Below the pieces are notes generated by a model, which saw only the letters and a list, made by a program, of their open reading frames with translations, did no database searches and was not told the DNA's origin. DNA of 64,000 nucleotides, from NCBI GenBank assembly GCA_026770705.1, contig JANJGN010000121.1, positions 496,001-560,000 on the forward strand, read 5' to 3'. This document shows, piece by piece, positions 1 to 64,000 of this stretch. Numbering within the stretch: the first letter of the stretch is position 1; every line of letters starts with the position of its first letter. The translations under genes and the position numbers were made by a program. The DNA comes from Isurus oxyrinchus. Its lineage: Eukaryota.

Positions 1-269
1 CTTTTACAAGGATGATATCAGAACTGAGAGATTACAACGATCAGGAGAGAATTTCCTATTTTCAGACTTAGTGGAGTTTCTGTCTCTCAGATGAATTCAC
101 TTCCACTTCGAGACAATTGAATTGACAATCCCGGGTGAGGGTGGGGGAGCAGCTCACAGTTCCTGACACACTGGCTTGTTACTTTCTCCGAAATCTGCCA
201 GATTTAAATTCTATCCTGTTCCCAGCAGGAGAGAATCCATTTGAACCAATCACTGAACCGGCATCTAAA

Positions 270-450
270 ACAGATGATCAGGTTATTGATCACATTGCTG
301 TTTGTGGGAGCTTCCTGTGAACAAATTGGCTGCTGTGTTTCCCATATTACAACAAGGGTTACATTTCAAGAATTATTTCAATGGTTGTGAATCCATGTGC
401 AACGTACAGAGGTGGTGAAAGGCGCTATAGAAATACAAATCTTTCTTTTG
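270..450 (+). mobile_element. SINE 3' fragment (Deu-SINE/SacSINE-like)
   Basis: cacattgctgtttgtgggagctt...gtgaaaggcgctatagaaat...ctttctttt tail; recurs at ~16260-16425, 32440-32570 and 57215-57360 (-). Family assignment from recall only. Confidence 0.5.
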
Positions 451-726
451 CTCATATGTAAGAATTTTAAACAGGATTAGGGAGATTGATGTAAGTGGAT
501 AACGTGATAACATTGATGGACACAGTCAATACATTTAATCACTGATATTAAAGTGAGTATTAGAGGTTGTTTTAGGACTGAACTGGAAGCTATCACCAGG
601 TTATTGAGAATCAGACAGTGTGTTATAATAAACTGTGTTTGTGTTAATATGTAAATGTCACAGTTTGTGTTATTTCCCATTGAGTGTTGGATGTGAATTG
701 TTGAGTAATTATAACACAGCACTTAC

Positions 727-1095
727 CAGAAACGTGAAGCTGGGTTACAGGGTAATAGTTATGGCTCGGACCATTGTCAAATTCTATTCTGAAAAAATAA
801 GGTCCTGCATCTTCCCGTCTGATGTTGTTTATAATCAGGGAACAGTCGCCATCTTTCAGGTCTCCAGACAGCCGGGTCCGATGGTGGAACCGTGGTAACT
901 CGTGACTGTGATCCTTGGAGTGAAAGACAATGGGAGCCCAGGGAATATGTTTCTCATTATGAAACCAGACTCCACCTCGCGGTTGGTTTTCCAGACACGA
1001 TGGATAACTGTAATGACATGGAATCTGTACACAGGAACCTTCCTGCGCTGTCACCTCTCGTGGAGTGTCACCTTTCCACTCTTGTGAGGGTTCAG
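727..1095 (-). CDS. G1 second V-set Ig exon, Siglec-like (369 nt, phase 1-1)
   Basis: ccccag acceptor, gtaagt donor. EGSCVQIPCHY...GDCSLII...DAGPYFFRIE shows the Siglec Cys pattern (no F-strand Cys) and the essential Arg. Positions 1-60 match the V-C2 intron of the paralogs, so the C2 exon should lie just outside the window. Confidence 0.92.
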
Positions 1096-1154
1096 CTGGG
1101 GAGAGAAATATCAATATTTAACTCTGAATGGTTTGTGGATCCAATAGACTTAAA

Positions 1155-1990
1155 ATTTACAGATGAGGCTGAATTGGGGGGATGGTCAATACTGAGGAGA
1201 ATGGCAACAAATTATTTTGGCAAGATGAATAGAAAAACAGGATATTATTTAAATGGAGACAGGCTGCAGAATGCAGTACAGAGGGATCTGGGTGTCCTTG
1301 TACATGAATCACAGAAAGTCAGCATTCAGGAACACCACGGAATGAGGAAGGCACGTGGAATGTTGGCCTTTATTGCAAAGGGATGGAGTATAAAAGGAGG
1401 GAAGTCTTGCAACAGCTGCACAGGGTGAGATTGTATCAGGAGCAGTGTGTACAGTTCTGGTCTCCTTACTTAGGGAGGGATAGACTTGCATTGAAGGCAG
1501 TTCAGAGGAGGTTCACTGGGCTGATTCCCGGGATTAAAGGGTTTGTCCTGTGAGGAAATGTTGAGCAGGTTGGGCCTGTATCCATTGGAGTTTAGAAGAA
1601 TGAGGGGTGACCTTATTGAAACATATCCGATTCCGAGGGGGCTTGACAGGGTGAATGCTGGGAGGATGTTTCCCCCTCGTGGGGGAATCTAGAACCAGGG
1701 AGCACAGTTTCGGAATGAGTGCTCTCCCATTTAAGACTGAGATGAGGAGGAATTTCCTCTCTCAGAGTGGCGCTAGCCTGTGGAATTCTCTTCCCCAGAG
1801 AGCAGTGGAGGCTGGGCCATTGAATAGACTCAAGGCTGAGTGAGGCAGGTTTTTGATCGACAAGGGAGTCAAGGATTTGGGGGACAGGCAGGAAAATGGA
1901 GTTAAGGCCACAACCAGATCAGTGAGAGCAGGCTCGAGGGGCCGAATGGCCTGATCCTGTTCCTATTTCTTATGTTCCTACATTCTTACC
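1155..1990 (+). mobile_element. CR1-like LINE 3' fragment
   Basis: Decayed RT C-terminus (QRDLGVLVHESQK...GMLAFIAKG) and typical aggctcgaggggccgaatggcct...cctatttcttatgtt tail. Confidence 0.8.
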
Positions 1991-2054
1991 TTCTTAAAAT
2001 ATTAAAGCTGCAGAATAAACATGCAAGTGACTGACCCGCTCGACCCACCTTCCA

Positions 2055-3050
2055 TCAGGGGCTGGAGGAGGTTACACAGATAAGGAGGTTTGTGGGTGCT
2101 GGAGGAGGTAACAGAGATAGGGAGGGCTGTAGATACTGGAGGACATTACGCAGATAGGGAGGGTGGTAGGACCTGGAGGAGGTTGCAGAGATAGGGAGGG
2201 CTGTAGGGATTTGAGGAGTTTATGGCGATGGGGAGCGTGTAGGGACTGGAGGAGGCTGCAAGGGCAGAGAGGGTTTTAGGGGCAGGAGGAGTTTACAGGA
2301 ATAGGAAAAGTTGTAGGGGCTGGACGGATTGCAGAGGTAGGGAGGGTTGGAAAGGCTGGTGGAGGTTTCAGAGGTAGGGAAGGTTGCAGGGACTGGATGA
2401 GTTTACAGAGATGGGGGAGTTTTTGGGGCAGGATGGGGTTACAGAGATAGGGAGGGTTGTAAGGGCAGGACGAGGTTACATAGATATGGAGTGTGGCTGG
2501 GGCTGAGGGAGGATACAGAGATAGGGAGGGTTATAATGGCTGGAGGAGGTTACAGAGATAAAGGAAACTCTTAGGGACTGGAGGAGGTTACAGAGATAGG
2601 GAGGGTTGTAGTGGGCTGGAGGAGGTTACAGAAATATGAAGGGTTGTAAGAGATGGACCAGCTTACAGAGATAGGGAGAGGTATTCGGTCTGGAGGAGGT
2701 TGCAGAGATAGGGGAGGTTGTTAGGACTGGAGGAGGCTACAAATATCGCGAGGGTTATCGGGGCTTGAGGAGGTTAAAGAGATAGGGAGGGGTGTTGGGT
2801 CCGGAGGAGTTTGCAGTGATAGGAATGGTTTTCGGGATTGGAAGAGAGTACTGAGATAGGAGGGTTGTAGGGACTGGAGGAGTCTCCTGAGAAAGGGAGG
2901 GTTGTAGGGACTGGAGGAGGCTCCTGAGATAGGGAGGGTTGTAGGGACTGGAGGAGGCTCCTGAGATAGAGAGGGTTGTAGGGACTGGAGGAGGCTCCTG
3001 CGATAGGGAATGTTGCCGTGGATGAAGATAAAGGAGGAGATTACTGTAAT
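2055..3050. repeat. Degenerate ~37-bp tandem array (ggactggaggaggttacagagatagggagggttgtag)
   Basis: Directly visible repeat units abutting the 3' end of an L2-like LINE. Confidence 0.85.
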
Positions 3051-4035
3051 AGGGAGGAAAAATATTCAATAATTTGGACATTGAGACTTTGCTTGACCAG
3101 GAGCTAGTCTCGGTCATCGAGCAGAGCGGGTGATAAGGGAACGGGACTTGGTGTGAGTAAGGACGTGGTCAGCAGTTTTGGATGGCCTCAAGTTTATGGA
3201 GTGTAGAGCATGTGTTGGAACAGTCGAGTCTGGAGGTAATGAAGGCGTGGATGAGGGTTTCAGCAGCAGATGAGCTGAGACAGGGTGAAGTCGTACGACG
3301 TTATGGAGGTGGAAATAGACGGTGTTAGTGAGGGCGCAGATAGGAGGCCGGAAGCTCATCTCAGGATCAAATGGGACAACAAAGCTGTGAACAGATTGGC
3401 TTCAATCTCAGAGAGCTGCCAGGGAGAGGAATGGAGTTGGTAGCGAGGGAACAGAGTTTGGAGCGGGGAATGAAGACAATGGCTTCAGTCTTTCCAATAT
3501 TTAATTGGAGGGAATTTCTGCCCATCCAGTACTGGATGTCGGATAAGCAGCCTGATAATTTAGCAGCAGTGGAGGAGTCGAGAGAGGTGGTGGTGAGGTA
3601 GAGCTGGGGATCCTCAGTGGACAGGTGAAAACTAATACTGTTCAGATGATGCTGCAAAGCCATTGCAAGTGATTCTCTGGCTACGATGAGATGGATAAGA
3701 ATGGAGCCAGGGGAGAGCAGTTCCACCCAGCTGGACGACAGTGGAGAGGGGTTGGAGGAGGATGGTGTGGTCGAGCGTGTCAAAGGCTGCAGACAGATCG
3801 AGAAGGACGAGGAGGGAAAGTTGACCTTTGTCACAGTCACACAGGATGCCATTTGTGACCTTGATAAGAGCTGTTTCAGCACAGTGGCTGGGGTGGGAAC
3901 CTGATTGGAGGGATTCAAACATGGAGTTCCGGGAAAGATGGAACCGGATTCGGGAGATGGAAACACTTTCAAGGACTTTGGAGGGGAAAGAGAGGCTGGA
4001 GATGGGATGGGGGTTTACACGGACAGTGTGAGGGG
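3050..4035 (-). mobile_element. L2-like LINE reverse transcriptase fragment, decayed
   Basis: LQSGSHPSHCAETALIKVTN...LLVLLDLSAAFDTLDHTILL and LQLNIGKTEAIVF RT motifs across frameshifts. Confidence 0.85.
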
Positions 4036-4286
4036 TGGAAGGTGTAGTGGGGAGGAGACACTTCACTCAGGGGGGAGGTGTCATCACCCCTCAGCTCGGT
4101 TTACGTTACAGCTATGATGTGGATTCAATCACACACAATAAGCTCATGGATCTGGGAGCAGAAATAGACAAATCATTAAAAATAGTGACGCTGGTTAACA
4201 CAGCCAAAAAACAAGCAAATCAAACACTATTATTTCCCATTGAGTGTTGGATGTGAATTGGTGAGTAATTATAACACAGCACTTAC

Positions 4287-4664
4287 CAGAAACCTGAAGC
4301 TGGGTTACAGGGTAATAGTTATGGCTCGGACCATTGCCAAATTTTATCGTGAAAAAATAAGGTCCTGCATCTTCCCGTCTGATGTTGTTTATAATCAGGG
4401 AACAGTCGCCATCTTTCAGGTCTCCAGACAGCCGGGTCCGATGGTGGAACTGTGATAACTCGCGACTGTGATCCTTGGAGTGAAAGGCTATAGACCATTT
4501 AGACCATTTGTTCTGTATGTATCTTCTCATTTTCCAGATTCCGACCTGTGGTTTCTTTACCAAATCTGATGGATAACTGTAATGACATGGAATCTGTACA
4601 CACGAACCTTCCTGCGCTGTCACCTCTCGTGGAGTGTCACCTTTCCACTCTTGTGACAATCCAA
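4287..4664 (-). CDS. G1 first V-set Ig exon (378 nt, phase 1-1), essential Arg replaced by Thr
   Basis: ccccag/gtaagt boundaries, open frame, YFFTIKF instead of YFFRIEF. Confidence 0.9.
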
Positions 4665-5019
4665 CTGGGGAGAGAAATATCAATATTTAACTCTGGATGT
4701 TTTGTTGATCCACTAGACTCGATATCCACCCCCTCCATCACTCGGGCACAGTGGCTGCAGTGTGGACCATCTACAGGACACACAATGAACTCCACAAGGT
4801 ATCACACCAGATGGAAGAGAATCCTGGACACAAAAGCGGAAAAGTTCATTCTACATTGGTTCATGGTCCTCAGGACCCTGTTTGTGCAGAAGTCTGCTCT
4901 CCAACAGAACTGAAGTTGGGGACAATGCATTTGGAATTCCACTGTCCGGGGCATTGGGTTAACTTGCTGATTTTGTTTTAAAGCTAACATCTATTTTTGG
5001 TCTGTTGCCTTAAAGGGAC

Positions 5020-6578
5020 TGTAACTGGGAGTCAGGTTAATTAGGAATTTTAGGAGTTATGATAGCAGTCTTGTAGTTACGTATGTGCTTGAAATCTTTT
5101 ATTTTGATGACAAATATGTTAATTTATTGTTTTAAATCTCTGAAGGTATTGGTGGAGTTAGTGCTTCTGAATTAAGTGCACACATCTCATAATAAATACA
5201 AATTGCAAAATCATTATGATAGTGTGACCAGGTTTCTCTCAGGGACTTGGTCTGCCTGGCACACATCACCTGCCAAGTGATAACACTTTTGTAATATGCC
5301 TTTCAGGGACAGCAGCATGACATCACTCGAGGGGAAGTTTGTCATGTGATTTTTAGGAACTGGTGTTCGCTTAAGTAATTCTATGTTTATTTGTGTGTGT
5401 TAGGCATAAGGTCTATCTTTAAGTTCAAGTTTAGTTTGTATTTCTGTATTTGGGTGTTGAGAAAAGGGGGAACTTGAGTTAAAAAGAAGCCAGCATTCCA
5501 TTGAGGTTTAATGACTGTTGAAGGGAAGTCAAAACAAATACAAGGCGTAAGAAACTGTGCTGTTGCCTAGCAACAGTGATCCAGAGGGAAGGACCCACAG
5601 AGACCGAGAAAAACAGAAAAGTACTTTCAGTTCTGTTGAAAGGAGTTGCCAGGAGAAGCAGCAAAGGAGCGGGACAGATAGTCAGTCCCAAAGTAAAGAA
5701 GAAGCCAAATCTATCGAGTTTGACAGGAGAAAGGGCCCAAGAAAACCTTCTAGTCAAATCTGGAAAAGGCCCTGTTAAGTGAAGTTAAGAGTGAGGAGCA
5801 GAAGAAGGCTTCAAGCATAAAGGGAGAAGCAGCAGGACACAGGCCTAAAGCAAAATAGGCTTGTGAGAAGCCAGAAGATCCTAGGAGACACCACAGGTTG
5901 GTGACTCATTACTACGGCCATGTGAAGCCATGGTGTTCCATTGACACGGCTGAGCATTGGAGAGACAGGGCGTGGAAGGAAGGCTGAATGCACGTGGCGA
6001 TCCAGGGGGCAGGAACATGGGAAGGAGAGTTTGAAATAGTGAAAGTGGACCCGTGTGGAAGGTGTCTGAGTGAAAGTGTCATGTTGGAGAAGATTCCAAA
6101 GTCAGTTATGGAGAGTGGAGATTGGAAACTCTCATATGAAAGAAGCTTTTCAGTGAGACTGGTTGGCTCACAGTGTAACAAGCGTCTGGGGACAGATGAG
6201 ACATAGAATTTGTTTCAAGTGGGCTCTGCCACTTGCTTTCAGAATGTTGTGTCCCTGACCACAGGTCGTCTATTGGTTTACACGGACTGTGTACTTAGTG
6301 TGAACATGAGAATATAAGATAGTTATCGTAATTTGTGTTCTACTTATGTATCTGTAAAGGTATAGGTCTGGGTGAAGGAGTAATGTCATATAGTTTGTCT
6401 TTCCTAGTTTAATAAATATTTTATTCTTTTGTTAGACGTTCATCAGATGACTCCTGTGACACTGTTCAGTAGCCGCACTCCACATTCCTAAATAAAAAAT
6501 AAAAGTTAGGACCTATCAAGCTGAGTTCCACCCTGGGATCTGACTTGCCCAGTAGTAACATCAGCTGGGATGGTAACA
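5020..6578 (+). mobile_element. LTR-like element(s), probably two adjacent solo LTRs
   Basis: TGT...ACA termini, AATAAA near the 3' ends, and a 3' motif shared with the solo LTRs at 43.3 and 46.4 kb. An inverted copy lies at ~51830-53425. No clear TSD. Confidence 0.45.
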
Positions 6579-6768
6579 CCATCCAGTCCAAGTTTCACTT
6601 TGACCTGTGAGCAGAACACAGCTCACACAGTTTGGCTGCAGGTGTCTCCCAGCTTTCTATCCTTGTATATCTGTTCTCATGTCCCTGTTCTAAATATCTG
6701 AACCCACAATGTATTTACCCAATGCCGTATCAGTGGCTGGTGCCTTTATATCATTATAAAAACATAAC

Positions 6769-8937
6769 ATGGTGATCAGTGGTGGCCAAACATTCTGGCA
6801 GCAAGATTCAGTACAGGTATGACGTGGTGAACAGCCTGAGATCGAGCTACATGACATGAGACGACCCTCGACGCTTTGGTCAGACCACAACAGAGACACA
6901 GCATCAGAGAGGGTTGAAATCGCAGTGTACTGACTGCTCAGGAAACCTTTGAAGACACAGTGACGGGAAAGAGCTCAAGTAAAGAGCTGGGGAGCAGACG
7001 GATCCCTCGTGGTGAGATTACAGCACACGGCCTGTAGGTCAGTGAGTGGGACAGTGTGTATCGCCAGGACCAGCAGCGGGTTAGCTCAGTCAGGGAAGGC
7101 GAGTGACCAGGGTGTGGGCTGGATCGATAGTGAGCGAGGGAGAGTCAAACACACAAAAACCATTGTAAAAATCAGCCCAGAGAAGTTAGTGATTATAACG
7201 GGCGGCTTCGAGATTGCTGAACAGCAAATTGAATAAAAAACAAAGACTCCATTACTCCGTGGTGTGTTCCTGCCACAACCCGTCTTCGTGGGCGGAGCTT
7301 CGGAAAAGCACACGAAAGGGGCTAAAGCGACACTCATCCCAGATCCTGTAGGAGAAGGAATGTCAAAGGAATATTGTCAGAATGTCCACGAAATTCCCCA
7401 GTTTGAACTGGGATGTAGCTGACCGACTATCTGAATTCAGAATGTTTAAACAGCGTACAGAGCTCTGGTTTCCTGATTCAGGTGTGACTGAACCAGACGA
7501 GCCACCCATAAAAATTCACCTCGCGATTGGGAATGAAGGTCTACACAGGCTGAGCACATCAGGATTAACAGCAGAAGAGCGAAAAGATCCCCAATAGATA
7601 CGGACGATATTGGAAGACAGGTTCAGAATCAGGTGAAACTCCATATTCATCAACTAGAGTTTATGTCATTTCATCAGCCTACACAATCCATAGACCACTT
7701 CATCAGCCGATGTAGAGAAAAGGGTACGCACTGTGATTTCAAACACAGAGCCTGCAGACAGAGTTGTTGAGTTGGTGATTACATCCACTCCCATGGAAGC
7801 CTTCCAGAAAGATCTGCTAGATAAGACCAAAACCTATAGCATTGAAGAGCTACTCAAGGATGGACATAAATACGAAGTGATCCTCGCAGGTCAACGAAGC
7901 TTACAGGTCCTCAGTACAACATCAATTGTTGACACACTCACTAGAACATACAAACCTAGTGAGACGTGTGGAAGGTGTGGCCTTCTGCAGGCACCAAGGA
8001 AATGCCCAGCTTTCCACCAATCCTGCAAGGCTTGTGGCAGAAAGGGCCATTGACAGCGGCAGGGCACGAGAGCAAAGGCTGATGCAGCTACAAAGAGCCG
8101 TGCGCTGATCCAATCAAACCCTGCACAACGGGGAACCTTCAAGCAATAAGAATGACCATCCGCTATCCCATCAGGAACATATACATGTGGTGACTGACAA
8201 ACCAGGAAATGGCGATGATGTACACGACGAGACTAGGAGCGGTGATCGATATTCCACCTCTCACACATATCCTGACGTGGCTTGCCAATAAATTGTGGAT
8301 TGTGGTCTTTATTGCTCTCTCTGGGCACATCAAATTAACTGAAAATGTTCCCATAGGGGTGGGATTTTCTGGCCCCACCCACTTCCATGATTGTCCGGTC
8401 CGGCTGAAAGCCAATGGATTTATGTCTGTCCCAGTCTCAGAAACTATCCCATCAGCTCAGTTCATGACATAACATTGAAATATGCAGACAGATTCAACAA
8501 TATTGGCAGGTTCAAGGGAGCGGCAACATTACACCTGCAGGAGAATGCAAGTCTGTCAGACTCCTTGCATTAAAATTAATACAATCCAACTTTGCCACGC
8601 TATCTTGAGCCTTAAATGGCCAATAATTTCTATGCCTTCCAGTTTCATTTGCTCTCTCTTCTAATTTTGGCCGTGCATCTCTCTCTGTTGAACCTCCTCT
8701 CGGGATCCGATCCCCTGCCATATTAGTTTAAAGCCTCCTCAGTTGCATCAAGGGTGTAATGTCAATTGAAACCAGGGACAACATCGAAGAATGACAATCC
8801 CACAGATCAATGTGAGCAATTAAAGAAACCTCCAGACAATTTTGCCACCACAAGATCTCGATATAACAGCAGATTACCTCTACGCTTTAGAGACTCAAAT
8901 ATTCAACAGATCTATACACTTATATAATTGTCAAGAA
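6769..8937 (+). mobile_element. Gypsy-type LTR retrotransposon internal remnant (gag, part of pol)
   Basis: CA|TGG PBS-like start. Gag-like LSEFRMFKQRTELWF and knuckle region CGRCG...CPAFHQSCKACGRKGH, with stops and frameshifts. Confidence 0.7.
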
Positions 8938-9945
8938 ATATGAAAATGATACCAGGAACCTCTTGTTCCCTGTCCTTCTCAAAGATCCATCCCTGCAGCA
9001 GGAGCCTGAAGAGTTACTGATGTGGGGCTTAATTTATCAGATTGTAGAATGATCCGGAAATGAAGGATGCCATTTGGCCCATCGAGCCTGTGCTGGGCCT
9101 TTGAAAGATCTGTCCAATTAGTCCCACTCTAACCTCTGCTCTCTCCTCCACAGCCCTGCAAAATGTCCCCTTCAAGTATTTATCCAGTTCCCCTTCTGAA
9201 AGTTCCTGTTGAATCTGCTTCCACCGCCCTTTCAGGCAGTGAGTCAATGGTCTCTCTCTGAGCTGCAAAGTGCTAATGTTCTGAGAACTTTAAACTCTGC
9301 AGCAGATCAGAGACAATCATGATAACTCAGAATATTTGACAGTTTTACACACAGACAGCTTTACCTTCCTTCTCTCTTTCAGTTATCTTGCTCCCTTATT
9401 GAAGTATCTAGCAAGGTGAGAATGGACAGGAAGTGTGACACTGAACAGCCTGTCTATTCTAGGAGCTGCTGTGTTGTCTTCATGGGAAATTCTGACAAAA
9501 TCAGCAAAAGACACAAAATTTCAGGGCATTGTTATCCGAGTCCCAGCATCAGGATAGACCTCATCCCCCAGTTGGTATTCCTGATTCTCTATGCAGCCGA
9601 TCGCTCCCCTGTCACTGGCTGAACTACACTGACTCCCAGTCCAGCAATGACTCAAATTTCAAATTCTCATCATCGATTTCTTACCCCACCATCCTCCCTC
9701 TACACTCCCGATCCCTGTAACCTGCTCCAACCCTAAAACCCTCTGAGATCTCTGCTCTCCTCCAATTCTGCTGTCAGACAGGGAGTCAGTGTATATCAGT
9801 GAGCACAGGGGTGATGGGTGAATGGGACTTGGTGTGAGTTTGTACACTGGCTCACTGCTGAATCAGTTCCCAATCACACTCAATAAGAATGATCTTTTAC
9901 AAAGACTATTAGCCATAAACCTGTCCGAGCTGACGACGTTATTAC

Positions 9946-9985
9946 CTTCGAGAAGTGACAGGAGGAAGTAGGATTTCCCGATCAT
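9946..9985 (-). CDS. G1 leader (signal peptide) exon CDS, MIGKSYFLLSLLE
   Basis: ATG plus 40 nt to G|gtaat donor (phase 1), acceptor ttcacag at 10026. Four paralogous copies in the window. Confidence 0.85.
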
Positions 9986-10435
9986 TGTCCACTCCCAGGT
10001 ACTTCATAAGCTTCTGACTCTCAAACTGTGAAAGAGAAAGGAGTTAATGAGACCTCACCTCTTGTCCGACAGCTCTCAAGAGATCAGAACTGTTTTTGGA
10101 CAATGTCTTTACAGACTAATTTGATTCTCTGTGGGATGATAGGTGCTCTGCAGAGAGTTACAAGGCTTTAAGAAAGAAAAACATTAAAGGATTTGCATTT
10201 CTATAGCACCTTTCACCACCTCAAGACGTCCCAAAGCTCATGTCTCTGCACTTCCCTCATCCCTTGAGCTAGAAAGATGTTCTGTACAACAGACTTGAGT
10301 CTCACACCCAGATCTCAATAATCAGTAGAAATCTTTCAAAGGCATCAATCATTGGAATCTGTCTTTATAAAGTCACAACATCAACAAAGGACGGTGTTGG
10401 TGGTGGAAGTGAATTCCAATCGTTCCGTTACTTAC

Positions 10436-10520
10436 CCAGGACCTGTCCGACTGCTCGCCTGGGGAGGAACTGCCCACACGCTCTGCTTGGGCTGAATGAC
10501 CTCTTCCTGTGCTGCTCCCT
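10436..10520 (-). other. G1 85-nt upstream (5'UTR) exon
   Basis: GG|gtaagt donor ~410 nt upstream of the leader acceptor; same cassette precedes every leader. Confidence 0.7.
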
Positions 10521-10562
10521 CTGTGTGTTTAATTAGAAAGGGTGGATGTGTCACTGTGAGAC

Positions 10563-10576
10563 AAAATGAGGAAGTG
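10563..10576 (+). promoter_or_regulatory. PU.1/Ets motif AAAATGAGGAAGTG, putative G1 promoter
   Basis: Matches the PU.1 consensus; conserved at the same offset in G2, G3 and G4. Confidence 0.55.
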
Positions 10577-10799
10577 GGTAATCAGTGAGAAGATCGAGGA
10601 TGTTTTGTGCTCTCAGCAAAACGTTTACCATGTGTGATCTGTCAGCTCATATTTGGGCAGCTGTAGTCATGAAGCTTCTCCATTGGCTCCGTGGGATTAG
10701 ACTCCTCCCCCTCACCACAGAGGCTGAAACTCAGGCGATAGAGTCCCCAATACAGGTCTCGGGCCGTATGATACATTTCAACGACCCCTGTTATCATTA

Positions 10800-11820
10800 C
10801 GGAGGGAGTGCTGCACTGTCAGCGGGACTCTACTGTGGGAGTGCTGCACTGTGGGAGGGTCAGTAATGTGGGAGTGCTGCACTATCAGAGGGTCAGTAAT
10901 GGGAGAGTGCTGCACTGTCAGAGGGTCAGTAATGAGGGAGTGCTGCACTGTCAGAGGGTCAGTAATGTGGGAGTGCTGCACTGTCAGAGGGTCAGTAATG
11001 AGGGAGTGCTGCACGGTCAGAGGTTCAGTACTGAGGGAGTGCTGCACTGTCAGAGGGTCAGTAATGTGGGAGTGCTGAACTGTCGGCGGGTCTGTATTGA
11101 GTGAGTTCCGCACAGTCAGAGGGTCAGTATTGAGGGGGTGCCGGACTGTGGGAGGGTTAGTACTGAGGTAGAGCCGAGTGTGAGAAGATATCCTTTCATG
11201 GCAAAGTTTAACTGGAATTTATTTAAACAGAATTCTTGTACTGTGTGTTATTGCAAAAGAAAGGATTTGAGGAACTAAGTCTTGTTCCCGTAAGCCTAAA
11301 AATAATTTTCACCGATTCAATGATTTAGCATTGAAACCTCCCTCTTTGGGCACCAGTCTTGATTGAATCAACTCGAACAGCACCGTGGGAGGGTGAGTAC
11401 TGAGGGAGTGCAGCACTGTGGGAGGGTGAGTACTGAGAGAGGGCTGCGCTGTGGGAGGGTGAGTACTGAGGGAGTGCTGCACTGTCAGAGAGTCTGTACT
11501 GAGGGAGTGCTGCACTGTCAGAAGGTGTGTACCGTGGGAGTGCTGAACTGTCGGAAGGTCAGTAGTGAGGGAGGGATACAGTGTCAGAGGATCAGTACTG
11601 AGGGAGTGCTGCACTGTGGATGGATGAGTACTGAGGGAGTGCTGCACTGTCAGATTGTCAGCCATGAGGGTGTGCTGCACTGTCAGAAGGTCAGTGCTGA
11701 CAGGGTGCTGCACTTGAAAAGGGTCAATAATGAGGTAGTGCAGCACTGTCAGAGGGACAGTAATGAGGGAGCGCTGCACTGACCGAGGGTCAGGATTGAG
11801 GAAACGCTGCACTGTCAGTT
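10800..11820. repeat. Two 33-bp tandem arrays (agggtcagtactgagggagtgctgcactgtcag) separated by ~210 bp
   Basis: Visible units; produce the spurious STDPLTVQHSL ORFs. Confidence 0.9.
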
Positions 11821-12529
11821 CTGTGCGTGGTCTGCAATGTCCTAAGTGCATTCTAGGCACAGCCCAAGATTCCGCCTGATGTCTGTGTAACAACAACATC
11901 ATGTACATGTCGAGAATAATTCTCACTGTGTTGGTGCAGCAAGACAGTTTTGGAATGGCACCACCACTGGCAGGAGTGTGCAGCTGCAATGTGACGTGTT
12001 TACATTGAAAATTTCCATTATAAAGATGGCCACAGGAATTCATCTGACTGGAAAAAGTGACAACATGAAATAATGTCTTTGAGCCAAGAATCTGGCAGCA
12101 AAATAAGAATTTTAATCCATAAGTATCTACAGAAAAGGCTGAACATTTTAATCACTTGTGTTAATCAATGTAATTTTATTCATAACCCAAATGCTTCTTA
12201 CAATCTATCGCAGCATGAAAAAGGTGCAGCATTCAGAAAGCACATTCCAATCAGAGAACAGAGTTTAGCAACGTCACATTTCTGTTCATTCCTATTTGAC
12301 CATGTTGGCTGCACACAGCCAGACAATGCCGTGGTTATGATGTGTCCACACAGCAGGACTGGGGAGCACCAGGTATAAGGAAAAGTTTCAGCTTGCTGAG
12401 GAGAAGAAGGAGAATCTCTCATTCCAGGTTTCTCTCCGTACATTAAGAAGCAGGCATGCCGATGTTTCATTGCACTCTGTCTGCTGATGGGAGTCCGCTT
12501 GGAAATTGTTGTTTGTGCTGATGGAAAGA

Positions 12530-13140
12530 ATAAGCTTTTCATAAATGGAGGGATTGAGAACAAACACAGGGAGGTTATGCTGAACATTTATAAAGCTCTG
12601 GTTAGGTCACAGCTAGAGTATTGTGTCCAGTTCTGGTCTCCTCACTTTGGGAAGGAAGTGAGGGTCCTTGAGAGGGTGGGGAGGAGATTGAGCAGAATGG
12701 GTCCAGGGATGAGGGATTTTAGCTACAAGGTTGGGTTGGAGAAGCTGGGGTTGTTCTCCTTGGAGCAAAGGAGATTGAGGGGGGATCTGATCGAGGTGTA
12801 CAAGATGATGATGGGTTTTGATACGGTAGACAAAGAGAAGCTGTTGCCATTAGCTGATGGGACAAGGACTGGGGGACACAGATTGAAGGTTGTGGGCAGT
12901 GGGGGGATGTGAGGAGGAACTTTTTTACACAGCGAGTGGTAATGAGCTGGAACTCGCTGCCTACGAGGATGGTGGAAGTGGAGACGATGAACGATTTCAA
13001 AAGGAAATTGGATGGACACTTGGAAATAAACTTGCAGGGATACGGGGATAGAGCGGGGGAATGGGACTGAGTGGATTGCTCTACACAGAGACAGCATAGA
13101 CTTAATGGGCTGAATGGTCTCCTACTGTGCTGGAATGCCT
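12530..13140 (+). mobile_element. CR1-like LINE 3' fragment
   Basis: YKALVRSQLEYCVQFWSPH...LFSLEQRRLRGDLIEVYK plus 3' tail. Confidence 0.88.
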
Positions 13141-13253
13141 CTCTGATACGAAGGTGATTCTAACCAGGACACTGACCAGTTTGATTACAACTTAACACAA
13201 CATCACACGTTATTTGTCCGCACTGACTGACCAGATTGTTGCTTTACAAAGCT

Positions 13254-13393
13254 TCAAACAGTCTGTCGACTTCCTTTCACTGTTTGTCTCTCCCAGACAC
13301 AGACTCCAGTGATAGTGATAACCACAGCCACAAGGAATATCACAGCTCGTATTCCCAGGATCAGGATCACATGCAGAATCTCTCCTCCACTGT
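13254..13393 (-). CDS. G2 terminal TM exon with intramembrane Arg and short tail (activating type)
   Basis: ttctctag acceptor; phase-1 translation (D)SGGEILHVILILGIRAVIFLVAVVITITGVCVWERQTVKGSRQTV*. Near-identical copy at 59548. Confidence 0.88.
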
Positions 13394-15061
13394 CTAGAGA
13401 ACACACAGAAAGAAATCATCACTGACTCTCCGCTTTCAATCTCTCACTCTGGCTGAACAATCAAGCTTCATATCACTGCAACATTTGCTGTAATATTGAC
13501 CCATCCACTGGGATTCAATGTGGAATGAATGTTTTCATTGTAAACACTCTAAGAGTGGACAATCGGAACTTTCCCCTTAGCGTGGAACATTGGTGAGAAT
13601 GGATCATTGTGCTGTTGGACTCCCTGTCCAATGTTACTCTCCATCGCTGTGTACAGGATTGTGCTGTAGAAAATTCTGGAAACGTTTAGTGCAGGGTGGA
13701 AATCCATCTCGGACGCGTGTGCGAATCGAGCAGAATCGAGATGGACTTCCCCACGGACTTACACCCCCCGCTTAATAAACAGTTCCAATCTTTACCCAGA
13801 GAGAGGGGAGAATGTGGAACTCACTCCCACAGGGATTGGTTGAGGTGAACAGTATCGATGTATTTAAGGGGCAGGAGGGTCGGTAACCAGAGGGACACAG
13901 ATTGACCAACTGGAGGGGGAGATGATGAGAATTTGTTTTGACAGAGCGAGTTGTTGTGATCTGGAAGGTGCTGCCTGAAAGGGCGGTGGAAGCAGATTCA
14001 ATAGGAACTTTCAAAAGGGAAATTGGATAAACACTTGAAGGAGGAAGATGGGGGCAAAGTGGAGTGGTGGTTAGTGGATCTGATTGGATAGAACATTGAA
14101 AGACCTGGCACAGGCACAGTGGGCTGAATGGCCTCCTCCTGTGCTGTATCATTCTCCGCTTCCATGATCTCTCCCCCAGTCAGTAACCACTCCAGATCCC
14201 TCTTGAAGGCGACAGAGAAACAGGAACTACCACACCCACTGACAGCACATTCTCAAGGATCCCTACTCTCTGGGAAAAGATGAACTCCCCAACATCCAGC
14301 CTATTCCTGCTTCCCAGAGAGTGTAAACCCTTCAGGGAGGCACTGAGGAAGTTTTCAATAAAATGAATTATCAAATCTATCATTTGAGAAATAATTTAAT
14401 TCTGATGAACTCACAGCTTGTGTAGCAAACTGGGAAGTGGAGTTGCTTGAAAAGCTGGGAAACACAAGGATTAAGTGCTACAATGCCACCACTGGTGGGA
14501 GACTGTAACTACAGCGTGACGTTTACATAGGCAGTCATCATTATAAACAGGGGCATTGGACATACTGGGAAATATGTGCACTGGAAAGGTGAGTAAATGA
14601 TGTAAGATTTTCACCAGCAGGAATTCTCTAACTAAACCTCTCCACTTCTCTCTTACTCTCAGATACACAAACAAAATCACACAGAATCAGATAAGGAGGA
14701 GTTGGGGCCGGTGATTGTTCGAAGGGTTAGCTTTCAGGAAGCTTCTTAAAGGGAGAGAGAGAGTTGGAGAGGCAGAGAGTATCTGTGAGTGTCTCTATGC
14801 ATCTGAGTGTCTGTAATAGACTTTGTAATTTCCATTTCTTCCATAAACATGATTGGGAACACAAATCCCAGAATCCAGGCCAACTCTCCAGTGCAGTACT
14901 CAGGTAAGCCACAGGGCAGTGTGTGCTAGTGTGTTTGTTTGTGAGTGTGTCTTTGTAATTGCTCATACATGTGTGTCTGCACGTGTCTATTTAGTTCTGT
15001 ATATTTGTGTGTGTTTGTGCAATGTTTGAATCTGAGAGAGATGTTGTCTGTGTACACTCAC

Positions 15062-15214
15062 GTTCCACAGTGACGGTTATGAACCCCTCCACTGCTCCAT
15101 GTTCATTCTCTGCCACACACTGATAGTCTCCAGTGTCCCGATATGTAATGGGAGGAATCACCAACCACAGCTCATTGTTGGAACTTGTTCTGTTCATTTG
15201 GACATTAAGATGTC
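15062..15214 (-). pseudogene. G2 truncated second C2 exon (3' half only)
   Basis: HLNVQMNRTSSNNELWLV...DTGDYQCVAENEHG is retained. The acceptor and 5' half are replaced by unrelated ~180 bp, with an in-frame TGA just upstream. Confidence 0.8.
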
Positions 15215-15537
15215 AGGGCAGGAATCAAGAAGCACGTTCGCAGGATTACCAACAGAAAGTGAACCACAATTTATACTTAATGGGAAGAGAGTGCTGATTG
15301 GTTGGCAAGTGGTCTCTGATAGGTGGACGTGTTGCCATGGAGAATGGTGTGTGCGAGATGTAAACTTTAGACAGCTTGTCTCTTTATTCAGCAATAATCA
15401 AATAAAGATCAATTAACTTCAATCGACTGTGAAGCACTTTGAGAGGTCTGAGAATGTGGACACTGAGAACGGGCTGCACTGTCAGAGGGTCAGCGCTGAG
15501 GGAGTGCTGATGTAGAATGAAAGGTGTATGTACTTAC

Positions 15538-15834
15538 CTTGCACAGTTAGTACGAGGGTCCGCTCCGATGAAACAGATGGATATCTCACTCTGCAGCTGA
15601 GAGTGTGTCCGTGGTGTTTGAGTGATGGGATCAGGGTCAGAACAGAAGTATAGGTCAGAGTGACACCATGCTGAGTTACAGTGTTTGAGACTGATCCAGG
15701 TACGTCAGTGGGAGTGTCCCAGGTTAAGACAGGTGCTGCTGTTCCATTGCACGTTGTGTTGAAGGTGCAGCTTACATCCACACACTTTCCTGCAATAATT
15801 TCAGCAGGGAATATCATGGGTTTATCTGTGAAAT
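15538..15834 (-). CDS. G2 first C2-set Ig exon (297 nt, phase 1-1)
   Basis: gttag/gtaagt; DFTDKPMIFP...VSCTFNTTCNG...LTW...LSCRVRY...LTVQ, Siglec domain-2 pattern. Confidence 0.92.
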
Positions 15835-16693
15835 CTAACAGACAGAGAATGGATCCTTTTAGAGAAATATAACGTGAAGCATCAGTTCAAATAGAAACCA
15901 CAGTCCCACAAGAGAAAGCACTTTTACAAGGATGATATCAGAACTGAGAGGTTACAATGATCAGGAAAGATTTTCTTGCTCTTTGGCAGTAGTGTTTCTG
16001 TCTCTCAGCTTAATACACGTTCACTCCGAGACATGTGAATTGAGAACACTGGATGAGAGAAGAGGCTCAGACCAGAGATTGGAGTTAAAAGCAGAATACT
16101 GTGGATGCTGGAAATCTGAAACAAAAACAAAAATTGCTGGAAAGACTCAGCAGGTCTGACAGTATCAGTGGAGAGGAAGACAGGGTTAACGTTTCGAGTC
16201 CGTATGACTCTTCATCAGACCAGAGGTTTGAGTTCACTGGCTTCTCATTTCCTCAGTGATCTGGGTGATTTATCACCTTGTGGTTTGTTGGATCTTGCTG
16301 TGCACAAACTGCCTGCTGTGTTTTACATCTGTGACTACAATTCAGGAATAATTTCAATGGCTGTGAAGGGATTTGGATCCTCCTGAGGTGGTAAATTGCG
16401 CTACAGAAATGCACATCTTTCTTTTATCGATACGTCAGACTTTTAAACAGGACAGGAGAGATTGATGAGAGTGGATAACCTGATAATACAGTTAATGCTT
16501 TTCATCATTGATATTAAAGTGAGTATTAGAGGTTGCTTTAGGACTGAACTGGCAGCTATCACCAGGTTATTGAGAATCAGATAGCAAGTTATAATAAGCT
16601 GCGTTTTGTGTTAATATGTAAACGTCACAGTTTGTGTTATCTCCCATTGAGTGTTGAATGTGAATTGTTGAGGAATTATAACACAGCACTTAC

Positions 16694-17068
16694 CAGAAAC
16701 ATGAAGCTGGGTTACAGGGTAATAGTTATGGCTCGGACCATTGTCAAATTCTATTCTGAAAAAATAAGGTCCTGCATCTTCCCGTCTGATGTTGTTTATA
16801 ATCAGGGAACAGTCGCCATCTTTCAGGTCTCCACACAGCCGGGTCCGATGGCGGAATCTTTGATCCCTGTGACTGTGACCCTCAGAGTGAAAGGCTATAG
16901 ACCGTTTCGGCTGTGGGTTCCCATCTATTCCTTTCAACCAGATTCCGACACGTGATCTCCCTACGAAATTTGATAAGTAACTGTAATGACATGGAATCTG
17001 TACACAGGAACCTTCCTGCGCTGTCACCTCTCGTGGAGTGTCACCTTTCCACTCTTGTGACAGTCCAA
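16694..17068 (-). CDS. G2 single V-set exon (375 nt)
   Basis: Canonical splice sites, open frame, YFFRIE. Confidence 0.92.
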
Positions 17069-17766
17069 CTGGGGAGAGAAATATCAATATTTAACTCTGG
17101 AAGGTTTGTAGATCCACGAGACTCGATATCCACCCCCTCCATCACTGGGGCACAGTGGCTGCAGTGTGGACCATCTACAGGACACACAAGGAACTCCCCA
17201 AGGTTTCACAACGGATGGAAGAGAATCCTGGACACAGGAGTGGACAAGTTCATTCTACATTGGCTCATGGTCCTCAGGACCCTGTTTAGTGAAGCCAGTC
17301 TTCCACCCAACGGTGTCTACAAGATACACAGGGAAACTGTGTAAACATCTCATCTCTCTACACTGACTGGTTTGAGCTTCAGTTCAACTTTCAGTATTTT
17401 TAAATTTCCATATTGTGGTTGCTATGGTGAAACTGTGCAGGAAGTGTGAGGGCTGGACTCTCTGTCTATTCTCACTGCAGCTGTGACGTGGTCGTGGTGA
17501 TTCTCAGTAAAATGAAACCCTCTCATCTCCTCCATCCCCGAGGTTTAGGGAGTGAATTCCAGAGCTCAGGCCCCAGGCAGCTGAAGGCCCGGCCGCCAGT
17601 ATTGGAGTGATGGGAATCGGGGGATGGTCAAGAGGCCGTATTTGGAGTAACACAGAGATCTGGGACGTTGGTTGGGAGAGTTGCAGGAGGTTACGGAGAT
17701 AGAGATAAGAATGATCTTTTACAAAGACTGTTAAACATAAATCTTCCAAGCTGACGATGATATTAC

Positions 17767-17806
17767 CTTGGAGAAGTGACAGGAGGAAGTAAGATTTCCC
17801 GATCAT
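17767..17806 (-). CDS. G2 leader exon CDS, MIGKSYFLLSLLQ
   Basis: ATG, phase-1 donor gtaat. Confidence 0.87.
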
Positions 17807-18256
17807 TGTCCACTCTCAGATATTTCATCCATTTCTCACTCTCAAGCTGTGAAAGAGAAAGGAGTTAATGAGACCTCACCTCTTGTCCGACAGCACTCAA
17901 GAGATCAGAACTGCTTTGAGACAATGTCTTCACAGACTAATTTGATTCTCTGTGGGATGATAGGTGCTCTGCAGAGAGTTACAAGGCTTTAAGAAAGAAG
18001 AACAATGAAGGATTTGCATTCCTATAGCACCGTTCACCACCTCAGCGCATTCCAAAGCTCATGTCCCTGCTCTTCCCTCATCCCCTGAGCTAGAAAGATG
18101 TTCTGTACAACAGACTTGAGCCTCACATCCAGATCTCAATAATCAGTAGGAATCTTTCAAAGGCATCAATCATTGGAATCTGTCTTTATAAAGTCACAAC
18201 ATCAACAAAGGACGGTGTTGGTGGTGGAAGTGAATTCCAATCGTTCCGTTACTTAC

Positions 18257-18341
18257 CCAGGACCTGTCCGACTGCTTGCCTGGGGAGGAACTGCCCACAC
18301 GCTCTGCTTGGGCTGAATGACCTCTTCCTGTGCTGCTCCCT
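18257..18341 (-). other. G2 85-nt upstream exon; PU.1 motif at 18384-18396
   Basis: Paralog of 10436-10520. Confidence 0.7.
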
Positions 18342-18619
18342 CTGTGTATTTAATTAGAAAGGGTTGATGTGTCTCTGTGAGACAAAATGAGGAAGTTGGA
18401 TCAAAGTGACAGAGCAGCTCATGTTTTGAGATGTTGGTGAGCTGTTAACCGTTTGTGTATTGACCCTGTGGTGATATTTCTGCTCACAGGTGGACAGTCA
18501 TTGACCAGGAGTTTCTCCTGTGGGTCAGTGGGTTTCACAGCCGAATTCAGGGGGTCAGAATGTTGTGGGGTTCAAGACCCGATTCAGGGGACGTCTGCCC
18601 CACAGAGTACACTGAAATT

Positions 18620-18870
18620 CCCCAGTGTCAGTACTGAGGGAGTGCTGCACTGTCGGATGGTCATTACTGAGCGAGTCTTGCACTATTGTAAGGTCAGTAC
18701 TGAGGGAGATCTCCACTATTGGAGGGTCAGTACTGAGGGAGATCTCCACTGTTTGAGGGTCAGTAATGAGGGAGTGCTGCACTGTCAGAGGGACATTAAT
18801 CAGGGAGTGCTGCACTGTTGGAGGATCAGTACTGAGAGAGTGCCGCACTGTTGAAGGGTCAGTATTAAGG
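18620..18870. repeat. 33-bp tandem array
   Basis: Visible units. Confidence 0.85.
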
Positions 18871-18948
18871 TGCTGATTTGCAAGACAGGACAATGGATTA
18901 GGAGCCCTCAGAACTCCCCCCGTGATTTCCAATCATTCTGTTACTTAC

Positions 18949-19033
18949 CCAGGACCTGTCCGACTGCTCGCCTAGGGAGGAACTGCCCACACGCTCTGCT
19001 TGGGCTGAATGACCTCTTCCTGTGCTGCTCCCT
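18949..19033 (-). other. Extra copy of the 85-nt exon upstream of G2
   Basis: Same sequence and donor; PU.1 motif degenerate (GAGGATGT). Confidence 0.65.
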
Positions 19034-19189
19034 CTGTGTGTTTAATTAGAAAGGGTGGATGTGTCTCTGTGAGTCAAAATGAGGATGTGCTTGGTACCAA
19101 GTGAGAAAGCAGCTCTTTGCCTCGCACAGTTAGAAAACTGTTAACCCTTTGCGTGCCAAGAATGTGGATGAAGGGCTATCGACTGTTCA

Positions 19190-21340
19190 CATGCAACAAG
19201 CTCGAGGGACTGAATGGGCCTCCTCCTGTTCCTGAGTAACAGGCTCGAGGGGCTGAACGGTCCTCCTCCTGTTCCTGTGTAACAGGCTTGAGAGGGCTGA
19301 ATGGGTCTCCTCCTGTTCCTGTGTTATAGGCTCAAGGGACTGAATGGGTCTCCTTTTTCTGTGCAACAGGCTCAGGTGGGCTGAATGGCCTCCTTCTCTC
19401 ACTGTGTACCAGGCTCATGGGGCTGAGTGGGCCTCCTCCTGTTCCTGTGTAAAAGGCTAAAGGGGCTGAATTGGCCTTCCCCAGTTCCTGTGTACCAGGC
19501 TCGAGTACATTAGGAGCATCATTGGGAGCAGCATTTCACTTGCACTTCCCTCAATTTAATCTACTGCATTCACTGCTCCCAATGTGGTCTCCTCTACATG
19601 GGACAGACCAAACACAGACTGGGTGATCGCTCTGATGAACACCTTCGGTCTGTCCACAAGCATGACCCAGACCTCCCTGTCGCTTGCCATTTTAACACCC
19701 CACCCTGCTCTCATGCCCACATGTCTGTCCTTGGCCTGCTGCATTGTTCCAGTGAAGCCCAACGCAAACTGGAGGAACAGCACCTCATCTTCCGACCTTC
19801 CCGACTGAATATTGAGTTCAACAATTTCAGATCATGAACTCTCTCCTCCATCCCCACCCCCTTTCCAATCTCCCTTTTTCCAATAATTGATCATTTTTAA
19901 TATTTATTTTATTTATATATTTTTCTTTTCCCACCTATTTCCATTATTTTTAAATGTTTTACATTTGTTGTTGTATCTCTACCTTTTAGCCTATTTCAAT
20001 CCTTTCCCCCACCCCACCCCCACTAGGACTATCTGTCTCTTGCTCGTCCTGCTTTCTACCCTTAATGTCCCCATTAGCACATTCCTCAGATAATATCACC
20101 ACCGTCAACACCCCTTTGTCCTTTTGTCTATCACATCTTTGGCAACCTCTTCTTTACCTCCACCTATCACTGGCCCACAATCCAGCTCTACCTGCCCCAC
20201 CCCCTCTACCAGCTAAAACGTCACCTCATTTCTCGATTTACCTAGTTCAGATGAAGAGTCATACAGACCCAAAACTTCAAGTTGTTCCTCTCCACAGATC
20301 CCGTCAGACCTGCTGAGTTTTTCCAGCTATTTTTGTTTTTGTTCCCGTTCATGTGGAACAGGCTTGAGTGGCTGAATGGAGCCCCTAATGTTCCTCTGTA
20401 ACAAGCTTGTGGAGGCTGAATGGGCCTCCTGTACCTGTGTAACAGGCTCAAGGGGACAGAATGGGCCTCCTCCTCTTCCTGTGTAACAGGCTCGAGGGGG
20501 CTGAATGGGCCTCCTCCTGTTCCTGTGTAACAGGCTCGAGGGGACAGAATGGGCCTCCTCTTGATCCTGTAAAACAGGCACGAGGGACTGCATAGGTTTC
20601 CTATTCTTGTGTAAGAGGGTTGAGAGACTGAATGTGCTCTTCCTGTTCCTGGGTAACAGGCTCAGGTGACTGAATGGCCTCCTCCTGTTCCTGTGTTACA
20701 GGCTCTATGGGGCTGAATAGGACTCCTCCTTTTCCTGTGTAACAGGCTCGAGGGGCTGAGAGGCTCTCCTGTCCCTGTGGAAGGGTGTTGAGGGACTGAA
20801 TGTCCTCTTCCTGTTCCTGTGTAATAGGCTCATGAGGCTGATGGGCCTTCTCCTGTCCTCATGTAACAGGATTGAGTGGCTGAATGGGCCTCCTCCTGTT
20901 CCTGTGCAACAGGCTCGAGGGGCTGAATGGGCCTCCTCCTGTTCCTGTGTAACAGGCTCGAGGGGCTGAATGGGCCTCCTCCTGTTCCTGGGTAACAGGC
21001 TTGAGGGGGCTGAATGGGGCCTCCTCCTGTTCCTGTGTAACAGGCTTGAGCTGCTGAATGTCCTCCTCTCATTAAAAATAAATACTGCAGATGCTGTAAA
21101 TCTAAATAAAATCAGAAAATGCTGCATTAACTCAGCAGGTCTGGCAGCAGCTGTGGAGAGAGAAACAGAGTTTTTTCTTTGAGACTCTGAAGAAGGGTCA
21201 TACGGATTCGAAATGTTAATTCTGTTTATCTCTGCACAGATGCTGCCAGAACTACTCAGTCTCCAGCATTTCTGTTTTTGTTTCAGGTGCTCTCTTGTTC
21301 CTGAGTAGCAGGCTCGAGGGGGCTGAATGGCCTCCTCCTG
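19190..21340. repeat. ~43-bp tandem array (caggctcgaggggctgaatgggcctcctcctgttcctgtgtaa), interrupted
   Basis: Unit matches the CR1-like LINE 3' tail seen at ~1930-1975. Confidence 0.85.
19505..20345 (+). mobile_element. Penelope-like element fragment (GIY-YIG endonuclease plus 3' region)
   Basis: LIYCIHCSQCGLLYMGQTKHRLGDR..EH...PVACHFN...RKLEEQHLIFR; followed by a gatgaagagtcat...gacctgctgag tail that also occurs solo at ~16090-16220, 21080-21285, 31325-31460 and 60770-60865. Confidence 0.8.
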
Positions 21341-22399
21341 TTTCGATTCAATGGGCAGTCAAAGCATGTGTCTGATTTTGGACATGGAACCCAATTCTGT
21401 CCTCAGGACATTGATAGAGGGAGAGACCAGATACAGATCAATGCAGGAGGATTATTTATTTTCCCAATCTTTGATCCAAGCATCTCATCAAACACAGAGC
21501 GGAACCAGGATCGAGTATGTTGGTCTCTGTAATCTGTAACACATCGCACAGTCCACCCGTCCACTCAGCCATCAGGATGGATGCTAATTGTACTCTCCAA
21601 GTGTGAAAGACTAAAATGATGGTTTATTGCAGCTCTGTCTCATTCTGTTATCAAAGCTGTCTCATCCATCCATCACATATTGAAGAAGATAAACCTGCAA
21701 CCAAATTTTCACATCATAATTTCCTATGTTCATTGGCTATATCAATGTAAACATGTCACGTTGTACTGATGAACTCCCATCATTGCTGGCACTGTAGCAC
21801 AAGTTATCCTCTAAGCTGCAGAGAATTTCTCAAATCTCCAATCAAATTGCTTCCCTGTTTCCCAGATTGTTGTTCGTTTCGCTGTTTAACGATGAAGTGT
21901 AAAATCCAAATATATTTCTGAAAATACTTTTGACTACAAAATGCTGAGTAAATTTTAACAATCTCCTCTGCTCCAATTATCCACCGATGCTGCATTTCCT
22001 GAAGTCTACACTGGCTGATGAATATTCTGTAAACACTGACAGACAGGAAGCTGAATAACAGAATGAAAATTAACTCATAATCACGGACACGGGATTGAAT
22101 TTGTCCGTTCTGTCCTGGTACATCATCGAACGATATCTAAAGACATTTACAATCAGAATGGAGAGAAGGATGTTTCCAACAGTGAGGGACAATTCTGAAG
22201 GAGGATGTTCGAATTGAAACCCACAGACAATCATCCTGGATAGATCATTCCGAAGAAATTCCATCAGATTGTAACAAGAGGTTTAAATCTATTTCCTGGG
22301 AGTGAGTTCCTGTGGATATTAGGAAGGTAAATTGGAGTTTTGAATGATTCTCCCATTCTGTATTCTCCCCACACTGTGTGTGTCTCATTCTTGCTCAGT

Positions 22400-22516
22400 T
22401 TATAAATTCCCATAAACAGAATCCTTGGCAAAATCACAGTTTGCGTAAAGATCATCATCTGTATCAGGATTGACTCCGCGGTTAGGTTTCATTTCCAGAA
22501 CCTTTTCATCTTTCTT
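22400..22516 (-). CDS. G3 terminal cytoplasmic exon KKDEKVLEMKPNRGVNPDTDDDLYANCDFAKDSVYGNL*
   Basis: tttctattacag acceptor, phase 0, two Tyr motifs, TAA stop; AATAAA candidate at 21623-21628. Not in the ORF track. Confidence 0.82.
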   Translation of the reverse strand, partial: KKDEKVLEMKPNRGVNPDTDDDLYANCDFAKDSVYGNL

Positions 22517-22614
22517 CTGTAATAGAAACAGAAATGATCAGAGTGACAATCAGAGTGATCAGTGTTTAGTATTATTGATCCAAATCGAAAATTCCACCCA
22601 CAATAGATACATTA

Positions 22615-24580
22615 ATTATTGATACTGAACAGGGTTTGATTATTGATTCTGAACAGTGTTTGATTATTGATTGTGAACAGTGTTTGATTATTGATACTGA
22701 ACGGGGTTTGATTACTGATTCTGAACGGGGTTTGATTATTGATACTGAACGGAGTTTGATTATTGATTCTGAACGGGGTTTGATTATTGATTCTGAACGA
22801 GGTTTGAATATTGACACTGAATGGGGTTTGATTATTGATCCTGAACAGGGTTTGATTATTGATCCTGAAAGGGGTTTGATTATTGATACAGAACAGTGTT
22901 TGATTATTGATACTGAACAGGGTTTGATTATTGATTCTGAACAGTGTTTGATTATTGATACTGAACGGGGTTTGATTATTGATTCTGAACAGGGTTTGAT
23001 TATTGATTCTGAATGGGGTTTGATTATTGATACTGAACGGGGTTTGATTATGGATTCTGAATGGGGTTTGATTATTGATTCTGAATGGGGTTTGATTATT
23101 GATCCTGAACAGGGTTTGATTATTGATTCTGAAAGGGGTTTGATTATTGATTCTGAAAGGGGTTTGATTATGGATTCTGAACGGGGTTTGATTATTGATC
23201 CTGAACAGGGTTTGATTATTGATCCTGAAAGGGGTTTGATTATGGATTCTGAAAGGGGTTTGATTATGGATTCTGAACGGGGTTTGATTATTGATACTGA
23301 ACGGGGTTTGATTATTGATTCTGAAAGGGGTTTGATTATTGATACTGAACGGGGTTTGATTATTGATTCTGAACGGCGTTTGATTATTGATACTGAACGG
23401 GGTTTGATTATTGATTCTGAATGGCGTTTGATTATTGATACTGAACGGGGTTTGATTATTGACATTGAACGGGGTTTGATTATTGATTCTAAATGGTGTT
23501 TGATTATTGATTCTAAACGTTGTTTGATTATTGAACCTGAATGGAGTTTGATTATTGATTCTGAACTGGGGTTGATTATTGATACTTAACGGGGTTTGAT
23601 TATTGACATTGAACGGGGTTTGATTATTGATTCTAAATGGTGTTTGATTATTGATTCTAAACGGTGTTTGATTATTGAATCTGAATGGAGTTTGATTATT
23701 GATACTGAACAGTGTTTGATTATTGATTCTGAACAGTGTTTGATTACTGATTCTGAAAGGGGGTTGATTATTGATACTGAACGGTGTTTGATTATTGATT
23801 CCGAACGGGGTTTGATTATTAATTCTGAACGGGGTTTGATTATTGATACTGAATGGTGTTTGATTATTGATTCTGAATGGGGTTTGATTATTGATTCTAA
23901 ACGGTGTTTGATTATTGAACCTGAACGGAGTTTGATTATTGATACTGAACAGGGTTTGATTATTGATTCTGAAAGGGGGTTGATTATTGATACTGAACGG
24001 GGTTTGATTATTGATTCTGAACGGGGTTTGATTATAGATACTGAATGGTGTTTGATTATTGATTCTGAATGGGGTTTGATTATTGATACTGAACGGGGTT
24101 TGTTTATTAATTCTGAACGGGGTTTGATTATTGATTCTGAACGGGTTTTGATTATTGATACTGAACGGGGTTTGATTATTGATTCTAAACGATGTTTGAT
24201 TATTGAACCTGAACGGAGTTTGATTATTGATTCTGAACAGTGTTTGATTATTGATTCTGAAAGGGGGTTGATTTTTGATACTGAACGGGGTTTGATTATT
24301 AATTCTGAATGGGGTTTGATTATTGATACTGAATGATGTTTGATTATTGATTCTGAACGGGGTTTGATTATTGATACTGAATGGGTTTTGATTATTGATT
24401 CTGAACGGGGTTTGATTATTGATTCTGAACGGGGTTTGAGTATTGATTCTGAACGGGGTTTGATTATTGATACTGAACGGGGTTTGATTATTGATACTGA
24501 ACGGGGTGTGATTATTGATTCTGAACGGGGTTTGATTATTGATACTGATCGGGGTTTGATTATTGATTCTGAACGGTGTT
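22615..24580. repeat. 24-bp minisatellite (ttgattattgattctgaacggggt), roughly 80 copies, in the last intron of G3
   Basis: Directly visible. Confidence 0.97.
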
Positions 24581-24709
24581 GGGTGTGAGTTTGGTTGGGT
24601 TTGGGAGTGACTGTATAAAACATTGCAGATACAGGACTGGAGCAGCCATATCAATAACCAGGGTACTGGAGCAGCTGAGAGGCTGGGGATCCTGTGGTGT
24701 GTGACTCAC

Positions 24710-24814
24710 CTGATTCCTCAAAGCCCAACCACGCTCACAGTTTTCATAAACAGGACCTCGATGTTCATCAGCACGATGGTTCGATTTGATTCCTGCTTTC
24801 ACCTCGCCTCTCTT
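24710..24814 (-). CDS. G3 cytoplasmic exon KRGEVKAGIKSNHRADEHRGPVYENCERGWALRNQ (105 nt, phase 0-0)
   Basis: ctctattacag acceptor, CAG|gtgagt donor, YEN motif, paralogous to the terminal exon. Confidence 0.78.
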
Positions 24815-25325
24815 CTGTAATAGAGATGGAAATGGACAGAGTGACAATCAACATGATGTGTATTCGGTGTTGGGTTTGATTACTGGGGAGAGAGTTCCAG
24901 ATTTCCACTCCCCTTTGTGTGAAGAAGTGCTTCCTGACATCACCCCTGAATGGCCTGGCTCCAATCTGAAGTTCCAGCCCCCTTGTTCTGGACTCCACCC
25001 GACCCCCACCACCCACCCCCACCCGAGGGAATAGCTTCTCTCTATCGACCCTATCGAGTGTTTAATCAGTTTGAACCCCTCAATTAGATCCCTCCTTAAT
25101 CTTCTAGACCCGAGGGAATATAATCGTAGACTGTGTGTAACCTGTCTGCATAATTTAACCAGAAAGATGTTCTGTACAACAAACCTGAGCTTCACACCCA
25201 GATCTCAATAATCAGTAGAAATCTTTCAAAGGCATCAATCATTGGAATCTGTCTTTATAAAGTCACAACATCAACAAAGGATGGTGTTGGTGGTGGAAAT
25301 GAATTCCAATCGTTCCGTTACTTAC

Positions 25326-25410
25326 CCAGGACCTGTCCGACTGCTCGCCTGAGGAGGAACTGCCCACACGCTCTGCTTGGGCTGAATGACCTCTTCCTGT
25401 GCTGCTCCCT
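25326..25410 (-). CDS. G3 juxtamembrane exon (85 nt, phase 2-0), (K)GSSTGRGHSAQAERVGSSSGEQSDRSW
   Basis: ctaat..acacag acceptor, gtaagt donor. Bridges the phase-2 end of the TM exon to the phase-0 cytoplasmic exon with no stop. Confidence 0.68.
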
Positions 25411-25699
25411 CTGTGTATTTAATTAGAAAGGGTGGATGTGTCACTGTGAGTCAAATCAGGAATTGGGGAACAATTGTGAAAACCCTTTCACTGAAATGTA
25501 GGGCCTTAGTGTTGTGTTGTAAGCAAACTGTTAACCCTTTGTGTCCTGACTCTGTGACGTGATTCCTGTGTAAAGCTGAGCAGTCGTTGAGCGACTTTCA
25601 ATTCACTGCTCAGTCCAGATGTTGAGGTGGATCTTCTGAAGGAGCAGATGTTGCTCAGCACTCCTAAAAAATGTCAGATACTGAACATTGTGTAAGAGG

Positions 25700-25910
25700 A
25701 TGAGAGAGAAAATGAGAAGGAGAGCATTAGTGGAGACTGGAGAGAGAGTGAATGAGAGAGAGAATGAGAAGGAGAGCATTAGTGGAGATAAGAGAGAGAG
25801 TGAATGAGAGAGAGAATGAGAAGGCGTGCATTAGTGGAGATTGGAGAGAGAGTGAATGAGAGAGAGAATGAGAAGGAGAGCATTAGTGGAGATAAGAGGG
25901 AGTGAATGAA
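25700..25910. repeat. GA-rich ~50-bp tandem repeat, about 4 copies
   Basis: gagagaatgagaaggagagcattagtggaga... units. Confidence 0.75.
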
Positions 25911-26218
25911 ACATGGAAAATGGAAAGAGATTGCATTCACTAACAAAAGAAAGGTTTTCATTTATATAGCACCTTTCACATCCTCAGGAGGTCACAATGT
26001 ATTTTATGGTCTGGGTCAACACTGCCAGTTACAGGACTGAGTTGTGAAACAGTGAAAGGTGGATGAGATGTTAAACAGTAGGTGAACATCAAAACTCTTC
26101 AGGGGCTGTGAAGGGTTTTGGATGGTAAAAGGTGCTATTGAAATGCAAGTTCTTTCTATAAGGAGAGAAGGTTGAAGAAAAAATGTTTGAAATCAACCAA
26201 TTAAACCTTCGCACTTAC

Positions 26219-26315
26219 TTTCTCACACACTTGAAAATGAAGAATCCACTCAGTCCAACATTCAAACAGATTCCAGCTCCAAGCAATCCTGCTTTCCATT
26301 CATTGGAATCTCGCC
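26219..26315 (-). CDS. G3 transmembrane exon (97 nt, phase 1-2), (R)RDSNEWKAGLLGAGICLNVGLSGFFIFKCVR
   Basis: ttttacag/gtaagt; 20-aa uncharged Gly-rich segment followed by basic residues, similar in style to CD33-type TM exons. Confidence 0.82.
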
Positions 26316-26499
26316 CTGTAAAATCAGCCAATGAATGACTCCGGTACAGTTTGAGAATGGTTCCCTATGTACATGTAGTAATTCTGAACTTGTGAAGTGA
26401 TATTTTCTATGCATGAAAGGTCTATACAAATAACATATATCTATGTAATATTTATTGATAATATCCATGTACATGCAGGTTTCTATAAGGAGGATTCAC

Positions 26500-27540
26500 A
26501 TATAACAGAGGTGCCAAGCTGCTGAGGTGACACACAGGACTACATACACGCCAAACAGCGGAAACAACATGCTATAGACAGAGCAAAGCGATCCCACAAC
26601 CAACGGGTCAGATCTAAGCTCTGCAGTCCTGCCACATCCAGTCATGAATGGTGATGGACAATTAAAGATCTAACAGGAGGAGGATGTTCCACAAATATCC
26701 CCATCCTTAATGATGGGGGAGCTCAGCACATCAGTGCAAACGACAATGCTGAAGCTTTGGCAACCATGTTCAGCCAGAAGTGCTGAGTGGATGCTCCATC
26801 TCGGCCTCCTCCAGAGGGTCCCAGCATCACAGATGTCAGCTTTCAGACAATTCGATTGACTCCACGTGACATCAGGAATCAGCTGATGATACTGGATACA
26901 GCAAAGGCTATTGGCCCTGGCAACAACCCAGCAACTGGAAATAATGTGGCTACAAGAGCGGGTAAGAGGCTGGGAACTCTGTGGTGAGTAACTCACCTCC
27001 TGACTCCCCAAAGCCTGTCCACCATCGGACAAGGCACAAGTCAGGAGTCTGATGGAATAATCTCCACTTGGCTGGATGAGTGCAGCTCCAACAACACTCA
27101 AGAAGCTTGACGCCATCCAGGAGCAGCTTGTTTGATCGACAGCCCATCCACCAGCATAAACATTCATACCCTCCACCACTGGCACACAGTGGCAGCAGTG
27201 TGCACCATCTACAAGATGCACTGCAGCAACTCACCAAGGTTCCTTCGACAGCACCTTCCAAACCCTTAACCTCTTCCACCAAGACAGTTCCAAGTCAGTG
27301 TGGTGTGTGACTTGGAGGCGAACTTGTGGTGTTGGTCTTCCATGAGATTTGGAAATATATCGGCCGTACCTTCACCGTCGCTGGGACAAAATCATGGAAC
27401 TCCCTCCCTAACAGCACTGTGGGTGTACCTACACCACATGGACTGCAGTAGTTAAAGAAGGCAGCTCACCACCACCTTCTCAAGGGGCAGTTACAGATGG
27501 GCAATAATTTCTGGCCTTGTCAACAATGCCCATATCCCAT
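26500..27540 (+). mobile_element. Non-LTR retrotransposon (CR1/L2 group) fragment
   Basis: Same family as 40300-41045(-), 44440-44900, 47525-47990, 62265-62580(-) and 63140-64000(-) (VRSVMEYSP..WMSAAPTTLKKLD motif). Confidence 0.75.
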
Positions 27541-27580
27541 GAGCTAATAAAAACAGAATGTTCAATTCTGTGTAACTCAC

Positions 27581-27862
27581 GTTCCACAGTGATGGTTATG
27601 AACCCCTCCACTGCTCCATGTTCATTCTCTGCCACACACTGATAGTCTCCAGTGTCCCTGGATGTAACGTGAGGAATCACCAACCACAGCTCATTGTTGG
27701 AACTTGTTCTGTTCATTGGGACATTAAGATGTCGCCACGTCAGGTTAGAAGCTGGGAAGCTCTCGACAGAGCAGATTATCACTGCAGAATTCCCCTCAAT
27801 TATATTGATCGATGAAGCGTTAATCATATCAAGAGAAGTAATTGATAGGTTCCGTGGTGCAT
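27581..27862 (-). CDS. G3 third C2 exon (282 nt, phase 1-1)
   Basis: (Y)APRNLSI...IICSVESFPASNLTW...DTGDYQCVAENEHG...TVE; tttag/gtgagt. Confidence 0.9.
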
Positions 27863-28745
27863 CTAAATACAAATAAAGGTTTCATTGTGAGCAAACACAG
27901 TGCACAGCAAGACTCCATGATACATCTCTCTCTATTTGGTGTCTATGTGCATTTCAAGGTTCTTTCCTGTTTTAAGTTCCTATGTCAACTTTTATAATGG
28001 TCACTGCTGGTGTTTTTCTTTTTGTACATTCATGGGAAGTGGCTGTATCTATCTAGACCAGCATTTATTACCCATCCCTAATTGCCCTTGAGGAGGTGGT
28101 GGTGAGTTTTTCACCCCCACAGAATTCCCAGCCTCTGACCGGCTCCTGTAGCCACAGTATTTATGGCCGGTCCAGTTAGTTGTTTGGTTAACATCCCCCA
28201 GGATGTTGATTGTGGGGGATTCAGTGATAGGAAACTCACTGAACATCAAGGGGAGATGGTTAGATTCTCTCTTGTTGGAGATGATCACTGCCTGGTGCTT
28301 GTGATGCATTAATTGTCATTTCTCAGCCCAAGCTGAGTGTTATTCAGCTCTTGCTGCGTGTGGATATGTAAACTGTCACGCTGTAATTACAGCCTTCCAC
28401 CAGAGGAGACACTGTCGGGCTAGGAGAAAAGAAAATGTCTTTCACATCATCAGGATGTTCACAGGGATTTGACAGTGGAGGAATTGCTTTAGAATAATGG
28501 GGTATTGAGTGATAAACCTACAATTCTCTGTGCAGGGGGCTGCTCGTCCAATACAGGGTCTTGTTCAGCTGATGTCGTCAGTGTTTTAGAGCAGAATCTG
28601 GAGCAACACTCCAGTGCAGCACAGGGAGAACAGACAACTCACACATGTCTGTGTGTGTGTGAGCAAGCACACGTGTGATTCTGTGTATGTTTCCTTCTGT
28701 GTGTGTGCATGCAGGTGTACACACCTGTGCACATGTGGGATTGCA

Positions 28746-28927
28746 NNNNNNNNNNNNNNNNNNNNNNNNNNNNNNNNNNNNNNNNNNNNNNNNNNNNNNN
28801 NNNNNNNNNNNNNNNNNNNNNNNNNNNNNNNNNNNNNNNNNNNNNNNNNNNNNNNNNNNNNNNNNNNNNNNNNNNNNNNNNNNNNNNNNNNNNNNNNNNN
28901 NNNNNNNNNNNNNNNNNNNNNNNNNNN
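28746..28927. other. Assembly gap (N run)
   Basis: Ns; begins directly after the GT donor of the 28930-29211 exon. Confidence 1.
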
Positions 28928-28929
28928 AC

Positions 28930-29211
28930 ATTCCACAGTGTTGGTTCTGAATCCCTCCACTGCTCCATGTTCATTCTCTGCCACACACTGATAGTCTCCA
29001 GTGTCCCTGGATGTAACGTGAGGAATCACCAACCACAGCTCATTGTTGGAACTTGTTCTGTTCATTGGGACATTAAGATGTCGCCACGTCAGGTTAGAAG
29101 CTGGGAAGCTCTTGACAGAGCAGATTATCACTGCAGAATTCCCCTCAATTATATTGATCGATGAAGCATTAATCACATCAAGAGAAGTAATTGAGAGATT
29201 CTGTGGTGCAT
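28930..29211 (-). CDS. G3 second C2 exon (282 nt, phase 1-1)
   Basis: (D)APQNLSI...YQCVAENEHG...TVE; ttttag acceptor, GT donor at the gap edge. Confidence 0.85.
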
Positions 29212-29339
29212 CTAAAAACAAATAAACATCAATTAAGTTACACTGACTGTGAAGCACTTTGAAAGACACTGAGAATGTGAAAGGTGTGATATCAATATAG
29301 GTTCTTTCACCACAAAGCCCATAATCCAGCCAGACACCT

Positions 29340-30035
29340 CAGTTCAGTACTGAGGGTGTGCTGCACTGTGGGAGGGTCAGTACTGAGGGAGTGCTGCACT
29401 GTCAGAGAGTCAGTACTGAGGGAGTACTGCACCATCAGAGATTCAGTACTGAGGGAGTGCTGAACTGTCAGAGGGTCAGTACTGAGGGAGTGCTGTACTG
29501 TCGGTGGGTAAGTACTGAGGGAGTGCTGCACTGTCAGAGAGTCAGTAAGGAGGGAGTGCTGCACTGTCAGAGGTTCAGTACATAGGGACTGCTGCACTGT
29601 CTGATGGTCAGTACAGAGGGGTTGTTGCACTGTCGGAGGGTCAGAAATGAGGATGTGCTGCACTCTCAGAAGGTCAGTACTGAGGGGGTGCTGCACTGTC
29701 GAAGAGTCATTACTGAGGGGGTGCTGCACTGTGGGAGGGTCAGTACTGAGGGAGCACTGCACTGTTGAAGGGTCAGTACTGAGTGAGTGCTGCACTGTCG
29801 AAGGGTCAGTACTGAGGGAGTGCTGCACTGTTAGAGGGTCAGTACAGAGGGAGTGCTGCACTGTCAGAGGGTCAGTACTGAGGGAGCACTGCACTGTCAA
29901 AGGGTCAGTACTGAGGGAGTGCTGCACTGTCAAAGGGTCAGTACTGAGGGAGTGCTGCACTGTCAGAGGATCAGTACTGAGGGAGTGCTGCAGTGTTGGA
30001 GAGTCAGTATTCAAGGACTGCTGCAGTGTCAGAGG
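29340..30035. repeat. 33-bp tandem array, about 21 units
   Basis: Visible; the equivalent introns of G2 and G4 carry only about one unit. Confidence 0.92.
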
Positions 30036-30154
30036 CGGATTTGTATCAGTTAAAGACTATTGATTTGTTGCTAAACACAATGCAGTTGTGGGATCTTGCA
30101 GTGTACAATGAAGAGCATTCTAGCTAATGTAGATGGAAGGGTGTCCGTTCTTAC

Positions 30155-30451
30155 CTTGCACAGTTAGTATGAGGGTCTGCTCCGATGAAACAGATGGATA
30201 TCTCACTCTGCAGCTGAGAGTGTGTCCGTGGTGTTTGAGTGATGGGATCAGGGTCAGAACAGAAGTATAGGTCAGAGTGACACCATGCTGAGTTACAGTG
30301 TTTGAGACTGATCCAGGTACGTCAGTGGGAGTGTCCCAGGTTAAGACAGGTGCTGCTGTTCCATTGCACGTTGTGTTGAAGGTGCAGCTTACATCCACAC
30401 GCTTTCCTGCAATAATTTCAGCAGGGAATATCGTGGGTTTATCTGTGAAAT
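30155..30451 (-). CDS. G3 first C2 exon (297 nt)
   Basis: Paralog of 15538-15834, intact splice sites. Confidence 0.92.
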
Positions 30452-30822
30452 CTAACAGACAGGGAATGGATCCTTTTAGAGAAATATAATGTGAAGCATC
30501 AGTTCAAATAGAAACCACAGTCCCATAACAGAAAGCACTTTTACAAGGATGATATCAGAACTGAGATGTTTTAACGATCCTGATAGACTGTTAGACACGA
30601 TTCGAGAGATCGATGGGAGTGGAATACATTTAATCATTGATATTAAAGTGAGTTTTAAATGTTGCTTTAGGACTGAACTGGAAGCTATCACCAGGTTATT
30701 GAGAATCAGACAGTGTGTTATAATAAGCTGTGTTTTGTGTTAATATGTAAACGTCACAGTTTGTGTTATTTCCCATTGAGTGTTGGATGTGAATTGGTGA
30801 GTAATTATAACACAGCACTTAC

Positions 30823-31191
30823 CAGAAACATGAAGCTGGGTTACAGGGTAATAGTTATGGCTCGGACCATTGTCAAATTCTATTCTGAAAAAATAAGGTC
30901 CTGCATCTTCCCGTCTGATGTTGTTTATAATCAGGGAACAGTCGCCATCTTTCAGGTCTCCAGACAGCCGGGTCCGATGGTGGAACCGTGGTAACTCGTG
31001 ACTGTGATCCTTGGAGTGAAAGGCAATGGGAGCCCAGGGAATCTGTTTCTCATTATTAAACCAGACTCCACCTCGCGGTTGGTTTTCCAGACACGATGGA
31101 TAACTGTAATGACATGGAATCTGTACACACGAACCTTCCTGAGCTGTCACCTCTCGTGGAGTGTCACCTTTCCACTCTTGTGAGGGTTCAG
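30823..31191 (-). CDS. G3 second V-set exon (369 nt)
   Basis: Intact, YFFRIE, extra BC-loop Cys. Confidence 0.92.
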
Positions 31192-31249
31192 CTGGGGAGA
31201 GAAATCTCAATATTTATCTCTGGATGGTTTGTGGATCCACTGAACCCGA

Positions 31250-32120
31250 TATTTACAGATGAGGCTGAATTGGGGGGATGGTCAATACTGAGGAGGACTG
31301 CAACAAATTGCAGGATGATATACATTCTGATGAAGAGTCATACGGACTCGAAACGTTAACTCTGTCTTCCTCTCCACAGATACTGTCAGACCTGCTGAGT
31401 TTTTCCTGCAATTTTTGTTTTAGTTACAGATTTCCAACAGCTGCAGAATTTTGCTTTTACATTACAGAAAGATATTAATAAAGTTGCAGAATGGGCAGGT
31501 CATTGACAAATGAGTTTCTACGTTAATAAATGTGAGGCATTACATTTTGTTCAGGAAAATGAGGAGCTTGTATCTTACCTCGAAAATAAGAATCTAATTG
31601 GGGTAGAGGAACAACGTGATCTGGGCCGGAAATACAGGAATCAGTAAATGTGGGGACGCAGGTTAACAAGGGAATTAAACATACAAACTAAACACTCGAG
31701 ATTATTTCTCCAGGGATTGAATTGAAAAGTAGAGAAGTGATGTGAAACTTGTCCTGAACCTTGGTCTGACTGCACCTGGAGTCACGTGTGCCGTTCTGGT
31801 CCCCACATTGTAAAAAGGATATGGAGACAGTGGAGAGGGTGGTAAAAAGCTTCACAAGGATGATCTCCGCAATGTGAGGCTTTACCTATCAGGAGAGGCT
31901 GAACAGGCTGGGTCTCTGTTCTCTTGAACAGAGAAGGTTGAGGGGTGACCTCATTTGACCTTTGAAGTAATGAAAGGTTTTGATCGAGTAGACATGGAGA
32001 GAGTGTTTCCACTCCTCACAATGAACAAAACCAGAGGCTGACAATATAACATCCTCACTAATAAATCCAATGGGGAATTCAGAAGAAAATTATTTTCCCA
32101 GAGACTGGGGAGAATGTGTA
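31250..32120 (+). mobile_element. CR1-like LINE fragment with nested Penelope-tail insertion
   Basis: EEDCNKLQDDI, decayed RT C-terminal motifs. Confidence 0.7.
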
Positions 32121-32848
32121 CTTAAAGAATCACTTCATTGGCTGTGAATCAGTTTAGGATCGTCCTGAGGTGGTGAAAGGCGCTATGGAAATGTGAGACT
32201 TGCTTTTGTATTTTGAAAGCAGGTTTCCAAGATTGAGATGGGAACTGAGAGGTAACAACAATCAGCAGCAACTTTCCTATTTTCAAACTTGGTGGGGAAT
32301 GTGTCACTGAGCTGAATACACTTTCACTCCCAGACCCTTGAATTGCCAACACTGGGGTGTGGGTGATGGAGCAGTCCACAGCTCATGGAACCCTGGCTCA
32401 TCATTCTCTCAGAGATCTGGGTCACTGATCCCATTGCTCTCTATGGGATCTTCCTGTGCACAAACTCACTGCCACGTTAGACAGTGACTATACTTCAAGA
32501 ATTTCTTCATTGTCTGTGAAGTGATTTGGTACGTGGTGAAAGGTGCTATAGAAATGCAAGTCTTTACTTTGTCGATTTGCCAGACTTTTAAATAGGGATT
32601 AGAGAGTTCTATGTGAGTGGATAACCTGATAACATTGATGGACACAGTCAACACATTTAACCATTGATATTAAAGTGAGTATTAGACGTTGCTTTAGGAC
32701 TGAATTGGAAGCTATCACCAGGTTATTGAGATCAGACAGTGTGTTATAATAAGCTGTGTTTTGTGTTAATATGTAAACGTCACAGTTTGTGTTATTTCCC
32801 ACTGAGTGTTGAATGTGAATTGTTGAGTAATTATAACACAGCACTTAC

Positions 32849-33217
32849 CAGAAACGTGAAGCTGGGTTACAGGGTAATAGTTATGTCTCGGACCATTGTC
32901 AAATTCTATTCTGAAAAAATAAGGTCCTGCATCTTCCCGTCTGATGTTGTTTATAATCAGGGAACAGTCGCCATCTTTCAGGTCTCCAGACAGCCGGGTC
33001 CGATGGTGGAACCGTGGTAACTCGTGACTGTGATCCTTGGAGTGAAAGGCAATGGGAGCCCAGGGAATCTGTTTCTCATTATTAAACCAGACTCCACCTC
33101 GTGGTTGGCTTTCCAAATGTGCTGGATAACTGTAATGACATGGAATCTGTACACACGAACCTTCCTGCGCTGTCACCTCTCGTGGAGTGTCACCTTTCCA
33201 CTCTTGTGACAGTCCAA
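32849..33217 (-). CDS. G3 first V-set exon (369 nt)
   Basis: Intact, YFFRIE. Confidence 0.92.
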
Positions 33218-36200
33218 CTGGGGAGAGAAATATCAATATTTAACTCTGGATGTTTTTTTGATCCATAATTCTTGATATCCACTCCCTCCATCACTGGGGC
33301 ACAGTGGCTGCAGTTTGGACCATCTACAGGACACACAAGTAACTCCCCAAGGTTTCACAATGGATCGATGAGAGTCCTGGACACAGGAGTGGACAAGTTC
33401 ATTCTACCTTGGTTCATGGTCCTCAGGACTCTATTTAGTTTTTTCAAATTATTCATTCATGGGATTTATTACCCATCCCATGTCCATCAGAGGCATTTAA
33501 TAGTCAACCACATTGCGGTGGGATTGGAGTGATATGTAGGCCACACTGGGTAAGGGTGGCAGATTTCCTTCCCTGAAGGTGATCAGTGAACCAGGCTTTT
33601 TAATCCCATTCATCTGCCATGATGGAATTCACACCCAGGGCCCCAGATCATCACCCTGGGCCTCTGGAATACTAGCCCAGTGACAATACCTCTCTGCTAC
33701 CGCTTCCCCTTAGTGAAGCCAGTCTTCTACCCAACACAGTGTCTACAAGACGCACTATTTGAGATCCATTCAATGCTGATTTACAAGACAGGACAATGGA
33801 TTAGGAGCCCTCAGAACTCCCCCCATTATCACCGTCATGAATCACTAATTAGCCTAACATTCCTGTCTGCTCTTCAACACAGCTGATTGAATCAGATTAG
33901 CCAATCTGATTGGTGTTCATTCCCTCTTCAACTTTTAAGGAATCACCAATCACTCGGCCTCTAGTTATTCCCCTGCCCACAAGAGGGAACATTCTCTGTC
34001 TACCCAGTCAACCAAAACATTTCATCTAATCCTAGTGGTGCTTGAGTATATAGTCGGGAATCCAGGGCAATGGAGCCTCAGGAGAAGAGATGGAAACGCT
34101 GTGAGGTGGAATGTTACTGAGGCCATCCGAGTTGAAGCGACTTTTGGAGAGAATTCCAAGGCAAGATCTTCGAAGTTGAAGATTGGAATCCCTCATGAGA
34201 GAAACAGAGTTTCAGTGAGATTGGTTGACTGACAGTGTTCACTGATGTCCGGGTGGGTTGTTGTGAAATCCATGGGATCTGTCTTGGTCGCGTTTACAAT
34301 TTAATGAATAATGTGGCTGTGAGACCACAGTTTGTCTGTTAATTCACATGAGCTAATGTTAATCCAGAATGTTAGGGTATAAGGTGGATATTGTGAATTA
34401 TTTTATCTTTCTGAGCTGGTGCAGTCAAGTTTATTTTTGTTTGTTTAAAATCCATGGAATTTTGTAGCTTTATTCTCTTCGCAAGTGTCTTAAATCTCAA
34501 ACCTCTTCTACTTGAAACAAAATATTATTGGTTCCTAACTATAAATTTTCAAAAAAATTGGGTGTCTGTTCCTCCATCAGCAACTCTTCAGAATCCTGCT
34601 GAAGTCACGGATATTTCAGAAGGACAGGGAACAAGAAGTTTCTGGTATCAGCGTTTTGTGTGGGGCCCAGTTCAGTTTGAACAAATAAACAACACCATCT
34701 TTGAAAGTCATGAACCCACTGCAGCGGCACCTCCGACACATGCAGAGCTCAGGCGAGAGGCGCTTTGTTAGTGTGTTTCACAGTGTCTGCTGGAGTAGGG
34801 TCAGTGCTGAGAGGGTCTGCTCAAGGATCATAACAACCTGCACTTGCACCTTCCAAGTAATAAGATTTTGTAAATGTATTCATTCATGGGATGTGGGCGT
34901 CGCTGCCAAGGCCAGCATTTGCTGCCCATCTCTAATGTCCCGTGACATAATCTCTGTAGCAGAGTAGAGACAATCATGATCACTCAGGATATTTGACATC
35001 TATCCACATGAGCAGCTTTACCTTCCTTCTCTCTTTCAGTTATCTTACTCCCTTATTGAAGTTTCTAGCATGGTGAGAACTGGATGGTTTGCTCGGACAT
35101 TTCAGAGGAACCACGTTGCTATGAGTCTGGAGTCACATGTAGGCCAGACCAGATATAGACGGCAGATTTCCTTCCCTAAAGGCCATTAGTGAACCAGATG
35201 GGTGTGTATGACAATCGATGATAGTTTCATGGTCTCCATTACTGAGACTAACTCCCATTAGTGTAAACAGAGTGAACAGTTTTCCATTGATCCCACCTTT
35301 CCCGTTCTCTCCGGTATTTTACACACTATTGCTCGATAATTTGATTCTGCCAAGGACCCCTTGGAAAATTATGGACACCAATTAGACCACCGATGGAATA
35401 AGGAATCTCGTTGGATCCTCATTGTCTGAGGAATCTCTATGCATTCTCATTGTCTAAGGAATCTCTTTGGATCCTCATTGTCAAAGGGATTATTTCTGAT
35501 CCAAACCCCATATTGTTGTATTGTTGATTCCGATGCAGCATTGTAGACTGACTTGTCCCCAAGCTCAGCACTGACCCTACTCCAGCAGACCCTGTGAAAC
35601 ACACTAACAAAGTGCCTCTAGCCTGAGCTCTGCATGAGTCGGAGGTGCCACTGTGGTGGGTTCATGACTTTCAAAGATGGTGTTGTCATTTTTTTTGTTC
35701 CAACTGAACTGGGCCCCACATGAAGTGTTGATACCAAAGACCTTGTGTTCCCTGTCCTTCTGAAACATCTGTGATTCAGCAGGATTCTGAAGATTTGCTG
35801 ATAAGGGTCTTAAATTGTCTGATTGTTGATTGATACAACACAGGAGGAGCTCATGTGACCCATCGTGCATGTGCTGATTCTTTCCCAATTCCTCTCCAAC
35901 ACCTTTCGCACATTCCTGCAAATTTCCCTTCAAGTATTTATCCAGTTCCCCTTCTGAAAGTTCCTGTTGAATCTGCTTCCACCGCTCTTTCAGGCAGTGA
36001 GGCAATGGTCTCTCTCTGAGCTGCAAAGTGCCCAGATTCCGTGAAATTTAAACTATGCAGCAGATCAGAGACAATCATGATAACTCAGAATATTTGTCAC
36101 CTTTACACACAGACAGCTTTGCCTTCCTTCTCTCTTTCAGTTATCTTGCTCTCTTATTGAAGTATCTAGCAAGGTGAGAATGGACAGGAAGTGTGACACT

Positions 36201-36674
36201 GAACAGCCTGTCTATTCTAGGAGCTGCTGTGCTGTCTTCATGGGCAATTTTGAATAAAGGCAGCAAAGGATACAAATTTCAGGCCATTGCTATCGGAGAC
36301 CTAACATTAGGATAGACTTCATCCCCCAGTTTTTATCCGTGCTTCTCGACTCAACCCATCACTCCCCATCGCTCACTGACCAACGTCCGATAGCACCTGG
36401 ATTTTAAGATTCTGCTCTCGCTGCTACAACCCTGCCTATCCCTGTAAACTCCTCCAGCCCCTACAACCCTGCAAGACCACTGGTCTCCTCCAATTCTGCT
36501 GTCAGACAGGGAGTCAGTGTATATCAGTGAGCACAGGGGTGATGGGTGAATGGGACTTGGTGTGAGTTTGTACACTGGCTCACTGCTGAATCAGTTCCCT
36601 ATCAGAGCTCAATAAGAATGATCTTTTACAAAGACTATTAACCATAAATCTGTCTGAGCTGACAATGGTATTAC

Positions 36675-36714
36675 CTTGGAGAAGTGACAGGAGGAAGTAA
36701 GATTTCCCGATCAT
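36675..36714 (-). CDS. G3 leader exon CDS, MIGKSYFLLSLLQ
   Basis: ATG, phase-1 gtaat donor. Confidence 0.87.
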
Positions 36715-37164
36715 TGTCCACTCCCAGATATTTCCTCAGCTTCTAACTCTGAAGTTCTGAAAGAGAAAGGAGTTAATGAGACTTCACCTCTTGTCCGACA
36801 GCTCTCGAGAGATCAGAACTGCTTTTAGACAATATCTTCACAGACAAATTTGATTCTCTGTGGGATGATAGGTGCTCTGCAGAGAGTTACAAGGCTTTAA
36901 GAAAGAAAAACACTGAAGGACTTGCATTTCTATAGCACCTTTCACCACCTCAGGACACCCCAAAGCTCATGTCCCTGCTCTTCTCTCATCCCTTGAGCTA
37001 GAAAGATGTTCTGTACAACAGACTTGAGCCTCACACCCAGATCTCAATAATCAGTAGAAATCTTTCAAAGGCATCAATCATTGGAATCTGTCTTTATAAA
37101 GTCACAACATCAACAAAGGACGGTGTTGGTGGTGGAAGTGAATTCCAATCGTTCCGTTACTTAC

Positions 37165-37249
37165 CCAGGACCTGTCCGACTGCTCGCCTGGGGAGGAACT
37201 GCCCACACGCTCTGCTTGGGCTGAATGACCTCTTCCTGTGCTGATCCAT
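37165..37249 (-). other. G3 85-nt upstream exon; PU.1 motif at 37292-37304
   Basis: Paralog of 10436-10520. Confidence 0.7.
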
Positions 37250-37439
37250 CTGTGTATTTAATTAGAAAGGATTGATGTGTCTCTGTGAGACAAAATGAGG
37301 AAGTTGGAACAAAGTGAGTGAACAGCACTTTGCTGTGCACTGTCAGTAAACCCTGTGTCTGTATAAGAATATAAGAACAGAACAAGTAGGATCAGCTGGA
37401 CACCCTGACATTTTCACTCCTTATATTCCATCCACTCAT

Positions 37440-40280
37440 TTTTTTATCCACTCACTGAAACTATTTATCTCCCTCTGCAGCCTCTTTGTGTCCTCCTCAC
37501 AACTTGCTTTCCTGCCCAGCTTATATATTTCCTACCTATCTTCACCATACAGTCAGAAAATCTGCCGACAGTACAGTCAGTCCCTTCATCCAAGTCACTA
37601 ATGTAGATTGTGAATAGTTGAGGCCTCAGCACTGATCCCTGTGGCTCTCCACTAGTTACAGTTTACCAAGCTGAAAATCACCCATTTATCCTGGCTCTCT
37701 GTTTCCTGTCAGTTAGCCAGTCCTCTATCCAAATTAATATATCCCCCCCGACACCATCCAATTTCACCCTGTGCAGTATCCTTTGATGTGGCTCCTTATC
37801 GAATGCCTTTTGGAAATCCAATGTCACGAAGAGATATTTGTGTGTAAAATGTGCTTGGAAATTATTAATAAAATAGAATTCTAGTGGTGGTCCATGTATA
37901 GGTGTGTGTCTGGGTGTGTCTTAATTGGATTAAAGCCAACTGGTCTGTGTGTTTTGATGTTTAATAGTTTTGAGATGTTAATTGGGTGAATTGTGAGGAG
38001 AACAGTAAATTGTTCATTTGCAATTGTTGAATAAACCATTCCAGACAGGGGGTAAAATCTTGCACCTAGTTAGAAGGAGCCAAAAGATGTGTTTTTTCTT
38101 GAACTTACTAATGAAATTGGTGCTATGAAAGGGGGTTTTATTGTTCGAAGAGGTGGAGTTCAGAAGACCGAGTGATACAATGGAAAATTTACATTCAAAG
38201 GGAAAGCTAGCTATATAAAGGAAGGAGTTTGTGTGTGTGAGGCAGGAGCATTTCAGACCTAACCAGCCTGTAGCCTCCAACCAACTTGCAAAGGAACCTC
38301 ATTCGGAATCCGTAATGTCAAATGTGCTTTGCCTGGTGTTTATATTATGTCAATGGTTCATTGTTGCCTTAGTAGAGATTTACGTGGGGGTGATTAATTG
38401 GGGGATTTGTTAAAAAGTTATTATAGTAGTTATTTGTAGCCAATGTGTATGTGTTAAATTAATAAATGGTTTATTTAATTTTATATAAAAAACCCTCAAT
38501 CCTCGGTCGTCTTATTCCTACTGAATTCAAAGTCTTCATCTCGAAATTACAAACAGCAAAATTGCGTTACGACAGTTGTTTCAATTTTCCCTCTGGGATT
38601 TGAACAACTCAGCCTTTACCCTTGGCTGTGTCATAGTCCCTAATACACCACATCTACAGGTTCCACTTTATCCAATCCACTTGTTACATCCTCGAGGAAA
38701 TCTAATTATTTTTTCAAACATGATATCCCTTTCACAAGCTCATGTTGACTCTGTCTGATTGAATTATGGTTTTCTAAATGTCCTGCTGCTCCCTCCTTCA
38801 TAATGAATTCTGGTATTTTCCCAATGACAGATGTTAGACTAACTGACCTGTAGTTTCTTGCTTTCTGCCTCCCCCCTTTATTGAACAGAAATGTTTCATT
38901 TATGTTTTTCCAATCCGCTGGGACCTTCCCATAATCTAAGGAATTCTGGAAGATTACAACCAATGCATCCACCGTCTCTGCAGCCATTTCCTTTCAGACC
39001 CTCACATTCAGGCCGTCTGCTCCATGGGACTTGTCAGCATCTGTCTCATTAGTTTTCTTAATACTTTTTCTCTGGTGATAGTGATTGTTTTATGTTCCTC
39101 CCTCCTTGTTGCACCGTGACTTTCTCCTGCTATTGGGATGGTTTTAGAGATTTTTATTGTGAAGACAGACACAAAATTCTTGTTGAAAGTCTCTGTCATT
39201 TCCTGTTTCCCATTATTAATTCCCCAGTCTGATTTTCTCTGTGTCCCATTATTACTGGAGCTTCTCTCTTATTTTAATGTACAACATCTCACAGACATTG
39301 TTTATGGTTCTTGCTAGTTTACTCTCATATCATCATTTCTGCCTCCTTATATTTCTTCCCTCACTTTTCTGGTTTCTCAAATATTCCCAATCTCCAGCCT
39401 ATCACTCAGCATCCCAACATTGCCGGCTTTATCTCACAATTGGATACCGTCCTTAGCTTCCTGAGTTAGCCGCCGATGCTCCATCCTTCTTATAGATTCT
39501 TTCTTTCTTACTGGAAAATATCTTCATTGGCATTTATGAAAGATCTCTTTAGACGCCTGTTGCTCCGCATCTACCCACCCCCCCTTTAACCTGCTGTCCC
39601 ACCCTACTTGGGCCGACTCTACTTTTAACCCTTGTAATTGCCTTTAGTTAAGTTTATGACACTAGCTTCAGAACCAAGTTTCTAAATTGAATATTAAATT
39701 TCAACACCGTACGATTACTCTTCCCTTGAGGGTCCTTTACAATGAGATGTTAATTAGTCTTGTCTCATTAAACATTGCCAGGACTAAAACAGCCTCTTCC
39801 CTGGTTGGTTCCATGTTGGATTGTTCTAAAATACTGTCCTGAATACAATCTGTGAAAGCTACATTTGCTAATCTGATTTGTCTAATCCATATGACGATTG
39901 AAAACTCCCATGATTATTGTGGTGCCATTCGCACAGACCTCCGCATGTATTGATTTATAATCTACCCCTGCAGTGTAACTTCTGTCAGGGTGGAGTAAAA
40001 CCAACCCATCAGAGATTTCTTTCCCTTGCAATTTCTTATATTCACCCAAACTGACTGTGCATCTTGACATTTGAGCCAAGATCATTTCTCACTACTTTAC
40101 AGGTCTCATCTTTTATTAAGAGAGCGACCCCACCTCCTTTTCATTTTTCCTATCCTTTCAAAGATTCCAAATATCCTTCAATTTTCAATTCCCAACCTTG
40201 GTCACCTTGCAACCAACTCTCTGCAGTGTCCATCTTATCGTACCCATTAATCTCTATTTGTGCTATGACTTCATTCATTT
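37440..40280 (-). mobile_element. Long decayed CR1-like LINE (endonuclease to RT) with a nested LTR
   Basis: IFQNSLDYGKVPADWKNIN...KGGRQKARNYRSVSLTSVIGK and TIIMGVFN motifs. Confidence 0.82.
37822..38637 (+). mobile_element. Solo LTR-like insertion inside the LINE
   Basis: Homologous to 43332-44089; splits the LINE sequence. Confidence 0.65.
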
Positions 40281-42631
40281 TGTTCCAAATTTATGTTTTA
40301 TATATTCATTCATCCATGGGAAGTGGGCATCACTGGCTAGGCCAGCATTTATGGCCCATCCCTAATTACCTTGAGAAGGTGGTGGTGAGCTGCCTTCCTG
40401 AACCTCTGCACTCCATGTGGTGTAGGTACACCCACAATGCAGTTAGAGAAGGAAGTCCAAGATTTTGACCAAGTGGCAGTGAAGGGACGGCGATATATTT
40501 CAAAATCAGGATGATGTGTGTCTTGGAGGCGAACTTCCAGGTGGTGGTGTTCCCCTATGCCTGCTGCCCTTGTCCTTCTCAATGGTAGAGGTCGTGGGAT
40601 TGGAAGGTGCTGTTGAAGGAACCTTGCTGAGTTGCTGAAGTTCATGTTGTAGATGGGACACACTGCTGCCACTGTGCATTGACGATGGAGGGAGTGAGTG
40701 TTGCTGTGGTTGAGGGGGAGCCAATCAAGCGGGGCTGCTTTGTCCAGGGTGGTGTCGAGCTTCTTGAGTGTTGTTGGAGCTGCACTCATCCGGGCAAGTG
40801 GAGAGTATTCCATTCACACTCCTGCCTTGTGCTATGTTGATGATGGACAGGATTTGAGGAGTCAGGAGGTGAGTTACTCACCGCAGGATTCCCAGCCTCT
40901 GAGCTGCTCTTGTAGCCACAATGTTTATGTGGCTGACCCAGTTCAGATTCTCGTCAATGGTAACCCCCAGGCTTTTGATATTCGGGGATTCAGTGATGGT
41001 GCTGCCATTGAATGTCAAGGGGAGATGGTTAGATTCTCTCTTGTGTGCATTCAGATTAAGAACCTTTCTGTCTTTTCCCCATTTCCCCTACTCTGACCTT
41101 ATTTGCTGGGACACTGGTTGATGCTGGTTTCAGTCTCAGTTTGTCTCAGTTGGTCACACTCTGGCCTCTGTCTCGAGACTAATGTTCCCTCTTGGTAGTG
41201 ACAGTGATGGGGGTGTTGGGGAGGGTGTGGATATTGACCCCACTGCTCCCCCTCCCCCACTCCACCATTCTATCCTGGGATACCTGCCAGGATCCTTGTT
41301 CCAGCTGCAATGGGCAGCCCTTCCACACTTTCCTGTGGGCCCCGCACTTCATGTGTAAAAGCGCTAAGTTAGAGCAGGGATGGAGAAATAAACAGAGGGC
41401 ATGGGATGAGTGTGGGGGTCTCACAGCCAGAACTGATCCTGCCCTCAACTCTGTGGAAGGGGGGAGGTTTCACCAGCTCTCTGTCTTAACAGCATCGTAA
41501 CCACAGTGTGAAGATTGTCCCCATTCCCTGTATCTTAATAATATTGTAAAGACATCTGGGAGATAGCCTGCAGTCTCTGAAAAAGAATTTGGTGTGTTTG
41601 CAGCACCACCACTGGCAAGAGAGTGTAAGTACAGTGTGACATGTTTACATGAGAAATTTTCATGATAAATGTGCACACAGGAATTTACATAATTTGTTGG
41701 GGAAATGCAATGACATGAATTAACAGATTGGAGCAGGAAGGTTGTCCCAGAGTAAGCTGTTTAATAAAAATATATCTGTACAGAGTTGTCTGGGCATTTC
41801 AATCCCTTGTGACAATAAATGTAATATTATAGAAAATGCAAAAGCTTCTTGTAATCTATCACAGAATAAACAAGTTGCAGAATTCAGAAAGCACATTCTG
41901 AAATGTTAACAAAATTCAGTGACGTCACATTTCTGCTAATTACTATTCAACCATGTTGGCTGCACGCAGTCAGGCAGTCCCTCGGTTGTGAGGTGTCCAC
42001 ACAGCAGGACAGGGATGCATCAGCATCAAAGGACATGCTTAGTTGTTGCCGTGCAATGCATTTATTGCGAGCCTGTTGCACACACGCCCTGTCAAAGGAG
42101 CCTCCTTGGTTCCATTCTGAATCGAGGCAGGTCCAAGATACTACAACAACTTGCATTAACATAGCACCTTTAATGTAGCAAACTGTGCCAAAACTCTTTA
42201 GGGGATTGCTAACCACATATAAATCCATCTCTGAGACTCATAATGAGATATTAGGGACAGGTGACAAAAAGCTGAGTTAACAAAGCCAGTTAATAAGGAC
42301 CATGTTAAATGAGGAGAGAGAGAGAGCGATAGACAGAGAAGCAGAGGGAGAGAGACAGGGAGAGAGAGAGAGCGATAGACAGAGAAGCAGAGTGAGAGAG
42401 ACACAGAGAGAGATAGAGAGACAGGGACAGAGAGAGAGACACTGAATCTCTGTCCCCAATGACTCAGCATCAATTCGTTACTGGGGAAACATCACCAACC
42501 ACAGACCCATTCAGTCCCTTCCTCCCTCTCTCCCCCTCTCCCCCAGTGGGTTGCCTCATGTTCCAAGGAATCATAATCCCTGGCCACACCCACAAACCTC
42601 CTCACCCCCTCTCCCCATTTCACACTCAATT

Positions 42632-42874
42632 TCACTTGAATCTGATCTGTGCGTATTCCGTCTCCTCTTCCCTGTGGACAGACCCATCACCACTGGGCAC
42701 CCTGAAGACTTGGGGATTGGCGTAGAGAAGGTCGGCGGGATTGTCAGGGTTCCCATGTCCAGCATCGCCTCCCACTGCACCTTCAGAGAGACCCCGGGGA
42801 GCTGGGGTCTCCCCCTCACTAGTTGTGTCTCTGGTTGCGTTCCGGGGCTCAGTAATCAGCACGTTCTGTTTACC
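42632..42874 (-). CDS. Terminal cytoplasmic exon T1 (phase 0), GKQNVLITEPR...DLLYANP...EETEYAQIRFK*
   Basis: tttctctgtag acceptor; distal ITSM TEYAQI as in CD33-type Siglec tails; AATAAA at ~42061-42066. No parent ectodomain found in the window. Confidence 0.75.
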   Translation of the reverse strand, partial: GKQNVLITEPRNATRDTTSEGETPAPRGLSEGAVGGDAGHGNPDNPADLLYANPQVFRVPSGDGSVHREEETEYAQIRFK

Positions 42875-43019
42875 CTACAGAGAAATGGAAACAGAAGACA
42901 TCCTCACATCATTTACTGGCACTGATAGGGTTAAATTATTGTGCAGCCTCGTTACTGTCAGTCGTGGCTCAGTGGGTTTAACTCTCCTTCCCATGTCTTA
43001 TGATAGAAACCACCTAAGG

Positions 43020-43205
43020 CATGTGCAGCACTCTCTCAGTACTGACCCTCCGACAGTGCAGTGCTCCCTCGGTACTGACCCTCCGGCAGTGCAGTACTCC
43101 CTCAGTACTGACCCTCCGGCAGTGCAGTACTCCCTCAGTACTGACCCTCCGACAATGTAGCACTCCCTCAGTACTGACCCTCTGTCAGTCTCGCACTCCC
43201 TCGGT
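43020..43205. repeat. 33-bp tandem array
   Basis: Visible; paralogous arrays at 46005-46290 and 48955-49730. Confidence 0.88.
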
Positions 43206-43331
43206 AATGGCTCTGGCGAGTGACGGCTTGGATTCTGCACACAGGTGCCTGGTGTGAGGCTCAATAACATGCACCTTGTAATCAGAGAGAGGATGAGAGA
43301 GAGGGATAGAGATGAAGGGACAGAGACAGAG

Positions 43332-44089
43332 TGTTATGAATCTATTAATGTATGTAATGTAATTGGAAATTGTCTATTTAGACAGAAGTTCAGTCTGTGG
43401 GTATGTTTGTGTGTGTTTTAATTGGACTAAAGCCAGCCAGTCTGGGTACTTTGATGTATCATAGTTTTGAGATGTAAACAAAGAGGTAAAGTGGTAATTT
43501 GCATTTTTAAATAGAACATTCAATGTCGGGGGGTGAAATCTTAAACCAATCAACGTTTATATTACTAATAAAATTGAGACTGTGAAAGGGGATTTATTGT
43601 TAAAAGAGGTGTAGTTCAAAGGTCCTGATGATACAATGAGAATTTACATTCAAATAGAAGCGCTGGGTATAACTTGAGCAGTTTTGTGTGTGCAGAGCAG
43701 AGGCTTGTAACATCAAAGCAGCTGTAAGCCTGCACCTGTCTGCAAAGGAACCAAAGTGAAAGGAACCTCATTTGGAATTTGTGAGGTGAAAATGCTTTGC
43801 CTGGAATCTGCTTAAAGTCTATGGGTTGTCTTAGAGGAGATTAGTTTAAGAATTTGTTAAAAAGTTATGATAATACTAGTTTGTAGCCATGTGCATATGT
43901 TTAACTTGTGTAAATTAATAAATGTCTCAAGTAGTTTGATATAAAACCATCTTGAGAACTGGTGGTCTTATTCCTGAATTTAAAGCTGCATCTCACACAT
44001 TCCATTGGGAAATATAGGTTATGACAGTTGTTTAAAGTTTCCCTCTGGGATTTTAAACAACAGCCTTTACCAGTTGCTGTGTCATAACA
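43332..44089 (+). mobile_element. Solo LTR (~760 bp)
   Basis: Perfect 8-bp inverted termini TGTTATGA...TCATAACA, near-TSD cagag/gagag, internal AATAAA; duplicate at 46417-47174. Confidence 0.75.
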
Positions 44090-44224
44090 GAGAGACAGCA
44101 TGGTACTGAACCATTGCTGACTCCACAGGTACAAATCAGTGGGTAACTGGGCTGGGAATCTGGGACATGTGTTGTCTACACACTGAGATTGAAGCTTTGG
44201 AGTGAGTGTAAACAGTTCCTGTAC

Positions 44225-44306
44225 CTGGTGCTTCACAGAGAGTGGACTGGGGGTCAATGCAATGTCTCTGGTCCCTGAAACTCTCTCCTCCATCGCTGTC
44301 TTTCTC
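44225..44306 (-). CDS. Juxtamembrane exon J1 (82 nt, phase 2-0), RKTAMEERVSGTRDIALTPSPLSVKHQ
   Basis: ttgcag/gtacag; phases fit TM (phase 2) to terminal exon (phase 0). Confidence 0.65.
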
Positions 44307-45234
44307 CTGCAATAACACAATATCACACTGTGGTTATCATATAGCAGAGAGTCAGTGCAGCACAGACACAGAGCACACTGTAACCTTACACCAATGACTC
44401 GACTGTCTCTTTAAATCAGTTCTGCACAAAGCACAGAATTAAGAAGCTCGACACCATCCAGGACAAAGCAGCTCGATTGATCGACACCCCATCCCCCACA
44501 TTAAACATTCACTCCCTCCACCATGAACACACAGTGGCAGCAGTGTGTGTACCATCTACAAGATGCACTGCAGCAACTCAGCAAGGCTCCTTCAACAGCA
44601 CCTTCCAAACCCACGACCTCTACCATCTAGAAGGACAAGGGCAGCAGACACATGGGAACACCACCACCTGGAAGTTCCCCTCCAAGTCACTCACCATCCT
44701 GACTTGGAAATATATCACTTCACTGTCACTGGGTCAAAACCCTGGATCTCCCTCTCTAACAGCACTGTGGGTGTACCTACACCACATGGACTGCAGCGGG
44801 TCAAGAAGGCAGCTCACCACCACCTTCTCAAGGGGCAATTAGAGATGGGCAATTAATAGCGGCCTCACCAGTGACAGCCACATTCGATGAAAGAATTTAA
44901 AATCTCACAGCTCAGGAGGAAGCCACTCAGCCCATCGTGCCTGTGCTGGCCCTTTGAAAAAACTGACCAATTAGTCCCACTACCCAGACTGTTCAATCAT
45001 TCCTGATGGTTATAACCACCACTGTCGATGGACCCTCTGATTTACCATTCTGAATCGAGGCAGATCAACTTTCCTGCAACAACTTGCATTTATATGGCAC
45101 ACTTAATGTAATAAACTGTCCCAAATCTCTTCAGGGGATTTTTACCTACATATAAATCCATCTCTGAGACACATAATGAGCTATTAGGGACAGGTGACAA
45201 AAAGCTGATTTCACAAAGCCAGTTAATAAGGACC

Positions 45235-45386
45235 NNNNNNNNNNNNNNNNNNNNNNNNNNNNNNNNNNNNNNNNNNNNNNNNNNNNNNNNNNNNNNNNNN
45301 NNNNNNNNNNNNNNNNNNNNNNNNNNNNNNNNNNNNNNNNNNNNNNNNNNNNNNNNNNNNNNNNNNNNNNNNNNNNNNNNNNNNNN
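45235..45386. other. Assembly gap, probably a GA microsatellite
   Basis: Ns; the paralogous site at 42310-42440 is a (GA/CA)n tract. Confidence 0.95.
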
Positions 45387-45612
45387 GAGAGACAGAGTAC
45401 GAGAGAGAGAGACACTGAATCTCTGTCCCCAATGACTCAGCATCAAGTCGTCACTGGGGAAACATTTCATTCCAAACCACACCAACCACAGACCCATTCA
45501 GTCCCTTCCTCCCTCTCTCCCCCTCTCCCCCAGTGGGTTGTCTCATGTTCCCAAGAATCTTCATCCCTGCCACCACCCACACACCTCCTGACCCCCTCTC
45601 CCCGTTTCACAC

Positions 45613-45861
45613 TCAGTTTCGCTTGAATCTGATCTGTGCGTATTCCGTCTGCTCTTCCCTGTGGACAGACCCATCACCACTGGTCACCCTGAAGACTTGG
45701 GGATTGGTGTAGAGAAGCTCGTTGGGATTGTCAGGGTTCCCATGTCCAGCATCGCCTCCCACTGCACATTCAGAGAGACCCCGGGGAGCTGGGGTCTCCC
45801 CCTCACTAGTTGTGTCTCTGGTTGTGTTCCGGGGCTCAGTAATCAGCACGTTCTGTTTACC
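45613..45861 (-). CDS. Terminal cytoplasmic exon T2, ...ELLYTNP...EQTEYAQIRFKRN*
   Basis: Intact paralog of T1. Confidence 0.72.
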   Translation of the reverse strand, partial: GKQNVLITEPRNTTRDTTSEGETPAPRGLSECAVGGDAGHGNPDNPNELLYTNPQVFRVTSGDGSVHREEQTEYAQIRFKRN

Positions 45862-47309
45862 CTACAGAGAAATGGAAACAGAAGACATCCTCACATCATT
45901 TACTGGCACTGATAGGGTTAAATTATTGTGCAGCCTGGTTAGTGTCAGTCGTGGGTCAGTGGGTTTAAACCTCTCTCACATGTCTTATGAAAGAAAACAC
46001 CTATGGCAGTGCAGTGCTCCCTCAGTACTGACCCTTCGATAGTGCAGCACTTCCTCAATGCTGACCATCCAACAGTGCAGCACTCCCTCAGTACTGACCC
46101 TCCAACAGTGCAGCGCTCCCTCAGTACTGACCCTCCAACAGTGCAGCGCTCCCTCAGTACTGACCCTCCGACAGTACAGGTCTTCCTCAGTACTGACCCT
46201 CTGACAGTGCAGCACTCCCTCAGTACTGACCCTCTGACAGTGCAGCACTCCCTCAGTACTGACCCTCTGTCAGTCTCGCACTCCCTCGGTAATGGCTCTG
46301 GCGAGTGTCGGCTTGGATTCTGCACTCAAGTGCCTGGTGTGAGGCTCAATAACATGAATCTTGTAATCAGAGAGAGGATGAGAGAGAGAGAGAGAGATGA
46401 AGGGTCAGAGACAGAGCGTTATGAATCTATTAATGTATGTATTGTAATTGGAAATTGTCTTTTTAAACAGAGGTTTAGTCTGTGGGTGTGTGTGTGTGTG
46501 TTTTAATTGGAATAAAGCCAGCCGGTCTGGGTACTTTGATGTATAGTAGTTTTGAGATGTAAACAAAGAGGTAAAGAGGCATATTGCATTTTTAAAAGGA
46601 GGATTCAAAGCCTGGGAGTGAATTCTTAAACCAATCAATGTTTATATTACTAATAAAATTGATACTATGAAACGGGATTTATTGTTAGAAGAGATGGAGA
46701 TCAAAGGTCCTGATGATACAATGAGAATTTACTTACAAAGAGAAGCACTGGGTATAACTTGAGCAGTTTTGTGTGTGCAGAGCAGAGGCTTGTAACATCA
46801 AAGCAGCTGTAAGCCTACACCTGTCTGCAAAAGAACCAAAGTGAAAGGAACCTCATTTGGAATTTGTGAGGTGAAAATGCTTTGCTTGGAATCTGCTTAA
46901 AGTCTATGGGTTGTCTTAGAGGACGTTAGTTTGGGAATTTGTTAAAAAGTTATGATAGTACTAGATTGTAGCCATGTGCATATGATTAACTTGTGAAAAT
47001 TAATAAATGTCTCATGTAGTTTGATATAAACCCATCTCAAGAACTGATGGTGTTATTCCTGAATTTAGAGCTGCATCTCAAACATTCCACTGGGAAATAT
47101 AGGTTATGACACTTGTTTAAAGTTTCCCTCTGGGATTTTAAACAACAGCCTTTAGCAGTCGCTGTGTCATAACAGAGAGACAGCATGATACTGAACCATT
47201 GCTGACTCCACAGGTACAAATCAGTGGGTAACTGGGCAGGGAATCTGGGACACATGTTGTCTACACACTGAGATTGAAGCTTTGGAGTGAGTGTAAACAG
47301 CTCCTGTAC

Positions 47310-47391
47310 CTGGTGCTTCACAGAGAGTGGACTGGGAGTCAAGGCAATGTCACTGGTCCCTGAAACTCTCTCCTCCATCGCTGTCTTTCTC
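47310..47391 (-). CDS. Juxtamembrane exon J2 (82 nt)
   Basis: Intact paralog of J1. Confidence 0.62.
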
Positions 47392-48564
47392 CTGTAATAA
47401 CACAATATCACACTGTGGTTATCATATAGCAGAGAGTCAGTGTAGCACAGACACAGAGCCCACTGTAATCTTAGACCAACGACTGGGACTGTCTCTTTAA
47501 ATCAGTTCTATACAAAGCACAGAATCAAGAAGCTTGACACCATCCAGGACAAAGCAGCCCGATTGATCTACACCCCATCCACCACATTAAACATTCACTC
47601 CCTCCACAACGAACACACAGTGGAAGCAGTGTGTGTACCATCTACAAGATGCACTGCAGCAACTCAGCAAGGCTCCTTCAACAGCACCTTCCAAACCCAC
47701 GACCTCTACCATCTAGAAGGACAAGGGCAGCAGACACATGGGAACACCACCACCTGGAAGTTCCCCTCCAAGTCACTCACCATCCTGACTTGGAAATATA
47801 TCATCGTTCCTTCACTGTCGCTGGGTCAAAATCCTGGAACTCCCTCCCTAACAGCACTGTGGGTGTACCTACACCACATGGACTGCAGCGGGTCAAGAAG
47901 GCTGATCACCACCACCTTCTCAAGGGCAATTAGGGATGGGCATTAATGCTGGCATCACCAGTGACAGCCACATTCGATGTAAGAATTAAAAATCTCACAG
48001 CACAATGTATTTATTGGGATCCTCCTGCACACACGCCCTGTCGAAGGACCCTTTGTGGTTCCATTGTTAATCGAAGCAGATCAGACTTACTGCAACTACT
48101 TGCATTTATATAGCACCTTTAATGTAGCAAAATGTCCCAAGGCTCATCCGGGAATTGTTAGTCACATCTTCACCTGACTCTGAGGCACATGAGGAGATAT
48201 AAGGGACAGGAGACCAACAGCTGAGTCAACAAAGTCAGTTATTAACGGGCATCTTAAAGGAGGAGCTGGAGATAGAGAATGAGTGACAGACACAGAAAGA
48301 AAGACAAAGAGAGGGAGAGAGAGAACAAGAGAGCGAGAGAGAGAGAGAAAGAGACAGAGAGAGACAGTGAATCTCTATCCCCAGTGGCTCAGCATCCAGT
48401 CCTCTCTGGAGAAGCATTTCATTCCAAACCACACCAACCGCAGCCCAATCCCATCCCTTCCTCCCTCTCTCCCCCTCTCCCCCAGTGGGTTGTTTCCTGT
48501 TCCCAGGAATCTCAATCACTACCCCCAGCCCCACACCTCCTCACTCCCACTCCCCATTTCTCAT

Positions 48565-48813
48565 TCAGTTATGCTCGAACCTGATCTGTGCGTATTCCGT
48601 CTCCTCTTCCCTGTGGACAGACCCATCATCACTGGACATCCTCAATACTTGGGGATTGGCGTAGAGAAGGCCGTCGGGATTGTCGATGTGCCAATGTCCA
48701 GCATCGCCTCCCAATGCACCTTCAGAGAGACCCCGGGGAGCTGGGGTCTCCCCCTCGCTAGTTGTGTCTCTGGTTGTGTTCCGGGGCTCAGAAATCAGCA
48801 CGTTCTGTTTACC
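48565..48813 (-). CDS. Terminal cytoplasmic exon T3, ...GLLYANP...EETEYAQIRFEHN*
   Basis: Intact paralog of T1; no J exon upstream. Confidence 0.7.
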   Translation of the reverse strand, partial: GKQNVLISEPRNTTRDTTSEGETPAPRGLSEGALGGDAGHWHIDNPDGLLYANPQVLRMSSDDGSVHREEETEYAQIRFEHN

Positions 48814-48954
48814 CTACAGAGAAATGGAAACAGAAGACATCCTCACATTATTTACTGGCACTGATAGGGTTAAATTAATGAGCAGCCTCGTTAGTGTCAG
48901 TCTTGTCTCAGTGGGTTTAACCCTCTCTCTCATGTCATCTGAAAGAAACCACCT

Positions 48955-49730
48955 ATGGCAGTGCAATGCTCCCTCAGTACTAACCCCCCCGACTGTGCAG
49001 CACATCCTCAATAGTGACCCTCTGTCAGTCTCACACTCCCTCATTACTGACCCTCTGTCAGTCTTGCACTCCCTCTGTACAGTGCAGCACTTCCTTAGCA
49101 CTGACCCTCTGACAGTGCAGCACTTCCTTAGCACTGACCCTCTGACAGTGCAGCACTCACTCAGTACTGACCCTCCATCAGTGCAGCACTCCCTCAGTAC
49201 TGACCCTCTGACAGTGCAGCACTCCCTCACTACTGACCCTCCAACAGTGCAGCACTGCTTTAGCACTGACCCTCTGACAGTGCAGCACTCACTCAGTACT
49301 GACCCTCCAACAGAGCAGCACTCCCTTAGCCCTGACCCTCTGACAGTGCAGCACTCCCTCACTACTGACCCTCCAACAATGCAGCACTGCCTTAGCACTG
49401 ACCCTCTGACAGTGCAGCACTCACTCAGTACTGACCCTCCAACAGTGCAGCACTCCCTTAGCCCTGACCCTCTGACAGTGCAGCACTCCCTCAGTACTGA
49501 CCCTCCAACAGTGCAGCACTCCCTTTTCACTGACCCTCTGACAGTGCAGCACTCCCTCAGTACTGACCCTGCAACAGTGCAGCACTTCCTTAGCACTGAC
49601 CCTCTGATGGTGCAGCACTCCCACATTACTGACCCTCTGACAGTGCAGCACTCACTCAGTACTGACCCCTCCAACATTGCAGCATACCCTCTGCACTGAC
49701 CCTCTGACAGTGCAGCACTCCCTCAGTAAT
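48955..49730. repeat. 33-bp tandem array, about 23 units, joining the tail cluster to the G4 upstream region
   Basis: Visible units. Confidence 0.92.
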
Positions 49731-49950
49731 GATACCACAGATTGTCGACATGGACCATATGGCCAGAGACCTGTATTGGGAACTCTTATCGCTTGAGTTT
49801 CAGCCTCCGAGGTGAGGGGAAGGGGTCTAATCCCACAGAGCCAATGGAGAAGCTTCATGACTACAGCTGCCCAAATATGAGCTGACAGATCACACATGGT
49901 AAACGTTTTGCTGAGAGCACAAAACATCCTCAATCTTCTCACTGGTTACC

Positions 49951-49964
49951 CACTTCCTCATTTT
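49951..49964 (-). promoter_or_regulatory. PU.1/Ets motif, putative G4 promoter
   Basis: cacttcctcatttt, same offset as in G1-G3. Confidence 0.55.
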
Positions 49965-50006
49965 GTCTCACAGTGACACATCCACCCTTTCTAATTAAAC
50001 ACACAG

Positions 50007-50091
50007 AGGGAGCAGCACAGGAAGAGGTCATTCAGCCCAAGCAGAGCGTGTGGGCAGTTCCTCCCCAGGCGAGCAGTCGGACAGGTCCTGG
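50007..50091 (+). other. G4 85-nt upstream exon
   Basis: GG|gtaagt donor at 50092. Confidence 0.7.
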
Positions 50092-50541
50092 GTAAGTAAC
50101 GGAACGATTGGAATTCACTTCCACCACCAACACCGTCCTTTGTTGATGTTGTGACTTTATAAAGACAGATTCCAATGATTGATGCCTTTGAAAGATTTCT
50201 ACTGATTATTGAGATCTGGGTGTGAGGCTCAAGTCTGTTGTACAGAACATCTTTCTAGCTCAAGGGCTGAGGGAAGTGCAGAGACATGAGCTTTGGGACA
50301 TCCTGAGGTGGTGAAAGGTGCTATAGAAATGCAAACCCTTCATTGTTTTTCTTTGTTAAAGTCTTGTGACTCTCTGCAGAGCACCTATCATCCCACAGAT
50401 AATCAAATTAGTCAGTGAAGACATTGTCTAAAAGCAGTTCTGATCTCTCGAGAGCTGTCGGACAAGAGGTGAGGTCTCGTTAACTCATTTCTCTTTCACA
50501 GCTTGAGAGTCAGAAGCTTATGAAATACCTGGGAGTGGACA

Positions 50542-50581
50542 ATGATCGGGAAATCTTACTTCCTCCTGTCACTTCTCCAAG
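50542..50581 (+). CDS. G4 leader exon CDS, MIGKSYFLLSLLQ
   Basis: Acceptor at 50501, ATG, G|gtaat. Confidence 0.87.
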
Positions 50582-53500
50582 GTAATATCATTGTCAGCTC
50601 AGACAGATTTATGGCTAATAGTCTTTGTAAAAGATCATTCTTATTGAGTGTGATTGGGAACTGATTCAGCAGTGAGCCAGCGTACAAACTCACACCAAGT
50701 CCCATTCACCCATCACCCCTGTGCTCACTGATATACACTGACTCCCTGTCTGACAGCAGAATTGGAGGAGAATAGAGATCTCAGAGGGTTGTAAGAACTG
50801 GAGGAGGTTACAGAGATAGGGAGGGGAGAGGGTGGATTGCGGGTAAGAAATCAATGATGAGAATTTGAAATTTGAGTCATTGCTGGACTGGGAGCCAGTG
50901 TAGGTCAGCCAGTGACAGGGGAGCGATCGGCTGAATAGAGAAATAGGGATAAAAACTGAGGAATGAGGTCTATCCTGATGTTAGGACTCGGATAACAATG
51001 CCCTGAAATTTTGTGTCTATTGCTGATTTTGTCAGAATTTCCCATGAAGACAACACAGCAGCTCCTAGAATAGACAGGCTGTTCAGTGTCACACTTCCTG
51101 TCCATTCTCACCTTGCTAGATACTTCAATAAGGGAGCAAGATAACTGAAAGAGAGAAGGAAGGCAAAGCTGTCTGTGTGTAAAACTGTCAAATATTCTGA
51201 GTTATCATGATTGATTCTGATCTGCTGCAGAGTTTAAATTTCACAGAATCTGAGCACTTTGCAGCTCAGAGAGAGACCATTGACTCACTGCCTGAAAGGG
51301 CGGTGGAAGCAGATTCAACAGGAACTTTCAGAAGGGGAACTGGATAAATACTTGAAGGAGACATTTTGCAGGGCTGTGGGGGAGAGAGCAGAGGTTAGAG
51401 TGGGACTAATTGGACAGAACTTTCAAAGGTCCAGCACAGGCTCGATGGGCCAAATGACTTCCTTCTCTTCCAGATCATTCTACAATCTGATAAATTAAGC
51501 CCCACATCAATAACTCTTAAGGCTCCTGCTGCAGGGATGGATCTTTGAGAAGGACAGAGAATAAGAGGTTTCTGGTATCATTTTCATATTGTACTGAATC
51601 TTGCTGCCAGAATGTTTGGCCACCGCTGATCACCATGTTGTGTTTTTATAATGATATAAAGGCACCAGCCACTGATACGGAATTGGGTAAATACATTGTG
51701 GGTTCAGTTATTTTGAATAGGGACATGAGAACAGATGTACAAGGATAGAAAGCTGGGAGACACCTGCAGCCAAACTGTGTGAGCTGTGTTCTGCTCACAG
51801 ACCAAAGTGAAACTTGGACTGGATGGTGTTATCATCCCAGCTGATGTTACTACTGGGCAAGTCAGATCCCAGGGTGGAACTCAGCTTGATAGGTCCTAAC
51901 TTATATTTTTTATTTAGGAATGTGGAGTGTGGCTACTGAACAGAGTCACAGGAGTCATCTGATGAACTTCTAACAAAAGAATAAAACATTTATTAAACTA
52001 GGAAAGACAAACTATATGACATTACTCCTTCACCCAGATCTATACATTTACAGTTTCATAAGGATAACGCAATTACAATAACTAACTTATACTCTCATGT
52101 TCACACTAAGTACACAGTCGATGTAAAACAGTAGACGACCTGGGGTCAGGGACACCACATTCTGAAACCAAGTGACAGAACCCACTTGGAACAAATGCTC
52201 CGGGTCCCTCCTCAACTGACTCTAGACGCTTGTTACACCGTGAGGCAACTGGTCTAACGAAACTGCTTCTTTCACATGAGAGTTTCCAATCTCTACTCAC
52301 CAAGAACTCACTTTGGAATCTTCTCCAACATGACACTTTCACACAGACACCTTCCACAAGGGTCCACTTTCACTATTTCAAACTCTCCTTCCCATGTTCC
52401 TGCCCCCTGGATCGCCACGTGCATTCAGCCTTCCTTCCACGCCCTGTCTCTCCAATGCTCAGCCGTGTCAATGGAACACCATGGCTTCACATGGCCGTAG
52501 TAATGAGTCACCAACCTGTGGTGTCTCCTAGGATCTTCTGGCTTCTCATAAGCCTATTTTGCTTTGGGTCTGTGTCCTTTTGCCCATTCTCTTTTAGCTT
52601 GGATCCCTCCTCTGAACCTCAACCTTAACTTGACTTAACAGGACCTTGTCCAGATTCCTGATCTTCCTTGGAGTAGAAGGTTTTCTTGGCCCTTTCTCCT
52701 GTTCCACTCGATGGTTTTGGCTTCTTCTTTACTTTGGGACTGACTATCTGTCCCGCTCCTTTGCTGCTTCTCCTGGCAACTCCTTTCAACAGAACTGAAA
52801 GTACATTTCTGTTTTTCTCGGTCTCTGTGAGTCCTTCCCTCTGGATCACTGTTGCTAGGCAACAGCACAGTTTCTTACACCTTGTATTTGTTTTGACTTC
52901 CCTTCAACAGTCACCAAACCTCATTAGATTGCTGGCTTCTATAAAAATGAAACTAAAAGTCAAGTTTCCCCCTTTCTTAACACACAAATACAGAAATCAA
53001 ACTAAACTTGAACTTAAAGATAGACCTTATGCCTAACACACACAAATACACATAGAACTTACTTAACCTATCCCCAGTTCCTAAAAATCACATGACACAC
53101 TTCCCCTCGAGTGATGTCATGCTGCTGTCCCTGAAAGGCATATTACAACAGTGTTATCACTTGGCAGGTGATGTGTGCCAGGCAGACCAAGTCCATGAGA
53201 GAAAGGTGGTCACACGATCATAATGATTTTGCAATTTGTATTTATTATGAGATGTGTGCACTGAATTCAGAAGCAATAATTACTCTAGGAACTTTAGAGA
53301 TTTGAAAATTAAATTAAAATACTTGCTCTCAGAATAAATGATATCATGCATGTACATGAAACTACAATTACCATTTTAATAATAATTCTTAAAATTCCGA
53401 AATAACCTGACTCCCAGTTACACTCCCTTTAAGGCAACGGTCCAAAAATAGAGTTTATATTTAAAACAAACTCAGCAAGTTAACACAATATAAAAGCAAT

Positions 53501-54471
53501 ACCCTGCACAGAGGAATTCCAAGTGGCTTTTCCCCAACTTCAGTTCCGTTGGATAGCAGGCTTGTGCACAAATGCTAGTGGTTTCATTAAGACTATATCA
53601 CACACTCGTGTTAGATCTTACATGGCATTCTGACACATAGCCTTTCATTGTCCCTGATAGATATATATTTCTCTCTTTGTAACATGAGTATTCTATTGTT
53701 CCAAATGTTTTTGAAACTGTATCTTCCTCATAACAAATTCTTTTGTGGTGCCCATATTGCCAGGAGCCTTTGAGAAAAATAAGCACATTCCTTAGTCTTG
53801 CTTATCTGGCTAGTTGTAAACAAACTAAGATTCCTTTGAAATCCAACAACCCCTTCATTGAAATAAAAATGCAAATTCTCTTCATACCTTCCATGCTAAG
53901 CAGCATCCATGTTTACTCAATAGCATGTCAAGCACCTAGCTCCTTTTGATCATTTTAAACTTCCAATCTAATTAACTCCAAATGTACTTAAATCACATGC
54001 AGACCCATCATGCGTACCCCCATAAACCTACTTCACAATATACTATAAAATATTATGAAAATTATTATACTTTCATCACAATAGGAACCACTGCCTTAGA
54101 CACTGAGGATCTAGGACAGCTAGGCCAATTCATGATTCATGATGGTGATAATGGGGGAATTCTGAAGGCTCCTAATCCATTGTCCTAGTTTGTAAATCAG
54201 CAGTGAACTCACTTCAATTAGTGTGTCTTGTAGACACTGTGTTGGGTGGAAGACTGGATTCACTAAACAGGTTCCTGAGGGCCACGAGCCAATGTAGAAT
54301 GAACTTGTCCACTCCTGTATCCAGGATTCTCTTCAATGTGTTGTGAAACATTGGGGCATTCATTGTGAGTCCAGACTGCAGCCACTGTGCCCCAGTGATG
54401 GAGGGGGTGGATTTTGAGTCTAGTGGATTGACAAAACATTCAGGGTTAAATATTGATATTTCTCCCCCTAG

Positions 54472-54837
54472 TTGGACTACCACAAGTGTGGAAAGGTGAC
54501 ACTCCACGAGAGGTGACAGCGCAGGAAGGTTCGTGTGTACAGATTCCGTGTCATTACAGCTACCCATCATATTTAGTACCGAGATCACCTGTTGGAATCT
54601 GGTATATGAGACGGAATTGGGAAACATGGTCTATAGCCTTTCACTCCAAGGATCACAGTCGCGAGTTACCACGGTTCCACCATCGGACCCGGCTTTCTGG
54701 AGACCTGAAAGATGGTGACTGTTCCCTGATTATAAACAACATCAGACGGGAAGATGCAGGATATTATTTATTCAGAACAGATTTTGACAGCAGGAATAGA
54801 TACAACGACCGTCCTGAAACCCAGCTTCATGTTTCTG
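54472..54837 (+). CDS. G4 first V-set exon (366 nt)
   Basis: cctag/gtaagt; open; YYLFRTDF keeps the Arg. Confidence 0.9.
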
Positions 54838-55261
54838 GTAAGTGCTGTGTTATAATTACTCAACAATTCACATCCAACACTCAATGGGAAATAATAGTGT
54901 TTGATTTGCTTGTTTTTTGGCCATGTTAACCAGCGTCACTATTTTTAATGATTTGTCTATTTCTGCTCCCAGATCCATGAGCTTATTGTGTGTGATTGAA
55001 TCCACATCATAGCTGTAACGTAAACCGAGTTGAGGGGTGATGACACCTCCCCCCTGAGTGAAGTGTCTCCTCCCCACTACACCTTCCACCCCTCACACTG
55101 TCTGTGTAATCTCCTGTCCCATCCCCAGCCTCTCTTTCCCCTCCAAAGTCCTGCAACGTGTTTCCATCTCCCGAATCCGTTCCCATCTTTCCCGGAACTC
55201 CATGTTTGAATCCCTCCAATCAGGTTCCCACCCCAGCCACTGTGCTGAAACAGCTCTTATT

Positions 55262-55645
55262 TTTATTGAGCCAATGCCAAGCCCCGATACCGAGCGAGAG
55301 CCTCCTCATTTGCTGAGTTTAAGGTGATGAGTCAGCCCCTTAGTCCGTAGAGGGGATTCTCCTCGGTAATGTGCAGCCTTGTTTGTGTCTCTCCACAAGC
55401 GCATGAGGGGTTTGTACAGAGGCTGCAGCGCTGGAGGGGGTCTGCACAGGGGTCCTGGCCTGTCCTGAGCTGGTTTTAGCAAGGACAACTCTGGCCTTGG
55501 CAGCTGAAAGCCAGCCATTGGACAGACGGGGCCTGTCACAAGGAGCCTGTTAGTCACTCCCCCCCGTGTCTCCTGTGCTCAGATCCAGACCATGTTGGCT
55601 GGTGGATCTGGCTCAGGAAGGGTCCTCCCCATGGGACCCCCAGAG
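55262..55645 (-). mobile_element. 3' end of a non-LTR retrotransposon of a different clade
   Basis: GFQLPRPELSLL.. followed by a frameshifted Cys/His-rich knuckle-like segment and an AATAAA/A-rich end. Confidence 0.4.
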
Positions 55646-55709
55646 GGAAGGTGGGTCGAGCGGGTCAGTCACTTGCATGTTTATTCTGCTGCTTTAATAT
55701 TTTAAGAAG

Positions 55710-56505
55710 GTAAGAATGTAGGAACATAAGAAATAGGGACAGGAGCAGGCCATTCGGTCCCTCCAGCCTGCTCTCACTGATCTGGTTGCGGCCTTAACTC
55801 CATTTTCCTGCTTGTCCCCCAAACCGTTGACTCCCTTGTCGATCAAAAACCTGCCTCACTCAGCCTTGAGTCTATTCAATGGCCCAGCCTCCACTGCTCT
55901 CTGGGGAAGAGAATTCCACAGGCTAGCGCCCCTCTGAGAGAGGAAATTCCTCCTCATCTCAGTCTTAAATGGGGGAGCCCTCATTCCGAAACTGTGCTCC
56001 CTGGTTCTAGATTCCCCCACGAGGGGGAAACATCCTCCCAGCATCCACCCTGTCAAGCCCCCTCGGAATCGGATATGTTTCAATAAGGTCACCCCTCATT
56101 CTTCTAAACTCCAATGGATACAGGCCCAACCTGCTCAACATTTCCTCACAGGACAAACCCTTTAATCCCAGGAATCAGCCCAGTGAAGCTTCTCTGAACT
56201 GCCTGTACACAATGATCCTGTTACAATCTCACTAACACCCTGTGCAGCTGTTGCAAGACTTCCCTCCTTTTATACTCCATCCCTTTGCAATAAAGGCCAA
56301 CATTCCACTTGCCTTCCTCATTCCGTGGTGTTCCTGAATGCTGACTTTCTGTGATTCATGTACCAGGACACCCAGATCCCTCTGTACTGCATTCTGCAGC
56401 CTGTCTCCATTTAAATTATATCCTGTTTTTCTATTCTTCCTGACAATATAATTTGTTGCCATTCTCCTCAGTATTGACCATCCCCCCAATTCAGCCTCAT
56501 CTGTA
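55710..56505 (-). mobile_element. CR1-like LINE fragment, duplicate of 1155-1990
   Basis: Near-identical reverse complement with an internal deletion. Confidence 0.82.
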
Positions 56506-56567
56506 AATATCGGGTTCAGTGGATCCACAAACCATTCAGAGTTAAATATTGAGATTTCTCTCCCCAG

Positions 56568-56933
56568 CTGAACCCTCGCAAGAGTGGAAAGGTGACACTC
56601 CACGAGAGGTGACAGTGCAGGAAGGTTCCTGTGTACAGATTCCATGTCATTACAGTTATCCATCGTGTCTGGAAAACCAACCGTGAGGTGGAGTCTGGTT
56701 TAATAATGAGGAATGGAGAACATCGTCTATAGCCTTTCACTCCAAGGATCACAGTCACGAGTTACCACGGTTCCACCATCGGACCCGGCTGTCTGGAGAC
56801 CTGAAAGATGGCGACTGTTCCCTGATTATAAACAACATCAGACGGGAAGATGCGGGTCCTTATTTTTTCAGAATAGAATTTGACAATGGTCCGAGCCATA
56901 ACTATTACCCTGTAACCCAGCTTCACGTTTCTG
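56568..56933 (+). pseudogene. G4 second V exon, inactivated
   Basis: CGA>TGA at 56684-56686 and donor GT>AT at 56934. Confidence 0.9.
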
Positions 56934-57661
56934 ATAAGTGCTGTGTTATAATTACTCAACAATTCACATTCAACACTCAATGGGAAATAACACAAACTGT
57001 GACGTTTACGTATTAACACAAAACACAGCTTATTATAATACACTGTCTGATTCTCAATAACCTGGTGATCGCTTCCAATTCACTCCTAAAGCAACCTCTA
57101 ATACTCACTTTAATATCAATGATTAAATGTATTGACTGTGTCCATCAATGTTATCAGGTTATCCACTCCTATCGATCTCTCTAATCCTGTCTCGAAGTCT
57201 GACTTAGCGACAGAAGAAAGATTCACATTTCTGTAGCACCTTTCACCACCTCAGCATGGACCAAATCACTTCACAGCCAATGAGCTGATTCCTGAATTGT
57301 AGTTACTATTGTAATGTGGGAAACACAGCAACCAATTTGCACACAGCAAGCTCCCACAAATTGCAAAGTAAAAAATGGCCCAGATCGCTGAGGGACTGAT
57401 GGGTTAGTGCACCCCAAACTCTGGTCTGCTCCACCACCCTCACCCACTATTATCAGTTCAAGTGTCTCGGAGTGAACGTGTATTAAGCTGAGAGACAGAA
57501 ACACCAAAGTCTCAAAGCAGGAAATTCTCTCCTAATCATTGTAACCTCTCAGATCTGATATCATCCTTGTAAAAGTGCTTTTTCTTGTGGGACTGTGATT
57601 TCTATTTGAACTGATGCTTCACGTTATATTTGTCTAAAAGGATCCATTCTCTGTCTGTTAG

Positions 57662-57958
57662 ATTTCACAGATAAACCCACGATATTCCCTGCTGAAATTA
57701 TTGCAGGAAAGCGTGTGGATGTAAGCTGCACCTTCAACACAACGTGGAATGGAACAGCAGCACCTGTCTTAACCTGGGACACTCCCACTGACGTACCTGG
57801 ATCACTCTCAAACACTGTAACTCAGCATGGTGTCACTCTGACCTATACTTCTGTTCTGACCCTGATCCCATCACTCAAACACCACGGACACACTCTCAGC
57901 TGCAGAGTGAGATATCCATCTGTTTCATCGGAGCGGACCCTCGTACTAACTGTGCAAG
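57662..57958 (+). CDS. G4 first C2 exon (297 nt), interdomain Cys>Trp
   Basis: gttag/gtaagt; CTFNTTWNG. Confidence 0.9.
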
Positions 57959-58281
57959 GTAAGTACAGACACCCTTCATTCTACATCAGCACTCCCTCAG
58001 CGCTGACCCTCTGACAGTGCAGCCCGTTCTCAGTGTCCACATTCTCAGACCTCTCAAAGTGCTTCACAGTCGATAGAAGTTAACTGATCTTTATTTGATT
58101 GTTGCTGAATGAAGAGACAAGCTGTCTAAACTTTACATCTCACACACATTATTTTCCATGGCAACACCTCCTCCAATCAGAGACCACTTGCTGATTAACC
58201 AGCACTCTCTTCCCTTTAAATATAAATTGTTGTTCACTTTCTGTTGGTAAACCTGCAATCTGTCTTGTTGAGTCCGGTCCT

Positions 58282-58433
58282 GACATCTGAATATCACAAT
58301 GAACAGAACAAGTTCCAACAATGAGCTGTGGTTGGTGATTCCTCACGTTACATCCAGGGACACTGGAGACTATCAGTGTGCTCAGAGAATGAACATGGAG
58401 CAGTGGAGGGGTTCATAACCATCACTGTGGAAC
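58282..58433 (+). pseudogene. G4 truncated second C2 exon
   Basis: Same 5' replacement as in G2, plus a 1-nt deletion near 58380. Confidence 0.82.
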
Positions 58434-59547
58434 GTTAGTTAAGACAAACTTCAACATCTCTCTCAGATTGAAACACTACAGAAACTCACATAAATATCCA
58501 GCCTTAAATAGACACCTGCAGACACACAATCCCACATCTATGAGCACACACAAAGACACACTCACAAACAAACACACTAGCACATACTCCCCTGTGGATT
58601 ACCTGACCTCCCTCAGTGCTGCACCGGAGAGTTGACCTGGATTCTGGGATTTGTGTTCCCTTTCATATTTATGGAAGAATATGGAAATTGCAAAGTCTAT
58701 TACAGACACTCAGATGCACAGAGTTACTCACAGATACTCTCTGCCTCTCCAACTCTCTATCCTCCTTTAAGAACCTTCCTGAAATCTAACTCTTTGACCA
58801 GTCACCTGTCCCAATTCCTCCTTACGTGATTTTGTGTGAAATTTTGTTTGAGTATCTGAGAGTAAGAGGGAAGTGGAGAGGTTTAGGAAGGGAATTCCTG
58901 TTGCTGAAAAGCTTACATCAAGTTCTCAGCTTTCCAGTGCCCATTTTTCACATGATGTCCATGTTCATAATGGGGATTGCCTATGTAAACATCACGCTGT
59001 AGTTACACTCTCCCACCAGTGGTAGCACGGTAACACTTAACCCTTGCATCTCCAAGCTTTTCAAGCAATTTCACTTCCTAATTTGCTACTATTCACCTCA
59101 ACCATTCCCTGTGGGAGCGAGTTCCACATTCTCCCCTCTCTCTGGGTAAAGATTGGAACTGTTTATTAAGCGGGGTGTGTAAGTCCGTGGGGGAGTCCAT
59201 CTCGATCCTGCCCGATTCGCACACGCGTCCGAGATGGATTTCCACCCTGCACTAAACGTTTCCAGAATTTTCTACAGCACAATCCTGTACACAGCGATGG
59301 AGAGAAACATTGGACAGAGAGTCCAACAGCACAATGATCCATTCTCACCAATGTTCCACGCTAAGGGGAAAGTTCCGATTGTCCACTCTTAGAGTGTTTA
59401 CAGTGAAAACATTCATTCCACATTGAATCCCAGTGGATGGGTCAATATTACAGCAAATGTTGCAGTGATATGAAGCTTGATTGTTCAGCCAGAGTGAGAG
59501 ATTGAAAGCGGAGAGTCAGTGATGATTTCTTTCTGTGTGTTCTCTAG

Positions 59548-59687
59548 ACAGTGGAGGAGAGATTCTGCACGTGATCCTGATCCTGGGAATACGAGCTGTG
59601 ATATTCCTTGTGGCTGTGGTTATCACTATCGCTGGAGTCTGTGTCTGGGAGAGACAAACAGTGAAAGGAAGTCGACAGACTGTTTGA
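59548..59687 (+). CDS. G4 terminal TM exon with Arg (CGA 59592-59594) and short tail
   Basis: (D)SGGEILHVILILGIRAVIFLVAVVITIAGVCVWERQTVKGSRQTV*; AATAAA at 60071-60076. Confidence 0.88.
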
Positions 59688-60419
59688 AGCTTTGTACAGC
59701 AACAATCTGGTCAGTCAGTGCGGACAAATAACGTGTGATGTTGTGTTAAGTTGTAATGAAACTGGTCAGTGTCCTGGTTAGAATCATCTCCGTATCATCG
59801 AGTCATTCCAGCAATGGAGGAGGACATTTGGCCCATTGAGTCTATGCTGTCTCTCTGTAAAGCAATCCACTCAGTCCCATCCCCCGCTCTAACCCCGTAT
59901 CCCTGCAAATTTATTTCCAATTTCCGTCCAATTTCCTTTTGAAATTGTTCATCGAATAGGAATGAACAGAAATGTGACGTCGCTAAACTCTGTTCTCTGA
60001 TTAGAATGAGCTTTCTGAATGCTGCACCTTTTTCATGCTGCGATAGATTGTAAGAAGCATTTGGCTTATGAATAAAATTACATTGATTAACTCAAGTGAT
60101 TAAAATGCTCAGCCTGTTCTGTAGATATTTAAAGATTAAAATTCTTGTTTTGCTGCAAAATACTTGGCTCAAAGACATTACTTCCTGTTGTCACGTTTTC
60201 CAATCAGATGAATTCCTCTGTCCATCTTTATAATAGAAATTTCCAATGTAAACATGTCACATTGTAGCTGCACACACTTGCCAGTGGCTGGTGTGATACC
60301 AAAGCTGTCTTGCTGCAGAGAAACAGCGAGAAATATTCCTGTTGTGTGCATGAACTTCATGTTAGCATGAGACACAGGCATCAGATGAAATTTTGTGCAA
60401 TTTGTACAATGTTCTTTAG

Positions 60420-60772
60420 ACAGCACAGCACTCCCTCAGTTCAAACCCTCCAACAGCGCAGCACTCCCTCAGATCAGACCCTCCGACAGTGCAGCACTTC
60501 CTCAGTTCAAACCCTCCGACAGTGCAGCTCTCCCTCAGTTCATACCCTCCGACAGTGCAGCACTCCCTCAGTTCAAACCCTCCGACAGTGCAGCACTCCC
60601 TCATTTCAGAGCCTCCGACAGTGCAGCACTCCCTCAGTTCAGAGCCTCCGAAAGTGCAGCATTCCCTCAGTTCAGACCCTCTGACAGTGCAACACTCCCT
60701 CAGCTCAGACCCTCCGACAATGCAGCACTCCCTCAGTACTGAACCTCCGACAGTGCCGCACTACCTCAGTAC
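60420..60772. repeat. 33-bp tandem array (variant cagttcaaaccctccgacagtgcagcactccct)
   Basis: Visible units. Confidence 0.88.
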
Positions 60773-61879
60773 TTCTCCGCTGATGCTGCCAGACCTGCTG
60801 AGTTTTTCCAGGTATTTCTGTTTCTGTTTTGAATTTCCAGCATCCGCAGTTTTTTTGCTTTTAGTGCTGGGCAGTTCCTCAGCAAGGATTCGGGCCACAA
60901 AACATTGCGAGTGCTGTGGGTCTGCGCCACGATTTAGAGAGCTGTGCTTGGCACGCCTATTCTAGTCCCAGTCCAGTGTGGTGGGGAGAGCCTGGCAGTC
61001 CTGGGTTGGTGGTGCCCAGCATGGTGTGCAGGACGTGGTCAGTCGCTCACACACGTCGGTCCTGGGGGTGGGTGGCTTGATACTAGGCCGCAGGTGGCAC
61101 AATCCCAGTCAGGGGAGGCATCTGCAGCCGGTCAATGGGGAGCAGGTAATATAGAGGGTAGGGGTGGGGGTGGAAAAGAGGGGGGCCAGTGGTCTCTGTA
61201 AGTCACAGTACAATGGGCCTCTAGTTGGAGAGAGGTCAGGTCTACATGGGGCATTGGGATGTCAACATCAGACAGTCTAGGGAGGAGGACTGGCATGTCA
61301 ACCCCCAACACAATAAGATCAAGGATTAGAGAGGAAGGGAGGAGACTGATTGGAAGGAGGGGAATGTGCACATTATGCTCCTCCAGCACGATGGGAGGGA
61401 CTGTGATGGTTACGGGGGTGGGGGGGGGGGTGACGTGTGAGGGGATAGACGCTTACCTGGTGGTATTGCCTCAGCCTCACCCTTTTTCAAGCTGATCCAA
61501 TGTCGCAGTTGAAGAATAAGCTACAAAACAAATTGGCAGGGGAGGTCTCCCAGGGCCTGTGGGAGACATCACCCACTGCATCTTCGGCCTGTTTGAAGGG
61601 GCACCCGAACAATTCCGGCTTTTCCAAATGATGAGGAAGACACAGCTGCACCCCGAGTCCCCTACTGGGGATCCAGAAGGTTGCAATAGCGCTGCGAGGG
61701 ACTCATGGGCTCCACAGTGACTCCCTAATTAGCGACTGGAAGGTTTATGTTCATTTATCTTTATTATCCGTTCATATTGAGCAATGGAGCTCCTGATTTG
61801 TCACCTTCCTGTACCTCGTCCAATGCTTCTGTTATCAGGACTTCCACATCGATGTGAAAGAGCCATGATGATAGCAGAC

Positions 61880-62000
61880 AGTCGCACAATGGGAATGGCA
61901 CTAGGCCAGTGATCCAGAGGCCCAGGTGAATGCTTTGAAGGCACGGGTTCAAATCCCACCACGGCAGCTGGAGGAATTTCAATTCGATTAATCAATAAAT
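61880..62000 (+). mobile_element. tRNA-derived SINE head
   Basis: Pol III B-box GGTTCAAATCC at ~61946-61957 in a SINE-like context. Confidence 0.55.
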
Positions 62001-63139
62001 TTAATTGATTGATACATTTTTTTCTTATTCATTTCAGGGATGTTGGTGTCGCTGACTAGGCCAGTATTTGTTGCCCATCCCCATTTGCCTTTGAGAACAT
62101 ATGGATATCTGAGTTAGGATCAGGAGTAGGTCACTCAGCCCCTCGAACCTGCTCCGCCATTCAGTAAGATCATGGCTGATCTGATTGTCACCTCAACCTC
62201 ACATTCCTGCCTACCCCCAATGACCTTTCACCCCCTTGTTAATCAAGAATCTATCTAGCTCTGTGGAAGGGGAGCCAATCAATCGGGCTGCTTTGTCCTG
62301 GATGGTGTCAAGCTTCTTGAGTGTTGTTGGAGCTGTGCTCATCCAGGCATGTGGAGAGTATTCCATCACACTCCTGACTTGTGCGTTGTAGATGGTGGAC
62401 AGGATTTGGGGAGTCAGGAGGTGTGTTACTGTCTGCAGGGTTCCCAGCCTCTGACCTGCTCTTGCAGCCACAGTGTTTATATGGCTGGTCCAGTTCAGTT
62501 TCTGCTCAATGGTAACTCCCAGGATGTTGATATTGGGGGATTCAGTGATGGTAATGCCATTGAATGCCAAGGGGCGATGGTTATGAATGGTCTGTGGGAT
62601 ACTCTGGTACAAAATTTCAACACTCGGACTCCAGATGCAATATTCAAGTGGTTCCTTTATTAGGCATGTGGGGAGCAAACGCTGGGCAGTACAGGTGCTT
62701 CTCCACCGAGGTTCAAATGAGCACAGTTTATATATTTTTTACTCTCAGTTACAAGGTAATGGTATTAGTTAGACAAAGGCCACAGCACAATGATCCTCCG
62801 GTGGGCTGATAATTGTGTTCTTGTACAGTAATTACAGGGCAGAGACTGGCTATTGTCCTTTTGAGACAGCAAAGAATCTATGTTTGTTCGATACAAAAGG
62901 TTTCCGGAGGCTGACTGGATGTGGTTCAAGGCCATCGGAGGGTGTGAAATAACCTTCCCGATTTCTTGATTGAGTCACCCTGTGTCCTTGTGTGTGTGTC
63001 TCCCATTTCCTCATTGCAAATTTACAGCTGAGCCCTTTGTACAGGTTTTTAGCTTTCACGTAAGGATGTGTACGCTTTGGCACCCTAGCTGCTGGTCCTG
63101 GCTGGCTCTTTAAAATAAATCCAAATTTTCTGCGCCTTC

Positions 63140-64000
63140 AGTTAGATTCTCTCTTGTTGGAGCTGGTCATTGCCTGGCACTTGTGTGGCATGAATGTTAC
63201 TTGTCACCTGTCAGCCCAAGCCTGGATGTTGTCCAGGTCTTGCTGCATTTGGACATAACTTGCTTCAGTATCTGAGGAGCCGTGAATGGTGCTGAACATT
63301 GTGCAAACATCAGCAAATATCCCCACTTCTGACCTTATGATGGAAGGAAGGACATTGATGAAGCAGCTGAAGATGGTTGAGCCTAGGACACTACCCTGGA
63401 ACTCCTGCAGTGATGTCCTGGAACTGAGATGATTGACCCCCAACAATCACAACCATCATCCTTTGTGCTAAGTATGACTCCAAACAGCAGAGAGTTTTCC
63501 CCCGATTCCCATTGACTCCAGTTTTGCTCGGGCTCCTTGATTTGCCACACTCAGTCAAATGCTGCCTTGATGTCAAGGGCAGTCCCTCTCACCTCTGGAG
63601 TTCAGCTCATTTGTGCATGTTTGAACCAAGGCTGTAATGAGGCCAGGAGCTGAATGATCCTGGTGGAACACAAACTGAGCGTCAGTGAGCAGGTTCTTGG
63701 TAAGCAGGTGCTGCTTGCAAGCGCTGTTGATGACCCCTTCCATCACTTTAGTAATGATCAAGAATAGACTGCTGGGGAATTGGCTGGGTTGGATTTGTCC
63801 TGCTTTTTGTGTACAGGACGTACCCCATAGCCGGGTAGTTGCCAGTGTTGCAGCTGTACTAGAAAATTCCAGAAAAGCTTGGCTAGGGGCGCAGCAAGTT
63901 CTGGAGCACAAGTCTTCAGTACTATTGCCAGAATATTGTCAGGGCCTGGAGCCTTTGCAATATCCAGTGCCTTCAGCCCTTTCTTGATGTCACGTGGAAT
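63140..64000 (-). mobile_element. Non-LTR retrotransposon RT fragment
   Basis: QGSVLGSTIFSCFINVLP...IFADV...MQQDLDNIQAWADR, with frameshifts. Confidence 0.85.

Follow-up and report, generated by a model that had tools for sequence, protein, structure and literature searches.

The locus raises the question of why the exons of a receptor signaling tail should stand intact with no receptor in front of them. In the window, the whole 64,000-nucleotide stretch of Isurus oxyrinchus DNA analyzed here, the sequence-only reading had described a unit of ~3 kb repeated on the minus strand to give T3-J2-T2-J1-T1, and we found all five exons in place, their AG acceptors, reading frames, and both tyrosines preserved, in a repeat measured at about 3.0 kb:

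48813-48565, minus strand: T3, Siglec cytoplasmic-tail exon of internal type, 82 aa, AG acceptor intact, no J or TM exon upstream
48575..48583, minus strand: internal phase-2 splice donor in T3, CAG/GTTCGA, cut between 48581 and 48580 according to an RNA joint
47391-47310, minus strand: J2, juxtamembrane/linker exon, phase 2 to 0
45861-45613, minus strand: T2, terminal-type tail exon, 82 aa, no internal donor (AG/AT)
44306-44225, minus strand: J1, second linker exon, AG acceptor, phase 2 in, 0 out
42874-42632, minus strand: T1, terminal-type tail exon, 80 aa, AATAAA 565 nt 3' of the stop

The surroundings of this block are a large shark Siglec cluster. A hydropathy scan and a relaxed tblastn search from 48814 to the window end detected no TM, Ig, or J exon on the minus strand, in line with the earlier claim that none precedes the oppositely oriented gene G4, and the block does not have the ectodomain and TM in the same gene by which a Siglec inhibitory receptor is recognized. 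J donors read GTACAG and T exons are in phase 0; because J exons enter in phase 2 and leave in phase 0, a phase-2 TM exon is frame-compatible with them, as had been proposed. Among the window units, identity is 91.2% for T3/T2, 92.5% for T3/T1, and 96.7% for T2/T1, compared with 96.3% for J exons and 92.8% for the unique J-T intron, and the third unit (T1) is present in two of the six orphan arrays covered in full. T3 has no Pfam match, and no AATAAA or ATTAAA was found within 1.5 kb 3' of T2, part of that flank reading N. The tail is short and looks disordered.

A membrane-proximal ITIM follows the consensus I/V/L/S-x-Y-x-x-L/V and the distal ITIM-like or ITSM-like motif T-x-Y-x-x-I/V. The two tyrosine motifs of T3 are LLYANP and TEYAQI; T1 to T3 depart from the first consensus, reading LLY(A/T)NP with Pro at +3, and agree with the second through TEYAQI, the codon of its Tyr showing silent changes only in 29 TM-linked and 71 orphan exons. 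L-x-YANI was found in a different paralog class (FQKN type).

We propose, with a probability of about 0.72, that the block is what remains of a Siglec gene, its tail end, after loss of the front within a 33-bp repeat and later amplification, and that a younger sub-family came to lie under hepcidin, whose exon 2 is spliced to a tail exon in RNA of a single sample. The copy in the window most likely persists as a passenger and does not act as a receptor, and the orphan block itself is probably debris.

The tail exons are not all of one kind. The internal donor of T3, absent from T2 and T1, lies five codons ahead of the stop and joins J in frame; the sequence-only reading had missed it, as well as the genome-wide recurrence of the structure. 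An RNA joint with GT..AG ends links T3 48580 to J2 47391 in runs X1, X2, and X3, which represent one sample whose RNA nature is the tool's guess and whose species may not be that of the window; the joint was absent in run X4. Contig cover beyond the T3 stop is low relative to the T3-J joint, which hints that the internal donor is favored, contig depth giving no ranking. In intact paralogs, arranged TM-(J-T)n, T3-type exons sit internally and use of the donor chains two or three tyrosine pairs: in the TM-linked set, 8 of 9 internal T exons carry the donor versus 0 of 22 last T exons, and the chained tail is open throughout in 8/8 multi-unit genes. This arrangement, with internal donors just before the stop, therefore yields tails with 4 or 6 tyrosines, and the same T-J joint recurs in white shark and basking shark, where 6 of 16 named proteins have it. 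The earlier proposal of alternative last exons does not hold for T3, whose counterparts in intact paralogs are internal and serve to chain the units. Shark Siglecs extend their tails by adding J-T units, to 2, 4, or 6 tyrosines, which would act as a testable dial for how strongly they signal; no paper describing a chained tail was found in a search whose coverage left out most subscription journals.

T3 is itself one of 36 copies on 8 contigs (96.8 to 100% identity), a count that may include unpurged haplotypes, and none of the 36 has J or TM directly upstream; the next-best four matches (95%) are TM-linked internal exons. Thirteen copies, the window and 12 more, have a G4-type flank upstream (class A), 22 lie behind hepcidin exons 1-2, and one is preceded by hepcidin intron 2 until the contig breaks off, these last 23 forming class B. 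Upstream of class B T3, 1,840 nt match hepcidin intron 2 at 97.5% identity. In the tree, the orphans fall on one side versus nine TM-linked internal T exons (support 86/96), and class B falls on one side within the orphans (90/87, below starred support); a single class A clade is rejected (p-AU 0.030). Class B has a T3 diversity of 0.003, compared with 0.020 for class A.

The class A junction lies near 49 kb, among the following features:

49071-49732, no strand: 33-bp tandem array with the breakpoint, J-T intron (T3 side) versus G4 5' flank
46007..46291, no strand: 33-bp array in the J2-T2 intron, where such arrays natively lie
43023..43189, no strand: 33-bp array in the J1-T1 intron
50012..50581, plus strand: G4 5' end, facing away from T3, leader as in NCBI models
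54471..59690, plus strand: G4, activating-type Siglec, antisense, between hepcidin exon 3 (past the window end) and T3

Within the 49071-49732 array, a G1-type 5' flank meets a J-T intron, so that "debris from an inversion" is the earlier proposal that fits best. Class A and class B junctions both map inside 33-bp arrays. An assembly error at about 49 kb, raised earlier as a refutation, could be suspected from a break in a tandem repeat of a highly duplicated region. We consider it extremely unlikely because the junction is repeated in 13 copies spread over 7 contigs, with flanks 96 to 98% alike and array lengths that differ (in the nine other class A copies first compared), and the class B junction, seen 22 times, agrees with an RNA splice.

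G4 opens with a leader exon at 50502-50581, MIGKSYFLLSLLQ, which also opens NCBI models P0009-P0011, and a probable noncoding first exon would end at 50091. A conserved stretch before V was rejected as the leader, which lies in segment X. V1 is open with an F-strand Arg, V2 has a stop and a lost donor, C1 is open with one Cys changed to Trp, only half of C2 is present, and the TM exon carries Arg and a short tail. The best matches of G3 V1 are Siglec-5, -7, -8, MAG, and CD33 (E 7e-16 to 2e-12), YFFRIE aligning with YFFRVE of Siglec-5. Both G3 and G4 match Pfam V-set and Ig_CD22 and have the F-strand Arg, which we take to be the essential sialic-acid-binding Arg, followed by C2-set Ig domains (Pfam C2-set_2, Ig_3/I-set) and one TM. 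They are Siglecs by these domain criteria; of an inhibitory Siglec receptor, sialic-acid binding and SHP-1/2 recruitment would be expected as well. Headless or tailless fragments are common elsewhere in the cluster.

The suggestion of a host gene that begins past 64 kb and carries G4 in its intron can be compared with the annotation past the window end (positions on contig C121):

567419-567327, minus strand: hepcidin exon 1
565012-564956, minus strand: hepcidin exon 2, phase 0
563124-563382: hepcidin intron 2 array, same orientation, likely deletion partner
562658-562542, minus strand: hepcidin exon 3, intact, 17.7 kb before T3

This same-strand gene is hepcidin (PF06446, 30.4 bits versus a curated cut-off of 27), with eight Cys and an RxxR site in its translation and three exons whose joints come from RNA loose ends; hepcidins are further recognized by ferroportin binding or antimicrobial activity. 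The geometry of the suggestion thus stood, but the gene is not a receptor and keeps its own last exon. V', 10 kb past the window end, was rejected as a host gene, being cut by an LTR-element-like insertion and having no TM. Two other readings of hepcidin exon 2 were also rejected: as a chance exon-like stretch, since RNA loose ends tie it to exons 1 and 3, and as an exon of a divergent V' gene, since intact V' genes have no such exon and the RNA ties hold. The cluster contains 89 hepcidin exon 3 copies, possibly including unpurged haplotypes, interspersed with Siglec genes, next to roughly 120 copies of exon 2 and 400 of T exons; the mature-peptide exon is the variable one and apparently diversifying, and exon 2 shows zero variants in 32 copies. 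A protein search with exon 3 gave no candidate, which is weak evidence.

Run X1, again with an RNA nature guessed by the tool and a species that may differ from that of the window, contains one contig, with 26 letters on its short side, in which a T exon follows hepcidin exon 2 across a splice (one of four runs). Because the first 21 nt are common to most T types, this joint cannot be assigned to a locus. Of the acceptors whose partners were to be sought in RNA, 47391 receives a T3-type donor and a T exon receives hepcidin exon 2, but not at any single assignable locus. At 96%, neither hepcidin exon 2 nor T was covered by runs X7 and X12, and X9 gave only a trace on T, so that both joints come from one study; the T-J and hepcidin-T joined forms were found as DNA 0 times in G000 and 0 times in 1.59 Mb of fetched sequence. 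Most simply, the splice comes from the sister loci without G4 and hepcidin exon 3. The predicted hybrid, 237 aa long, is a secreted protein that has a signal peptide but neither a TM nor the hepcidin peptide; with no TM, its tyrosines would be extracellular, and it would probably be unable to signal. Its class B frame has one Cys and no exon 3, unlike the Cys-rich mature hepcidin. Searches limited by the same journal coverage found no paper on such a hybrid or on a hepcidin expansion among Siglecs, and PMC13358205 yielded nothing on sharks.

Instead, the intact hepcidin gene 20 kb away might use the T3-J2-T2 of the window as an alternative 3' end, with exon 3 and antisense G4 skipped. Hepcidin exon 2 is in phase 0 on the same strand, the sites are intact, 11 of 13 class A copies have a same-strand hepcidin exon 3 about 16.5 to 18.5 kb upstream, and a class A source is compatible with a joint that fits no single locus. 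We nevertheless find this quite unlikely: exon 3 is intact, and 13 contigs with loose ends at the exon 2 donor have it as their consensus partner; class B loci account for the joint with a 2.1-kb intron; and the one long T3 contig listed (X3, 48582-48744) differs from the window at one letter, which would fit the common N47 allele and not the window's D47. The window-type T3 is set apart by its letters at 48792 and 48675.

The five exons had been noted to be intact despite divergence elsewhere, but this is no evidence of use. The 3 to 9% divergence between units exceeds the 1 to 3% among orphan copies, and orphan exon variants number 43 nonsynonymous, 21 synonymous, and 2 stops versus 46.1, 18.1, and 1.8 expected without selection (p 0.41). 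They are consistent with neutrality, without proving it, in a test that does not discriminate, because TM-linked T exons (84 nonsynonymous, 26 synonymous) also give a ratio of about 1.3. The dN/dS comparison of T1 to T3 suggested earlier is thus uninformative, and neutral divergence, named as a refutation, agrees with the orphan data in this nondiscriminating test. Orphan exons are as variable as introns. The orphan J exons (3 nonsynonymous, 5 synonymous), the invariant hepcidin exon 2, and full class B frames at 12 of 21 loci could reflect constraint.

That the hybrid is a selected secreted glycoprotein driving class B amplification seems improbable. Class B is young, with 23 copies more numerous than class A; the 237-aa frame, with two N-glycosylation sequons, survives together with every site at 12 of 21 loci; the splice is present in RNA, and exon 2 does not vary. 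Against this, the exon 1 donor is TT at 7 of 22 loci, one locus has an AA acceptor, one has no exon 1, and two have stops; class B exon diversity is not lower than intron diversity (a weak test), no hepcidin sequence begins any of the 16 named proteins that carry this tail, and amplification takes whole blocks, including broken V genes at about 100 copies.

The course of events that we propose starts from intact TM-(J-T)n paralogs, whose internal T exons use the donor just before the stop. In class A, the array of a J-T intron would have crossed over with an array lying 5' of a block in the opposite orientation, so that the leader, Ig, TM, and first J exons were lost and T3 came to stand head-to-head with G4; the orphan block was likely amplified together with its surroundings. 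Class B (22 copies and one contig end) would then have arisen by a deletion of ~18 kb from the hepcidin intron 2 array to the pre-T3 array, with loss of hepcidin exon 3 and G4. The final step, hepcidin exon 2-to-T and T3-type-to-J splicing, is observed for the family and not for a single locus. As for the block being a donor reservoir, from which conversion or inversion would move tails to other Siglec genes, 33-bp arrays do lie in many introns in both orientations, different heads share the same tail cassettes, and T1 branches next to TM-linked last exons and not within the T2 group. This is very unlikely, as the T3 clade holds 0 of 31 sampled TM-linked T exons, the arrays flanking G4 are direct repeats, whose recombination would delete G4 and supply it with no tail, and occasional exchange requires no dedicated reservoir.

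A bolder and unlikely extension of our model is that the hepcidin promoter and signal peptide captured the Siglec tail to create ~23 young genes secreting a 237-aa Ser/Thr/Pro-rich glycoprotein (e.g., an infection-induced sialylated decoy), in a cluster of ~90 hepcidins and hundreds of Siglec units shuffled via the 33-bp repeat, with tail strength set by J-T chaining. In any case, a repeat-mediated deletion likely produced a multicopy hepcidin-Siglec hybrid with a matching RNA splice, i.e., a gene birth or loss caught early; chained tails, hepcidin expansion, and the hybrid are three things that a comparative immunologist would not expect.

As in the CD33-related Siglec cluster, the receptors here are clustered, fast-changing V-set/C2-set proteins with inhibitory tails or a charged TM residue. 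The closest counterparts, 16 NCBI shark proteins (automatic gene models), share J and T sequences with the window at 63 to 86% identity; the Siglec/MAG-like models P0001-P0005 and P0008 of white and basking sharks have the same in-frame T-to-J joint, yielding two tyrosine pairs (one in P0008), and, unlike the window block, these shark models keep the TM exon. Composite terminal exons and intronic polyadenylation likewise make an exon internal or last according to use of a donor within it (PMC5928244, PMC10960005), whereas here donor use adds whole repeat units to a signaling tail, with no TM loss or truncation. With paired Siglec-5/14 and the SIGLEC14/5 fusion-deletion allele (PMC4042635, PMC6288428), recombination between similar segments removes an activating gene and places a coding region under its neighbor's promoter; the same principle applies here, but among hundreds of units, with breakpoints in an intronic 33-bp repeat, an unrelated partner gene, hepcidin, and a joined part without ectodomain or TM. 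Finally, the hepcidin shares with hepcidin/Hamp2 the three exons, signal and pro region, RxxR site, and eight Cys. The teleost Hamp2 expansion reached six genes in large yellow croaker, described in 2018 as the highest number (PMC6240063), compared with 89 mature-peptide exons interleaved with Siglecs here, and, unlike known hepcidins, one sub-family has exon 3 replaced by Siglec tail exons.

All five minus-strand exons, T3-J2-T2-J1-T1 (T, Siglec cytoplasmic-tail exon; J, juxtamembrane or linker exon), lie where the sequence-only reading had placed them, with splice sites and frames intact, and no TM, Ig or J exon occurs upstream on the minus strand within the window. Its observation is confirmed as a whole; its interpretation, which had weighed last exons of a gene beyond the window, a donor reservoir and inversion debris, is supported in part, the window copy being most likely a headless remnant (probability of about 0.72). 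The interest comes mostly from tail chaining, the expanded hepcidin family and the hepcidin-Siglec hybrid. The window units differ by 3-9% (identity T3/T2 91.2%, T2/T1 96.7%, intron 92.8%). Since 2 of 6 orphan arrays seen in full have the third unit (J1-T1) and T1 does not join the T2 group but sits next to the last T exons of TM-linked genes, this unit may have been acquired by unequal crossover.

Querying the 4.98-Gb assembly, in which the window is G000:C121:496001-560000, with T3 gave 406 first-look candidates, 40 of them scored, on 8 contigs. We examined as orphans all 36 copies at least 96.8% identical to T3, none with a J or TM directly upstream; the next four matches (95%) are TM-linked. 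In class A (13/36, window included), T3 is preceded by the 5' flank of a gene that faces the other way and is of the type of G4, the activating-type gene head-to-head with T3, whereas class B (22/36) has a 57-nt exon 2.0-2.2 kb upstream; the remaining copy shows the class B flank until its contig ends.

50502-50581, plus strand: G4 leader exon

At the window junction, sequence resembling the G1 flank gives way within a 33-bp array (49071-49732) to sequence resembling a normal J-T intron. Upstream of class B, sequence matching hepcidin intron 2 (97.5% over 1,840 nt) runs into a 33-bp array and then the J-T intron; the array of hepcidin intron 2 and the one before T3 are direct repeats ~18 kb apart. 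Class B forms one side of a branch within the orphans (support 90/87, not starred), a single class A clade is rejected (p-AU 0.030), and diversity is lower in class B than in class A. The junction within the arrays, their direct orientation, the tree placement and this lower diversity suggest that class B would derive from class A by deletion between the arrays.

The 57-nt exon recurs 5 kb past the window end (C121:565012-564956, minus strand) as hepcidin exon 2. Run X1, aligned to a class B locus, covers it deeply, and loose ends link it upstream to a signal-peptide exon (567419-567327, consensus of 8 contigs) and downstream to an exon (562658-562542, consensus of 13 contigs) encoding an RxxR site and eight cysteines, above the Pfam hepcidin cut-off. 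On the minus strand, the window locus runs from hepcidin exons 1, 2 and 3 through the antisense G4 to T3; judged from coordinates, exon 3 lies ~16.5-18.5 kb upstream in 11 of 13 class A copies. Genome-wide, exon 2 has 121 candidates and exon 3 has 91 matches among 94 candidates, none with an internal stop: 89 on cluster contigs at 76-100% and two on C34 at 57%.

G000 contigs C52, C71, C121, C150, C189, C323, C385, C546, C557, C646, C724, C838, C926, C1184: 89 copies of hepcidin exon 3 scattered among Siglec genes, e.g. L001:2542-2658

Variants in exon 3 are mostly amino-acid-changing (16, against 2 silent, in 10 sampled copies), whereas exon 2 is invariant (32 copies) and exon 1 nearly so (one amino-acid-changing, two silent; 31 copies), which hints that the mature peptide is under diversifying selection. 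The exon 1 donor is changed from GT to TT in 7/22 hybrid loci and in 4/11 hepcidin loci in long blocks, so that many copies may be null. Human HAMP presumably adjoins MAG and CD22; a literature search on this adjacency found no paper.

In X1, one contig connects hepcidin exon 2 with the acceptor of T, leaving out a 2,098-nt GT..AG intron (depth 4352; short side, 26 letters), another connects exon 2 with a cryptic acceptor inside that intron (depth 844), and there is a T-to-J loose end. Exon 2 coverage is absent from runs X7, X9 and X12, and the joined exon 2-T form is absent as DNA from the 1.59 Mb fetched. The hybrid transcript rests on this one contig in one run, plus the matching arrangement in 22 loci; the joint has no single assignable locus, and transcription is evidenced for the family rather than for the window's own allele. 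All five exons can be seen in 21 class B loci, of which 12 have each splice site intact and a predicted frame of 237 aa (four tyrosines, two sequons, one cysteine), one has intact sites with a stop at 209, and eight have a broken site. Having a signal peptide but lacking a TM, the predicted hybrid would be secreted, its tyrosines beyond the reach of cytoplasmic kinases.

Neighbouring genes are ordered leader-V-(C)n-TMc-J-T, some ending in TMc-J-T-J-T or TMc-(J-T)3. Another J follows 9 of 31 TM-linked T exons, and these nine, which are related and thus not independent cases, end in AG|GTTCGA (eight) or AG|GTTCAA (one), whereas the 22 last exons show GTTCGA in none, GTTCCA in 11 and no GT in 11. 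Contigs from X1, X2 and X3 (one sample, presumably of RNA) join 48581 to 47391, T3 to J, over a GT..AG intron (depth 5054, 500 and 376); the joint is absent from X4, and the joined form was not found as DNA in the assembly. With the internal donor used, all eight multi-unit TM-linked genes stay open to the last exon, with four tyrosine motifs in seven and six in one. The closest named proteins are from white and basking shark, which suggests a lamniform shark as the source, and 6 of 16 (automatic gene models), three per species, contain the YAQIR-R/K-KT joint. From the donor pattern, T3-J contigs, open chained frames and named-protein joints, T3 is a composite exon chaining tail units and T2 and T1 are terminal types; the window allows at most a T3-J-T2 or a T3-J-T1 chain. 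For intact paralogs, the evidence for tail chaining is good.

Orphan exon diversity is not below that of introns, either in class A (T3 0.020, J 0.022, T2 0.035; introns 0.006-0.028) or in class B (0.003, 0.018 and 0.015; introns 0.002-0.016). Pooled orphan variants number 43 N, 21 S and 2 stops (expected 46.1, 18.1 and 1.8). TM-linked T exons are no cleaner (3/25 broken), with N/S ~1.3 (29/31 exons, two left out for a stop or frameshift); hence the test does not separate used from unused tails, and intact orphan frames would be expected of young copies in any case. Counter to pure neutrality, however, are the orphan J exons (3 N/5 S) and the invariance of hepcidin exon 2.

V exons of the window genes match Siglec-5, -7, -8, MAG and CD33 and retain the F-strand Arg. 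Across 1.264 Mb of contiguous sequence on four contigs we counted 68 V and 15 divergent V' exons, 39 T exons, 10 hepcidin exons 3, and 21 activating-type TM exons versus 21 TMc and 11 TMb (the TM types with J-T and Jb-Tb tails).

13200-13392, minus strand: activating-type TM exon (intramembrane Arg, short tail)
59549-59741, plus strand: activating-type TM exon (intramembrane Arg, short tail)
C121:405.9k, 621.6-627.0k, 715.9k; C52:3897.2k, 3953.5-3959.5k: further cluster fragments

These fragments comprise orphan Tb exons, headless C2-TMc-J-T genes and one gene cut after TMc. In G4 (56566-57960, plus strand), the second V contains a stop and has lost its donor, and C1 shows a Cys-to-Trp change; a V1-C1-TM splice form would likely be in frame despite the damaged second V. 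The Siglec gene G3 has the second tail type, TMb-Jb-Tb (22395-26315, minus strand), with three tyrosines (VYENC, LYANC, VYGNL), a last intron that holds 2 kb of a 24-bp repeat, and an antisense copy of a presumed Siglec first-exon segment in the TMb-Jb intron (25154-25480). The number of C2 exons among paralogs ranges from 0 to 13, with 13 in tandem in a TMc-J-T gene at C121:577698-596200 (minus strand). In a divergent Siglec V' gene (L002:138-437), an LTR-element-like insertion interrupts the reading immediately ahead of the second Cys; the gene has ~100 copies, which in the observed blocks mostly lie upstream of hepcidin, and ~17 copies of V' appear uncut, those fetched running into C2-TMb or TMc tails.

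By the Siglec definitions in PMC6288428, the window block is not an inhibitory Siglec receptor as it stands, though derived from one, because it has neither ectodomain nor TM. Its proximal motif, LLYANP, also departs from the canonical ITIM. The highest published hepcidin count that we found is six (PMC6240063); we found no literature on shark Siglec expansion, shark hepcidin copies or hepcidin-Siglec fusions, and genome-paper supplements may hold counts. The human SIGLEC14/5 allele is a deletion-fusion (PMC4042635); the proposed shark deletion-fusion would work alike, but with hepcidin as partner and with no receptor as the result.
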